This document shows, piece after piece, positions 1-64,000 of a stretch of DNA of 64,000 bases. The stretch covers positions 3,520,001-3,584,000 of the forward strand of contig CAVWVQ010000003.1 of assembly GCA_963758525.1 (NCBI GenBank), read 5' to 3'. The first letter of the stretch is position 1. Each line of letters starts with the position of its first letter. Made by a program: the position numbers and the translations under genes. Under the pieces are notes generated by a model that searched no databases, was not told where the DNA came from, and saw only the letters and a list, made by a program, of their open reading frames with translations. Source of the DNA: an uncultured Phycisphaerales bacterium (lineage in GTDB: Bacteria > Planctomycetota > Phycisphaerae > Tepidisphaerales > Tepidisphaeraceae).

Positions 1-1196
1 GCGAGTCGCAGCGGCAGGCAAGCACGCTGGAGCTGATTGCCAGCGAGAACCATGTTTCCGCGGCCGTGATGGAAGCCGCCGGTTCGGTGCTCACCAACAA
101 ATATGCCGAGGGATATCCCGGAGCACGCTACTACGGCGGTTGCGAGTATTACGATCAGGTTGAGACGCTCGCCATCGAGCGCGCCAAGAAACTCTTCAAC
201 TGTCGCTTCGCCAATGTGCAGCCCCACAGCGGCGCCAACGCGAATTTCGCCGCGTTCATGGCGATGATGAAGCCGGGAGATCAATTCATCTCCCTTAATC
301 TCTCCAGCGGCGGTCACCTCTCGCACGGCATGAAGCTCAACGCGTCGGCAATTTTTTACAAGCCAGACCACTACGAACTGGATCCGGCGACGGAGCAGAT
401 CGACTTCAACTCCGTCCGCGCCAAAGCGAAGGAATTGCGTCCCAAGGCGATTCTCTGCGGCTACAGTGCCTATCCGCGAACCATCGACTTCGCGCAGTTC
501 CGCAAAATCGCCGACGAAGTCGGGGCGTTGCTGATGGCGGACGTGGCGCACATCGCCGGGCTCGTGGTCGCCGGCGCCCACCCATCCCCTTTCCCTCACG
601 CGCACGTTGTCACCACCACCACTCACAAAACGCTGCGGGGTCCGCGCGGCGGCTTGATCCTCACGAATGACGAGGATCTTTCCAAAGCCATCAACCGCAG
701 CGTCTTCCCGGGAAGTCAGGGCGGGCCGCTCATGCATATCGTCGCCGCCAAGGCAGTCGCCTTCGGGGAGAATCTGCAGCCCGCGTTCAAGACCTATGCG
801 CATCAGATCGTGAAGAACGCAAAAGCCCTGGCCGAGTCATTGATGAAGCGCGGCTACCGTCTCGTCAGCGGCGGGACTGACAACCACCTCATGCTGGTCG
901 ATCTCCGCGCCAAGGCCGAGCATCTGACCGGCGCCGACGTGGAAAAGGCGCTCGAAGCCGCCGGCATCATCGCCAATAAAAACGGCATTCCCAACGATCC
1001 CCGGCCGCCCAAAGTGACGAGCGGCGTTCGCCTCGGAACGCCAGCGCTGACCACGCGCGGGCTCAAGGAAGCCGACATGATCACCGTCGCGGCGTTCATC
1101 GACCGCGCCGTCGACGCGAAGGACGATTCCGCGGCGCTGGCAAAAATCCGCGGTGAAGTGGCGGACTTTGCGAGCCGTTTTCCGATGCCGCATTAG
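1..1196 (+). CDS. glyA: Serine hydroxymethyltransferase (5' end outside window)
   Basis: [31 protein letters not shown] and PLP-lysine [14 protein letters not shown] motifs. Confidence 0.98.
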
Positions 1197-1286
1197 GCTC
1201 TGGCTGGAACCGCATTATGCAGGGTCTGCTCATCCGGCAGACCGTTCAATTTTGCACCCATTGTCGTTGAATGCACAATTAAGCGA

Positions 1287-1529
1287 ATGCAGCCCAACTT
1301 ACTTGAGACGCGTGGTCACACTGCAGGCGATGGCACGCTTCACCTCGACCTTGACGTGGGGGTCGCGGATGTTGATGTGACCATCATCATTCGGATCGCG
1401 CCGGCGCTATCGGCAAAGGTCGATGCCAACGGCTGGCCCATCGGCTTCTTCGACCAGGTCGCCGGATCGATGCCTGAACTTGAGCGCGGGTCGCAGGGTG
1501 AGTTCGAAGAACGGCTTCCTCTGGAATGA
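1287..1529 (+). CDS. Putative VapB-type antitoxin, 80 aa
   Basis: Acidic small ORF ending GWPIGFFDQVAGS...LERGSQGEFEER; ATGA overlap with a PIN-like remnant. Confidence 0.65.
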   Translation: MQPNLLETRGHTAGDGTLHLDLDVGVADVDVTIIIRIAPALSAKVDANGWPIGFFDQVAGSMPELERGSQGEFEERLPLE

Positions 1530-1709
1530 TTTGCCTTCCCGACCACCAACGCATGCATCGCATTGCTTCGGCTAAAGAATCCGGCAGTCATCGCCCGATG
1601 GCACGGAACCAAAGCGAGCGACATCATGCTCTGCTCCGTCGTCGTATATGAGTTGAGATACGGCGCGGAGCGGCCGCGAATCCGAGAGCTGGAGGATTGG
1701 GAGACTTGA
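1526..1709 (+). pseudogene. VapC/PIN toxin remnant with frameshift and large internal deletion
   Basis: MICLPD|TNACIALLR...DIMLCSVVVYELRYGAER joined directly to C-terminal RELEDWET*. Confidence 0.75.
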
Positions 1710-1843
1710 GCTTCCCCGCAGCTTGGCGTCGGCCCGCTGGGATCGCGCCCAAGGCCAAAGGAGGCCGAGAAGAAGTGGACTCCGGCAGAAATATTTCGAC
1801 GTGTCCCGCTCGAGCGCCCTTCCGCACGTAAGGCCCGGTTAGC

Positions 1844-2224
1844 TCAGATTTCGTACCTCATGTTCGTTGTGCGGTTAATGACACGAATTAGCCTGCCTGC
1901 TGCATGTACCAGTGTCGCACGGTCTCGACTTCGGAGTTCAATATCTTCGGCGCACCGCCGTGTGAATTGAATGAACCGTTCAGTTCCATCATCGAGAATC
2001 ACCCTGACGTCAAAGTCTCGACACGGAGTGCGAGCAAAAAAGCCAACATCTATATAGCCTCGTGACCTTTTAGCACGGATTGTGCACTCAATGTTGGTGA
2101 TGGGGACGGGTCGAGGTGGGGCCGACGGTGGCGGCGCAAAAATACCCCTGAAAAACGCGAGAAGCGCGCCGCGATACCCAAGAATGATCAGACACAGCAC
2201 TAGCAACGGCACGAGCAATGCCAT
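1844..2224 (-). CDS. Hypothetical membrane-anchored protein
   Basis: N-terminal hydrophobic helix MALLVPLLVLCLIILG, Pro-rich linker, beta-rich C-terminus; GGAGG-like GATGGG upstream. Confidence 0.55.
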   Translation of the reverse strand: MALLVPLLVLCLIILGYRGALLAFFRGIFAPPPSAPPRPVPITNIECTIRAKRSRGYIDVGFFARTPCRDFDVRVILDDGTERFIQFTRRCAEDIELRSRDRATLVHAAGRLIRVINRTTNMRYEI

Positions 2225-2513
2225 ATTCCCATCGCCACTGATTTTCGCTTCCTCGGTCGGCCCCGCCTGCGGACGCGGACGGCCGCAAAGCATCGCGCGC
2301 CGCGGCGCCACGGTCAAATAAGCGACCAGTGTTCAGGAATGCGTGCGGTGACGTTCCGGGCCGTTGAGTGTCCAATGTCCGCTTCACTTCCGCTCGACGC
2401 CGTTCCACATCACGAACAGAGGGTCTGTCGCCACCTCAACATGGTGGCTATACCAGCCAATGGCGCTTACAATTTAGCACTGATTAGCTAGGCTCGGCTG
2501 ATCAAGGTGGCAT

Positions 2514-3182
2514 ATGACAGTCGTTGATGAGATCGCACACGAAGTCTCCGAATTTGAGTCCGAGCACGGCCGCAAGCCGGCGGAGATGTGGTTGACCAAA
2601 CGCGATAAGTTCGATATTGGCAAACTGGGCCGCGATGAGTTTCCCCTTGCGGGAAAGGTGATGCAGCAGGGTGTCGAGAAGGCGGTGTCGGCGCTGTTTG
2701 GGGTGCCAATTACGTCATGGAACGCGATGGAACGCGAATACCGGTTCTCCGGCACGAATGGAGGGATGAGCGCCGCCGGGGTCACACGGCATGTCGCTAA
2801 TTGGATTCAACGCCTCGATGCGCTTTTCGATCAGTTGGAGACATGGGCGGCGGCTGTTCCAGATTCCCGCATCGAGCGGGCTCACATGCCGCAGCAAATC
2901 GAGGAAATGTTAACGCGATTCTCCGTATCCGTTCGGGCGATACCGACACTGACGGTTTTCGTTGATAAAAAGTATCGCATTGCATTTGTGCCGAGCGCCC
3001 TTTGGATCACTGGCGCCAACGGTCGCGTGAACGTCACCACGAATTTTCGGCAATACGCGTTGCTGGATCTCGCCGAGCAGGGGAAGACGAGCGACTGGCA
3101 GCTTTTAGTCGCGGGAACAAAAACACATTTCAAGCCGTTCGACCAGGCAGTCTTTCTCAAACTCCTCTCAGAACGGTCATGA
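2514..3182 (+). CDS. Hypothetical protein (possible internal start at 2766)
   Basis: 222-aa ORF with AAGGTGG upstream; stop overlaps next start (ATGA). Confidence 0.7.
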   Translation: MTVVDEIAHEVSEFESEHGRKPAEMWLTKRDKFDIGKLGRDEFPLAGKVMQQGVEKAVSALFGVPITSWNAMEREYRFSGTNGGMSAAGVTRHVANWIQRLDALFDQLETWAAAVPDSRIERAHMPQQIEEMLTRFSVSVRAIPTLTVFVDKKYRIAFVPSALWITGANGRVNVTTNFRQYALLDLAEQGKTSDWQLLVAGTKTHFKPFDQAVFLKLLSERS

Positions 3183-3625
3183 TCGATTTCACCGAGATCC
3201 TCAATACCTACGTCGAATCTGACGCGTACCTCGGCCGAAAAGAGGCTAACACACGCACGCCTGCGGGGACGAATAGGTGGGCTCGTCGTCGCAGGTTAAA
3301 CGATCAAGCATCCTTCTTGATGCTCTTCGCGCAATTGGAACAGCATGTCGATCGTCTTGTCACCGAACTGCTCCGCCGAAAGCGGGGGCTGGTTGGTTGG
3401 AGGGAGCGCCGATTGTGGCAGGACACGGAACTCCGACGGCTTCAGTTTATGCAGAAGGTTTCGTTGCTGACGCAACGAGGGCAAGCCTCGTACAACCGCA
3501 TCAGGGTGCTCTATCACGATTATCGCTGCGCTATCGCACACGGAAATATCGCGGCTGTCGGTCCCCTGGCCGTTCCGGTGATGGCGGCCGAACTGAGGGT
3601 TTTGGCGCGATCGTTGCGTGTTTAA
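3179..3625 (+). CDS. HEPN-like protein with RX4H motif
   Basis: Helical 148-aa ORF, FLMLFAQLEQHV helix and YRCAIAHG motif; coupled to upstream gene. Confidence 0.65.
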   Translation: MIDFTEILNTYVESDAYLGRKEANTRTPAGTNRWARRRRLNDQASFLMLFAQLEQHVDRLVTELLRRKRGLVGWRERRLWQDTELRRLQFMQKVSLLTQRGQASYNRIRVLYHDYRCAIAHGNIAAVGPLAVPVMAAELRVLARSLRV

Positions 3626-3872
3626 TCGGTTCCACCATTTGAGCCGGGCAAACAACTCCATCGATTCGGAGCACCGGCCCAGAAGTTGGCGAAAGTTCAC
3701 CGTCCGCCACAAGGATGGTTTGATCAACCCGATTGCCCTTTCACGCCTGCCCAGAGCTGAACAACGATGCCCATTTTGCCGCAGGCCCTCCCCTTGCCTC
3801 CACAACGACCACTGCCCTGCAATACGCGATTCACCACTCGACTCACCGCCAGTTGTCGGGTTCAATATCCGG

Positions 3873-4841
3873 ATGTTCGCGACCCTGCGACACATTCCCC
3901 GCACCGAAGCCCGCGCCGCGATGATGTCGCTGGGGCTGAGCGTCACCCTGCTGGGGCTGAAATTAGCCGCCTATCTCTTCACTGGCTCGTCGGCGATTTT
4001 CTCGGACGCGCTTGAAACGGTCGTTAATGTGGTCGCGGCGGGCTTTGCCCTCTACGCGCTTTCCGTTGCGCACACTCCTGCCGACAAAGGGCATCCATAC
4101 GGCCACGGCAAGATCGAATTCGTCTCCGCGGCGCTGGAGGGACTGCTCATCATCGTCGCCGCGGCGATGATCTTCGTGCGAACCATCGATACGCTCCGCT
4201 ACTATCGTGTTCGTGTCGAGAACATCGGCGTCGGCCTGTTTATGCTGGCGCTGGCCATTCTTGGCAACGGAGCGCTTGGTAACCATCTCATCCGCACCGG
4301 CCGACGCATTAGTTCGGTCACGCTCGAGGCTGATGGGAAGCATCTGCACGCAGACGCCGTCACGAGTATCGCGGCTGCCATTGCATTGCTGATCGTGAAG
4401 CTCACGGGCTGGAAGTATGCCGATCCCGTCGCCGCTCTCCTGATCGCCGCGTATTTCGGCCGGCTCGGTATTGTCCTGCTGCGGCGCGCGGGCGGGGGCC
4501 TGATGGATCGGCAGGATACAGACGACGAACGGCTTATCGAGGGCATTCTTGCGAGTCATGTCGGCGCAACGGGCAAGCCGCCGGTCATATGCAGCTTTCA
4601 CAAACTGCGCCATCGCCACAGCGGGCGTTATCACTGGGTCGATTTCCACATCATGGTCGATCCCGTTCTGAGCGTCGGTGAAGGGCATGACGTCGCCAGC
4701 GCCATCGAATATGAGATCGAGCAGGCGCTGGGGGAAGGAAACGCGACCGCCCACATTGAGCCGTGCAACAACCGCGCATGCCGCCATTCCCGCGCCGATT
4801 CCGCCGTGCAGCATGCGGCTGCGAGCATTGCCGGGCTTTGA
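3873..4841 (+). CDS. Cation diffusion facilitator family transporter
   Basis: SDALE, PADKGHPYGHGKIE, HLHADAVTS and AHIEP motifs. Confidence 0.95.
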   Translation: MFATLRHIPRTEARAAMMSLGLSVTLLGLKLAAYLFTGSSAIFSDALETVVNVVAAGFALYALSVAHTPADKGHPYGHGKIEFVSAALEGLLIIVAAAMIFVRTIDTLRYYRVRVENIGVGLFMLALAILGNGALGNHLIRTGRRISSVTLEADGKHLHADAVTSIAAAIALLIVKLTGWKYADPVAALLIAAYFGRLGIVLLRRAGGGLMDRQDTDDERLIEGILASHVGATGKPPVICSFHKLRHRHSGRYHWVDFHIMVDPVLSVGEGHDVASAIEYEIEQALGEGNATAHIEPCNNRACRHSRADSAVQHAAASIAGL

Positions 4842-4941
4842 TTGTCAGTGGCAAACGCTCTCCGGTCCCGTCCCCCGATGCTCGCGACGCCCGCGCTGCG
4901 GTGGCTGTCCTTTGAGAGATCGCTTCGGTATTCTTCCTCCT

Positions 4942-6246
4942 GTGTCAACCGGCTCGGACTCGCCAGCTCTCACGCTGCAACTCGACGCGCCGGAGCGCGA
5001 CCCGCGCGGGAAGATCTTCCCCTGGGTCATTTGCGGGCTCCTCTTTCTGGCGACCACGATCAGCTACATCGATCGAATGGTCTTCAGCATTCTTGCTCCC
5101 GAGCTGCAAAAGCGATTTCATATCAGTGAGATTCAGTATGGTTATATTGGATCGGCCTTCACGCTTTGCTACGCCATGTCACAGCTTCTTTCCGGTCCGC
5201 TTCTCGACCGGATCGGCACGCGCATCGGATTTCTGCTGGCGATGATTCTCTGGAGCATCGCGTCGATGAGCCATGCACTGGCTCGCAGCGCGATGCAGTT
5301 TATTGTCGTGCGCACCGCGCTGGGCGTCAGCGAATCACCCGCGTTCCCGGCCGCGACCAAGGGGATTGCCGAGTGGTTTCCCGCCAGACAGCGGGGCATG
5401 GCGATGGGCGTGGTCAACTCCGGCTCCAACGTCGGAGTTCTCCTGGCAGCGATCCTCGTCCCGTGGCTCACGACGCGCTTCGGATGGCAATCCGTCTTCC
5501 TCATGACGGGCGTCTTCGGATTCGCCTGGGCCGCGATCTGGATTCCGATTTACAGGAGTCCGCGGGCACGGCAAAGTCCGCTCGCGGGCCAGGAGATGCC
5601 GCCGCCTCCGGTGCGCGTTCGCTGGAGATCGCTGCTCACCTACCGCCAGACCTGGGCGATTTGCATCGGCAAATTTCTCACCGACCCCTCCTGGTGGTTC
5701 TACGTCAATTGGCTCCCGAAATTCATGAACGAGCATCATGCCTTGGATATCATGCACCTCGGGCCGCCGCTTCTGATCATCTACTTCATGGCCGACATCG
5801 GAAGCGTCTGCGGGGGCTGGATATCGTCGTCGCTGCTCTCCCGCGGCTGGAGCGTCAACGCCGCTCGAAAAACCGCCATGCTGATCTGCGCGATCACGGC
5901 GTTGCCGCTGATTGTCGCGCCTCATGTCGCCAGCGTCTGGGTGGCTTCTTTGCTGATCGGAATGGCAACCGCCTCTCACCAGGGTTTCAGCTCCAACCTT
6001 TACACGCTCGTCTCCGACGCCTTTCCCACCACCTCGGTCAGCACCGTCGCGGGAATGGGAGGCACGTTCGGCTATTCCGGCGCGATGCTGATGTCGGCGA
6101 TCATCGGATACATCCTGACCTGGACTCACCAGAACTATAACGTGATTTTCGCCATTGCCGGGGTCTCCTACCTCGTCTCGCTGGGTGCGATGCAGCTGAT
6201 CCTTCCCTCGTTTGAAGCCGTTGGCGAGCCGCGCGCACGTCGTTAG
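4942..6246 (+). CDS. MFS transporter, ExuT/hexuronate (ACS) type
   Basis: ISYIDR, DRIGTRIG, AEWFPARQRG and KFLTDPSWWFY motifs; adjacent to uronate isomerase. Confidence 0.88.
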   Translation: MSTGSDSPALTLQLDAPERDPRGKIFPWVICGLLFLATTISYIDRMVFSILAPELQKRFHISEIQYGYIGSAFTLCYAMSQLLSGPLLDRIGTRIGFLLAMILWSIASMSHALARSAMQFIVVRTALGVSESPAFPAATKGIAEWFPARQRGMAMGVVNSGSNVGVLLAAILVPWLTTRFGWQSVFLMTGVFGFAWAAIWIPIYRSPRARQSPLAGQEMPPPPVRVRWRSLLTYRQTWAICIGKFLTDPSWWFYVNWLPKFMNEHHALDIMHLGPPLLIIYFMADIGSVCGGWISSSLLSRGWSVNAARKTAMLICAITALPLIVAPHVASVWVASLLIGMATASHQGFSSNLYTLVSDAFPTTSVSTVAGMGGTFGYSGAMLMSAIIGYILTWTHQNYNVIFAIAGVSYLVSLGAMQLILPSFEAVGEPRARR

Positions 6247-6248
6247 AA

Positions 6249-7585
6249 TTGTCCGCTGTGAACCCAACCCATCTGCCAATCGTTCGTGACCAAGTCGGTT
6301 CGGTCGTACATGAAGTGCTCTTTGCGCAGCCGGTGCGCGATATGCATACGCATTTGTATGCTCCTGCATTCGGAACGCCTGTCACAAACGCCGGCGGTGC
6401 AGCCGATCCGAAAGGCCTTCTGCTCTGGGGCATTGATGAACTGGTGACCTATCACTATCTGGTTGCCGAGGTCTATCGCGTTGTTCCCGCGACCAAGCTT
6501 CCGTATGAGCAGTTCTGGAAGATGAGCAAGCAGCAGCAGGCTGACCATATCTGGAAGCACCTGTTCGTCGAGCGCACGCCAATCAGCGAAGCCTGCCGTG
6601 GCGTGCTCACCACGCTCCAGAAGCTGGGGCTCGATCCCAACGAGCAATCCCTCGATCGCTATCGCCCGTTCTTCGCTGAACAGAAGCCCAGCGCCTACAT
6701 CGACCGCGTCATGCAATTGGCCAACGTCTCGTCGATCACGATGACCAATGAAGTGTTCGACGATAACGAGCGCGATCGATGGCTCAGCAATCCCAAGCTC
6801 GGCAGCGATCCCCGCTTCAAGGCCGTCTTGCGGATCGACTTGCTGCTGCGGGATTTCCCGGTAGCCGCGAAGCGAATCAGTCAATGGGGATATGCAGTGA
6901 ACGCGGCGATAGACGACAGGTCACTTGAAGAGGCGAAGCGCTTTTGCGCGAGTGGGTCGATCGGACCAAGGCAATCTACATCGCCGTGAGTTTGCCGCCG
7001 ACGTTCCGCTTTCCCGCCGATCGAACAGATGCCGTCGCGCAGGCCGGCCAGCGAATGCTCACCGATGTGGTGCTCCCGGTCTGCGCGGAGCTCGGCCTGC
7101 CCTTCGCGGCGATGATTGGTTCTGAAAAAGGGGTGAATCCGTCTCTTCGCGACGCCGGCGACATCGGGCGCATTTCCGACGTGACGTCAGTGACAAATCT
7201 TTGCCGCCAGTTCCCCGAGAATAAGTTCTTCGTCACGATGCTCTCGCGCGAAAACCAGCATGAGCTCTGCGTTGCCGCCAGAAAATTCGGCAACCTGATG
7301 ATCTTCGGCTGCTGGTGGTTCCTGAACAATCCATCGATCATCAATGAAATGGAGCGCATGCGATTTGAGCTGCTCGGAACCAGCTTCATCCCCCAGCATT
7401 CCGATGCGCGGATTCTCGATCAACTGATCTACAAATGGGATCACAGCCGGCGGATCATCGCCCGGGTCTTGGAAGACAAGTATGCCGACCTGCTCGACAC
7501 CGGTTGGAAGCTGGAACGATCGCATATCGAGCGCGACGCCAAGCTGCTGCTGGAAGCCAACTTTGCGGAGTTCGTGAGCCGGTAG
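6249..7585 (+). CDS. uxaC: Glucuronate/uronate isomerase (frameshift near 6950, probable sequencing error)
   Basis: DMHTHLY, GIDELVTYHYL, FGCWWFLNNP and PQHSDARILDQLIYKW across two frames. Confidence 0.88.
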
Positions 7586-7588
7586 TCG

Positions 7589-7661
7589 CAAACCAGAAAC
7601 CAGAAACCCGAAACCAGAATCAAAATTTGATTCTGGTTTCTGGTTTCGTCATTCGGGCTTC
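7589..7661. repeat. Inverted heptamer repeat (AAACCAG)n...(CTGGTTT)n between convergent genes
   Basis: aaaccagaaaccagaaacccgaaaccagaatcaaaatttgattctggtttctggtttcg. Confidence 0.75.
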
Positions 7662-7671
7662 CCGCGGTTCT

Positions 7672-9381
7672 CTAGGGAATTCGCGCCACGATCAGCGTGA
7701 CGTCGTCGGTGCGCTTCGCGAGTCCCGCGAACTTGCGCATCTCCCAGAGCACATTCTGGGTGATGATTTCCGCGGTCTCTCCCCCGCGCTCCAATGCCTC
7801 GATCAGCCTCACCCGGCCGAAGGTTTCCTGGTCGAAATTCATGGTGTCGGTAAGCCCGTCGGTGTACAGCAGGAGTACGTCGTTTTTCTGCAGTTGCACG
7901 ATGCTCTGCTTGTACAGTTCCTCGGGATTCACGCCCAGGACCATGTTTTCGCCTTCCAGTGCGATCACCTTTCCGCCGCGAAGCAGCAGGGCGGCGGGGT
8001 GTCCGGCGTTGCAATAGGTGAAGCGCAGGGTGCGCGCATCGAGCACGCCGTAGAACAGCGTGACGAATTCACCCAACTGCGTGTCGCGGCAGAGCATCAG
8101 GTTGATGCGGCGGACCACTTCGTAGAGGTAGTAAACGTAGTCCACCTGCGCCCGCAGGAAGGCGCGAACGGTCGCCATGATGAGGCTCGCGGGAACGCCC
8201 TTCCCGCTGACGTCGGCGACGGCGAGTCCGAGGTTGTCGTCCTGCAGCGGAATGAAGTCGTAGAAGTCGCCTCCCAGGGCAAAGCAGGGGACGTAGACGC
8301 TTGCCAGCTCAAGCCCTGGAACGGACGGCGGGGTCTGCGGCACCATGCGGTGCTGCACGTCGGCCGCCATGCGCACCTGCTCTTCCAGCGCCGCGGCTTC
8401 CGCCGCCTCGCTCAACAGCCGGGCATTCTCGATCGCGGCCGCCGCCTGCGCGGCGACTGCTTTCAGCAGATCGATCTTCAGCGGAGGAAACACCTGCTCT
8501 TCGGCCGTGTAGACCCGCAAGACTCCGATCGGCTTTCCCTTGTACCGCAGTCCGACCGAGAGCATCGAAAAGATTCCCTCGCGCACCGCTTCCTGCGGAT
8601 AACGCACGCGCGGGTCGGTCGCCATGCTGCGCACATACTCAAATCCCGTCGGCGACAGCGCGATCTGATCGATTGCCGCCGTGCTGAGTCGTACGGGTCC
8701 TTTGTTGAGGTATTCGCGCGAGAGGTTGTAGACCGCCTTGATGACCAGTTCGTCGCGCTCGGTGTCGATCAGTCGAAGGGATGACGCTTTGGTCTGCATC
8801 ACGTCGCAAACGACCTGCACCGTGCGCTGCAGGACCCATCGCAGGTCGCGCCCGCCGGCCAGCATCATCGCGACATTGTAAACCGCCGTCAGCTCGTGGA
8901 TGCGCTGGCGGAGCTGAAATTCCTGGTAGCAGAGCCGCGCAATCGCATTTGCCATCAGGAAGAGAAACTGCACTGACGCCGCCCGGGTGTTGCGGCCGCG
9001 CGCCAACTGATTGACGACGCTCCTCAGCTGCCTGGGCTCAATTCCCAGCTTCAGCGCTAGGCTGGCGAGCTTCGCCTCATCGGCGGGATCCCCGGTGTTG
9101 CGGGCTCGCATCCGGATCGTCCCCAGGCGTTGATTATTAACGATGATCGGCGCCACGTATTCCTGCCCATCGCGCTGCGGCTGGTCGCTCGCATCCGCCA
9201 GCGTGCGCTGCCGCCGCAAAAAGGCCGACGTCGGATTCGCCTGCGTGAGAACGTTCTCCTGCGCATCGGTGATCGTTGCCTTGACGCCCGCGACGGCGGC
9301 AAAGCTGTCCTGAATTTCCTGGAGCGTTCCCACGTCCACGAAATCGGTCAGGCGAATATTTTCAGAATCGAAAGAGGCCAT
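7672..9381 (-). CDS. PocR-GAF-SpoIIE (PP2C) phosphatase
   Basis: LTDFVDVGTLQEIQDSFA (PocR-like), GAF ending AAIENARL, GGDFYD, ADVSGKG, YTDG and DDVT. Confidence 0.92.
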   Translation of the reverse strand: MASFDSENIRLTDFVDVGTLQEIQDSFAAVAGVKATITDAQENVLTQANPTSAFLRRQRTLADASDQPQRDGQEYVAPIIVNNQRLGTIRMRARNTGDPADEAKLASLALKLGIEPRQLRSVVNQLARGRNTRAASVQFLFLMANAIARLCYQEFQLRQRIHELTAVYNVAMMLAGGRDLRWVLQRTVQVVCDVMQTKASSLRLIDTERDELVIKAVYNLSREYLNKGPVRLSTAAIDQIALSPTGFEYVRSMATDPRVRYPQEAVREGIFSMLSVGLRYKGKPIGVLRVYTAEEQVFPPLKIDLLKAVAAQAAAAIENARLLSEAAEAAALEEQVRMAADVQHRMVPQTPPSVPGLELASVYVPCFALGGDFYDFIPLQDDNLGLAVADVSGKGVPASLIMATVRAFLRAQVDYVYYLYEVVRRINLMLCRDTQLGEFVTLFYGVLDARTLRFTYCNAGHPAALLLRGGKVIALEGENMVLGVNPEELYKQSIVQLQKNDVLLLYTDGLTDTMNFDQETFGRVRLIEALERGGETAEIITQNVLWEMRKFAGLAKRTDDVTLIVARIP

Positions 9382-9684
9382 TCAGCAAGCACGGTAAGAA
9401 AGCTCCGCCCAAAATCAAACATCTACTGCCGGTAATGGGATACTGCCCCCTGGCGGGTTCGTTCAACATTCGTTCTGGAAAAATCGCGGCTGGTTATCGG
9501 ACATCAGTCAACATCGACGGCTTGGCGCGCGTCTTTCTGCTATTGTATCGGAAAGCATCGCTAAACAAGCCCGCGCGAGTATGCACTGCGCGAGTACGCG
9601 CTTCCCAAAGCCGTTTAGCGGCTGCCCCTCGGGCAGCAGAGTCTCCCGCACGTGAGCGTACTCGCGCACGTTCATCGACAACAC

Positions 9685-10482
9685 ATGCAGCACTCGAAAA
9701 TGATTTTCACGGAAAATGGAACGGGAATTCCTCTGGTACTGGTGCATGGTTTTCCCGTCGACGGCCGCATGTGGCTCGAGGTGAGCGGGGCGTTGAGCCA
9801 CGCGTTTCGTGTAATCGTGCCCGATCTTCCCGGCTTCGGACGCTCAACGCCGGCTGTTCCATTTACCATCGATTCGGTTGCAGATGCGCTGGTTGCTCAA
9901 CTGGCGGCGATCGAGGCGCTTCCATGCGTGCTCGCCGGTTTCTCAATGGGCGGTTATATCGCGCTGTCGCTCGCCGCGCAACGCGCCGAAGCAATACGTG
10001 GACTCGTGCTGGTTGACACGCGAGCCGATGCCGACACGCCCGAGGGGCGCGAGGGACGCGGGCAGATGATCCAGGTCGCGCGCACCGCCGGCTCGGTTGC
10101 CGTTGCTGAGCTGATGCTTCCGAAAATGCTCTCGGCTGGAACACTGGCAGAGCGTCCCGACGTAGTGACTGCCTTGCGAAGGATCATGGAGTCATCTTCG
10201 CCGTCAGCGATCGAACACGCGCTCGCCGCCATGCGCGATCGCGCCGATCGCACCAACGACCTGGCGTCAATCAACGTGCCGACACTCATCCTCGTCGGCG
10301 ATGCCGACTCGATCACTCCTCCAGCGACGGCTGAAGCGATGAGCCGGCGAATCCCCGGCAGTGTCGTCCGCATCATTCCCGGCGCCGGTCACATGTCCCC
10401 GTTGGAGCAGCCTTGCGAGGTAAGCCGTGTCATGCTGGAATGGCTAGCTCACTCCGTGGCACGGGCGTCCCGCCTGTGTTAG
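9685..10482 (+). CDS. Alpha/beta fold hydrolase
   Basis: HGFP, PDLPGFG, GFSMGG nucleophile elbow, GDAD and GHMSPLEQP. Confidence 0.93.
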   Translation: MQHSKMIFTENGTGIPLVLVHGFPVDGRMWLEVSGALSHAFRVIVPDLPGFGRSTPAVPFTIDSVADALVAQLAAIEALPCVLAGFSMGGYIALSLAAQRAEAIRGLVLVDTRADADTPEGREGRGQMIQVARTAGSVAVAELMLPKMLSAGTLAERPDVVTALRRIMESSSPSAIEHALAAMRDRADRTNDLASINVPTLILVGDADSITPPATAEAMSRRIPGSVVRIIPGAGHMSPLEQPCEVSRVMLEWLAHSVARASRLC

Positions 10483-10567
10483 CGACGTGAGAGTAGAAGA
10501 AATGTTCATACCGAGGCGGCTGCTTCTTGGGCTCCGTGATACCAGCATGGAGGGACGCCCATGCCAC
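10456..10567. repeat. REP-like doublet (GTGG family)
   Basis: GTGGCACGGGCGTCCCGCCTGTG ... CATGGAGGGACGCCCATGCCAC inverted pair. Confidence 0.65.
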
Positions 10568-10595
10568 AGGCCGGCGTTCCTGCTAGATTCGCGAC

Positions 10596-10979
10596 GTGGC
10601 CAAGCGACTGACGTTTCCCAAGACCCTGCGCGTCCGCACCCGAGGCGACTATTCCGCGGTCTTCGAGCCACGCGTGCGCATGGCGCGGGGGCCGCTTGTC
10701 TTGTACGGAGTTCCAACCGATGCGGAGGCCACCCGATTCGGCCTGAGCACGCCACGGAAGGTTGGCAACGCCGTTCGCCGCAATCGCATTCGCAGGCTGT
10801 TGCGGGAATCGTTCCGCGCCCTGCAGCACGCGCTGCCAGCCGGCTATGATTTGGTGGCTGTCGTACGCTCGCACGAACCGCTGAAGCTTGCCGACTATCA
10901 GTTCCTGCTCGCGGCGATGTGCAAGGAGCTGCACGCTGTGTGGCAAAAGAAGAGTTCGAGGCCCCCGGCGAAGAAGTAA
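10596..10979 (+). CDS. rnpA: Ribonuclease P protein component
   Basis: RFGLSTPRKVGNAVRRNRIRRLLRESFR (RNR motif). Confidence 0.95.
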   Translation: MAKRLTFPKTLRVRTRGDYSAVFEPRVRMARGPLVLYGVPTDAEATRFGLSTPRKVGNAVRRNRIRRLLRESFRALQHALPAGYDLVAVVRSHEPLKLADYQFLLAAMCKELHAVWQKKSSRPPAKK

Positions 10980-10981
10980 AA

Positions 10982-11197
10982 ATGCGAATCACGCAACGCA
11001 TCTGTATTGCGTTCGTTTTGCTTTACCGTGCGACGCTCGGAAAGCTCTTGGGCGGTCACTGCCGATACCATCCGACCTGCAGCCAGTACGCGATCGACGC
11101 GATCACCCAATATGGTTCCCTGCGGGGAGGATGGAAGGCGCTTAAGCGCGTCGCCCGTTGCCATCCCTGGGGCGGCCGGGGATATGATCCCGCGTGA
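10982..11197 (+). CDS. yidD: Membrane protein insertion efficiency factor
   Basis: CRYHPTCSQYA...RCHPWGGRGYDP. Confidence 0.95.
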   Translation: MRITQRICIAFVLLYRATLGKLLGGHCRYHPTCSQYAIDAITQYGSLRGGWKALKRVARCHPWGGRGYDPA

Positions 11198-11218
11198 ACA
11201 GGCGTCGGAGCCGGCTCT

Positions 11219-12301
11219 TCAAAGCATCCCCTTCCACTTGTTGAATCGCTTCTCAAGTCGATCCTTCAACTGTGCATGTCCCGGCTCATAGGTGTGACCG
11301 TTTCGCGCAAGCTGCACGAAAAGCTTCACCATGCTCTCCCAATCGTTCACGTCGATAAATTCCGGCCCGATCTTCTTCTTCGCGATGTCCATGTTGTGAT
11401 AGTTGCCAAGTGCGACGCAGATCGACGCGGCGGTGAATCCGTAGACGTCGTAAACCGTCGCTTCACAAGTCCCGCCGGGCATGAGGGCTCGTTGATAGGC
11501 AAAGCTCCGATCCCGCTTCGCCAATTTCGCGGCCTGCTGTGAAATGAAATAACTGAGACTCGAATTGAAGACACTGGTCCGATCCCCGATGCGGATGATC
11601 GCTCCCTTCCCCTGCGGCGCATACGACTGCATCGCAGAGCACTCGATCGCAATCAGACGGTCTGTTTTGCGCAGCAACTTCGGTTCGACCGAAGCGGCAA
11701 TCGCGCCGATAAACCCTTCCTCTTCCGCTCGCGTCAACAGAACGCCGACGGTCGTTGCCGCCGGGCGCGTGCAGAGCAAGTCGAGCATCTGCAATGCCGC
11801 CGCCGCTCCGGCAAGATCGTCACAGACCCGCGAGTAGAACTTTCCGCCCTTGATCCGTCCGACTCCCTGATCCCACATGCCGGGCGCGCCACGCGGCACC
11901 GCGGCGCCAACACGCAGCAACGCCGTGCGCGGGACCGGCCGGTCCTTCCCCTGCACGTGCGAAAGAACAACCGCTGGAATTTCGCGCTTGCCGTCGAAGA
12001 ATCGCACCTTCTCGCCATCGAAAAAGTCGCCCATCACATAGCCGCGAAAGGCAGCTTCGACCGTTCGCTCATCGATCATGCGTGTCGCGACAAAGCCGGG
12101 ATGGTCCATGTGGGCGGTGAAGATCCAGCGCGGCAATCGCTTCTTCCCCGGCACTTCGATGAGCAGATTGCCATGCCGATCCTCGGAGACGCGCAAGCGC
12201 GGTCGCGCAGCAACGAATCGCCGTACGTACTGCACGACATGGCGCTCAACAAACGGCGCGGTCGGCAGCGAGCAAATCTCTCGTAGGATTCTGTTCTGCA
12301 T
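11219..12301 (-). CDS. M20/M42-clan metallopeptidase-like hydrolase
   Basis: AHMDHPG, CDDLAG, AEEEGFIGA, GGTCEA and NYHN motifs. Confidence 0.8.
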   Translation of the reverse strand: MQNRILREICSLPTAPFVERHVVQYVRRFVAARPRLRVSEDRHGNLLIEVPGKKRLPRWIFTAHMDHPGFVATRMIDERTVEAAFRGYVMGDFFDGEKVRFFDGKREIPAVVLSHVQGKDRPVPRTALLRVGAAVPRGAPGMWDQGVGRIKGGKFYSRVCDDLAGAAAALQMLDLLCTRPAATTVGVLLTRAEEEGFIGAIAASVEPKLLRKTDRLIAIECSAMQSYAPQGKGAIIRIGDRTSVFNSSLSYFISQQAAKLAKRDRSFAYQRALMPGGTCEATVYDVYGFTAASICVALGNYHNMDIAKKKIGPEFIDVNDWESMVKLFVQLARNGHTYEPGHAQLKDRLEKRFNKWKGML

Positions 12302-12373
12302 CAGAGGCGAGATTCAACCATGTTCGCTGGCGATCGCCAAATGGTCTCTTGATCCTTTGGCCGGACAAGCGGG

Positions 12374-12673
12374 CTATGCCGCGCGCCGCGACTCCTTCGG
12401 CTCAGGTACAATCAGCAGGCTGTTCCACGTTCCACGGCTGCGCTCGATCCCGTTGGCGGCGTGATCGGTGTACCATTCTCCATCGGCAACATACCGAAAC
12501 TGATGGCTGCCGGGCATCAGATTCAGCCGCAGCGTCCACCAGCCGTCCCCTTGCCAGACCATCGGCGCGGCGCCGATGCACCAGTTATTGAACGTGCCCG
12601 CCACAAAGACATCGAGCACGTTGGGTCGAAAGAATCGGAAGGTGACCTCGCCGCTGGGTGAAACTTCCGTCAT
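12374..12673 (-). CDS. CBM48/isoamylase early-set domain protein
   Basis: VTFRFFRP..VFVAGTFNNW..GWWTL..QFRYVADGEWYTD. Confidence 0.88.
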   Translation of the reverse strand: MTEVSPSGEVTFRFFRPNVLDVFVAGTFNNWCIGAAPMVWQGDGWWTLRLNLMPGSHQFRYVADGEWYTDHAANGIERSRGTWNSLLIVPEPKESRRAA

Positions 12674-12988
12674 GTGCCTCTCCGCAGGAAGACATCCGCC
12701 CAAAGACTGTTGACAATCGAATAATCGGAATAGATGCGAGCATGCTTTATCGCTTCCGCCCCGCTTTCTGCAATTCTTGCCGGTGCCCGGCAGTCTTTTC
12801 CAATCTTCTGGTTTTGCTGCGGGGGGAGGGGGAAAACCTTGAGGCACACGCTCCGCCGACACCGTCACGGACCCTCGCCGATCTCACAGTCGCCGATCTC
12901 GCTGGACAACTTGGGAAATTATCATCAGTATTTCCGGGCGTTTACCGGTCATTCAATCCGTACACCGCCCGCCTTGCGATGCGATCCC

Positions 12989-14596
12989 ATGGGTTTTCCC
13001 TGCCAGTCACCCTTGATTGCATATTTCGCCGTCGCCTCGCTGCTCGGCGGGACGATCGCGGTTACCCCGCTCAGCGCCCAGCCGATCGCGGTTGAGCCCT
13101 ACTACCAGGGCAAATCGCTCACTCTGTGGTCGCACGCCCTGGCGGAAGCTAATCCGGAAATACGCGTACGCGCTCTGACGGCCATCGGACAGATGGATCT
13201 TCGCGCCAAATCCGAGATCGACGAAATTGCCCGCCTGCTGGCCGATCCCGATGCGCGCGTGCGGGGAGCGGCTGCGCTCACGCTCGGCGGATTTGGGCCG
13301 CTCGCGAAGCGGGCCGTGTCGGCGCTGATCATCGCCCTGCGTGACCCCGACGCCGAAGTCCGCGAGGACGCGGCTTTCGCTTTGGGAGAGATCGGCGCGG
13401 ATGCGTACGCTGCCGCGCCGGCACTGGGACAATTGCTCTTCAAACCCGACGAAGACGTGGTGGTTTCGTATGCGGCTGTGGCGCTGGGAAAACTCGGCGC
13501 GGCCTCTTCGCCGCAGCTTGCGGCGGCGCTGCGATCCCCTTTTCCGTTCGTGCGCGATCTGGCGGCCGACATGCTGGTCGCCGACGCCGCGGCAGCTTCG
13601 CTGTCGCTCCCGGCGCTTTGCGAGGCGCTAAACGACAGGTCGAGCAAGGTCCGCGCTTCAGTCGCCGCCGCCATTGGAGGGATTGGGCCTTCGGCAAAAT
13701 CTGCTGTCGGAGTGCTGACCGCTGCTTTGGACGATCCTGCCCTGCCCGTCCGTATCAAGGCTGCCGAAGCTTTGAGCCGCCTTGGGCCATCGGCGTCGGC
13801 TGCGCTGCCGACGCTGCGCAGCGTCATTTCCGCGCCGCAAGCCGAGCTTCGAATTGCCGCGGCTGACGCGATCTGGTCAATTGCCGGTGACTCCGGGACC
13901 GCGCTTCCCACGCTGCTCTGGGCTGCTGACGACACCGACCCCAGGAATCGCGCCCGTGTATTTTGCCTCCTCGGCGCGATCGGGCCGAAGCTGACCGGCG
14001 TCATCGGCACTCTCATCACCGCTCTCAGTGACACCGATCGCAACGCGCACTGCGCCGCGATCGCGTCGCTCGGTCAGATTGGTCGCGCTGCCGAGGCGGC
14101 GGCGACGTACCTTCGGCCGTTGATCAACGATGCCGATCCGGAAATCCGGTTGTTGAGCGCCGAAGCCCTCTGGCAGATCGATCATCGGCCCGGCGATGTG
14201 ATCACGACAATGCACGTGATGCTGGAGAACAAGGATCCCGTCCTTCGCGCCTGCGCGGCGCTGGCGCTGGGTGAACTTGGTCCCTCCGCACTGGCCGTCG
14301 TTCCGGCGCTTCGCAAAATGATCGCTGATCCATATTTGATCGTGCGGATCGCCGCCGCTGAGGCCTTGTGGCGCATCACGGGCGCAACAGATCAGACGCT
14401 CCCTGCGCTGATTGCGATCACAACCGACCTCACCACCCGGGACATCTACTCCCGGCAGCGGGCGATCGCCGCGCTGGGAAGAATGGGCGTCGCCGCGAGG
14501 CCCGCCATCGGGGCGTTGCAAAGCGCGGAGTCCGATGATTTCCCCGCCGTTCGGGTTGCCGCTGCCGCTGCGCTGGCGAAAGTCCAGGCGAGATAG
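12989..14596 (+). CDS. Secreted HEAT-repeat protein
   Basis: Signal-like N-terminus, EPYYQGKSLTLW motif, many DPDxxVRxxAAxALGxIG repeats. Confidence 0.88.
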   Translation: MGFPCQSPLIAYFAVASLLGGTIAVTPLSAQPIAVEPYYQGKSLTLWSHALAEANPEIRVRALTAIGQMDLRAKSEIDEIARLLADPDARVRGAAALTLGGFGPLAKRAVSALIIALRDPDAEVREDAAFALGEIGADAYAAAPALGQLLFKPDEDVVVSYAAVALGKLGAASSPQLAAALRSPFPFVRDLAADMLVADAAAASLSLPALCEALNDRSSKVRASVAAAIGGIGPSAKSAVGVLTAALDDPALPVRIKAAEALSRLGPSASAALPTLRSVISAPQAELRIAAADAIWSIAGDSGTALPTLLWAADDTDPRNRARVFCLLGAIGPKLTGVIGTLITALSDTDRNAHCAAIASLGQIGRAAEAAATYLRPLINDADPEIRLLSAEALWQIDHRPGDVITTMHVMLENKDPVLRACAALALGELGPSALAVVPALRKMIADPYLIVRIAAAEALWRITGATDQTLPALIAITTDLTTRDIYSRQRAIAALGRMGVAARPAIGALQSAESDDFPAVRVAAAAALAKVQAR

Positions 14597-14614
14597 TCAC
14601 CCCGTCACTCTGGA

Positions 14615-15841
14615 TTATTCCTCCCCAGCGCTTTCAAATTGAATCGCGCGTTTCTCCGTACCCAGCGCCACGACGACGATGGCGCCGACAAAAATCAGCG
14701 TGGCGGTGATCGCCATGGAACTGGCGTAGGTGGAATGGCTCGCGCGATGTGCCTGGTAGTAGACGACGCTGCCGGCGATGAGCACGCCGCACTGATACGC
14801 GAATCCCGGCAGGAACCCGCGAACGGAATTCGGCGAAAGCTCGCTGATATGCGCCGGAATGATCCCCCACGCGCCCTGCACCATGAACTGGAGAAGGAAG
14901 CCGCCGAGCACGATCAGGCCGATCGAGTGCGAGAACGCCAGCGGCACCGTGACGATCGCCAGGCCAAACGCGATCAGCATCGCCCTGCGTCGCCCGATTG
15001 AATCCGATGCCAATCCAAACACGACGCCGCCGGCGATGGCGCCGATCATTGTGAACGCGGTAACCGTTCCGGCCTGCCGGGCGGTAAAGCCGAAGTCCCG
15101 TTTGAGCAGCGTCGGGTACATGTCCTGAGTCCCGTGCGACGAGAAGTTCATCATCGTCATGAGCAGCACGAGATAGACGAACAGAGGCAGATGTGACGCA
15201 ATGCTTGTCGTCAGCGAGCTCCAATCCTTTTTCGCGGTACGCTCCCACACTTCCGACTCGCGCACGCCGAAGCGAACAAACAGCGCGAGCAGCGCCGGCA
15301 GCCCGCCGATGAAAAAAAGCGGCCGCCAGCCGAAATGGGGAAACATCGAGCGGTAGACCAGCGCCGCCATCAGATTTCCCGCCGCATATCCTTCCTGGAG
15401 CAGCCCCGAAAGGATGCCGCGCCAGCGCGGCGGCACCTTCTCCATCGCCAGCGATGCGCCGACTCCCCACTCCCCGCCCATTCCGATGCCGAACAACGCG
15501 CGCAGGACCAGAAATTGCGTGAAGTTGTGCGAGAATCCGGTCATCACTTCGATGATCGAATAAAAAACCAGATCGAGCATCAATGGCATGCGCCGCCCGT
15601 ATCGATCCGCGAGCATGCCGAAGATGAACGCGCCGACCGGGCGAAACGCCAGGGTGAGCAATAGTGCCACGCTCATCTGCGCGTCGGTCTTGCCGAACTC
15701 TTTGCCGATATCCGTCAGGCAGAAGACAACGAGGAAGTAGTCAAACGCATCGAGCGTCCAGCCAAGAAACCCGGCAAAGACTGCGGCGCTTGAGCCCGTG
15801 GCGGCAAGAGATCGCCCGGAAAGCTCCCGTGCGGATGGCAT
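14615..15841 (-). CDS. MFS carboxylate/sialate:H+ symporter family (JEN1/NanT-like)
   Basis: GWTLDAFDYF, ADRYGRR, GIGMGGEWG and SHGTQDMYPT. Confidence 0.9.
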   Translation of the reverse strand: MPSARELSGRSLAATGSSAAVFAGFLGWTLDAFDYFLVVFCLTDIGKEFGKTDAQMSVALLLTLAFRPVGAFIFGMLADRYGRRMPLMLDLVFYSIIEVMTGFSHNFTQFLVLRALFGIGMGGEWGVGASLAMEKVPPRWRGILSGLLQEGYAAGNLMAALVYRSMFPHFGWRPLFFIGGLPALLALFVRFGVRESEVWERTAKKDWSSLTTSIASHLPLFVYLVLLMTMMNFSSHGTQDMYPTLLKRDFGFTARQAGTVTAFTMIGAIAGGVVFGLASDSIGRRRAMLIAFGLAIVTVPLAFSHSIGLIVLGGFLLQFMVQGAWGIIPAHISELSPNSVRGFLPGFAYQCGVLIAGSVVYYQAHRASHSTYASSMAITATLIFVGAIVVVALGTEKRAIQFESAGEE

Positions 15842-15947
15842 GGGAGGTCAGTGTAACGGATGTCACCATGTGAGCCACTCCGCTCGGAAGACGCGGGCCT
15901 GCGCAAATTTCCCAGGGCAATTTAACTCCCGGCGAGACCCCCTCCGG

Positions 15948-15988
15948 CCCCCTCCCCTGGTACTCCGGGGGGAGGGGTGGGGTGGGGG
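15948..15988. repeat. Palindromic REP-like element (CCCTCCCCTGGTACTCCGGGGGAGGG family)
   Basis: Same family at 44655/46445, 46607-46646 and 17151. Confidence 0.75.
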
Positions 15989-16001
15989 TTCGTTCGTTCC
16001 G

Positions 16002-17150
16002 GCGGGCGATCCGCCTCGGCCACCGGCTGCGAGGGATCCGGTCGCTGCGCCGCCGACGCGTCCAGTTCCTGCCGCGGCGGCATCAGCGCCTCAACCTTCC
16101 GCTCATCAAGTCCCGCGAGGTTCGGCCCGGTGTTGAACCCCGAATCCGCGATCATTTCCCGGGGCTTGCGGCCAAAGTGCTCCTCGATGTTTTGCACCGC
16201 CGGCAGCACCGTCGACGCCTCGTCGTTGCCGGCCAGCACCTGCGTGTCCACGATGAAGCCATGATCCGCGTCGGTGGCCAGCACCGCGGTGTAAGCGGGC
16301 GCGTAGCCTCCCTGCTTGGCCGGCAGCACGCGAGACTCGGGGTCGGTGGTCGGAATCGCCGGCCCCTGCGGCATGTCCTTGCGGTTCCCACGCTGCTTTT
16401 CCATCTCATTGAGGCTGTCCATCGCCTGTTGCAGACGCGCCTGACGGGCCTTGAGATCGCTCAGCTCCCGGGGCAGCTTCGTCGGAGAACTCTCCCCAAA
16501 CAACTGAGCGTCGGCCTTGTCCGCGGCGTCCGCCTCGGCCATCAAGCGATCGACCTGAACGTCCAACGCATCGAGCTTCTGCTGCAGCGACGCCCGGCGG
16601 TTGGTCGCGTAGCGGCTGTTGTTCGCCTTCAGCTCCGTCCCGTCGAGCATCACCGAATTGAGCGACACCAGCCCCAGCGACATCGCCACCCGGCCGACCT
16701 GTCGGAACAGGTCCTTGATCTGCTTGCCAAACTGCGTGCGGAATTTGCAGATCGTTGCGTGATCGGGGACGCGTCCCTCCAGCAGCCAGATGAAATCCAG
16801 CCGGTTGGCGGCCGCGTCCTCCAGCTTGCGGCTGGAACGGATTCCCAGCGACAATCCATAGAGAATGCATCCCGCCAGCACCCGCGGATGGATCGGAGGC
16901 TGGCCGACCACCCGCACGTACGATGCTTCCCAGGGGGAGAAGTCGATCCTCCCCAGCGTCTCGTGGAAGAGGCGTACGGGATGATCGTCGGCAATCGACG
17001 CATCGAGAGTAGGCGCGAAAAGCGTGACCTGTTTGCGATCCAGACGGGGAGTTGCCCAGTGACCCATTGCGAAGCCTCCGTGCTTGGGCAAGCATTTCAG
17101 CGCCACGTCGGCAAAGATGCAATGGGTGTTCCACATAAATCGACAGGCCC
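16002..17150 (-). mobile_element. IS1182-family element, 3'-truncated (transposase start 17067)
   Basis: Near-identical to the 5' part of 44670-46444; left IR GGGCCTGTCGATTTAT kept; homology stops after ...EADRP. Confidence 0.92.
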
Positions 17151-17347
17151 AGTACCAGGGGAGTGGGAAAGAGTTGCGAGCTCCCGGAAAATCGGGCGCG
17201 CCCCTTTCCGGGGGACCTGATCTCCCGAGCACTTGCTCGCGTACCGCCCCAAAGACCGGCCGGGTCCTTGTGTGGACGATCAACCTTGGAGCGACGATGA
17301 TGCCGATCCACTAATTGCACGAATTGAGTGTGGTGGTATCTGAGTTG

Positions 17348-18983
17348 ATGACGGCGCTGGCATCTTCCAATTTTTCGCCCGATCCCAAGCCGTGGGTGCT
17401 GCGCTATTTATGGCCGCTGCTGGCGGGAATGCTGGTGCTGCGCGTGCTCGTCGACATGCGGTTTTCGCTCGTGCCCGACGAAGCGGTCTATTGGTCATGG
17501 TCGCGGCATCCGGCGCTGGGATACTTCGATCATCCGCCGATGATCGCCTGGATCAACTGGATCTTCTCGCATCTGCTCGGATCGACCGAGCTTGGCGTGC
17601 GTCTGCCCGCGACGCTGATGGCGCTCGGTACGCTGGCCGTGATTGTCACCACCGCCCGTCGGATCATTCCTGAGACGATCGCCGTGAAGTGGGTGGCAAT
17701 CATCTGGCTGGTCAGCCCGCTGCTGGTGGGCGTCGCGACCATCTCGACGCCCGACACGCCGGCGATCTTCTTCTCAACTTGCGCTGGCGTGCGTGCTGCG
17801 GATCGCCTCTGCAGACGACGTGACCCATCGAATGTCGCGCTCGGTGCCTCGATTGTGGCTGTCGTTCGGCGTTTTCTGCGGGCTGGCATCTCTATCGAAA
17901 TACACGACGGTGCTGCTTCCCGCGGCAGTCATCTTCTCGCTGATCCTGTCGCGGAAAGGCCGGGCGCATCTTCGCCAACCCTGGATCTATCTGGCGGCGG
18001 TCATCGCCGTCTTGATCTTCTCGCCCGTTGTCTGGTGGAATTACCGGCACCAGTGGGCGTCATTTCTCTACCAACTTCATCATGGCGTGAGCGATGAGCC
18101 GGCACAGGCGCCGGTTTCTGGCGCTGCGGGGGTGCTGCACATCTGCCGAAACATGCTGCTCTATCTCGGCGGGCAGGCCGCGCTCTGGACGCCTGTGCTG
18201 TTCGTGATTGGCATTGTCATCATGATTCAGAAGATCAGAACATTTTTTTTCCTGACGGAAGTGGATCGAGTGTTGCTGGTGTGCGCGCTGTTGCCACTGG
18301 CGCTGTTCGGCGCAGCGTCGGCCCACAAACTCGGTGAAGTGAACTGGCCTTCATTCGCGTATGTTCCGCTGAGTCTTCTCACCGGGCGATGGATTGCCGA
18401 AGAGGACAGCGACAACTCCGAGGCGGAGCCTTCCTCTTCCCCTGGCACGACCCGCAGCCAGGGCACTGGCCCAGTCCTCAATTACGACGGCGGAGCTATT
18501 CAGGGGAAAAGGCGAGGCCGCGCGCATGCCGTGATGGAGGGGTGCAAACTCGCGCTGATTTTCACGCTGGTGATCCACGTCCTGTTTGTTCCGGGTATTC
18601 CGCAATTATTGTCGCGTCTGCACGTGCCGTTGCCGCACAGCGCCCGGGATCTGCTGGTGAACGACCGCCATCAATATGGCCGCGAGCTGCTAGCGGCGGC
18701 GGACAGCGCGCCGGTCGTCTGCAACCGGCACCAGGACGCGGCAGAGGCGTCGTTTTACATGCCCGGACAGCCGGATGTATGGTGCGACGGGGTCGGGTCG
18801 CGGCCGACCGCGTATGACTACTTTGACGTCAAGCCCGATTTTTCGACAATCAACCGTGTTCTGTTCGTGGGCGGCCACGCCGCGTTGTTCGTGGCGAAGC
18901 ACCACTACTCAAAAGCCCGCATGGTATCGCTCGCGCCCGCGGGCACCGGGCATCCCCGCACCGCGGTCATGGCAAGTCGATGA
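17348..18983 (+). CDS. ArnT/PMT-like glycosyltransferase family 39 (frameshift near 17790)
   Basis: PDEAVYWSWSRHPALGYFDHPPM, TPDTP, GLASLSKYT and SPVVWWN. Confidence 0.88.
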
Positions 18984-20269
18984 ATCCACATTCCATTCGA
19001 GCGATTGACATCTGGGTCGGCAGGCCGATCTGCTTTGCCCTGACTGCGGTACGCCGCCTCGGAGCAATTTTTAAATCCCCCCCGGCGGCGCCGGCGCCCG
19101 TTCGCACCATTCTTCTCATCAAAATGATCGAGCAGGGCGCGACCGTGCTTGCCTATCGTGCCATCGCCCGCGCCGTTGAGATGGTCGGCAAAGAGAACGT
19201 CTACTTCATGGTTTTTCAGGAAAACCGGTTTATCCTCGATCTGCTCGGATTGATTCCGCCGGAGAACGTGCTGGTGATCCGCGCCAAAAAGCCGGGCACG
19301 CTGTTCGCGGATCTGATCGGTGCGATCTTTCGGGCTCGGCGGCTGGGGATCGATGCCACCATCGACATGGAGTTTTTCTCCCGCGCCTCGGCAATTCTGG
19401 CATATCTCACGGGCGCGAAGGTGCGGGTCGGACTGCATCGCTTCACCAGCGAAGGCCCTTATCGCGGCGATCTTCTGACTCATCGCCATCAATACAATCC
19501 GTTCGTTCACGTCGCGCCGTCGTATTACCTGCTGGTCGATTCGGCCCGGTGGGATCCCGCGCAGACGCCGATGGGAAAAGTCGTTGTCCCCGCGATCGAC
19601 TGGGCTCCTCCCCGCTTCGTGCCGTCGTTGGAGGAGGTCGCCGCGGTGCAGAGAACGCTCGACCGCCTGGCGGGGCGCACTGTCTCTCGACCGATCGTTC
19701 TACTAAATTCAAACGCGAGCGATTTGCTTCCGCTGCGCCGCTGGCCGAGCGAAAATTTCGTTGAACTAGGGCAGCGCGTTCTGCGGGATCATCCCGACGT
19801 GACATTGGTCATTACCGGCGGCCCAGACGAAGCGGTCGCCGCAAAACTATTGGCCACGCGGATCTCCCCGCGCACCATCAGCACCGCCGGCGAGACAACG
19901 CTGCGCGAGTTGATCGTTCTCTACACCATGGCCGACGTGCTGGTTACCAACGACAGCGGCCCGGGACATTTCGCGACGCTCACTGCCATCGCATCGATTG
20001 TCCTCTTCGGCCCCGAAACCCCCGCGTTATTCGGACCGCTTGGCAGCAACAGCGAAGTGGTGCGACAAAATCTCGCATGCAGTCCATGCGTCAACGCGTT
20101 TAACCACCGCTTCTCCCCCTGCGACGATCCGGTCTGCATGAAGGGTATCACCGTTGACACGGTGTTTGAGCGCGTTCACCAGCGACTGCTCGAGGGACGT
20201 CGAGTGCCGCTGGCTCTGGCACCCTCGCCGCAACAAACTGAAAGCCCGGCGGTAGTGACTTTTTCGTGA
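18980..20269 (+). CDS. Glycosyltransferase family 9 (heptosyltransferase-like)
   Basis: RRWPSENF, LVTNDSGPGHFA, LFGPETP and ACSPC...CMKGI. Confidence 0.92.
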   Translation: MNPHSIRAIDIWVGRPICFALTAVRRLGAIFKSPPAAPAPVRTILLIKMIEQGATVLAYRAIARAVEMVGKENVYFMVFQENRFILDLLGLIPPENVLVIRAKKPGTLFADLIGAIFRARRLGIDATIDMEFFSRASAILAYLTGAKVRVGLHRFTSEGPYRGDLLTHRHQYNPFVHVAPSYYLLVDSARWDPAQTPMGKVVVPAIDWAPPRFVPSLEEVAAVQRTLDRLAGRTVSRPIVLLNSNASDLLPLRRWPSENFVELGQRVLRDHPDVTLVITGGPDEAVAAKLLATRISPRTISTAGETTLRELIVLYTMADVLVTNDSGPGHFATLTAIASIVLFGPETPALFGPLGSNSEVVRQNLACSPCVNAFNHRFSPCDDPVCMKGITVDTVFERVHQRLLEGRRVPLALAPSPQQTESPAVVTFS

Positions 20270-20384
20270 CAGACAGTGTTATTGGAGGCCACAACCGGGA
20301 GCGTCGGCGCGGCTTTGACTCGCGGACATCCGGCCATAGAATCGCCCAGCATCTGACGTACCGTATTTTCACACGATCCAATCT

Positions 20385-22166
20385 ATGGCGATTCATCGAT
20401 TCCTTTCGTCCGCTCCCCGTGGCGCGGCCCGTTGCATTGCGCTCCTGCCGGAACTGGCCGTTGTCTGTTTGGTGACGGCGGGGTGCGCCGTCAATCAGCG
20501 AAAGGAAGTTGCGCCTCTACCGTCAGGAACTGGACGGCAAGAACCCTTTGACCTTGAGCGAAACATTCGATGGTAAGCCGCTGTCGCTGGAAGAGGCGCT
20601 GATTCTCGCCAACCAGCGGAATGAGCAACTTGGCATTTCCGGCGAGACATACGTGCAGGCGCTGATTTCCAAGCAGCGGGCTTTCGCGGCGTTTCTGCCG
20701 ACAATTACCCTCGCGCCCACCTTCACGTGGATTCAGAAACCGCAGTCCATCAACTCTACGGGAAATGCGGGAACCACGGGGACTGGAGGAACCGGGGGGA
20801 CCGGAGGAACCGGGGTCACCGGCGTCACCAACAACAAGCATTTCGTCAAGGACGTTCCCATCACCGGCACCGGAAATGTGTTCAACGGCTTTCAGGATGC
20901 CGCGACGCTCGAGGCAACCGGCTACACCGCCGAGCAGCGCAAGGCACAGTTGCTCGATCTGCAGGCGACCATCTTCCTCGACGTTGCCCAGACGTACTAC
21001 CAGGTTCTCAGCGCCGAGCGATCGGTTCTGGTGCTGACCAACAGCGTGAAGGTGCAGGACGCGAACGTGGCCGATAACATCGATCGCGAACGCGCCGGCG
21101 TCGCACGTCCGCTGGATGTCGCCCAGGCCCAGGCGCAGGACTCTTCCACGCGGCGCAACTCATCACCGCTTATGAAAATGTGAAGAACGCGCGGACGATG
21201 CTCGTTTATCTGATCGACGCGCCCGTGCAGAATGCAGTGCTGGTGGATCGCCTGGACGTTCCGCAGGAACTCATGCCGATCGAAACCGCCCTGGCAACGG
21301 CGCGCCAGACGCGGCAGGATGTCAGTGCCGCGCGTCAGGGGGTGGAGGCTTCGCGACAGGAAGTGATCGCGGCGCTCGGGCAATGGTATCCATCTGTCTC
21401 ACTGGAGCTGGAGTACTTCCTGCACCGCGACTCCCTTCCCACCGCAAGCTTGTGGGAAGGATTCATCAATGTGAATCTGCCGCTCTTCGATGCGGGCATC
21501 ATCTACGCGAATGTGCGCACCGCCTGGTCGCAGTTGCGGGTCGCACGTTTGAACGAAATGATGACTGTCCGCCAGGCGGATCAACTGGTGCGGACCGGCT
21601 ATGACACGCTCGTCGGCAGTCGCGACCGTGTCGCTGAATTGAAGATCGAAACCAAGGCGGCGAGCGATGCTCTTTTTCAGTCTGAGCAGAGTTACAAAGC
21701 GGGCGTGGCAACTTATCTCGACGTGCTGACTTCCCAGGATCAGCTCCTCACGGCGCAGCTGAGCCTGGCAACCGAGGAGCTGAATTACAAATTTTATTAT
21801 TTGCAGTTCCTGCGCTCGATGGGACTGCTGCTGCGTCCCGAGCACATCATTCCCGCGACAATGCCGACCTCCGAGCCGTCTTCAATTGAAGTGACTACTC
21901 CCGGCCTGCCAGTCGGACCGCAGACGTCGCAGCCGGGGATTCAACCATTCCCTTCGCTGGGAACGCAGCCGGCAGGTACTCAGCCGATCGCGCCGTACAC
22001 GCAACCCGCCGGAGCGGACACCCAACCGAGCGACACCGGCGTTGTGCCGACGCAACCAGCCGGAGCGGCCACGCAACCCAGCGACACCGGCGTTGCGGCG
22101 ACGCAGCCCGCCAGCACGCAACCGGCGGTTCCGCAGACCGCGCCGGTGACACCCGCGACGCAGTGA
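20385..22166 (+). CDS. TolC-family outer membrane lipoprotein with TQP-repeat tail (frameshifts near 20510 and 21165)
   Basis: Lipobox TAGC, LSLEEALILA, VAQTYYQVL and YKAGVATYLDVLTSQ. Confidence 0.82.
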
Positions 22167-22268
22167 ACGTCAACATTCACCGCTTCGCTCTGGTACGATG
22201 ATCGGTTCGGTGCGGCAACGCTCTTGATCGACGCAGGAGTCTTCCGCACGCCTTTTTCCGGAGCTTCC

Positions 22269-24819
22269 ATGCCATTGCGCCGCGCGCTGTCCCTGCAAGG
22301 TGTTCTGCTTTGCTTTTCCGCTCTCTTGACCACCTGGGCTTCCGCTCAAAGGAGTCCGGAGCAGACGGTCGCCGGGCTGAAAACGCCCAGCGACCTGGAA
22401 CTGAAGCTCTGGGCGAGTGAGCCGTTCGTGCAGAAGCCGACGAGCATGGACATCGACGCCCGGGGCCGAATCTGGATCTGCGAGGGGACGAACTATCGTC
22501 GCGTCCACTACAGCCCCGATGGCGACAAGATCATGATCCTGGAGGATTCGCGCCACACCGGCGTCTGCGACAGCTATAAGGTCTTCGTCCAGGACAAGCG
22601 GCTCAACGCACCGCTGGGAATCTGCGTGCTGGGCGACAAAGTCATCGTCGCGATGTCGCCCGATGTTCTCATCTACACCATCGACTCAACGGACGATCAT
22701 CCCGTGGGTCCGCCGGAGGTGCTCTTCACCGGATTTGAAGGGGCCAATCATGACCACGCGGTCCACAAGGCGGTATTCGGGCCCGATGGACGCCTCTATT
22801 TCAACAGTGGCAATGAAGGCACCAAGGGATACATCCAGCACGACGGCAAGCCCGTCGTCGACCGTCATGGAAGCGAAATCGGGCTTCACTCCAAGGTCTT
22901 TCGCGGACATACCAAAGCGCCGGGCGAAACCGGATATCAGGACGGCCTGGCATTCAGTTGCAATCTCGACGGGTCCGACTTTGAAGTCGTCGGCGAGAAC
23001 TTCCGGAACAATTATGAACTGTGCGTCGACTCTTTCGGAACGGTCTGGCAAAGCGACAATGACGACGACGGCAACCAGGGAACGCGAATCAATTACGTGA
23101 TGGAAGGGGGAAACTTCGGCTACAAAGGACCGACGGGCACGAGCTGGGACCGCGATATTCCCGTTTTCCCCGGCCAGACCAAGCAGGAAGGGGAATGGCA
23201 CCAGCGCTGGCCCGGGATCGTGCCAAATTTGTTGAATACCGGCGCTGTGCGCGCCGACCGGCATCGTCTGTTATGAAGGCGACCTTCTCCCCTCGATCTA
23301 CCACAATGCGCTGATCGGCGCGGACGCGGGTCGCAATGTCATCCGGGCCTATCTCATCTCCCCAAGTCTTGAAGTTCCCGTGGGAATCTTCAATCCGGTA
23401 ACGCCGGATGCCAAGCCCGACGAAGCCGCGGCCCATCCCGGCGCCGGTTACACCGCCAGCGCAATCGATGTGGTAAAGCTCGGCGACAACGGCGATCGCT
23501 GGTTCCGACCATCTGATATCGCGGTGGCCCCCGATGGTTCGCTCTACATCGCCGACTGGTACGACCCGGGCGTGGGCGGACATGCCACCGGAGACACCAA
23601 AGGCCATCTTCACGGCCGCGTCTATCGCCTTGCGCCCTCCGGTTTTGTGCCACCGCGGATCGATGGGGATGGCTCCACCATTCCCGGGCAGATCGCCGCG
23701 CTCTGTTCCCCCAACACGGCAACGAGGTTTCTGGGGTACACCTCCCTGCTGAAAGGCGGAGAGACCGCCGTTCCGGCACTGCGGGAACTCTATCGTTCGC
23801 CAAATCCGCGGTTGCGCACGGGCGCTATGGCTGCTGGCACGAACGCATGACGGACCTGAATTCGTCCGCACCGTGTCGAAAGACGCCGACTCGGACATCC
23901 GCGTCACTGCAATTAGAGCCGCGCGAGCCATCAAGATGGACATGATTGCCTTTGCGGATGCAATGATGACCGACTCATCCCCTGCCGTTTGGCGCGAGCT
24001 GTGCCTTGCGATGAGTTTCGAGCCGACGGACAAGGCCGTGCCGATGCTCGTCAAGCTGGCGGGAAAATACGATGGCCAGGACCGCTGGTATCTCGAAGCC
24101 TTCGGCATCGGCTGCACGGGACGTGAGAAACAGGTGCTTGCCGCCTGGCAGCAGGATAATCCCAACGCCGACAGCAAAATCGCCCGTGGTATCGTCTGGC
24201 GGCTAAATAAGGTGCCGACGCCCAATGAAGTTCCCGAAGTGGTCAAGAGCGGGGAAATCGTCTCGCGCCGCACGTTCCCACGACCCCCCCGCCGCCGGCC
24301 GCATTCACGCTCTCTTCCACCGCCGATCCGAACAAGGTGTTCAAAAGCAAGGACGGGAATACCCTTCCGTCCATTGAGAAGCTGATGGCGATGAAGGGAA
24401 ATGCCGAGCGCGGCGCTGCCGTCTTCCGAAACACCAGCGGCGCAAACTGCATCCATTGCCATCAGATCGGCAATGAAGGCAACATGATCGGGCCGCCGCT
24501 GACTGCCGTCGGCGCCAAACTCAACAAAGGTCAGCTCTACGAAGCGATTCTCTATCCGAGCGCTTCGATTCTGATGCACTACGAGTCGTGGGTCGTTCAG
24601 ACAAAGAGCGGCGACGTGATTAACGGTCTGCTGGTGGGAGAGACCAACGATCACGTAACGATCAAGGACACGGATGGCAAATTCCACGACATCAAACTGG
24701 ATAACATCGAAAAGAAGGTGATGCAGAAAGTCTCACTGATGCCCGAAGGCCTCAGCGAAACCATGACGGCGAAGGACCTGGTGAATCTCGTGGAGTATCT
24801 TTCCGAGCAACGGCCCTGA
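22269..24819 (+). CDS. PVC-type membrane-bound dehydrogenase with C-terminal heme c domain (about 3 frameshifts)
   Basis: LWASEP..KPTSMDIDARGRIWICE, NFRNNYE, WFRPSDIAVAPDGSLYIADWYD, CIHCH and SLMPEGL. Confidence 0.85.
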
Positions 24820-24897
24820 ACTCGAAATGACGCTGCGCCGAATTACGCGTTTAGCGGCCGCCCGGAGGGCCGCGATGCATCGGCGCGACTCAACGGA

Positions 24898-25623
24898 TCA
24901 CTTCGCCGCCCGAGTGGTCGGCGGCGCGTCCAGATCGCTGGATTCCTTCGCCATGATCAGCAGATCGCGCACGAGGTTTCGCTGAGTCTGCTGCTGCGGC
25001 GACAGATGCTTTCCTTCGGCCAGCAGATTCAGCCCGTTGACGATGTCGCCGGAATTCTTGATGTAATCGGCGTGAATCTGATTCACGAACCCGGAAGTTT
25101 CGGTGCCGTACACGACGGCCAGGGCTCCGAGCATTCCGCGGAAGCGATCTTCGTCGCTCTTCCCCGCGCCGGCTTGATTCGCGGTCTGCTGTGCCTGCGC
25201 CAGCCCGTTCTTCATCGATTCGTACAGCCGGTCCTCCACCTGCGGCATTTCCGAATCCAGCGTGCTGCGGACCTGCGTGCGAAACGCGTCTTCCATGTGC
25301 TCGGGGACGGCGTGAAGCTGCTTCTCGCCTTCATCGACCACGTGCGGGGCGTTGGCCTCCAGTGAATCCTGAAGCTGCACGCTCGCCGACGGCAGGTAAT
25401 CCTCGATGTACTTTTGCGCAACGCTCGCGACCAGCTGCGGCGTGACTTCATTGGCGAAACGCCCGTGCGCATAATACAGCCAGTATCCGATGAGCAGCGT
25501 GCTGATCGTGCCGAAGATGATCGTCAACGTGTTTCGACGGTGCGAGGATCGCGTGATGGCCGCGATCTTCCGGTCGAGGGCGTCGAGCTTTGCGGAAGTT
25601 GCCGCGTTCGGGTCGAGAGTCAT
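24898..25623 (-). CDS. Hypothetical single-TM helical protein
   Basis: 241-aa ORF with one TM helix then coiled-coil-like region; GGAG upstream. Confidence 0.75.
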   Translation of the reverse strand: MTLDPNAATSAKLDALDRKIAAITRSSHRRNTLTIIFGTISTLLIGYWLYYAHGRFANEVTPQLVASVAQKYIEDYLPSASVQLQDSLEANAPHVVDEGEKQLHAVPEHMEDAFRTQVRSTLDSEMPQVEDRLYESMKNGLAQAQQTANQAGAGKSDEDRFRGMLGALAVVYGTETSGFVNQIHADYIKNSGDIVNGLNLLAEGKHLSPQQQTQRNLVRDLLIMAKESSDLDAPPTTRAAK

Positions 25624-25685
25624 TGTGAATCTCCAGACAATTGAATGTTGCGCGAAATGACTGACTTCAAAGCGGTGCCAGGGAA

Positions 25686-26521
25686 TCAGTTGCCAGACGA
25701 ACTCCCAGGCGCGGGCTTGGCCAACACAGTCAGCGCCGAATCCGGGGCGTCAGGTCCGACGGCAGCGCGGCCGGGAGGGCCGAGCGTTGAAAGGTCCACG
25801 CTCACGTCTCCGTCCATGATGACGTCCACCAGCGCGTGCAGAAATTCACGCTGCCGAGCCGACGCGCTCATTTTTCCCACGTCGCCGGGAATGTCGAACT
25901 TGTCGAGAACCGTGCGGGTGGACTCCTGTTCCTTGACGTAAATATCCGTCACATGCTGCGCGACCTGCTCGTTCTGCGCATCAATGAGCTTCTGGAACTC
26001 CGACTTCATGATTTCCGTTTTGCGCTCGTCGGAGAGCGACGGATAGGTGCCCTTGATATCGGGCGCAAGGCGCGTCATCGCCTTGGCGAACGCGGCGTCG
26101 AGCCGGTCGCGCATCTCCGCACCGTTCTCTTCCGGAAGCTTCTCCAGCCGCCCCATCGCGTCCTTGGCGACGGCCGGGCCCGCGACCTGAAACCGCTTCA
26201 GCGCCTGTTCGCGGTAGACGGGCAACGCGTGCTGCGCAACGCGCACCAGTTGATCGCGCAATTCCGGAGTGATGTCCGGAAGGCGGTCTGCGATCGCCTT
26301 CTGCACGCTCTGATCGTCGAAATTTTCCTCGACGTGACGCCGGGTCATGAACGCAAACGCGGCAAACTCGGCGGCGACCACCAGCAGAATGATCAGGGAA
26401 AAGCGCCGCGAGCTGGCCTGAATCCGGTCCAGGTCCGCGATCCGCTGCTCGATTCTCGAGACCTTGGAATCCAGACCCGGCAGCGATTCGGCGCCGACCC
26501 GGTGGAAGTGGAATCACTCAT
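25686..26521 (-). CDS. Hypothetical single-TM helical protein (frameshift near 26480)
   Basis: GGAGG RBS, MSDSTSTG..|..RIEQRIADLDRIQASSRRFSLIILLVVAAEF; architecture like downstream gene. Confidence 0.65.
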
Positions 26522-26821
26522 CGATTTGCCTCCGTCCGTTGCTCCGCACTTTGAACTGATTGGGCCCGCCGCACCCCGCCGTGCCCGCATTTTCATCTGC
26601 CCGCCGAGTTCAAAGGGTAACGCCGGAAGTGGCGAAAAAGCAAATTTCCAAGGGGCAATGCGCGGTTCAAACCCTTCGTGGCTACGGGCAAATCACATGA
26701 CGGACTTGTTGAATTTTCCCGAGTTTTCCGCTACCATACAATTACCTAACAATCTCTGAGTATACGGCTGGAGATTTTCGAGTTGGGCGGCCGATAACGA
26801 TGGAGCGCGGAGGCCAACAGT

Positions 26822-28917
26822 ATGACCAGGATTGCAAACGCGGTAATGGAAAAATCACCAAAAAGCGGCCGGACTCGCGAGACGGCCGAGTCGATGGCGG
26901 GGAAGCAGAAGGACATCGCGGTCTCGGAGTTTTTCGCGAAGAACCGCCATTTGCTGGGATTCGATAATCCGCGCAAGGCGCTGCTGACCACCGTGAAGGA
27001 GGCAGTCGACAACTCGCTGGATGCCTGCGAGGAAGCCGGCGTTTTGCCGAACCTCGCGATTGTCATTGAAGACCTCTTGCCCGATCGGCCCGCCGCCGCC
27101 AAGTCGTCGCGCTACCGCGTAACGGTGGTGGACAACGGGCCAGGCATTGTTCGCAAACAGGTGGAAAACGTTTTCGGACGGTTGCTGTTCGGAAGCAAGT
27201 TTCACCGTCTCAAGATGAGCCGCGGGCAACAGGGCATCGGCATCAGTGCCGCGGGCATGTACGGGTTGATCACCACGGGCAAGCCGATGGTCATTCACAC
27301 CCGTCCCAGCGCCAGGAAGGATGCCCATCACATCGAACTGGCGATGAACACCAAGACCAATCGGGCGGAGGTGACCGTCGATCGGGAAACTGACGACTTT
27401 CCGCCGCAGCGTCTGAAGACCATCAACGCCGGAACGCGCGATCCGGGTTTCCTCAACTCCGAAGACTTCATCACCGGCACCAGCGTCAGCATCGAACTCG
27501 AAGGGCTCTACCGAAAGGGACGCGGCTCCGTCGACGAGTTTCTCGAGCTGACTGCCATCGCCAATCCGCACGCGCGCATCATGTTCGTTCCCCCGACTCG
27601 CGTGATGGCCGAGGAGCAGGACGAACTGCCGATGCCCGTCGTCAAGAGCGCGACTCCCGCCGAGCCGGCCCCGACCGCGGCGCCGCCGCCGGCCCCGACC
27701 GAGGAGGTGGCCGACATCGATACCACGCTCACGACCGTCGAGCAGGATGGCGTAATCCTCTTCCCGCGCGGGACCGATCAGCTTCCTCCCGAGACGCGCG
27801 AGATTCAGCCGCATCCCAAGGGCATCGAGCTGGGCATTCTGATTCAGATGATGCGCGACTTCGAGGCCGCCAATCGCGGCGGAGGGACGCTCTATAATTT
27901 TGTGCAGGAACAGTTCTGCCGGGTCAGTCCCGCGACCGCCAGCAAGTTTTGCGCGGATGCCGCGCGCATAGCCGGACCAAGGTCGGTGATCTTTCACCGC
28001 AGCAGATCGAAAAACTTTACGCATCGTTCCAATCGACGCGTTTGGCTCCCCCGCCGACCGACTGCCTCGCGCCGATCGGTGTGCGGCAACTTCTTGCCGG
28101 CATGCTCAAGGGAGTGAAAGCCGAGTTCTACGCCGCCAGCAGCCGCGAGGCGGATGTCTATCGCGGCCGACCGTTCCAGATCGAGGCGGCCATCGCGTTT
28201 GGCGGCGAACTGCCGGCCGACGACAGCGCGCGGGTGATTCGCTTCGCCAATCGCGTCCCGCTGCTGTTTCAACAGAGCGCCTGCAGCAGCATGAAAGCCG
28301 TCATCGAAACCGGCTGGCGCAACTACAACCTCTCGCAGCCGCGCGGCAGTCTTCCGGTCGGCGCCCTGGTCGTCATGATTCACATGGCCAGCGTCTGGGT
28401 CCCGTTCACCAGCGAGAGCAAGGAAGCGATTGCCGACTACGACGAGATTCGCAAGGAGATGAAGCTCGCCCTGATGGAATGCGGCCGCAAGCTCGGTTCG
28501 TATCTCCGCAAGATGCAGAAGATGAAGCGTGAAGCCGATCGACGCGACGTATTCGGGCGCTACATCGGCGAAATCAGCAAGGCGGTCCACGCAATTAATG
28601 GGACCGACGCCAAGAAGCTCTACGACAAGTTGCAGGCCGAAGCCCGAAAACGTACGGCGATCGCCGACGCCGAGTTGGATCAGGAAGGCAAAGTCATCAA
28701 GAAGGATGAGGCCGAAGATCTGAAAAACGATGACGGGGTGGTCATGGTGCCGACGCGCGCCGTTCACCTGGCGAACCCGTCGGCCGCTGCTTCTGCATCG
28801 GCGACCGCAGCTGCGGACGCAGCGATCGCAGACACCGACAGCGATGTCGTCAAGCTCCCGAGCGGTCGCAAAAAGGCGCCCAATCGGCGCTCCAATGACC
28901 AGGGACAGTTGTTCTAA
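26822..28917 (+). CDS. top6B: DNA topoisomerase VI subunit B (frameshift near 27960)
   Basis: VSEFFAKNRHLLGF, KEAVDNSLDACEE, DNGPGI, GSKFH..SRGQQGIGIS, RFANRVPLL and VPFTSESKEAI. Confidence 0.95.
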
Positions 28918-28940
28918 CTCCGCGATCCGGGATTCAAGCC

Positions 28941-30104
28941 ATGGCAAAAAAGAAAAGCAACAGTGCCGCTGTCGATCGCGTTAATAAGCGCATTCGCGAG
29001 CGCGATAAAACCACGCTGAAGAAGATCGTCGGTCTGGCCGACGATGTGGCGACTTCGGCATTCAGGGGCGGCGACATTTCCATCGCCATTCCCCAGCGCA
29101 CCCGCTCCAATACCCTCTGGAACAAGAAGCAGCGCATCCTTCAGATGGGGGATGCCAAGGCCAAGCGCGAGCTGTTTAACCTGAACCAGGCGAAGCAGTT
29201 CATGCAGACTTGCCTGCACGGCAATTCCGTGAAGGAGCTGATCGAGGCGGAAAAATCACTGAGCCTCCGCGGCATGTTTTACAAAGGGTTGCATGACATC
29301 CTCGATGAAGCCGGCAAGAAGGTCGGCGAGAAGACCTTCGCGGGGCAGGATGAGTCCGATGGAATCCTTGAAGATCTCGAGGTTTCGCTATCCTCGCTAC
29401 GAGAAGAGCTGCACATCTTCGCCGAGAATAAAGGATCGATGGTAGGGAACATCACCATCGTCGATAAGGGCGACGAAATTGATTGCCGGCGGATGGGCAG
29501 CGGCGGATATGCCATCCCCAGTATTACCGAAGGGGACGTCATCGAGTTCAAGAAGATCGACGCCGACTTTGTGCTGCACGTCGAAAAGGGAACCGTCTGG
29601 AACCGCTTTAACGAGGACCGATTCTGGGAGAAAAATAACTGCATCCTCACGCACGGCGGCGGCCAGCCGCCGCGCGGCGTGCGACGATTGCTGCAACGCT
29701 TCAGCCGCGAGGCGAAGCTTCCAATCATCTGCCTGCTCGACTGCGATCCATGGGGACACTACATCTACAGCGTCATCAAGCAGGGTTCGATCAGCCTCGC
29801 ATTTGAGAGCGAGCGCCTTGCCATTCCCGACGCCAAGTTCCTCGGGATTCGCGCGAAGGATTATCAGGAATGCGACTTGAGTGATGACGTGCAAATCGAG
29901 CTGAACGACAACGACAAAAAACGAGCCGGCGAAATCGCCGCCTACCCGTGGTTCAAGGATCACAAGGGCTGGCAGCGGGAGATCGACAAGATGCTCACTA
30001 ACGGCTTCAAGATGGAAGTCGAGTCGCTGATCACCAAAGACATCAGCTACGTCACCGAAGAATACGTCCCCGAACGTCTGAAAAAGCGCGACTGGCTGGA
30101 CTGA
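28941..30104 (+). CDS. top6A: DNA topoisomerase VI subunit A (Spo11-like)
   Basis: SLRGMFY (catalytic Tyr), QDESD, VEKG, GGGQPPRGVRR and DCDPWG Toprim motifs. Confidence 0.95.
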   Translation: MAKKKSNSAAVDRVNKRIRERDKTTLKKIVGLADDVATSAFRGGDISIAIPQRTRSNTLWNKKQRILQMGDAKAKRELFNLNQAKQFMQTCLHGNSVKELIEAEKSLSLRGMFYKGLHDILDEAGKKVGEKTFAGQDESDGILEDLEVSLSSLREELHIFAENKGSMVGNITIVDKGDEIDCRRMGSGGYAIPSITEGDVIEFKKIDADFVLHVEKGTVWNRFNEDRFWEKNNCILTHGGGQPPRGVRRLLQRFSREAKLPIICLLDCDPWGHYIYSVIKQGSISLAFESERLAIPDAKFLGIRAKDYQECDLSDDVQIELNDNDKKRAGEIAAYPWFKDHKGWQREIDKMLTNGFKMEVESLITKDISYVTEEYVPERLKKRDWLD

Positions 30105-30110
30105 GCGCCA

Positions 30111-30119
30111 TGCTATAAT
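30111..30119 (+). promoter_or_regulatory. Extended -10 (TGcTATAAT), leaderless start of Uma2 gene
   Basis: TATAAT ends 7 nt before ATG 30127. Confidence 0.65.
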
Positions 30120-30126
30120 CCGCTCG

Positions 30127-30774
30127 ATGTCCACCACTGCTATCACGATCCCTGACTTTGATGTCCATCTGCGGCTGCACGATGTTTCCTGGGAGGCATA
30201 CGAGCAGTTGCTGGCGGACCTCGACGCAGAGCATCGTCGGCTGCGGCTTACCTACGACGAGGGGGAGCTTGAAATGATGTCGCCTGCCGATCCCCGTGAG
30301 CGGTGGAAAGGCCGAATAGGCCGGCTGATCGAATTAATGGCCTTTGAGCTTCGAATTGAAGTTGAGAGCCTGGGGGCCACGACATTTCGAAAACGGGCGA
30401 GACGCAAGGGCCTGGAGCCGGACGAGTGCTACTATGTCCAGAACGTAGTTAAAGTGCGGGACGGAAAGCTGCTCGATCTCAACATCCATCCCGCGCCGGA
30501 CTTGGCGATCGAAGTTGATTACACCAATTCGTCGCTGCCTCGCGAGCCGGTCTATGCGGGACTGGGAATACCGGAACTTTGGCGTTTTGATGGTGAAAGG
30601 CTCACGGTTCGCCGGCTTGGCGACGACGGGCGGTACCATGATGCACGCGAGAGTGCCGCTTTCCCGTTCCTTCCAATGAGGGAATTTGCGGCGTTTCTCC
30701 AGCGACTTGACAGGGAAAGCTCAATGGCAGTGCTGCTTGAGTTCCGCGACTGGGCGCGATCGCTGAAGCTTTGA
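30127..30774 (+). CDS. Uma2 family (PD-(D/E)XK) endonuclease-like protein
   Basis: VSWEAYE, RLTYDEGELEMMSP, KGLEPDECYY, PDLAIEVD and LGIPELWRFDG. Confidence 0.93.
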   Translation: MSTTAITIPDFDVHLRLHDVSWEAYEQLLADLDAEHRRLRLTYDEGELEMMSPADPRERWKGRIGRLIELMAFELRIEVESLGATTFRKRARRKGLEPDECYYVQNVVKVRDGKLLDLNIHPAPDLAIEVDYTNSSLPREPVYAGLGIPELWRFDGERLTVRRLGDDGRYHDARESAAFPFLPMREFAAFLQRLDRESSMAVLLEFRDWARSLKL

Positions 30775-31056
30775 GCTGTTAACGTATTTTCAGCAAACAA
30801 ATGGGCCACCCCCGCGAGGAGGTGGCCCGGTGTTTTTTCGAACTGTCGCCCGCCGCGTCGCTATAGGTCCGTTGCAACAGAATTAACGGTTCGATCGATC
30901 CATGGTAGGGCGGGATTCATCCCGCCGCAGCTTGCGAGGCGGCGGGATGAATCCCGCCCTACACACTTTGAGCTTTTAGCGTGTTTTCGGCAAACAAATG
31001 GGCCACCCCGCGAGGGGGTGGCCCGGTGTTTTGTCGGACTATCGCCCGCATCGCTA
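30770..31056. repeat. About 92-bp direct repeat (terminator-like hairpin) flanking a GTAG REP doublet at 30905-30962
   Basis: aaacaaatgggccacccc..ggtggcccggtgtttt occurs twice; GTAGGGCGGGATTCATCCCGCC/GGCGGGATGAATCCCGCCCTAC lies between. Confidence 0.85.
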
Positions 31057-31485
31057 CTCTTTTTCCACAAGCGTCGAAACCGGCTGTCTTCCCGCCGCGC
31101 CCGCGTCCAGTTCATGCCAGTAGGCGATGGTCGGCTCCCCGAGCCTCCAGCACAGGCAGACGTCCCGGCCGCGATGTCTGCCGGTGAAGTCGATCAGCCC
31201 CTGTTCGTAATCCTTCAGATCGCAGCCGATTTCGGTCAGCTCATCGACATAATCTTCCAGAAGGCTCATCGCGCCCTCCAGATCGCGCTGCAGTGCCGGC
31301 TGATCCTTGGCCGACGTTCCTTCCAGCGATGCCTGCATCCTCGCAGCCCGGTCATGCGTGCTGACAATGTCTTTCACAACGCGCGCGACCAACGGGAGCG
31401 TGCTGATTGCCTGCTGCAGTGTAAAGTGCCGACGCGGACGCGAGGGCTTGACGGACTTGGGGGTGAAGAACTGAGGACCCGCCAT
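31054..31485 (-). CDS. DUF2203 family protein
   Basis: FTLQQAISTLPLV...GCDLKDYEQGLIDF...VCLCWRLGEPTIAYWHELDAGAAGRQPV. Confidence 0.9.
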   Translation of the reverse strand: MAGPQFFTPKSVKPSRPRRHFTLQQAISTLPLVARVVKDIVSTHDRAARMQASLEGTSAKDQPALQRDLEGAMSLLEDYVDELTEIGCDLKDYEQGLIDFTGRHRGRDVCLCWRLGEPTIAYWHELDAGAAGRQPVSTLVEKE

Positions 31486-31800
31486 AAACTTACCGCCTTT
31501 CTGGGCGACGCATGGAGCGCCGAATCGAAGCGCGAACGGAACAAGCCGATTATGCCATCACTGCGAAATCAGTCAATCCATGCGTCAGATTTTGAGCGGC
31601 AAATTACGTGCCTTTTTTGAAATGTGCTGCAAAGAGCCCACTGAGCATGTGGGATATGCCGAAAATGCAGGCAGAACCGCCGGATGGCAGCGGAGCCGCG
31701 CGGACAACTCCAGCGCGCGGTGTGCCGCGGCTGATTGGATTCTGCGACATAAGCAGCGCATGCAGTCGCGCAACTTTATCGCGGAACCGACACGCAACGT

Positions 31801-32849
31801 TCAGCCAGGACGTGCTGTCTGGAGAGAGTGATCCGCCGCCCCCGGCTCTTTGATGGCTTCGAGCAGCTTCTCCACCACCTGATCGGCCCCGATTCCCTCC
31901 GCGTCCGCGTTAAAATTGGTGAACAGACGATGCCGCAGCACCGGCTTGGCCACCGCCCGCACGTCGTCGCAACCGACGTTCAGCCGCCCGTTGAGAATCG
32001 CGATCGCCTTGGCGCCCAGAACGAGGTGCTGCGCCGCCCGGGGCCCCGCGCCCACGTCAGCCAGTCGTTCACGAACGAAGGTGTATGCTTCTCTTTGGGA
32101 CGCGTCGCCCTCACCAGGTTCACCGCGTAGTCCACCACATGATCGCTGACCGGCAACTTGCGCAGGATCTTCTGGACGTGCAGAATGTCTGAGGCGGACA
32201 GAACCGCTTGCGGCGCGGCCTCCAGGTCCATCGTCGTCGCCCGGACAATCGCGCGCTCCTCGGGCTGGCTGGGGTAGCCGATGTTCACCATAAACATGAA
32301 CCGATCGAGTTGCGCCTCCGGAAGCGGGTAGGTTCCCTCCTGCTCGATGGGATTCTGCGTCGCAAGAACGAAGAACGGCAGATCGATCGGGTACGTTCGT
32401 CCGCCGGCGGTAACGTGGTACTCCTGCATCGCCTGCAAGAGAGCCGCCTGCGTTTTTGGCGGCGTGCGATTGATTTCGTCGGCCAGAATCAGATTGGAAA
32501 ACACCGGACCTTTGACAAATCGAAATGACCGCTTCCCGGTGGTTTGATCTTCTTCCAGAACATCGGTCCCGGTGATGTCGGCGGGCATCAGATCGGGCGT
32601 AAACTGGATGCGGTTGAACTCGAGCTGCAGCACCTTGGCCAGCGTGCTGATCAGAAGCGTCTTCGCCAGGCCGGGAACTCCGACCAGCAGGCAATGTCCG
32701 CGTGCGAAAATCGCGGCAAGCAGCAGTTCGATCACCGCTTCCTGCCCAATGATGACTTTGTGCAGTTCCTTGTGAAGGCGATCCTTCACGGCGCTGAACT
32801 TTTCAATGAATGTCGATTCGCCCGCCTCGGACGCCGATAGAGTCTGCAT
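31801..32849 (-). CDS. moxR: MoxR-family AAA+ ATPase (frameshift near 32055)
   Basis: GVPGLAKT, RIQFTPDLMPADITG, LADEINR and ATQNPIEQEGTYPLPEAQLDRF. Confidence 0.93.
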
Positions 32850-32887
32850 CAGGTTGCCGTTCTCGTCGAAAGAGTTCCGATCGCGAC

Positions 32888-32925
32888 TTCAAATTTCAAA
32901 TTTCAAGTATTTCAAATTTCAAATC
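32888..32925. repeat. (TTTCAAA)n heptamer repeat
   Basis: ttcaaatttcaaatttcaagtatttcaaatttcaaat. Confidence 0.8.
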
Positions 32926-32929
32926 GATC

Positions 32930-34447
32930 TCAATGTGACACCGCGTACATGAAGATGTTCGCCCCCAGCTTCAAGGCGTCGGCATCGGCGTAGCCATTAT
33001 CGTACGCGCGCGGAAGCTGCTCCCAGCCCGCGCTGAGGCTCAAGCGGGAGTAGATCACCGGAAGCTGCCCGTCGATTTGAATCGCTTCAAGACGCGGAGC
33101 AATGGCATCGGTCCCGATCAACTGCGCCGCCAGGGGCGACAGGTGCGCGATCTTCGTGTCGTACACGAAATTGAAGATCGGATGATCCGCCGGCAGCGGC
33201 TGCAGGTCGTGGTCCTTGTAAATCTCCTTCATCTCCCGGCGAAACGCCCGGTCGAATTCGCTGCTGCCGACCACGTCATCGACGATCAGCGTTCCTCCCT
33301 GATCGAAATACTTGCGCAGCCGCGTGCGCGCCTCGGGCGAAAAGGAGAAATCGCGCTGGCCGCTCATGTAGAGAACGGGAAAGCTGAAGATATCCGACTG
33401 GGCCGGATCGACGGGGACGCGCTTGAACTGCACGTGCAGCGTCGTTGACTGATCAATCGTCTTGAGCAGATTCGGCAAGCCGTGCGGCGTGGCATCCCAG
33501 TCGCCGTTGTGAACGATCTGCCCCAGCACAAGCTGATCGCGCGTCGCGTCCGACGCCTGGTGGTACACCTTCTGATGATCGAAGAAACGGCCGTACTGAT
33601 ATTCCGCCAGGCAGTAGGTGACAATGTTCGCGCCCATGTGCAGCGCGTCTTCCTGACTGTAGAGAATGCCTCCTTCGATCGGATGGGTGTCAGCATTCCA
33701 CCCGCAGGAGAGGTCGATCGGCGAGAAAATCACCGCCGCGCGCGTTCCGATGTTTACGACCTCCAGATAGGGCGGGACGACCTGCCAAGGGTCATCATCC
33801 TTTCGCACGTGCATCTGCGTGATTCGATAGAACGACGAAAAGAGCGGATGATCCGTCGGAACCGCCGCCAGTTCCCTATCGGGAAAAATCCGGCGTATTT
33901 CCCGCCGAAACGAATCATTGAATTCCGGCCGTCCGCAACTGCTGTGCACCACCCACGTGCCGCCGTCCATCAGATACTGGCGGAGCTTCTGAATCGTCCC
34001 GTCGTCAAACTCCGGCAACGGCTGCCAACCGGTGAAGTACAGAATCGGCAATTCCGTCGGATCGTAGCTGAATCGGCCAAAGTCAGTCCGCACATACCGA
34101 TATCGCTGCCCCAACTGGCTGTTGGTGAAATCGACCCACTGCTCGATATCAATAATGGTCGTCTGCCATTGTCGGCGCGTTCCGCGCAGCGACTGCGAGA
34201 CAAACGTTACGCTGCCGATCAGCGCCGGCGCCGACGGCTCGCGCTTTTTCTCCGAACGGCGCAGCGGAGTGACCGGCAGCGGCGGCAGCGGCGGAAATCC
34301 CTCCCCCGCATTCTGCCGTTGCGGCTTGGCCTGCGGCGGAATATTCGCCTTGGGATTGACCCATTCGCCCGCCCGCGCCGGCGCGTCAACAACCACCGCC
34401 AGCAGCAGCAGGACCGGCAGCAAACTTTTCGGAACCGGTTTGTTCAT
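32930..34447 (-). CDS. Secreted tandem DUF4159-domain protein
   Basis: Signal peptide; two repeats of PxLYxxG..LRxYxxxGGT..FRRExxxI..PxDHP..LGxNI. Confidence 0.85.
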   Translation of the reverse strand: MNKPVPKSLLPVLLLLAVVVDAPARAGEWVNPKANIPPQAKPQRQNAGEGFPPLPPLPVTPLRRSEKKREPSAPALIGSVTFVSQSLRGTRRQWQTTIIDIEQWVDFTNSQLGQRYRYVRTDFGRFSYDPTELPILYFTGWQPLPEFDDGTIQKLRQYLMDGGTWVVHSSCGRPEFNDSFRREIRRIFPDRELAAVPTDHPLFSSFYRITQMHVRKDDDPWQVVPPYLEVVNIGTRAAVIFSPIDLSCGWNADTHPIEGGILYSQEDALHMGANIVTYCLAEYQYGRFFDHQKVYHQASDATRDQLVLGQIVHNGDWDATPHGLPNLLKTIDQSTTLHVQFKRVPVDPAQSDIFSFPVLYMSGQRDFSFSPEARTRLRKYFDQGGTLIVDDVVGSSEFDRAFRREMKEIYKDHDLQPLPADHPIFNFVYDTKIAHLSPLAAQLIGTDAIAPRLEAIQIDGQLPVIYSRLSLSAGWEQLPRAYDNGYADADALKLGANIFMYAVSH

Positions 34448-34539
34448 GCGCTTCCCTTGCTATTCTATATCGACCTGCGCGAAAAGGGTTGTCTTGCAGC
34501 CGGCACGCGAAGCCGCTTCAAGCGGCAGCGCCTTGCGCG

Positions 34540-35490
34540 TCATGTCCCGTTTTCAGACTCGACTTCCGCCCCCGCCGGTTTCTCCGTCTCAGTCCCAAGT
34601 CCCGCACCTTCAACATCTCCCTCATCGCGCGAGCCGTCGAAATCCATCAGGAAATGGATGTTCTTCATGCGTTCGTCGCCCACTCGCTTGCGAAGCAGAT
34701 TCCGCGCCCGGCGAATCGCCGTGCGCCGCGAAACGTGCGTGATCACAATCTCCTTGTTCTTCAATTTCGGCAGCACTTCAATCAACTGCTCCAGGTGCAG
34801 ATGGCGGCCCGCCTTTGCCTTGGATCTGTGATCGGCATCCCAAAATGTACATTCCGTGATCAGTATTTCCGCGTTCTGCACGTCCGGATCATCGAAGACC
34901 GAGCCGATCGTGGTATCGCCCAAAAATGCCACCATCGGCACCTCCAGCCGATATTGGATCTCGACGCCCGCGTTGCGCATCGCAACCAGCTCCGGCCCCG
35001 TCTTGCCGATCAGCTCCGGCTTCAGTTTTTCGCGGATGTTGATCAGGGCATATCCTACGCTCGACCCGCCATGATGCGTGGCAAAGCATCGCACGCCAAA
35101 GTCGCGCCGCACCTCATACATCTGTCCCGGACTCATCGGCAACAGCTTGTACGGCGTCCCCTGCCGTTCGACATCGCGCCAGCACCGCAGCATCCCATCG
35201 ACCGACTGCTGCAATTCGCGCGGCAGAAACACCGTCCCCGCCTTCATCCCCTGAAAATACCGTTGCGACAGATAATACGGCAGCCCCGCCAGGTGATCCA
35301 TGTGTCCGTGCGTGATGCAGACAAAATCGCTGGTCAACGCGAAATAAGGACACCGCCCGATGTCGAAGCAGACATTCAGCTCCGGAATCTGCACCACCGT
35401 CTCTTCGCCGGCGACGCTGTAGCCGACGACGTGATACATCCCCAGCGGGATCTTGGCGAACTTCTGAACCAGGAACGACTTTTCCGGCAT
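34540..35490 (-). CDS. MBL-fold RNase Z-like protein (short type)
   Basis: GYSVAGEET, THGHMDHLAG, FLGDTT, LITECTF, HLHL and THVSRR. Confidence 0.85.
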   Translation of the reverse strand: MPEKSFLVQKFAKIPLGMYHVVGYSVAGEETVVQIPELNVCFDIGRCPYFALTSDFVCITHGHMDHLAGLPYYLSQRYFQGMKAGTVFLPRELQQSVDGMLRCWRDVERQGTPYKLLPMSPGQMYEVRRDFGVRCFATHHGGSSVGYALINIREKLKPELIGKTGPELVAMRNAGVEIQYRLEVPMVAFLGDTTIGSVFDDPDVQNAEILITECTFWDADHRSKAKAGRHLHLEQLIEVLPKLKNKEIVITHVSRRTAIRRARNLLRKRVGDERMKNIHFLMDFDGSRDEGDVEGAGLGTETEKPAGAEVESENGT

Positions 35491-35629
35491 AAAGGAAGTG
35501 TAGTCGGCTCAGTCGAGCGACGAAAGACGACCGCGATCCGGTCCCGCCGGGACAGTCACTCCAGTGGAATGACCGTTTTCTCGCGATATGATCCGGCAGT
35601 CGGCGCCGGCTGGCTCTATCAAGGAGCAT

Positions 35630-35797
35630 ATGATGTCTAAGATGATGACGGTTGCCCAGATCGTAAAAGAGAACGAAGAAGTGATGAAGCGGGCGGGAAA
35701 GCGAGCACGTCGCAGCAAGAAGAGCGCGACAGCGTTCCTGGTTCGGGCCGGAATCCTCAACAAAAACGGTAAAGGATTGGCCAGACCGTACCGCTGA
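35630..35797 (+). CDS. Small basic protein, putative antitoxin
   Basis: AAGGAG RBS; ends ATAFLVRAGILNKNGKGLARPYR; 3 nt before next ATG. Confidence 0.7.
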   Translation: MMSKMMTVAQIVKENEEVMKRAGKRARRSKKSATAFLVRAGILNKNGKGLARPYR

Positions 35798-35800
35798 ACC

Positions 35801-36399
35801 ATGTACGATCGGCTGCCAGGTCTCATTCTCGGCTACCACGGTTGCGACCGCGCGGTCGGCGAGGGCGTGTTGTCGGGCAAAGTCGACTTGATGGGGAGCA
35901 AGAACTCGTACGACTGGCTTGGTCACGGCATTTATTTTTGGGAGAACAATTCGGTGCGCGCGATCGAGTGGGCGCGTCTGCTTCAGCACATCCCACGCGG
36001 CAATCGGCGAAAAATCAGACATCCCATGGCGATTGGGGCGGTAATTGACTTGGGCCTTTGCCTCAACCTGCTCGATGCGGCGTTCTTAGCACAACTGCCC
36101 CTCGCCTATGACGAGCTTCGCGATTTTCATGAACGCTCGGGTCAGCCATTCCCCGAAAACCGTCCTTTGGCCGGATCTAAAGATCTGCTACTGCGCCACC
36201 TGGACTGTGCGGTGATCGAGACACTCCACCAATTGCGAAACGATGGAAACAAACCTTCTTTCGACACCGCGCCGGGGTCTTCGTCGAAGGTGAGCCGCTT
36301 TATCCTGGAGCGGCCATTCAAAAATTCAATCACATTCAGGTTTGTGTCCGCAACCCCGATTGCATCAAGGGATACTTTCGGTTGCGCAAAAATCTGTGA
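35801..36399 (+). CDS. Putative ADP-ribosyltransferase-fold protein (frameshift near 36270)
   Basis: GYHGCD, DWLGHGIYFWE, CLNLLD; second frame GVFVEGEPLYPG..NHIQVCVRNPDCIKGYF*. Confidence 0.7.
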
Positions 36400-36544
36400 C
36401 CGTCTCCTGGCCGCACCCGCAGCGCCGTTGCAAGAGCCCATAACACGGGCGCAAAAAAATCCCCTTCCTTCCCTTCGTGCCTCCGTGCCTTTCTTCCGCA
36501 CCTCTCTTCTTGACCTTTCCCCTCCCGGAACGACACTGCCCCGC

Positions 36545-37507
36545 ATGTCCGCGATCGCCGCAACTCGCCTTGGCGCCGGCTTCGAGAACGTTGCCGTCGA
36601 TCATCTCTGGCGGCGCGTCCTCGCCAGCGGACGCATCGTCATCGGCGGCGGATTCGTTTCACTCTTGCTCCTCACGTGTCTGCTCTATCTCCCCTTTACG
36701 CTCAACGATTCGGGCTCGATGTATTACAACCGCCAGGTCGAGGCGATGGCCCGGCATGGGCCGATGTGGACCTCGCAATCGATGCTCTTTGGCGCCGATG
36801 AACTGGGAAACAGCATCTTTTCACGCTGCCTGCTGGGCGGCGTGATCAGCCTGATGATCGGCGTTGCTGCGGCCACGATTTCCGTCGTGCTCGGCGTGGC
36901 CGTCGGACTCATCGCGGGGTATCGAGGGGGATGGGTCGACGGGCTGCTGATGCGCATCGTCGATATCCTCTACGGGCTCCCCTACATCCTTCTGGTCATT
37001 CTTTTCAAGATCGCGCTGGAACAGCCGCTGGCGAGAGTGTTGCATTCGCCGCCGGCGGGAAATCTGGTGGTGCTCTTCCTGGCCATCGGACTGGTGAGTT
37101 GGCTGACGATGGCGCGCGTGATTCGCGGGCAGGTGCTGCTGCTGCGGAGCCTGCCGTTCGTGGAAGCGGCGCGGGCGGCGGGCGTCACGGAATTGCGAAT
37201 CTTCACGCGGCACCTGTTGCCGAATCTTGTGGGACCGATCACGGTGTATGCGACGCTCACGGTGCCGCAGGCGATCCTGCAGGAGTCGTTCCTCAGCTTC
37301 CTCGGCGTCGGCATTCAGCCGCCCCTGCCGACGTGGGGGTCGCTCGCCAGCGGCGGGCTCATGCCGGCGCTCAACCCGCTTCACAGCCTCTGGTGGGTGC
37401 TGCTGTTTCCCTGTACTCTGTTGGCCCTGACGCTCCTGAGCCTCAACTTCCTTGGCGACGGACTGCGCGACGTGTTCGATCCGCAGCGCGACGCCGCGAA
37501 AATCTGA
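36545..37507 (+). CDS. Peptide ABC transporter permease (OppC/DppC type)
   Basis: FGADELG, MRIVDILYGLP, EAA motif FVEAARAAG and ESFLSFLG. Confidence 0.92.
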   Translation: MSAIAATRLGAGFENVAVDHLWRRVLASGRIVIGGGFVSLLLLTCLLYLPFTLNDSGSMYYNRQVEAMARHGPMWTSQSMLFGADELGNSIFSRCLLGGVISLMIGVAAATISVVLGVAVGLIAGYRGGWVDGLLMRIVDILYGLPYILLVILFKIALEQPLARVLHSPPAGNLVVLFLAIGLVSWLTMARVIRGQVLLLRSLPFVEAARAAGVTELRIFTRHLLPNLVGPITVYATLTVPQAILQESFLSFLGVGIQPPLPTWGSLASGGLMPALNPLHSLWWVLLFPCTLLALTLLSLNFLGDGLRDVFDPQRDAAKI

Positions 37508-37536
37508 AAGCAGTGAGCGAGTCGCGAGTTCGAAGC

Positions 37537-39408
37537 ATGGAAAATCGATTCGGATTTTTTCATTTCATCTTTAGCGTCCTGCTGATCCTGCTGATCGTCG
37601 TGGTATGCCTGGGAATGCAGCAGTTGGATCGGCAGTGGACGAAGCTGCGGCAAATCCAGGACTCACTTGATCAGCAGACCAAAACCCTGGCGCAATTGAG
37701 CGTCGCGGTGGCCAATGCGCCGCCGCCCGGCACCGGGCCGGGTCAGTCTGACCATCCCGGCAGCGCAACGGTGATTGCCAGCGATCGCGGCGATGTGTTT
37801 GCAGAAGTGAAGGCGGCCGAGAAGCAGCCGGATTTCGCCCGCGGGGATTGGTTCATCGATAACATGGGGACCAAGGTCGGCCGAATCACCCCGATGATCT
37901 CCAGCGATCTCTATGCGATTATCGTCGACGCCAAGGTGGTCGAATCGCTGGTGGTTCGCGACCCGATGACGCTTGAGTATGTTCCCCAACTGGCGCACGA
38001 CTGGAAGATCAGCGACGACGGGCTGACGTTCACGTTTTACCTTCGCCGCGGCGTCACCTTCTCCGACGGCGAGCCTTTCACGGCCGACGACGTGGTTTTC
38101 TCGTATCAGATCATCATGGACCCAAAGATCGATGATCCGCGGGACCGGGCGTATCTCGATAAAATCAAGAGCGTGCAGAAAGTGGATGATTACACGGTGG
38201 TCTTCAAGATGACTGAGCCGTATTTCGACAGCATGAGCCTGACGGGCGGCCTCAACATTCTGCCCAGGCACTTCTATTCAAAATACACCCAGGAGCAGAT
38301 CAATCAGAATCCCGGCCTGTTGATGGGAACCGGCCCTTACAAGCTGCGCGACCCCGCAGGCTGGATTCCGGGACAACTGCTGGAAGTGATCCGCAACGAT
38401 CGCTATTGGGGTCCGCCGCCGACTTTTAACCGATTGGTCTTCCACGAGGTGGAGGAAGAAGCCGCTGAAGAGGCGATGTACATCAATGGAGAGTTGGACC
38501 AGTTTGCGCCGCAGCCGGAACAATACGTGCGGATGCTGAAGGACAAGCGGGTGATGGATCGGTCGAATCATTACGAGTATTCCACTTTGCTGAGCGGATA
38601 CTCGTATATCGCCTGGAACGAGAAGCGGGCGGGAAAGCCAACAGCATTTGCCGATCCGAAGGTTCGTACCGCCATGACCTTGCTGACGGATCGGCAGCGG
38701 ATCTGCCAGGAAGTCTATCTTGGGTACGCCCAGCCGATCAGCGGCCCGTTTTCCAACAATTCGCCGCAGGCGGATCCTTCAATCAAGCCGCTCCCCTACG
38801 ACCCGGCAGCGGCGGCAAAGCTGCTAGCCGAGGCGGGATACGCCTATCGCGACAACTCCGGAGTGCTGGAAGACGCCGAGGGAAAGCCCCTGCGAATCAA
38901 GCTCTCCTATGGCAGTGGGAACGCGACGTTCGAGCGCATCGCGCTATTCCTCAAGGACACTTACGCGAAGGCCGGAGTCACCCTCCAACTCGACCCGGTG
39001 GATTGGCCGCTGCTGGTCAAGAAGCTTGATGAACGCGATTTCGAAGCGGTGTCGCTCGGATGGGGCGGCGCGATCGAGAGTGACTTGTACCAGGAATTCG
39101 ACTCCAGCCAGATTCCAGATCGCGCGGATAATTTCATGTCCTACTCGAATCCCGATCTGGATCGCGTGGTGCGCCAGGCGAGGAAGACCGTGGACGACGC
39201 GGCGCGGATGAAGCTGTGGCACGAGGCGCATCGAATCCTTGCCCGGGACCAGCCCTACACGTTCCTGCTCGAACGCATGAGCCTCCGGTTCATCGACAAA
39301 AGAATCAAAAACGTGGAGCCCTCCAAAGTGGGACTGAATTATGTGAATCTCTGGAGCAGTCCCATCCCCTGGTACGTCCCTAAGGCACTGCAAAAATACG
39401 CCGACTGA
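37537..39408 (+). CDS. Peptide ABC transporter substrate-binding protein (family 5)
   Basis: PQLAHDWKISDDGLTFTFYLRRGVTFSDGEPFTADDV and GTGPY. Confidence 0.93.
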   Translation: MENRFGFFHFIFSVLLILLIVVVCLGMQQLDRQWTKLRQIQDSLDQQTKTLAQLSVAVANAPPPGTGPGQSDHPGSATVIASDRGDVFAEVKAAEKQPDFARGDWFIDNMGTKVGRITPMISSDLYAIIVDAKVVESLVVRDPMTLEYVPQLAHDWKISDDGLTFTFYLRRGVTFSDGEPFTADDVVFSYQIIMDPKIDDPRDRAYLDKIKSVQKVDDYTVVFKMTEPYFDSMSLTGGLNILPRHFYSKYTQEQINQNPGLLMGTGPYKLRDPAGWIPGQLLEVIRNDRYWGPPPTFNRLVFHEVEEEAAEEAMYINGELDQFAPQPEQYVRMLKDKRVMDRSNHYEYSTLLSGYSYIAWNEKRAGKPTAFADPKVRTAMTLLTDRQRICQEVYLGYAQPISGPFSNNSPQADPSIKPLPYDPAAAAKLLAEAGYAYRDNSGVLEDAEGKPLRIKLSYGSGNATFERIALFLKDTYAKAGVTLQLDPVDWPLLVKKLDERDFEAVSLGWGGAIESDLYQEFDSSQIPDRADNFMSYSNPDLDRVVRQARKTVDDAARMKLWHEAHRILARDQPYTFLLERMSLRFIDKRIKNVEPSKVGLNYVNLWSSPIPWYVPKALQKYAD

Positions 39409-39414
39409 TCCGTC

Positions 39415-40497
39415 ATGCTCACTTATGTCATTCGGCGGTTGCTGCTGCTCGTGCCGACATTGCTCGGCATTACTCTTGTTGTCTTTGCTGTCGTCGCCAG
39501 CACCCCGGGCGGCATGGGCGCTTCGCTGCTGGGTAGAGACCTGGAATTGCGCCCCGCCCAGCGCAAGGCGTATGAAGCATATCTGAATGAACGATTCGGG
39601 CTGAATCAGCCGCTGCATACGCAGTACCTCAAATGGCTCAAAAAGGTTTTGCCCGTCGGCGCCAAGAAGATCGGCGAGGGTTTCCCGTCGGGATGGTCGG
39701 TCGGATTGAAAGCGCCCGACCTCGGCTACAGCTTCAATCGCGGACGTCCTGTGGGCATGCTCATTTGGGAGGCCCTGCCGATCACCCTCCTGATCGAAAG
39801 CCTGTCGCTTCCGCTCACATACTTGATCGCTATCGGAACCGGCATCCGCGCGGCGCTCTCCCGCGGGAAACTTGCCGACGTTGGCATTGGAACAATTCTG
39901 ATCGGGCTCTATTCACTGCCAGAGATCTGGGTTGGAGTGCTTCTCATCGGCGTGCTCACCAATCGGGAAATCCTGCACTGGTTTCCCAGTAATGGCCTGC
40001 ACGATGTGCTCGCCGAATCCATGCCATACCTCCCGCACTGGACCTCATCAGGATTTGAGCGCGGCTGGCTGCTCGACACGCTCTGGCATCTCACGCTGCC
40101 GCTGATTTGCTTTTCTTATGCGAGCTTCGCCTTTCTCTCGCGCCTGATGCGCGCGAACATCCTTGATACGCTCGGGCTCGACTTCGTACGCACTGCCCGC
40201 GCAAAGGGGTTGGCGTCGCGAATCGTGCTCTACCGGCATGTGCTGCGAAACAGTCTCATTTCACTCATTACTGCATCTTCGGGGATACTTCCGGGGCTGA
40301 TCGCCGGTTCCTTCATAGTCGAAACCATCTTTGGAATTCCCGGCATGGGAAAACTCACGATCGACGCCGTCAAATCGCGCGATCGTGACCTGTTCATGTC
40401 GCTGACGCTGATCACCAGCCTGCTGCAGTTGATTGGTTTTCTCCTGGCCGACCTGGCATATGCCCTTGCCGATCCGAGGGTGAGCTATGTCAATTGA
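39415..40497 (+). CDS. Peptide ABC permease (OppB/DppB type)
   Basis: MLTYVIRRLL, DLGYS, FVRTARAKGL, VETIFGIPGMG and DPRV. Confidence 0.94.
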   Translation: MLTYVIRRLLLLVPTLLGITLVVFAVVASTPGGMGASLLGRDLELRPAQRKAYEAYLNERFGLNQPLHTQYLKWLKKVLPVGAKKIGEGFPSGWSVGLKAPDLGYSFNRGRPVGMLIWEALPITLLIESLSLPLTYLIAIGTGIRAALSRGKLADVGIGTILIGLYSLPEIWVGVLLIGVLTNREILHWFPSNGLHDVLAESMPYLPHWTSSGFERGWLLDTLWHLTLPLICFSYASFAFLSRLMRANILDTLGLDFVRTARAKGLASRIVLYRHVLRNSLISLITASSGILPGLIAGSFIVETIFGIPGMGKLTIDAVKSRDRDLFMSLTLITSLLQLIGFLLADLAYALADPRVSYVN

Positions 40498-41704
40498 GCA
40501 AGTGGAGGAATCCGTGCGCCTGGATGTCGGGGCTCTCATTGCCGCGCAACCACCTTCGATCGGCTTTCTCCGCCAGGCCGTGCGCGAAACCGTCCGCTCG
40601 CGCACGGCTCAGGCAGGCTTGCTCTGGCTGGCGGTGCTTGCCATCTGCGCGATTTTCGCTCCGCTGCTGGCCAATACACATCCACTCCTCTTGAAGACCG
40701 ATGGCCGATGGACCTGTCCCCTGGCCCGCAGCCTGCATCCGACCGACGTTTTGCTGTTGATCGCCTTTGTCGAATCGCTTGTTCTCATTGCCGCACGAAG
40801 GCACAGTTTTCTCTCGGGCGCAAGGATTGTTGCGCTCACGATGCTGGTGCTGATCTATCCGGCTTATCGCCTGATCCGCCCGCCCGACGCCGAAGATTAT
40901 TCCCGATTCCGCGCCATGGAAGCGGAGGGACGGGTGGAATCCGCTTGGATGACGCCGATTCCGTACTCCCCAGCCGACCGGCTGCGCGACAACCCTGAAG
41001 CCCGCCTTCTGCCCCCCAGCCGGCTGCACTATCTCGGAACCGACACCAACGGCGCCGATGTCGCCAGCAACATCATCCACGCGTCGCGCATCGCTCTTTC
41101 CATCGGATTCATTTCCACCGGGTTGTCGGTTGTCATCGGTGTCGTTATCGGCGGGTTCATGGGATACTACGTCGGCGTGCTCGATTTGCTGGGCATGCGA
41201 CTCATCGAAATTTTCGAGGCCATCCCGCGACTCTTCCTCTTGATCACGGTCACGGCGTTCGTTCAAGAGCGTAATATCTACCTGATGATGACCATCATCG
41301 GCCTGACCGGCTGGACCGGTTACGCACGGTTTCTGCGCGGCGAAATCTTCTCATTGCGAAAGCAGGATTTCGTGCAGGCCGCGATTGCCGCCGGTCTTCC
41401 CGAGCGCTCCGTCGTATTCCGCCACCTGCTGCCCAATGGCCTCACGCCGGTGCTTGTGAATACAACCTTCAGCGTCGCATCCGCGATCGTTCTCGAAAGC
41501 ACGCTCACGTTCCTCGGACTTGGGCTGGTCGATGAAGCCAGTTGGGGCGGCATGCTGAACCAGGCCCGCGCCGGCGGCAGCGGATTCGTCTGGTGGATCG
41601 CCACCTTCCCTGGCCTGGCGATTTTCCTCACCGTTTTCTCCTATAACCTCGTCGGCGAAGCGATTCGCGACGCGCTGGACCCTAAACTTCAGAGCATGGC
41701 ATGA
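40487..41704 (+). CDS. Peptide ABC permease (second OppC type)
   Basis: LGTDTNGADV, GWTGYARFLRGE, RHLLPN and RDALDP. Confidence 0.92.
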   Translation: MSIEQVEESVRLDVGALIAAQPPSIGFLRQAVRETVRSRTAQAGLLWLAVLAICAIFAPLLANTHPLLLKTDGRWTCPLARSLHPTDVLLLIAFVESLVLIAARRHSFLSGARIVALTMLVLIYPAYRLIRPPDAEDYSRFRAMEAEGRVESAWMTPIPYSPADRLRDNPEARLLPPSRLHYLGTDTNGADVASNIIHASRIALSIGFISTGLSVVIGVVIGGFMGYYVGVLDLLGMRLIEIFEAIPRLFLLITVTAFVQERNIYLMMTIIGLTGWTGYARFLRGEIFSLRKQDFVQAAIAAGLPERSVVFRHLLPNGLTPVLVNTTFSVASAIVLESTLTFLGLGLVDEASWGGMLNQARAGGSGFVWWIATFPGLAIFLTVFSYNLVGEAIRDALDPKLQSMA

Positions 41705-41737
41705 TGACCAACACCAGCGAAACTCTTGCCCGCTTAT

Positions 41738-41827
41738 GTAGGACGGGATTCATCCCGCCGGTCTTTTTGTCCGGAAGACATTTGCGCTATGCAAGAGTGG
41801 AAAACGGCGGGATGAATCCCGCCCTAC
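41738..41827. repeat. GTAG REP doublet inside the ABC operon
   Basis: GTAGGACGGGATTCATCCCGCC ... GGCGGGATGAATCCCGCCCTAC. Confidence 0.85.
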
Positions 41828-41859
41828 ATCGGTGAAAATTACCGCTAGCCGATCAAACC

Positions 41860-42978
41860 ATGCCCATCACTGCCCAACCACTGCTGCAGATCAAAGACCT
41901 GACGATTGGCTTCAACACCAAGCGCGGTCAGATCCGGCCGGTGCAGAACGTCTCGTTCTCGATCTTTCCCGGGCAGACCGTCGCCATCGTCGGCGAAAGC
42001 GGATGCGGCAAATCCGTCACCTCGCTCTCAATTCTCCGGCTGATTCCCGAGCCGCCTGGCGAGGTGCTCGGCGGGGAAATCCTGCTCAATGGACGCAATC
42101 TGCTGGCGCTTCCGGAGCGCGAGATGCGGGCGGTGCGCGGCAAGGAGATCGCAATGATCTTCCAGGAGCCGATGACGTCGCTCAACCCGGTTTACACCAT
42201 CGGCGATCAGATCGTGGAAGCCGTGACGCTGCACCAGGGTGTGCCGACCCGGCAGGCATACCAGATCGCGGAAGATGCCCTGCACGACGTGGGAATTGCC
42301 GACCCGCGCCGGCGCATCCGCGAATATCCGCACCAGATGTCCGGCGGCATGCGCCAGCGCGTCATGATCGCAATGGCGCTCTCGTGTCAGCCGAAGCTGC
42401 TGATCGCCGACGAACCGACAACGGCGCTGGACGTTACGATCCAGGCGCAGATTCTCGATCTGCTGCGCAAACTGCAGCGCGAGCGGGGCATGTCGATTCT
42501 GCTGATCACACATGACTTGGGCGTGGTCGCGGAAAACGCCGATGTCGTCGGCGTGATGTATGCGAGCCGAATCGTCGAATTCGCGACGGTCGAAGCGCTG
42601 TTCGATCATCCGCAGCATCCGTACACGGAAGGACTGTTTCGCTCGATCCCCAAGCTGGGATCGCGCGTCAGCCGGCTCCAGACGATCTCGGGCAACGTTC
42701 CAAATCCCGCCCGTTTTCCGTCCGGCTGCAAATTTCACCCTCGATGCCCGCGCACGAGGGCAGCCGCTGCCGCTGCTCCGTCGCAGGAGGTGAAGAAAGT
42801 TCAATCGACCGAGGAGTGGTCCGATGCGTTGCAGATTTGCGCTGCCGAGGAACCTCCCTTGCGTGACGTGGCGAATTTGCACTGGGCGTCGTGTCATCTG
42901 ATCGACGATTTCACGAAAGCGCCGGTCACTCCGCCGAGTCTTGACACGCGACGTGAAGTGCAGGCGGAGGCCAAATGA
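41860..42978 (+). CDS. Peptide ABC ATPase (OppD/DppD)
   Basis: [25 protein letters not shown] and ADEPTTALD. Confidence 0.95.
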
Positions 42979-44084
42979 CCCGCGCGATCGAATCTCCAAA
43001 AGTTGACGCCCCACCCTCGCTGGGCCCGCTGCTGCAGGTGCGCGATCTGCGGACGTGGTTCCCGATCCGCCGCGGACTGTTCTCGTCCGTTGTCGGGCAG
43101 GTGAAGGCTGTGGATGGCGTCAGCTTCGATGTGCGGCCCGGCAAAACGCTCGGCTTGGTCGGTGAGTCCGGCTGCGGCAAGACGACCGTCGGGCGAACGA
43201 TCCTGCGGCTGATTCCCGCCACCTCCGGACAGGTCCGCTACAAGGGCGAAGATTTCTTCGCCTACCGCGGCGAAGCGTTGCGGCGATTGCGCCGCCAGAT
43301 GCAGATCGTCTTCCAGGATCCGGTCAGCAGCCTCAATCCGCGCATGACCGTCGGCAACATCATCGGCGAGCCGATGGAAGTGCATGGAATCGCCACCGGC
43401 AGCGATAAGAGCGATCGCGTGGCCGCCCTGCTTCACCGCGTCGGACTCGATCCGTCGTATTCCGTCCGCTATCCCCACGAATTTTCGGGCGGCCAGCGGC
43501 AGCGCATTGGCATCGCCCGCGCACTCTCGCTCTCGCCGGATTTCATTGTTTGCGATGAGCCGGTGTCGGCGCTGGACGTTTCAATTCAGTCGCAGATTCT
43601 GAATCTGCTGGATGAACTTCAGCAGGAACGCAACATCGCGTATCTGTTCATCGCGCACAATCTGGCCGTCGTCGAGCATTTCTCCGACGAGGTTGCCGTG
43701 ATGTATCTGGGCAGAATCGTCGAGAAGGCGCCCCGCGATGAGTTGTATTCTGATCCGAGACATCCTTACACGGTGAGCCTGCTCTCCGCGGTTCCGGAGC
43801 CCAACCCCCGCCCGAAGAAAAAGCGCATCGTCCTTCCCGGCGAAGTGCCGTCTCCTTCCAATCCCCCCAGCGGCTGTCCCTTTCACCCCCGCTGTCCCTT
43901 GACGCGACAATTGGCCGCCAATGCATCACAGGCCGAGACGATCGTCATCGCCTCTGGAGAAGGTTCCGCCCGCGTGATGCGTAAATGCGTTGAGCAAATT
44001 CCACCTCTTGAGGGAATCACGGGCAAGCCGGAGCACACCGCCGCCTGCTGGTTTGCGGAGCAGGCCGGCGATTTGGCTCGATAA
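42975..44084 (+). CDS. Peptide ABC ATPase (OppF/DppF)
   Basis: [15 protein letters not shown] and CDEPVSALD. Confidence 0.95.
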
Positions 44085-44093
44085 ATTGCGGAG

Positions 44094-44581
44094 CGGCACC
44101 GGATCGCACTGGTAGTTCATTCCGTCGAAAATTCGGGGGGACAACGTAGGGCGGGATTCATCCCGCCACGCCTTCCGTAAGACGACAGACCACGGCGGGA
44201 TAAATCCCGCCCTGCGGCATCGGATCGCACTGGTGGTTCATTCCGTCGAAAATTCGGGGGGACAACGTAGGGCGGGATTCATCCCGCCACGCCTTCTGTA
44301 AGACGACAGACTACGGCGGGATAAATCCCGCCCTGCGGCATCGGATCGCACTGGTGGTTCATTCCGTCGAAAATTCGGGGGGGACAACGTAGGGCGGGAT
44401 TCATCCCGCCACGCCTTCTGTAAGACGACAGACCACGGCGGGATAAATCCCGCCCTACGGCATCGGATCGCACTGGTGGTTCACTCCCGTCGAAAATTCG
44501 AGGGGGCAACGTAGGGCGGGATTCATCCCGCCACGCCTTCTGTAAGACGACAGACTACGGCGGGATAAATCCCGCCCTACA
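44094..44581. repeat. Four tandem 121-122 bp units, each a linker plus GTAG REP doublet (BIME-like)
   Basis: Units start near 44094, 44215, 44336 and 44458 and are near-identical. Confidence 0.92.
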
Positions 44582-44669
44582 CGAGACAGACCCGCAAGTT
44601 CCGATGGAATGTACCACAGTGAGTGGGCGAATTTCCGGCGTGTTTCTTCTTGCCTCCTCCCCTCGTACG

Positions 44670-46444
44670 GGGCCTGTCGATTTATGTGGAACACCCATTG
44701 CATCTTTGCCGGCGTGGCGCTGAAATGCTTGCCCAAGCACGGAGGCTTCGCAATGGGTCACTGGGCAACTCCCCGTCTGGATCGCAAACAGGTCACGCTT
44801 TTCGCGCCTACTCTCGATGCGTCGATTGCCGACGATCATCCCGTACGCCTCTTCCACGAGACGCTGGGGAGGATCGACTTCTCCCCCTGGGAAGCATCGT
44901 ACGTGCGGGTGGTCGGCCAGCCTCCGATCCATCCGCGGGTGCTGGCGGGATGCATTCTCTATGGATTGTCGCTGGGAATCCGTTCCAGCCGCAAGCTGGA
45001 GGACGCGGCCGCCAACCGGCTGGATTTCATCTGGCTGCTGGAGGGACGCGTCCCCGATCACGCAACGATCTGCAAATTCCGCACGCAGTTTGGCAAGCAG
45101 ATCAAGGACCTGTTCCGACAGGTCGGCCGGGTGGCGATGTCGCTGGGGCTGGTGTCGCTCAATTCGGTGATGCTCGACGGGACGGAGCTGAAGGCGAACA
45201 ACAGCCGCTACGCGACCAACCGCCGGGCGTCGCTGCAGCAGAAGCTCGATGCGTTGGACGTTCAGGTCGATCGCTTGATGGCCGAGGCGGACGCCGCGGA
45301 CAAGGCCGACGCTCAGTTGTTTGGGGAGAGTTCTCCGACGAAGCTGCCCCGGGAGCTGAGCGATCTCAAGGCCCGTCAGGCGCGTCTGCAAAAGGCGATG
45401 GACAGCGTCAATGAGATGGAAAAGCAGCGTGGGAACCGCAAGGACATGCCGCAGGGGCCGGCGATTCCGACCACCGACCCCGAGTCGCGCGTGCTGCCGG
45501 CCAAGCAGGGGGGCTACGCGCCCGCTTACACCGCGGTGCTGGCCACCGACGCGGATCATGGCTTCATCGTGGACACGCAGATGCTGGCCGGCAACGACGA
45601 GGCCTCCACGGTGCTGGCGGCGGTGCAAAACATCGAGGAGCACTTTGGCCGCAAGCCCCGGGAAATGATCGCGGATTCGGGGTTCAACACCGGGCCGAAC
45701 CTCGCGGGGCTCCAGGAGCAGAAGGTCGAGGCGCTGATGCCGCCGCGGCAGGAACTGGACGCGTCGGCGGCGCAGCGACCGGATCCCTCGCAGCCGGTGG
45801 CCGAGGCGGATCGCCCGCGTCTGCCGGTCAACCCGCAGAACAAGGTGCTGGACCGTTCGGGATTCACCTACGATGCGGCGGCCGATCAGTATCACTGCCC
45901 CATGGGACAAGCGATGCCGCGGGTCGATGACAAGCCGTACAACCGGCACGGGAACAAGGGAACCTATCAAATCTACCAGAGCCCCGACTGCGCCGGTTGC
46001 CCCCTGAAGAGCCGCTGCCTCAGCGGCAAGTCGCCGACGCGACGGGTCTGCCGCGACGAATACCAGACGCTGCGCGAGGCGATGGCAGGCCGGATGCAAA
46101 GCGAGGCCGGCCGGCAACGATATAAACAGCGCGCGGCGGTGGCGGAGCGGGCGTTTGCGGTGTTGAAAGCCAGAATGAACCTGCGGCAATTGCTGCTGCG
46201 CGGGATGGAAAAAGTGCAGATCGAGGTTGATTGGGCGGCCGCGGCGTTCAACCTGATGAAATTGATGGCCCTGACGGCAAAATAACCGGGCAGAAGCAAA
46301 GGAAAAGATCGGCTTGGACGAAAGCTGGTTCATAAAGATGGACTGATGCAGCGGAGGAAAAACGGGCAACGCGAATTCCGGCAGCCTACTGCCGAGATGA
46401 GCCGGCCTCGGAACCTGGCGGGCCGAGGTTAAAACGACAGGCCC
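44670..46444 (+). mobile_element. Complete IS1182-family insertion sequence
   Basis: IRs GGGCCTGTCGATTTA / TAAAACGACAGGCCC; flanks TACG and TACT within a split palindrome. Confidence 0.93.
44753..46285 (+). CDS. IS1182-family DDE transposase
   Basis: DHPVR, GIRSSRKLE, PDHATICKFR, DGTELKAN, TTDPESR, ADSGF, YHCPMG, CAGCPLKSRC and AERAFAVLK. Confidence 0.95.
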   Translation: MGHWATPRLDRKQVTLFAPTLDASIADDHPVRLFHETLGRIDFSPWEASYVRVVGQPPIHPRVLAGCILYGLSLGIRSSRKLEDAAANRLDFIWLLEGRVPDHATICKFRTQFGKQIKDLFRQVGRVAMSLGLVSLNSVMLDGTELKANNSRYATNRRASLQQKLDALDVQVDRLMAEADAADKADAQLFGESSPTKLPRELSDLKARQARLQKAMDSVNEMEKQRGNRKDMPQGPAIPTTDPESRVLPAKQGGYAPAYTAVLATDADHGFIVDTQMLAGNDEASTVLAAVQNIEEHFGRKPREMIADSGFNTGPNLAGLQEQKVEALMPPRQELDASAAQRPDPSQPVAEADRPRLPVNPQNKVLDRSGFTYDAAADQYHCPMGQAMPRVDDKPYNRHGNKGTYQIYQSPDCAGCPLKSRCLSGKSPTRRVCRDEYQTLREAMAGRMQSEAGRQRYKQRAAVAERAFAVLKARMNLRQLLLRGMEKVQIEVDWAAAAFNLMKLMALTAK

Positions 46445-46759
46445 TACTCCGGGGGACGGTTGGGGTGGGGGCTTGCTCGGGATAAGCAGGAAATGGTTAC
46501 CGAAGCGGGTTCTTACTTCCTGCCCCCAACTCGTTGCGCCTCCCAGGTACGAGAGGAGCAGAAAAGTAGCTCCTGTTTTTTCGGGGACACCCCAATAATC
46601 CGCGAACCCCCACCCCAGCCCTCCCCCGGAGCACCAGGGGAGGGGGAAGTAATCGCAGCGCCTAAAGTTCCACGCCGCCGGAAAAACGGGCACGTCCCCC
46701 GGAAATTCGCACTCGCCTTTCGCGCGATTCATTTGCACTTCCGCGGCTATGATTGCCCG

Positions 46760-48142
46760 ATGCCTCTCGAATTCCTCGACACCGGCGGAAACCAGCGGCT
46801 GGCGATCTTTTCGGAGATGATGGACGTCATCGCGGCGGGGAGCGAGGACGCGCGCGCTCTGCACCAGACCATCGTCGGCATGATGCGCCGCGCGTTCGGC
46901 AGACGCTGCTACGTGGAGGTCGCCGCCGGCGGTTTGCCAAAAGGGGCTTTTCGTCTCACGCGCGTCTGGCGCGACGACGGGAGCGAAGCCGTCCCCAATA
47001 ACAGCCCGTGGCGCTCCGCACAGGCGGCCGTCCGGGAGGGGGGTGTCATCGCCGAGATTCTGGCGCAGAACAGGGCGGTAGCCGTCAACCGCCTGTGCAT
47101 GCCCGAGTCGGATCCTGTTTTCGCTGAACTGGGAGGCTATCACAGTCTTGCCGCCGCCCCGGGCGCATTGGGCGAACCCTTGAATTGGGTGCTGATCCTC
47201 GATCCGCTCGAAAACGCGTTCACGGACGAAGACGTCGCCACGCTGGTGTTGCGGCTCAGCCTCATCGGACTGTCGCTCAAGCATCTGGACACGATCGGAG
47301 AATTGCGTCGCGCGACCGCCTACATCGAGGCCGAGGTGGATCGGATCGCGGACATCCAGCGCGCTCTGCTGCCCGAGATTCCAAGAGAGGTGAGCGGACT
47401 GGAGATTGCCGCCAGTTGGGAAACATTCGATCGCGCCGGCGGCGACGCGTATGACTACGCGCGGCTTCCGGACGGCTCATGGGCGTTCCTTATTTCCGAT
47501 GCCAGCGGCCACGGCCCTTCTGCCGCGGTGGTTTCCGCCGTGCTCAACGCGATCCTGCACACGTTGCCCACCATTCACGGCGCGCGCACGCCTCGGCCGG
47601 CGGAGGTGCTGGGCTTCGCGAACGCGCAGCTCGCCAATAAGCAGATCGGCCAGTCGTTTGTCACCGCATTCCTCGGCGTCTGGAATCCGCGCGACCGCAG
47701 CTTCACCTATGCCCGTGCCGGTCATAACCCCCCGATCCTGCGACGCGATCATCAGATTCAGCTTCTCGACGCCGTCGGCGAGCTCCCGCTCGCCATCTTC
47801 GACGACACGGCCTATTCCCAGTGCACACTAGCCCTCAAGGATGACGATGTCATTGTTCTGTTCACCGACGGGATCATCGAAGCATTCAACGAAAGCAATG
47901 AAATGTTCGGCGACGACCGCCTTTGCGCGGCACTTCTCGCCGCCGACGGCGATGCCACCCAGATTCTCGCGTCGCTGGCAAACACGCAACGGAAATTTCT
48001 CGCGGGAACGCATTCGCGCGATGACGCGACGATGATGGTGCTGCGAGTGTTGGCGGGGGAAGCTCCGAATGACGATGAGGACGAATCCAGAATCCCGGAA
48101 TCAAACCGAAGCTCCGCTGTGGCGGATCCGAAGGACAAATGA
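46760..48142 (+). CDS. SpoIIE/PP2C family phosphatase with N-terminal GAF-like region
   Basis: IQRALLP, GGDAYD, SDASGHG, AGHNPP, FTDGIIE and DDAT. Confidence 0.9.
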   Translation: MPLEFLDTGGNQRLAIFSEMMDVIAAGSEDARALHQTIVGMMRRAFGRRCYVEVAAGGLPKGAFRLTRVWRDDGSEAVPNNSPWRSAQAAVREGGVIAEILAQNRAVAVNRLCMPESDPVFAELGGYHSLAAAPGALGEPLNWVLILDPLENAFTDEDVATLVLRLSLIGLSLKHLDTIGELRRATAYIEAEVDRIADIQRALLPEIPREVSGLEIAASWETFDRAGGDAYDYARLPDGSWAFLISDASGHGPSAAVVSAVLNAILHTLPTIHGARTPRPAEVLGFANAQLANKQIGQSFVTAFLGVWNPRDRSFTYARAGHNPPILRRDHQIQLLDAVGELPLAIFDDTAYSQCTLALKDDDVIVLFTDGIIEAFNESNEMFGDDRLCAALLAADGDATQILASLANTQRKFLAGTHSRDDATMMVLRVLAGEAPNDDEDESRIPESNRSSAVADPKDK

Positions 48143-48240
48143 TCAAATGTCGGGCGAATGCGGAACCGCTCCGCCGAGGCAGCCAGCGCGAGACGGCGTC
48201 GCTCCTGACGGCGGCGGCGAAGCCGGAACGTTGTCTCGGC

Positions 48241-48308
48241 AATTCGTCATTCGGGTTTCGGATTTGATTATTTGATTCGGAATTCGGGTTTCGTCATTCG
48301 GGTTTTGG
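48241..48308. repeat. Degenerate heptamer repeat (ATTCGKN)
   Basis: attcgtcattcgggtttcggatttgattatttgattcggaattcgggtttcgtcattcgggtttt. Confidence 0.7.
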
Positions 48309-48372
48309 CAGTCAATGCGCCCGACTATGCTGATTTAATAAGAGCCGCTGTAATGCCATCCCCCGGAGTCCC

Positions 48373-49120
48373 ATGAACTACACCATTCACGGCACCACCA
48401 TGCAGACCCTGTCCGTCGAGCTATCGGCGGGCGAAACGCTCTACAGCCAGACGCACGCCATGGCCTGGATGAGCGACAACATTCAGATGCAAACCCACAC
48501 CGGCGGCGGAATCCTCGCCGGGCTGTCGCGCAGCTTCGGCGGCGGATCGTTCTTCATCACCGACTATACCTCGGCCGCAAATGCGCAGCATCGCCTTCGC
48601 GCCGCGCTTCCCCGGCAGCATCCTCCCATTCAAGCTTGCGGCCGGCGAATCGATCCTCTGCCGAAAGCAGACGTTCCTGTGCGCCGAGAAATCCGTCACG
48701 TTTGAAATCGCCTTCCAGAAACGCCTTGGCGCCGGTTTCTTCGGCGGCGAAGGCTTCATCATCCAGCGACTCACCGGGCCCGGCACCGTCTGGCTCGATC
48801 TCTCCGGCGAAGTCATCACCTACGACCTCGCCCCCGGCCAGAAAATTCTCGTCCACGCCGGCCACGTCGGCGCCCAGGCGCCGTCGGTCAACTTTGACGT
48901 GCAGATGCTCAAAGGCTTCCGCAACATTCTCTTCGGCGGCGAAGGCCTCTTTCTCGCCAGCCTGACCGGCCCCGGCAAAGTCTGGCTCCAAAGCATGCCG
49001 ATCATGAATCTCGCCGAAGCCATTGCCCAATATTTGCCGCGCGGCGACAGCGAGTCCGCCTCGCAAAGCGTGGCGGGAGGAATTGTGGGAGGGGTGTTGA
49101 GGGGGTTGCTGAAGAGCTGA
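48373..49120 (+). CDS. AIM24/TIGR00266 family protein (frameshift near 48585)
   Basis: [37 protein letters not shown] and [22 protein letters not shown]. Confidence 0.9.
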
Positions 49121-49521
49121 CGCAGCGCAGCGCTATTCCGCAAACATCGGCAAAAATACGAGCGAAAGAAGCGAGATCAAGAGCACTCACTCGAAAGTGG
49201 CGAATGGCTCCGAGTAGGGCGGGATGAATTCCGCCCTGCCACCGCAAAGATCCGCAATCACCACAAAAGTTACACCCGTCCGCGGAAGAGCTGCCGGTTG
49301 ATACATCGTTCGTGCGAATGCTTTTCTACGGACCTTTGTACAGCGCACAAAGGTCCGCAGGAGGGCGACGCGCATTCTCGGGCTTCGTGCTTATTTGCGC
49401 GCCCTCCTACGGACCCTACGCAACTGGGGTGTTGCGCTCGAAAGTGACGATGGCTCCGAGTAGGGCGGGATTCATCCCGCCGATTTGTTGGCCGGCCGAG
49501 GAAACGGCGGGATGAATTCCG
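49109..49521. repeat. About 410-bp REP mosaic, direct repeat of 52181-52634
   Basis: ctgacgcagcgcagcgctattccgcaaacatcgg... shared; first REP doublet collapsed in this copy. Confidence 0.9.
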
Positions 49522-49685
49522 ATCTGCTGAAGATCCCACGTGCAGAATCCTCGAAAGCTCGTCAGCGTCCGCGTAGCCGCCCTTGTCGAGCCAGTCTTCC
49601 ATGAGATTCGGTTTTCGGGGCCGAAGAAGATTCCCATTTGTCGACTCATATCACCCAGAACGTCGCGCGGTTAACATCAACGTAG

Positions 49686-50138
49686 ATGGCGAAGCTTGGC
49701 GCGAGCGATTACCGAATCGGCGCGAGGGAACGACTGGAAGAAGCGTATTTTCTGCTGCGCCAAGAAAGGTTCGGCGGCAGCATCTACCTCGCCGGCAGAG
49801 CTGTCGAGGGAATGCTCCGCGCGGTCATCTGGAAAAGCGATCCGGAGTATGTCACTGGTAAGAAGAACTTAGAAACAGGGCACGGTTTACGGAACCTGCT
49901 CGACTTGGTGGGCGAGATCGGCGTTTTGCGGAACAACCCTCTGAGGGACGACATCGGGGCACATGTGCAGCACGTCGGACCACTCTGGTGGAACGACATG
50001 CGGTTTCTTCCCCAAAACCGGATCAAGACCCGCTGGTTCCAACTCAACGAAATCGGCGGAAAACGGACATTCAAACTCGCCGCGAATGAGTATTATGACT
50101 CGTGCTCGGCGATCGTGAAGAGATGCGAGGCAATATGA
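49686..50138 (+). CDS. HEPN domain protein
   Basis: ARERLEEAYFLL..GSIYLAGRAVEGMLRA..GHGLRNLL..WWNDMRF pattern. Confidence 0.8.
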   Translation: MAKLGASDYRIGARERLEEAYFLLRQERFGGSIYLAGRAVEGMLRAVIWKSDPEYVTGKKNLETGHGLRNLLDLVGEIGVLRNNPLRDDIGAHVQHVGPLWWNDMRFLPQNRIKTRWFQLNEIGGKRTFKLAANEYYDSCSAIVKRCEAI

Positions 50139-50428
50139 CAAAACTGACGAAGAAGAAGCTCGAAGCAATTCTGACTCGTCGGCTCTGCTTGGTGGACCCG
50201 GAATTCCGACTGGAGAAAGCCTCCGAGCGGCTGATCGGCAACGTCATTTCCCTGACGTTCAAGGGCAAACGCGATCACGAACGGCAAAAAATGATCTGGG
50301 ACGCGCTGGAGGCCGAGTTCGGCGAGGAGTCGGTTCTGCTCGTCGGAATGTTGTTGGCCTATACCCCGGACGAGTGGAATCTGGACGCGGATCAGAAGTC
50401 GGCACCCAAAGCGAAAAAGGCCGGATGA
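50135..50428 (+). CDS. Small BolA-like or degenerate-MNT partner of HEPN
   Basis: VISLTFKGKRDHERQKMIWDAL...LLAYTPDEW; ATGA overlap with HEPN gene. Confidence 0.7.
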   Translation: MTKLTKKKLEAILTRRLCLVDPEFRLEKASERLIGNVISLTFKGKRDHERQKMIWDALEAEFGEESVLLVGMLLAYTPDEWNLDADQKSAPKAKKAG

Positions 50429-50488
50429 ACGCGCCGGCTGTTGACAACCGCACCGTGCAGCCGGGCGAGCATGCTCGCCGCGCAGAAC

Positions 50489-51708
50489 CTAGTACTCCAG
50501 CGCGCTTTGTTTGATGACTCGCGCTCTCGCTTTTTAGACGGTATGCTTTAGGCATGGTCCAAGCAAGGAGGCAACCATGTTGAAGGCTAACGTTGTGTCT
50601 TTGACCGGCGAGCAGCGAGAGGAATTGAAGCGGATCAGTCGTTCTGGAAAAAGTTCCGCACGAAGGGTGGTTCGAGCGCGGATCCTGCTCAAGAGCGACA
50701 TCGGAGAGACCGATCAGGAGATCTCCGAGGCGCTGGATGTCGGCGTGGCAACGATCGAACGCGTCCGCAGAAAGTTTGCCGCTGGCGGAATAGAGGCTGC
50801 CATCGAATCGGGTCCGCAGCCGCCGCGTCCGCAGAAGCGGCGGTTGGATGGCGAGGGCGAAGCCAAACTGGTGATGCTCGCCTGCAGCAGGCCATCCGAC
50901 GAACATGGGCATTGGACGCTGGATTTGCTGGCCGGCCAGATGGTGAAGCTGAACTACGTGCCGGCGATTTCCGGGGACACTGTCGGTCGGGTTCTAAAAA
51001 AAACGAAATCAAGCCCTGGCTGAAGGAAGAATGGTGCATTCCGCCCGATGCCAGCGGCGAGTTTGTCTATCGCATGGAGGATGTTCTGGAGGTTTACAAG
51101 CGGCCTTATGACCCGCTGCGGCCGGTGGTGGCATTGGACGAAAAGCCTCTGCAAATCCTCTCGGACACGCGCAAGCCGATCCCTTGTGAACCCGGCAGTT
51201 CGGCCAAGCAGGACCACGAGTACAAGCGTAACGGAACCGCGAACATCTTCTGTGCCGTCGAACCACTGGGAAACTTTCGCCGCCTGGAATTGACCGAGCG
51301 CCGGACCAAGCTGGACTTCGCCCATTTCGTCAAGGACCTGGTCGATACGCGGTACAAAGACGCACAGAAGATCGTGCTGGTGATGGACAATCTCAACACG
51401 CACAGTCCGGCCAGTTTCTACGACGCTTTTTCGCCCCAGGAAGCACGGCGTCTGACGGAAAAGCTGGAGATCCACCATACGCCCAAGCACGGCTCATGGC
51501 TGAATGTGGCAGAGATTGAACTGAGCGTCGTCGGACGCCGACTGCGTGATCGATGTGACAACATAGAAGATCTGGCCCGGCAATTGGCAGCAATCGAACG
51601 AGATCGCAACCAAGCCGCCAAAGGCGTCGATTGGCAATTCACTGTCGACAAGGCACGGATAAAGTTGAAACGGCTCTACCCATCATTCGAAATGCGGTAG
51701 ACTACTAG
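50489..51708 (+). mobile_element. IS630-family element
   Basis: Ends CTAGTACTCCAGCGC / GCGGTAGACTACTAG; HTH orfA plus DDE orfB. Confidence 0.92.
50577..51700 (+). CDS. IS630 transposase (orfA/orfB, probable -1 programmed frameshift at the A8 run near 50996)
   Basis: RARILLKSD, WTLDLLA; KPWLKEEWCIP, MEDVLEVY, DEKP, MDNLNTH and TPKHGSWLNVAEIE. Confidence 0.92.
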
Positions 51709-51974
51709 GCTCTGTCTGAAAACCCTAAGTCCTCACGACGGCTCAGAATGGCTTTGGCCGCTAGGCGCCCTGGCGACATCAGGGTCCGTAGACCCTTTGA
51801 GCCGGGGCAACGACGCGGACGAAGCCATTCTGAGCCGCCTGCGGTGGGCCGGATTCGATCCGCCTGCTTCATTGCCGCCCCTTGATGGCTCTACGGAGCC
51901 GGACTGCGGGGCGACGCCTCGCAGTCGAATCGAATCCGGCCCATCGTGAGGGCTTAGGGTTTTCAGACAGAGCC
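51708..51974. mobile_element. MITE with about 33-bp terminal inverted repeats, flanked by CTAG
   Basis: GGCTCTGTCTGAAAACCCTAAGTCCTCACGA ... TCGTGAGGGCTTAGGGTTTTCAGACAGAGCC; no credible ORF. Confidence 0.85.
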
Positions 51975-52009
51975 TAGGAGACTGCGAGACCGATTCGGCG
52001 GACAACGGG

Positions 52010-53089
52010 GTATGGCGGGATTCATCCCGCCGACTGACTTTTCACCGAAACACGTGGCGGGATGAATCCCGCCCTACAAACTGCGGACCTTTGTTCGCCG
52101 CGCAGACGGTCCGCAGAAGGGCGACGGTGCTCGTGCGCGGATTCGTGTTCATTGGGCGCCCTCCTGCGGACCCTACGGCACTGAAAAACTGACGCAGCGC
52201 AGCGCTATTCCGCAAACATCGGCCAAATACGAGCGAAAGAAGCGAGATCAAGAGCACTCACTCGAAAGTGGCGAATGGCTCCGAGTAGGGCGGGATTCAT
52301 CCCGCCGATTTGTTGGCCGGCCGAGAAAACGGCGGGATGAATCCCGCCCTACCACCGCAAAGATCCGCAATCACCACAAAAGTTACACCCGTCCGCGGAA
52401 GAGCTGCCGGTTGATACATCGTTCGTGCGAATGCTTTTCTACGGACCTTTGTACACCGCACAAAGGTCCGCAGGAGGGCGACGCGCATTCTCGGGCTTCG
52501 TGCCTATTTGCGCGCCCTCCTACGGACCCTACGCAACTGGGGTGTTGCGCTCGAAAGTGGCGATGGCGCCGAGTAGGGCGGGATTCATCCCGCCGATTTG
52601 TTGGCCGGCCGAGGAAACGGCGGGATGAGTTCCGCCCCTCCCATCGCAAAGATCCGCAATCGCCACAATTAAAAGTTATCCCCGTCCGCGGAAGAGTTTC
52701 CGGTAATACATCGTTCGTGCGAATGCTTTTCTACGGACCTTTGTACACCGCACAAAGGTCCGCAGGAGGGCGACGCGCATTCTCGGGCTTCGTGCTTATT
52801 TGCGCGCCCTCCTACGGACCCTACGCAACTGGGGTGTTGCGCTCGAAAGTGACGATGGCTGCGAGTAGGGCGGGATTCATCCCGCCGATTTGTTGGCCGG
52901 CCGAGAAAACGGCGGGATGAATCCCGCCCTACCACCGCAAAGATCCGCAATCACCACAAAAGTTACACCCGTCCGCGGAAGAGCTGCCGCTTGATACATC
53001 GTTCGTGCGAATGCTTTTTACGGACCTTTGTAAACCGCACAAAGGTCCGCAGGAGGGCGACGCGCATTCTCGGGCTTCGTGCTTATTTT
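52010..53089. repeat. Tandem array of about 290-bp units, each with two REP families
   Basis: GTAG REP starts at 52285, 52573 and 52865; second family CGGACCTTTG..CAAAGGTCCG..CTACGGACCCTAC; diverged unit at 52010-52177. Confidence 0.92.
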
Positions 53090-53273
53090 TAGCCCTGCCT
53101 GTTTTAAGATGCTCTTTAAAGTTTCGGGCGGCACCTCCTTCGAAAGTTTGCCGCCGCCGGAATCGATCACCGTCCCTGCTTCTCGGGTGCCGACACTGCA
53201 TATGACTCCCCACAGTTCGCGTGAGACGCCATCCGTTCGCCTCGATCACTTTGATGATGTCCCGGTATTTCAT
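53084..53273 (-). pseudogene. hicA: HicA-family toxin, frameshifted, no hicB
   Basis: MKYRDIIKVIEANGWRLTRTVGSHMQCRHP | GTV...KEVPPETLKSILKQAGLK. Confidence 0.8.
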
Positions 53274-53295
53274 TGCGGCGAACTGGTCGGCCGGC

Positions 53296-56200
53296 CTAGC
53301 TGCACCCCATCGAATTCCCGCAATTCAAGCACTTGTAGCAAGTCCCGCTGCGGACGGTGATGCTGCCGCAGACATCGCAGGCCGGCGCGTCGGCTTGCAA
53401 CTCGCTCCCCTGCTGGCTCAGGGGATCGGAGACGATCGCCAGGCGGAGATTGGCGCCGCTGGGCGTGGGGGCGCCGACTTCGGGAGCCTGCAGGTGGCTG
53501 CTGTGAGCCTCCTTGAGCTGTTCATCAGTGGCAGAGCCGTAGTTGAAGGGCTTCGCGGTATCGATTTCAATGCGCGGGCCGTGACCGTTGCCGGATTTCT
53601 TCTCGCTCGTGGGGGCGGGACGCATGTCGCTCGTCTCCGCTTCGGCCGTCGCGGGCAGTGCGATCGGCGTCGCTGATTCCAACGTCGGCGAGGGTGCGGG
53701 CGGGATCGCGGGTTTCGTGCGCCGCGGAGCGTGCTGGGCGCGGTAGCCGGGCACGAATTCCATCGCGAGCCAGCGGAAGATGTAATCGACCAGCGACTTG
53801 GCGATCGGGATCTCAGGGTTGCGCGTCATGCCGCTTGGCTCAAAACGGACATGCTCGAACTTGCGGACCAGCGATTCGACAGGCACGCCATATTGCAGGC
53901 TGACGCTGACAAGCGTGGCGATGGTGTCCATCAGCCCGCCGATGGTGGAGCCTTCTTTGGCGATGCGGATGAAGACTTCGCCCGGTTGGCCGTCGTCGTA
54001 CAGACCGACGGTGATGTACCCTTCGTGACCGGCAACGTCGAACTTGTGCGTCTTGGCGGTGCGCGTGTCGGGCAGCCGTCGGCGCAGCGGACGCTCCACG
54101 ATGCGCTCTACGATTTTCTCGATCGTGTGATGATGCACCGGCGCGATATTGTCAGATGAGATTGCGGGGACCAGCGCGAGCGATGCGGCAGCCACGACGT
54201 CGGCGGCAACCTCCTCGCGCGCGGCCAGCACGGATTCCTCGTCATCCTCTTCCAGCTCGTCGATTTCCTCGTCGCTCTTCACGTTCAGCGGCTGGCTCAA
54301 CTTGGAACCGTCGCGATACAGCGCGTTGGCCTTGAGACCGAGCTTCCAGCTCAGCTCGTAGCTCTTCTGAATGTCTTCGATCGTCGCCTCATTGGGCAGA
54401 TTGATCGTCTTGGAGATCGCGCCGCTGATGAATGGCTGGGCCGCGGCCATCATGCGGATGTGACCCTCGACGGCGATGTATCGCTTCCCGTGCCTGCCGC
54501 ACTTGTTGGCGCAGTCAAACACCGGCAGGTGGACGTTTTGCAGGCCCGGCGCGCCTTCGATGGTTCCGTGACCGCAAATCACATCGTTGGCTTCGTCGAT
54601 CTGCTTCTTGTTGAAACCGAGCCGGCGGAGCAGATTGAAGTTGGGCGACTGCCATTCGCCTTCGGAAATACCCAGCCGGTTCATCAGATCGGGGCCCATC
54701 GCCCATGGATTGAAGGCAAACGAGATCTCAAACGTGCCGGGGAGCGCGGCCTCCACTTTTTCCAGCTCGGCATCGGTGAAGCCGAGGCGCTGAAGCCGTT
54801 CGTAACTGATGTGCGGCGCGTCGTGGAGCGTGAGGGTGCCCATGACGTACTTGATGATGTCGTGAATCTGCGTCGGCTCGTAGCCGAGATTTTCCAGCGC
54901 GGGCCGGAGCGATTGATTGGCGATCTTGAAGTAACCGCCGCCGGCCAGTTTCTTGAACTTGACCAGCGCGAAATCGGGCTCGACGCCGGTCGTGTCGCAG
55001 TCCATGAGCAGCCCGATGGTGCCGGTGGGGGCGATGACGGTGGTCTGCGCGTTGCGGTAGCCGTGACGTTCTCCCAGCGCCAGCGCGCGGTCCCAGCATT
55101 CGCGGGCCGAGGACAGCAGCGGACGGGGCGCCATCGGATCGGCATCTGAGAATTGCGTCTCGTCGATACCGACCGGCTCGATATCCAGGTGCTCGTAGGG
55201 ACCGGTCGCTTTGCGATGGGTCGGGGCCTTGCTTACGTTGTAAGCCGCCCGGCGATGATTGCGGATCACGCGGAGCATCTCCGCCTGGTTTTGCTCATAG
55301 CCGGGAAATGCGCCTAGCTCGCGAGCCATCTCCGCGCTGGTGGCGTAGCTCTCGCCGGTCAGAATTGCGGTGAGGGCGCCGCAGATTGCCCGTCCCTTCT
55401 CCGAATCGTACGGAATGCCCGCCTGCATCAGCATTGCCCCCAGGTTGGCATACCCCAGGCCGAGGGTCCGGTAGTGGTAGCTGAGCCTGGCGATTGCTTC
55501 GGAGGGGAAGCTGGCCATGAGCACCGAAATTTCCAGCACGATCGTCCAGAGGCGAATCCCGTGCTTGTACCCCTCCACGTCGAAGCGGCGCGACTCGGCG
55601 TCGAAAAACGTGAGGACGTTGAGCGATGCGAGATTGCACGCCGTGTCGTCGAGGAACATGTATTCCGAGCAGTTATGAACGGTCAATCCGTTCGCGACAA
55701 AGCTGCCGGTGACCGGTTCGGTCAGATCGAAAACCTGCTGCTTGCCGAGCGGCGTGAGCGTGGCGACGTGATCGTAGTTGGGCAGATCGCCGAACCTCGA
55801 CACCGATCCGCCGGCGGCTTCAGTCAGTTGAGAGAGCAGCGGGCCGGGAAGCAGAGAGATCGATTCACAAAAAGAGCGGAGGCTGCCCGGCTCAATACGC
55901 AGGCCGTGGCGTCTGGATTCTGCGTGCCCGGATTGATCGTCCGAAAGGCGACCGGACAGCGCTCCGCTGGCGAAGGCTCCGCCTTCGCATGTGTTGAGTT
56001 GCACCGACGACTGAATTCCAAAACCCGCAAGGAGGAGTTGCACGTCTTCCAGGAACCCGACGCTGTTGTGCTCGAGCGCGAGGATTCCGTCGCGAAGGCT
56101 CCCGTCGGCGGTGAAGAGCCCGCGAAGCAAATGCTTTTGCGCGGGCAGACCCGCGGTAAAGGCCTCATCGCCCAGACGCGTCTCACCCGTATCGGCGCGG

Positions 56201-57993
56201 AGGAACGCCTTGAGCCGGCTGATGAGCCGACGGTTGGTCAGCGTCGCGGTGAGCGTGTCGGCGCTCTCGTCTCCGAGCATGACCTGATTGACATAGTCAT
56301 CGCGATATCGTCGTTCACCCCAGGTGTCGGCGACATATCGCGTGTACTGATCGATCGCGGCCGCATCTCGCAGGCAGGCATCGAGCTTGACGGTGTTTGC
56401 ATCGTGGTTCGCGTTCGACAGCAGCAGGCCAAGAACCTGGAAGAACCGGGCGTCGGTCGGCTCGCCGATTTCTTCAACGCATGCCGGCCGGCTGGGAAGC
56501 TTGATCTCGTCCGACGCGGTGAGGTCCTGCGCCGCAACCCAGCCGCGATGGCGCGTCCAGACCTTGTGATCTGCCGTGAGTTTCAAGCGGTATCCGCCGG
56601 CGGTTCGCAGCTCGAAAACCTCGCGGGTGCCGGTGGGGAAAGCGCCGTCGGTGCCGTGGATTTCCTGCGAGTCTTTGTTGGTGATGATCCGGCTGGGGAG
56701 ATGAATCATCTGATCGATGCGGCGCCAGATTCCGCCGGGGGTGAGCACGCGCGTATCTCCGGTCACGCACGGATTCGACGCGTTGATCCGGCCCGATCGC
56801 GGGCAGGTGTGCCACTGGTTGATCGTGTCGTCATATTGCACGCCCGGGTCGGCGCAACGCCAGGCGGCAAACGAGATTTGCTCCCACAGATCGCGCACCT
56901 TCACCGTCTTGGCGACCTTCCCGCTCGAGCGCCAGGTGAGCGTCCAGTCGCCATCCTCCTCAACCGCCTTGAAGAAACGATTGGGGATGCGGACGGAGTT
57001 GTTTGAGTTTTGGCCGGAGACGGTGAGATAACCTTCGCCATTGAAATCGTAGTCCAGCTTCAGCCCGAGCTTTTTGGCCAACTCCTGCTGCGGCTTGGAC
57101 AGATGCTTGATCCCTTCCGCCAGCGCGGCAACCTTGAGCTCTTCGCGCACTTTCCAGTTGACGAAATCCTCGATATCCGGATGGTCCAGATCGAGGCAGA
57201 CCATTTTGGCGGCCCGGCGCGTCGTGCCGCCCGACTTGATCGCGCCCGCGGCACGGTCGCCAATTTTCAGGAAGCTCATCAGCCCCGAGGATTTTCCGCC
57301 GCCCGAGAGCGGCTCGTCTTCACCGCGGATTTTCGAGAAGTTGGTTCCGGTGCCCGAGCCGTATTTGAAGAGACGCGCCTCGCGCGTCCAGAGATCCATG
57401 ATGCCGCCCTCGTTCACCAGGTCGTCTTTGACCGATTGGATAAAGCAGGCATGAGGTTGCGGATGTGAATACGCGTCGCGGCTCTTCTGCAGCTCGCCGT
57501 TCTTGGGATCGCAATAGAGATGCCCCTGCGCCGGGCCGGTGATGCCGTAGGCAAAGTTCAGCCCCGTGTTGAACCACTGCGGCGAGTTGGGCGCGCACAT
57601 CTGATGCAGCAGCATGTAGGCCAACTCGTCATAAAAGGCCTGCGCGTCCTCGGCGGTGTCGAAATACCCGTGCTTCTCGCCCCAGTAGCGCCAGCATCCG
57701 GCCAGGCGATGCACCACCTGCCGCGCGGATTTCTCCGGGCCGGTGACGATATTGCCGTGCGCATCGCGGATCGGCTGCCCGCTCTCGTCGGCCAGCGGAA
57801 CACCCGCCTTGCGGAAATACTTGCTCACCATGATGTCGGTGGCAAGCTGCGACCACTGGGCCGGAATCTCCGCGTCATTCATCTCGAAGACAATCGAGCC
57901 GTCGGGATTGCTGATCCGGCTCGTGCGCTTCTGATATTCAACCGATGCGAATGGGTCCTGTCCGGCCTTGGTGAATCGACGGGTGATCTTCAT
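53296..57993 (-). CDS. nrdJ: Class II (B12-dependent) ribonucleotide reductase with intein, TSCPD-like and Zn-ribbon C-terminus
   Basis: PNSPQWFN, ACFIQSV, FKYGSGTG, SNP[intein]CSEY, ACNLASLN, IAPTGTI, YRDGSK and CDVCG..CLNCG. Confidence 0.96.
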   Translation of the reverse strand: MKITRRFTKAGQDPFASVEYQKRTSRISNPDGSIVFEMNDAEIPAQWSQLATDIMVSKYFRKAGVPLADESGQPIRDAHGNIVTGPEKSARQVVHRLAGCWRYWGEKHGYFDTAEDAQAFYDELAYMLLHQMCAPNSPQWFNTGLNFAYGITGPAQGHLYCDPKNGELQKSRDAYSHPQPHACFIQSVKDDLVNEGGIMDLWTREARLFKYGSGTGTNFSKIRGEDEPLSGGGKSSGLMSFLKIGDRAAGAIKSGGTTRRAAKMVCLDLDHPDIEDFVNWKVREELKVAALAEGIKHLSKPQQELAKKLGLKLDYDFNGEGYLTVSGQNSNNSVRIPNRFFKAVEEDGDWTLTWRSSGKVAKTVKVRDLWEQISFAAWRCADPGVQYDDTINQWHTCPRSGRINASNPCVTGDTRVLTPGGIWRRIDQMIHLPSRIITNKDSQEIHGTDGAFPTGTREVFELRTAGGYRLKLTADHKVWTRHRGWVAAQDLTASDEIKLPSRPACVEEIGEPTDARFFQVLGLLLSNANHDANTVKLDACLRDAAAIDQYTRYVADTWGERRYRDDYVNQVMLGDESADTLTATLTNRRLISRLKAFLRADTGETRLGDEAFTAGLPAQKHLLRGLFTADGSLRDGILALEHNSVGFLEDVQLLLAGFGIQSSVQLNTCEGGAFASGALSGRLSDDQSGHAESRRHGLRIEPGSLRSFCESISLLPGPLLSQLTEAAGGSVSRFGDLPNYDHVATLTPLGKQQVFDLTEPVTGSFVANGLTVHNCSEYMFLDDTACNLASLNVLTFFDAESRRFDVEGYKHGIRLWTIVLEISVLMASFPSEAIARLSYHYRTLGLGYANLGAMLMQAGIPYDSEKGRAICGALTAILTGESYATSAEMARELGAFPGYEQNQAEMLRVIRNHRRAAYNVSKAPTHRKATGPYEHLDIEPVGIDETQFSDADPMAPRPLLSSARECWDRALALGERHGYRNAQTTVIAPTGTIGLLMDCDTTGVEPDFALVKFKKLAGGGYFKIANQSLRPALENLGYEPTQIHDIIKYVMGTLTLHDAPHISYERLQRLGFTDAELEKVEAALPGTFEISFAFNPWAMGPDLMNRLGISEGEWQSPNFNLLRRLGFNKKQIDEANDVICGHGTIEGAPGLQNVHLPVFDCANKCGRHGKRYIAVEGHIRMMAAAQPFISGAISKTINLPNEATIEDIQKSYELSWKLGLKANALYRDGSKLSQPLNVKSDEEIDELEEDDEESVLAAREEVAADVVAAASLALVPAISSDNIAPVHHHTIEKIVERIVERPLRRRLPDTRTAKTHKFDVAGHEGYITVGLYDDGQPGEVFIRIAKEGSTIGGLMDTIATLVSVSLQYGVPVESLVRKFEHVRFEPSGMTRNPEIPIAKSLVDYIFRWLAMEFVPGYRAQHAPRRTKPAIPPAPSPTLESATPIALPATAEAETSDMRPAPTSEKKSGNGHGPRIEIDTAKPFNYGSATDEQLKEAHSSHLQAPEVGAPTPSGANLRLAIVSDPLSQQGSELQADAPACDVCGSITVRSGTCYKCLNCGNSMGCS
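55672..56769 (-). mobile_element. Intein (366 aa) with degenerate LAGLIDADG domain
   Basis: Starts CVTGDTRVLT; block B LKLTADHKV; LRGLFTADG; ends VFDLTE..FVANGLTVHN/C. Confidence 0.95.
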
Positions 57994-58091
57994 CTGGTCA
58001 CATCCCTGTTTTTAAAGCGTTTGTAGAAATTCCAGTGACATTGCGAATATGACATGACGCGCCCTTTCGGCCGCGCATGCGGACGGCCGGT

Positions 58092-58652
58092 TCAATCAAC
58101 CTTGGGAAGCGTCAGACCGGCCTGGTTCTGATATTTCCCGCGCTTATCGGCATAGCTGACGGCACACACGCGATCGGCCTTGAGAAAAACGAGCTGGGCG
58201 ATCCCCTCATTGGCGTAAATCTTTGCCGGCAGCGGCGTCGTGTTGCTGATTTCGAGCGTGATCTTTCCCTGCCATTCCGGCTCGATCGGCGTCACGTTCA
58301 CAATGATCCCGCAACGGGCGTAGGTGCTCTTGCCGACGCAAATCGCCAATGCGTTTCGCGGCATGACAACGTGTTCGACGGTTTCGCACAGCGCAAACGA
58401 ATTGGGCGGAATCAAAACGTAGTCCCTTCCCTCGATCTCGGTATCGACGGTGACAAACGAGCGCTCCGAAAAGCGCTTCGGATCGATCACCTCAGAATTG
58501 ACATTGGTGAAGATCTTGAACACCGATCCCACCCGCAGATCGTACCCGTAGCTGGAGACGCCGAAACTGATCTTCCCCTGGCGTTTGGTGTTTTCCTCGA
58601 ACGGCTCGATGCCGATCAACTCGCGGATTTGCGTATCGCACAGCACACCCAT
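58092..58652 (-). CDS. dcd: dCTP deaminase
   Basis: [42 protein letters not shown] and KYQNQ. Confidence 0.96.
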
Positions 58653-58885
58653 CGGACCCTCGCAGTCTCGCAGAACGTGAAGGACGTATTCGTCCGTTTT
58701 CATCCGCGCCAGCGTCCCGTCGGTCCATGACGGTAAATCGCAATCATCTCAAAAAAATGCCCGCGCTGGTCCTTGCGCCGGGACACGACACATCTCGCAA
58801 GATCAGTGCCCAAAAGCAGTAGCGCTTCGTACTTGGGCTCGCCACCGGCCGACGTTCGATTTATCGGCTTAAGCTCGCCAACTGT

Positions 58886-58932
58886 ACACAATATCTTGTG
58901 GTCTTCAAAGGATAATTTACCACAGCTAGTGC
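58886..58932 (-). promoter_or_regulatory. Tandem NrdR boxes upstream of dcd-nrdJ
   Basis: ACACAATATCTTGTGG (58886-58901) and weaker TTACCACAGCTAGTGC (58917-58932), 31-bp offset. Confidence 0.8.
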
Positions 58933-59019
58933 ATACTGAATCTTAGCGCTTTGATAGTTCAAGGATTACGATACGCGAAAAATTTTCCATGCCGTCGATC
59001 GACTGTCGCGCGGCGCAGC

Positions 59020-59053
59020 TTATCCACCGGCTCACGTGACAGGTTGTGGAAAA
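59020..59053. promoter_or_regulatory. Two inverted DnaA-box-like 9-mers
   Basis: TTATCCACC (one mismatch) and TGTGGAAAA (reverse TTTTCCACA). Confidence 0.5.
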
Positions 59054-59061
59054 GTGTTGCT

Positions 59062-59089
59062 TTGACATCGAACCTGCACGCATTAAACT
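59062..59089 (+). promoter_or_regulatory. Sigma70-like promoter for leaderless DUF433 gene
   Basis: TTGACA-16 bp-TAAACT, 7 nt before GTG 59097. Confidence 0.6.
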
Positions 59090-59096
59090 TTGATTC

Positions 59097-59324
59097 GTGG
59101 ATTACTCGCACCTCATCACAATCGAGGCGGAGAAGCGGAGCGGGCAGGCATGTATCCGCGGCCTGCGCATCACCGTTCGCGATGTGCTTGAGTACCTCGC
59201 CTCCGGAATGTCCAGCGAGGAAATTCTCGGCGATTTTCCTGATCTGACCGCGGATGATATCCGTGCATGTCTGGCATTTGCGGCTGAGCGAGAACGGCGG
59301 CTGTGGGTTGTGCCCGCCGCATGA
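59097..59324 (+). CDS. DUF433 family antitoxin
   Basis: RSGQACIRGLRITVRDVLEYLASGMSSEEILGDFPDLTADDIRACLAFAA. Confidence 0.93.
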   Translation: MDYSHLITIEAEKRSGQACIRGLRITVRDVLEYLASGMSSEEILGDFPDLTADDIRACLAFAAERERRLWVVPAA

Positions 59325-59362
59325 AACTCCTCTTCGATCAGAACTTCACCCGACGGCTTCTA
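59321..59362 (+). pseudogene. N-terminal stub of DUF5615/PIN-like toxin
   Basis: ATGA overlap, then MKLLFDQNFTRRLL; runs into the convergent DUF4058 gene. Confidence 0.7.
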
Positions 59363-60104
59363 TCACATTCTTCCATCGCCGCGGCACGCCTTCGTACGCG
59401 GCGGCGTAGGTCGCGTCCAACGGGAGGTTGACATACCAGTCAGGATCGTAAAACAGCGGCATCTCGGGGACTGGTTCGCCCGGCTCGAATGATTCGCCAT
59501 AGCAGTGGACCAGATCGGCAACACGGAAGGAGGAAGTGGAAAGGGGTTTGCCCCCCGGCCATGCGATACGCTGCCCGCCGATCGCTTCCCATACGGCGCT
59601 GCTGAGTCCCGCCGGATCGCTCGGGCCGGCAGGGAAGAGGTCGACCACCACAAGGTGATACCCGGCTTGTAAGCTGCCCACCGCCTTATCGATGAATCGC
59701 TGCACGGACTGGGCCCGGTCCTTGTTGCCGGGCGAAACGATCTCCAGAAGCGCAACGATTCGGTCATTGGTGGCATGACGAATCGTCAGCGTGCGCCGCT
59801 TGAGGGCGTACAGTGCCGCCTCGTCGACCTGCCCGATCACGTGCGCCTTTGGCCGCGCCACTGCCAGCGCGGTTCCGCCGCCGTCCGACGAAAAATCCTC
59901 CGGCTCGCGGCTCTCGCTACCCTCGTCATGTTGCTCCAGCGCCAGAAGGTCCGGCTCGAACTCCGCCGCCCGCTGCTCGGCCAAGGCGTATAAATCACGC
60001 GGCAGAAGGCCGGAATTGAGGGCACGGCGGAGCTCCGCGATCCACGCCAGGTGGAAGTCATGAAACGTTCCCGCTGTCACTCTTGTCCAGTCGTGCGCCG
60101 GCAT
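59346..60104 (-). CDS. DUF4058 family protein
   Basis: MPAHDWTRVTAGTFHDFHLAWI, LEIVSPGNK, HLVVVDL and LPLDATY. Confidence 0.88.
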   Translation of the reverse strand: MPAHDWTRVTAGTFHDFHLAWIAELRRALNSGLLPRDLYALAEQRAAEFEPDLLALEQHDEGSESREPEDFSSDGGGTALAVARPKAHVIGQVDEAALYALKRRTLTIRHATNDRIVALLEIVSPGNKDRAQSVQRFIDKAVGSLQAGYHLVVVDLFPAGPSDPAGLSSAVWEAIGGQRIAWPGGKPLSTSSFRVADLVHCYGESFEPGEPVPEMPLFYDPDWYVNLPLDATYAAAYEGVPRRWKNVIEAVG

Positions 60105-60267
60105 AAAAATCATTATACGGTCCGAAAAGAAATAAGCGTATGAGACAACGCTCGTCCTCTCGTCACGTTTCACGTCTTCACGTTCGAAGATTTCCACCTC
60201 CCTGTCACGTTCCAATCACCAATCACCAATCGCAACGCCCACGACGTACAAATAAATTATTTCACCC

Positions 60268-60296
60268 TTGCATCTCGCAAATCCGATAGCTAACAT
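60268..60296 (+). promoter_or_regulatory. Putative sigma70 promoter of recA
   Basis: TTGCAT-17 bp-TAACAT with AT-rich upstream tract. Confidence 0.55.
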
Positions 60297-60439
60297 CCCC
60301 CAAACAGCACTGAGTCAGGACGGTATTGGCGACTTCCGTCGAGCTCAGTTGGCGATGGCCGGTATGTGCCGGTCGGTCGCTTGAAGTCGCCGCATACGCT
60401 GGCTGAAAAACAGACCCGGCGTTCACTGGAGTTCATATC

Positions 60440-61576
<1,137 letters not shown>

Positions 61577-61821
61577 TCTTGCCGTGCCCAAAGAACCGGC
61601 AACTGGGTTCGCTGCACCAGGTAGCAATTTGTGATGCCCAGCGGATTCTTTGCCTGCCGGAAATATCCGGCACATCACCACTTATGTGAGCGGCGGCTTC
61701 AACCAGGAGCTTGAAGCCGCCGCTGCTCTTGCCGAGGGCGCGCAAATTGCTAAACATGCAGGGGCTGGCGAGCGTAGTGCTCGCAGCGGGCGTTGTGGGC
61801 TTTTGTGCATCGGGGTTGTGA

Positions 61822-63300
61822 ATGGGCTTGTGCATCTCGCGGACGACGCGGGGGGCGGTCGTTGCGATCATCGGATCATGCGGTCTGCTCGCTTCGTGCA
61901 CCACGGCGAGTCACACCGCCTCTCTACCCGCAATTGTCGCCGGATCTCAAGCTCCATTGATGGCGAACTTCGATGCTGCCGCATTGCAGCAGCAATTCGA
62001 AGCGGTCGCCGATCGGGTCGCGCCGGCGGTGGTGGCCATAGCGGCAACCGAGCAGCACGCGCCAGCCGCCTCACGACTGGGCCGCGAAGACATCAATGGA
62101 GATCGTCTCGCGTCAATGCTCAGTTCCGTTGACCGCACCGTCGGCACTGGCTTTGTTGTGGATTCCAACGGCTATGTGCTGACAAACGACCACGTCGTGG
62201 ATGGGGCCGCGGAACTTTGGATCACAACCGACGATCACAAAGTCTATCCGGCTGTCGTCGTCGAATCCGATCCATACGCCGATCTCGCGCTCTTGAAAAT
62301 TCCCGCGGCAAACCTTGCGGTCGCAAAACTCAGTGATGGCCCCGAGCCCCGGCGCGGGCAGTGGACGATCGCTCTGGGCAACCCATACGGCATGTCAACC
62401 CGCGGGCAGATGTGCGCCAGCGTGGGTGTGGTCAGCGCCGTTGACCAGGCGCTTCCCCGCCTCTCCGACAAGGAGGACCGTCTTTACACTGGTTTGATTC
62501 AGACGACTGCACAGATCAACCCCGGCAACTCCGGCGGACCGCTGCTCAACCTCGCCGGCAAAGTTATTGGGATCAACACGGCGGTCATCCTGCCGCTCAA
62601 GCAGACCAATGGCATCGGATTCGCCATCCCCGCCTCCCGGCGACTCGCTGCCGAAATCGAAAATTTCAAGCAAGGCCGGCCGGTCGTGTACGGCTACCTC
62701 GGCGTGCGCGTCTCGTCTCCCACCCAGCACGAATGCGATGAAGCGCACCTGGACGACGGCTGTGGCGTGCGCATCGATTCGGTCGAGGACTCGTCGCCGG
62801 CCGCGGGCAATCTGCTGGCCGGGGATGTCATTGTCCGCTTTAATCAGCGCGACGTCGAAAGCTCGCAGCAGTTCAGCCGCCTGGTTTGCGATGCCCCGAT
62901 CGGCGAGCCGATCAGTGCCGATGTCCATCGCGCAGGCCGCGACCGCACGATCGGCTTCACGCTGCGGACCCGTCCGGCATCCGGCGCCGCCGATTCGCGG
63001 GAGAAGGACCGATTCCGCTGGAAAGGCCTCTTGCTCGGCTCGATCCCGCCAAACTGGCAAGCCGATGCGGACCCCCGGGCTGGAGCCGGTGTTCTGGTTC
63101 TTGCAATAGATCCGAAAAGCCCCTTCGTGCGCCAGGGAATTCAAGCGGGGGCGATCATCACCGCCATCGGCGGCAGCGCGGTTGAGAGCATCGCGCAATT
63201 CCAGGTCGCAGCAGAGCACTGCCGCGCTAAGGTGCCCGAGTTGCGCTTCACACCATCAACGGACCAACTGTTGGTCTCGGCAAGTCCGCCAGTTCGTTGA
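61822..63300 (+). CDS. HtrA/DegQ-type serine protease with PDZ domains
   Basis: GTGFVV, TNDHVV, DLALLKI, INPGNSGGPL and GYLGV. Confidence 0.93.
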   Translation: MGLCISRTTRGAVVAIIGSCGLLASCTTASHTASLPAIVAGSQAPLMANFDAAALQQQFEAVADRVAPAVVAIAATEQHAPAASRLGREDINGDRLASMLSSVDRTVGTGFVVDSNGYVLTNDHVVDGAAELWITTDDHKVYPAVVVESDPYADLALLKIPAANLAVAKLSDGPEPRRGQWTIALGNPYGMSTRGQMCASVGVVSAVDQALPRLSDKEDRLYTGLIQTTAQINPGNSGGPLLNLAGKVIGINTAVILPLKQTNGIGFAIPASRRLAAEIENFKQGRPVVYGYLGVRVSSPTQHECDEAHLDDGCGVRIDSVEDSSPAAGNLLAGDVIVRFNQRDVESSQQFSRLVCDAPIGEPISADVHRAGRDRTIGFTLRTRPASGAADSREKDRFRWKGLLLGSIPPNWQADADPRAGAGVLVLAIDPKSPFVRQGIQAGAIITAIGGSAVESIAQFQVAAEHCRAKVPELRFTPSTDQLLVSASPPVR

Positions 63301-63328
63301 GTTCAAGTCGTTCTCCAGAGATTGCTCG

Positions 63329-63511
63329 CGGATCTGTTTCTTCCCGCGTGCGCAGCACACCGAATTTTTTAGCCGCCTCGCTCGCGAGGCGTGTCCAGCG
63401 GCGCGGATGTTTCGTTTGGCGCCGTTTGGAAGAATTACGCAACTGGACACGCCCCGCAAGCGAGGCGGCTAAAGAATCGGTGGGCTGCGCACGCGCGAAG
63501 AAGCAGATCCG
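63329..63511. repeat. Long imperfect inverted repeat with arms of about 70 bp
   Basis: cggatctgtttcttc..tttagccgcctcgc..gtgtccag / ctggacacg..gcgaggcggctaaa..gaagaagcagatccg. Confidence 0.8.
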
Positions 63512-63552
63512 TCTTCCCCAAATCCACGCACCCCCGCTTGTCCCTCGTCTAA

Positions 63553-64000
<448 letters not shown>

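Follow-up and report, generated by a model that had tools for sequence, protein, structure and literature searches.

The window analysed here is a stretch of 64,000 nucleotides from an uncultured Phycisphaerales bacterium. A sequence-only reading had singled out in it two small overlapping genes, which lie among the following features (coordinates are those of the window).

44093-44581, 49218-49528 and 52010-52932: REP-like palindromes with mosaic units of 121 nt and about 290 nt; their 22-nt core is repeated about 180 times on each strand of the genome.
44609-46285, + strand: DUF772/DDE_Tnp_1_6 transposase gene, directly after the 121-nt repeat array.
48373-49120, + strand: AIM24-family gene, split over two frames near 48600; at the related locus L003 it is an intact ORF of 248 aa.
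49109-49521 and 52181-52634: direct repeat, 88% identical, whose first 12 nt are the end of the AIM24-family gene.
49686-50138, + strand: HEPN-T gene, 150 aa, of PF05168 type and related to PDC-M28A; predicted RNA-targeting toxin.
50135-50138, + strand: ATGA stop/start overlap of the HEPN and BolA-fold genes, suggesting translational coupling.
50135-50428, + strand: BolA-fold gene, 97 aa, without the IHAL histidine and without a conserved GS-x10-DxD motif; predicted non-enzymatic antitoxin or partner.
50577-51700, + strand: IS630-family transposase gene in two overlapping frames (HTH_32, DDE_3), a single copy in the genome.
51699-51983: MITE-like element of 280 bp, imperfectly palindromic, with at least five copies elsewhere in the genome that are 98-99% identical.
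52929-53273, - strand: HicA-like remnant, frameshifted.
53296-57993, - strand: ribonucleotide reductase gene, 1565 aa; the orthologue at L003 matches Ribonuc_red_lgC and TSCPD.
59097-59324 and 59346-60215: small TA-like genes nearby, DUF433 and DUF4058, respectively.

Both reading frames are present as described, including the motif quoted for the shorter one, VISLTFKGKRDHERQKMIWDAL...YTPDEW. Compared with L003, dN/dS is 0.06 for the HEPN and 0.15 for the partner, and hence both ORFs are maintained genes under purifying selection. We found 108 homologues of the HEPN and 76 of the BolA-fold partner; those with a name, and the related loci, come from Tepidisphaeraceae/Phycisphaerae. The two genes overlap or lie at most 3 nt apart in all 83 loci scored. 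The HEPN of relatives is 3 residues longer and the commonest overlap is 13 nt (43/83 loci); the 4-nt ATGA overlap is lineage-specific. Both products are basic (pI 9.4 for the HEPN and 8.7 for the partner). A scan for promoters and terminators gave no signal over chance. No Pfam or NCBIfam model exceeds its cut-off for this HEPN/BolA-type family: taken as single sequences, the HEPN ORF reaches PF05168 with a sub-threshold E of 0.0036 (17.9 bits against a gathering value of 22) and the 97-aa ORF reaches BolA PF01722 with an equally sub-threshold E of 0.008.

The segment had also been described as mobile-looking and repeat-flanked. Repeats and an IS630 element do flank the pair, but they do not delimit a mobile unit. 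Genome-wide, the two strands have 177 and 179 copies of the 22-nt core found in the flanking repeat. Locus L003 carries the pair with 82% DNA identity at the same site, between an AIM24-family gene and ribonucleotide reductase and 38 nt past the AIM24 stop, and this site has no match to the flanking repeats or to IS630. Since L003 has the pair in the same place without them, the repeats and IS630 are not part of the module, and we rejected a mobile element bounded by these genome-wide REP-like sequences. The pair has not changed site since this genome and L003 diverged, which argues that it is not highly mobile. Window positions 49558-49637 match a stretch that in L003 lies downstream of the pair; together with the 88% direct repeat, this displaced match suggests that a local duplication or rearrangement may have taken place. 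Two further observations concern the neighbours: an A-run near 50995 in the IS630 transposase looks like a programmed frameshift site, and the ribonucleotide reductase appears, by eye, to be interrupted by an intein some 365 aa long.

The 150-aa protein is a HEPN-T domain (PF05168-type, class II). Its AF2 model (pLDDT 92.9) best matches HEPN-T structures, which bears out the fold first proposed for it: VIA Z values are 14.3 for 1ufb, 14.2 for sacsin 3o10, 13.2 for AF0298 2hsb and 13.1 for 1wol, against 8.1 for the class I protein SO_3166. The best Foldseek rows are all HEPN, none of them at E<=0.001, and a PDB sequence search with the HEPN profile returned chance matches only. A paralogous HEPN of the same genome, at C3:3345573, clears the Pfam HEPN gathering cut-off. 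Seven residues are invariant in the 82 aligned homologues (Y9, R16, R38, E41, R45, H66 and R106), K60 is conserved in 77/82 as part of a basic K/R59-K60 pair, and many homologues have RKSLxTGH leading into H66. The protein thus shows the HEPN-T hallmark, Ex3[KR] in helix 2 with an alternative histidine before helix 3, in the form of E41, R45 and H66. This is the pattern of AF0298-like HEPN-T domains, for which an alternative active site has been proposed, and alternative-histidine HEPN-T families have been proposed to be RNases (Anantharaman et al. 2013, PMC3710099). The family alignment has no conserved Rx4-6H where this motif is canonically found, at the end of helix 3. The sole Rx4-6H match in our protein, R87-H93, was rejected as an RNase motif, its histidine being found in 5/82 homologues.

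Residue 107 of our protein is a phenylalanine, as it is in 77/82 close relatives, where HEPN-T domains linked to a minimal nucleotidyltransferase (MNT), and most wider relatives, have RY. The change is not general, because many BolA-partnered HEPNs beyond the close subfamily retain this tyrosine. The premise that an MNT AMPylates its HEPN was demonstrated for class I (DUF86-type) HEPNs only; for the PF05168 class, Yao et al. (2020, PMC7641770) state that biochemical work did not yet exist, and our literature search found none of later date. The present HEPN is thus a predicted toxin. The related AbiV is a demonstrated rRNase (10.1101/2024.05.05.592566).

The partner had been likened either to the BolA fold or to the C-terminal half of an MNT, and the first of these likenesses stands. 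In a PDB search its profile matched 14 sequences, all of BolA type (best 2mm9, E 4e-7, positions 4-90, i.e. full-length). Profile-profile comparison gave P 98.5% with canonical BolA over 77 columns, against 0.8% for a set of 25 MNTs and 0.4% for five MNTs of the HEPN-T type. Foldseek placed BolA structures at ranks 1-22 and the first MNT at rank 30. VIA scored the model at Z 9.8 against BolA 3o2e (rmsd 2.3, 81 residues) and 5.9 against MNT 1ylq, modest values yet in agreement with the profile result. Housekeeping BolA proteins are Fe-S/glutaredoxin partners and stress regulators, and the histidine of their IHAL motif is an Fe-S/metal ligand. None of 82 partner homologues has this histidine, and in a short, unrooted tree canonical BolA is split from all partners by a long branch (100/99). 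The present genome (91% complete) has no BolA over the Pfam cut-off. In the ESM Atlas, the homologue P0012 falls among unnamed, mostly Planctomycetota clusters, with BolA appearing only at 0.84, a lead. Tandem His-less BolA-like domains, two per protein, occur in P0238, P0244, P0245, P0253, P0257, P0264, P0265, P0269 and P0287.

Could the partner nevertheless descend from a catalytically dead MNT that has come to resemble BolA, which would make the module a degenerate class II HEPN-MNT pair? We consider this very improbable. In structure the partner weakly resembles MNTs and further folds of the Pol-beta kind (1ylq as above, 2rff Z 5.8). G35 and D47 stand at GS-x10-D spacing, but by chance: the model places G35 in strand 2 and D47 at the start of a helix, D47 is found in 28/82 members of the wider family, and we rejected this GS-x10-DxD look-alike. 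The full G-S-x10-D-x-D occurs in 1/73 wider relatives, in keeping with the first description of the partner as devoid of the MNT catalytic motif. An exhaustive search with the partner profile gave 493 representatives. Among the 150 listed, none has a conserved MNT motif, a loose GS-x10-DxD pattern is scattered and unconserved in 12, and five are His-motif BolA repeats. No NTP_transf Pfam family was found in the 65 distant homologues scanned. Thus, the partner does not align to full MNTs with intact catalytic aspartates. Two points in favour of MNT descent come from related systems discussed below, namely a weakly MNT-like partner family beside the same HEPN family and an N-terminal domain that has been called an inactive nucleotidyltransferase. 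They are set against profile comparisons by which a dead-MNT descent already appears largely refuted; BolA and MNT may still share a deep common ancestry.

The association between the two genes is conserved across genomes. Among HEPN-selected metagenome loci the partner is directly downstream in 76/80, and the remaining 4 stop at contig edges. Selection by the partner gave 23 genome loci; once 4 canonical glutaredoxin (Grx)-BolA loci are set aside, the other 19 have a HEPN upstream (16), a HEPN remnant (1), a contig edge (1) or none (1). A broad partner profile run on 301 Planctomycetota genomes found 24 places. Fifteen are canonical His-motif BolA, none of them after a HEPN and with Grx adjoining in 12 by script and in 2 more as seen; the other 9 are His-less, 7 of them after a HEPN and none beside Grx. 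The broad HEPN profile used in this control was partly built from those loci, which an independent narrow profile also matched. At L145 (G236:C40) two HEPN and BolA-like pairs stand in tandem, the second HEPN being split over two frames, and the downstream gene looks cyclase-like (adenylate/guanylate).

The genome under study holds three divergent copies of the pair. The second (C3:3345531-3346234) lies between glutamate synthase subunit genes and the third (C3:1578403-1579184) after the beta-clamp gene, the neighbours being identified by eye in both cases; a lone 5' HEPN remnant and a lone partner remnant are also present. The same genome carries ordinary MNT-HEPN pairs, with the MNT first. 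A search of two genomes of the same genus (94% and 81% complete) did not find the close subfamily of the pair. Across loci, insertion sites are many and unrelated, often 31-119 nt past the end of a housekeeping gene with the same orientation. The named neighbours among 95 selected flanking ORFs are mostly housekeeping: groEL/dnaJ repeatedly, glyA-proS, dnaA, nadA, topo VIB and deoxyhypusine synthase. Those named by Pfam include one defence gene, a type III restriction subunit. A groEL signature was found in 12/99 loci (L014, L020, L027, L031, L032, L062, L065, L091, L093, L095, L098 and L100), and the groEL-adjoining copies often sit between groEL and dnaJ. Such neighbourhoods look more like those of a selfish TA unit than like a defence island. 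The three divergent pairs with two remnants, the patchy spread and the many unrelated insertion sites argue for TA-like behaviour.

Patterns of decay were also compared. After merging near-copies, both genes are intact in 63/89 loci. Damage to the HEPN alone exceeds damage to the partner alone (8 vs 2), a difference that is not significant when length is allowed for (p about 0.26). Frameshifts in the partner occur in L058, L073, L081 and L082. Three lesions that disrupt the HEPN are shared by 2-3 independent assemblies in which the partner is intact, and no partner lesion recurs, which lends weak support to the HEPN being the costly gene.

These observations bear on a different view of the pair, as an obligate two-subunit complex for RNA binding or processing, in which the BolA (KH-II-like) fold would be the specificity or activating subunit and which would tune host-operon transcripts without killing. 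Both proteins are basic, the HEPN has no canonical RNase motif, the pair recurs at groEL/dnaJ, and the partner model shows further likeness to ribosomal and KH-type domains that bind RNA (chains of the Toxoplasma mitoribosome at Z about 8, S3 KH at Z 5.8). Yet the insertion sites are very diverse, the pair is distributed patchily and in several copies, and recurrent loss of HEPN function with an intact partner suits a toxin better. We therefore find the RNA-complex view unlikely.

A further comparison is with HINPO, a proposed immune system whose N-terminal domain has been called an inactive nucleotidyltransferase (Li, Burroughs, Aravind, bioRxiv 10.64898/2026.10.19.760177); HINPO is itself a prediction. 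Its layout, shared with PADLOC's PDC-M28, is a HEPN, an inactive domain fused to ParA, and a STAND protein, with the same HEPN family at its head. We provisionally equate PDC-M28, on which our literature search found no paper, with HINPO on the strength of matching architecture. The sole plasmid match of our HEPN is a Nostoc HEPN that overlaps a gene of 890 aa, in which a BolA-like start is joined to ParA and ORC/CDC6. This locus stands beside a type I hsdR and matches both PDC-M28A/B/C and the HINPO layout. The HEPN family of the pair matches the Nostoc HINPO-type HEPN with profile P 95%. The PDC-M28A model reaches E 0.013 for our HEPN and 1e-4 to 9e-8 for five related HEPNs, and it matches the paralogues. 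The partner resembles the N-terminus of two ParA fusions (L143, L174) with P 58-75%, and shows no detectable match (P 3%) to the commoner HINPO N-terminal type. The N-termini of HINPO/PDC-M28 ParA proteins come in two kinds without detectable similarity to each other, a BolA type (L143, L174) and an RDxxGR type (L157-L171, L178, L179). In the tree described above the two HINPO-type domains sit unplaced on long branches, and the tree gives no direction.

How the gene after the HEPN varies was followed with PDC-M28A as probe. In Tepidisphaerales, 44/141 genomes match at 69 places; the 30 places read have a stand-alone BolA-type partner in 23, another small partner in 6 and an unclear one in 1. 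In a Pseudomonadota sample, 20/301 genomes match, and the 22 loci comprise 17 ParA fusions (BolA-type start in 1, the other type in 16), 3 other small partners and 2 unclear cases. In nearly all cases, therefore, what comes after this HEPN family is a small alpha/beta domain that is non-catalytic and belongs to one of several kinds. Two additional partner families, D and E, are found behind the same HEPN family at L144, L151, L155, L156, L173, L175, L176, L213-L216, L221 and L225. They match each other with P 93%, none of the 7 scanned has a Pfam match, and family E has a weak MNT likeness without GS (P 22%, E 0.001). The BolA fold appears to be one interchangeable occupant of a slot filled by inactive alpha/beta partners, some of them MNT-like, and since the slot persists where ParA is missing, its occupant may well act on the HEPN itself. 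Elsewhere, the broad partner alignment revealed no extended, fused forms among 7990 candidates, a weak search since two fusions emerged otherwise, and neither the partner nor the HEPN of the second paralogue had a plasmid match.

The pair might then be a minimal system against phages, corresponding to the core of HINPO/PDC-M28 without its ParA, with the partner as a sensor or latch freeing the HEPN upon infection. The plasmid match with its ParA fusion beside hsdR, the HEPN profile matches and the immune role proposed for HINPO speak for this, but a regular expression for the ParA Walker-A motif had no match in 99 pair loci, the Pfam-named flanking ORFs are mostly those of housekeeping, a HEPN alignment search found no relative in viral contigs, and HINPO is a prediction. 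We doubt this view as a full account of the pair; it is compatible with a TA reading, since many TA units also defend.

On balance, we think it probable that the pair is a type II TA-like unit, made of a predicted HEPN-T RNA toxin and a non-enzymatic BolA-fold binding antitoxin and carried on host operon transcripts. The HEPN-T protein would attack or sequester RNA, as a dimer in which E41/R45/H66/R106 and the basic K/R59-K60 might form the alternative active site. The BolA-fold protein, co-translated with it, would bind it directly and in this way neutralise it without AMPylation; the lack of a conserved GS-x10-DxD in the partner and the phenylalanine in place of the class II tyrosine argue against an AMPylation route. 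Expression would come mostly by read-through from the host operon, and loss or displacement of the partner under stress or infection would release the toxin. One might speculate further, and only tentatively, that a His-less branch of BolA proteins serves as binding antitoxin for class II HEPN RNases in a widespread TA family, and that the same latch is fused to ParA in part of HINPO/PDC-M28, whose N-terminal domain would then be a HEPN inhibitor freed by ATPases and not a nucleotide sensor. If true, such an antitoxin branch would give the BolA fold a new function, and the pair offers a concrete, testable role for the domain, so far unexplained, at the N-terminus of HINPO/PDC-M28. HEPNs of class II (PF05168) occur very commonly and include relatives of the sacsin domain; a 250-aa pair devoid of an enzyme partner is a simple test case for the alternative-histidine site as an RNase, in a family that is common in one order, Tepidisphaerales.

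Our literature search, which covered open-access papers and the main texts of bioRxiv preprints, found no paper on a HEPN-BolA pair, and in the HINPO paper (10.64898/2026.10.19.760177) the main text does not contain the word BolA and its section list has no ParA-free HEPN pair. Compared with known systems, the closest on the HEPN side is class II HEPN/MNT (PF05168/PF01909; PMC7641770, PMC3710099), which shares the HEPN-T fold, Ex3R, the alternative histidine in the helix 2-3 insert and the organisation in two small coupled genes. It differs in its MNT partner, where we find a BolA fold without conserved GS-x10-DxD, in the tyrosine replaced here in 77/82 close relatives, and in gene order: the HEPN comes first here, and MNT-HEPN pairs are reversed (PMC3710099), as are those of this very genome. 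Class I HepT/MntA (type VII TA) and AbiV are likewise HEPN-superfamily RNase toxins restrained by a neighbour. HepT, however, has RX4HXY and is AMPylated (PMC7641770), whereas the HEPN here has no conserved RX4HXY; AbiV has an RNA antitoxin (10.1101/2024.05.05.592566), and neither system has a BolA-fold partner. With BolA/IbaG (PF01722) the partner shares the fold over its full length as well as the motifs FxGxxxxxR and TPxEW; it differs in having no IHAL histidine and no glutaredoxin neighbour, and in always following a HEPN where intact. HINPO/PDC-M28 has a homologous 5' HEPN overlapping a gene that begins with a small inactive alpha/beta domain, of another type than our partner in 16 of the 17 Pseudomonadota fusions. 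The present pair has neither ParA nor ORC/CDC6, as ORF2 ends at 97 aa and is followed by IS630. Judged by sequence, the pair thus falls outside HEPN/MNT (no MNT), housekeeping BolA (no histidine or Grx) and HINPO (no ParA), and it shows the hallmarks of type II TA systems: two small coupled genes, patchy in distribution and present in several copies.
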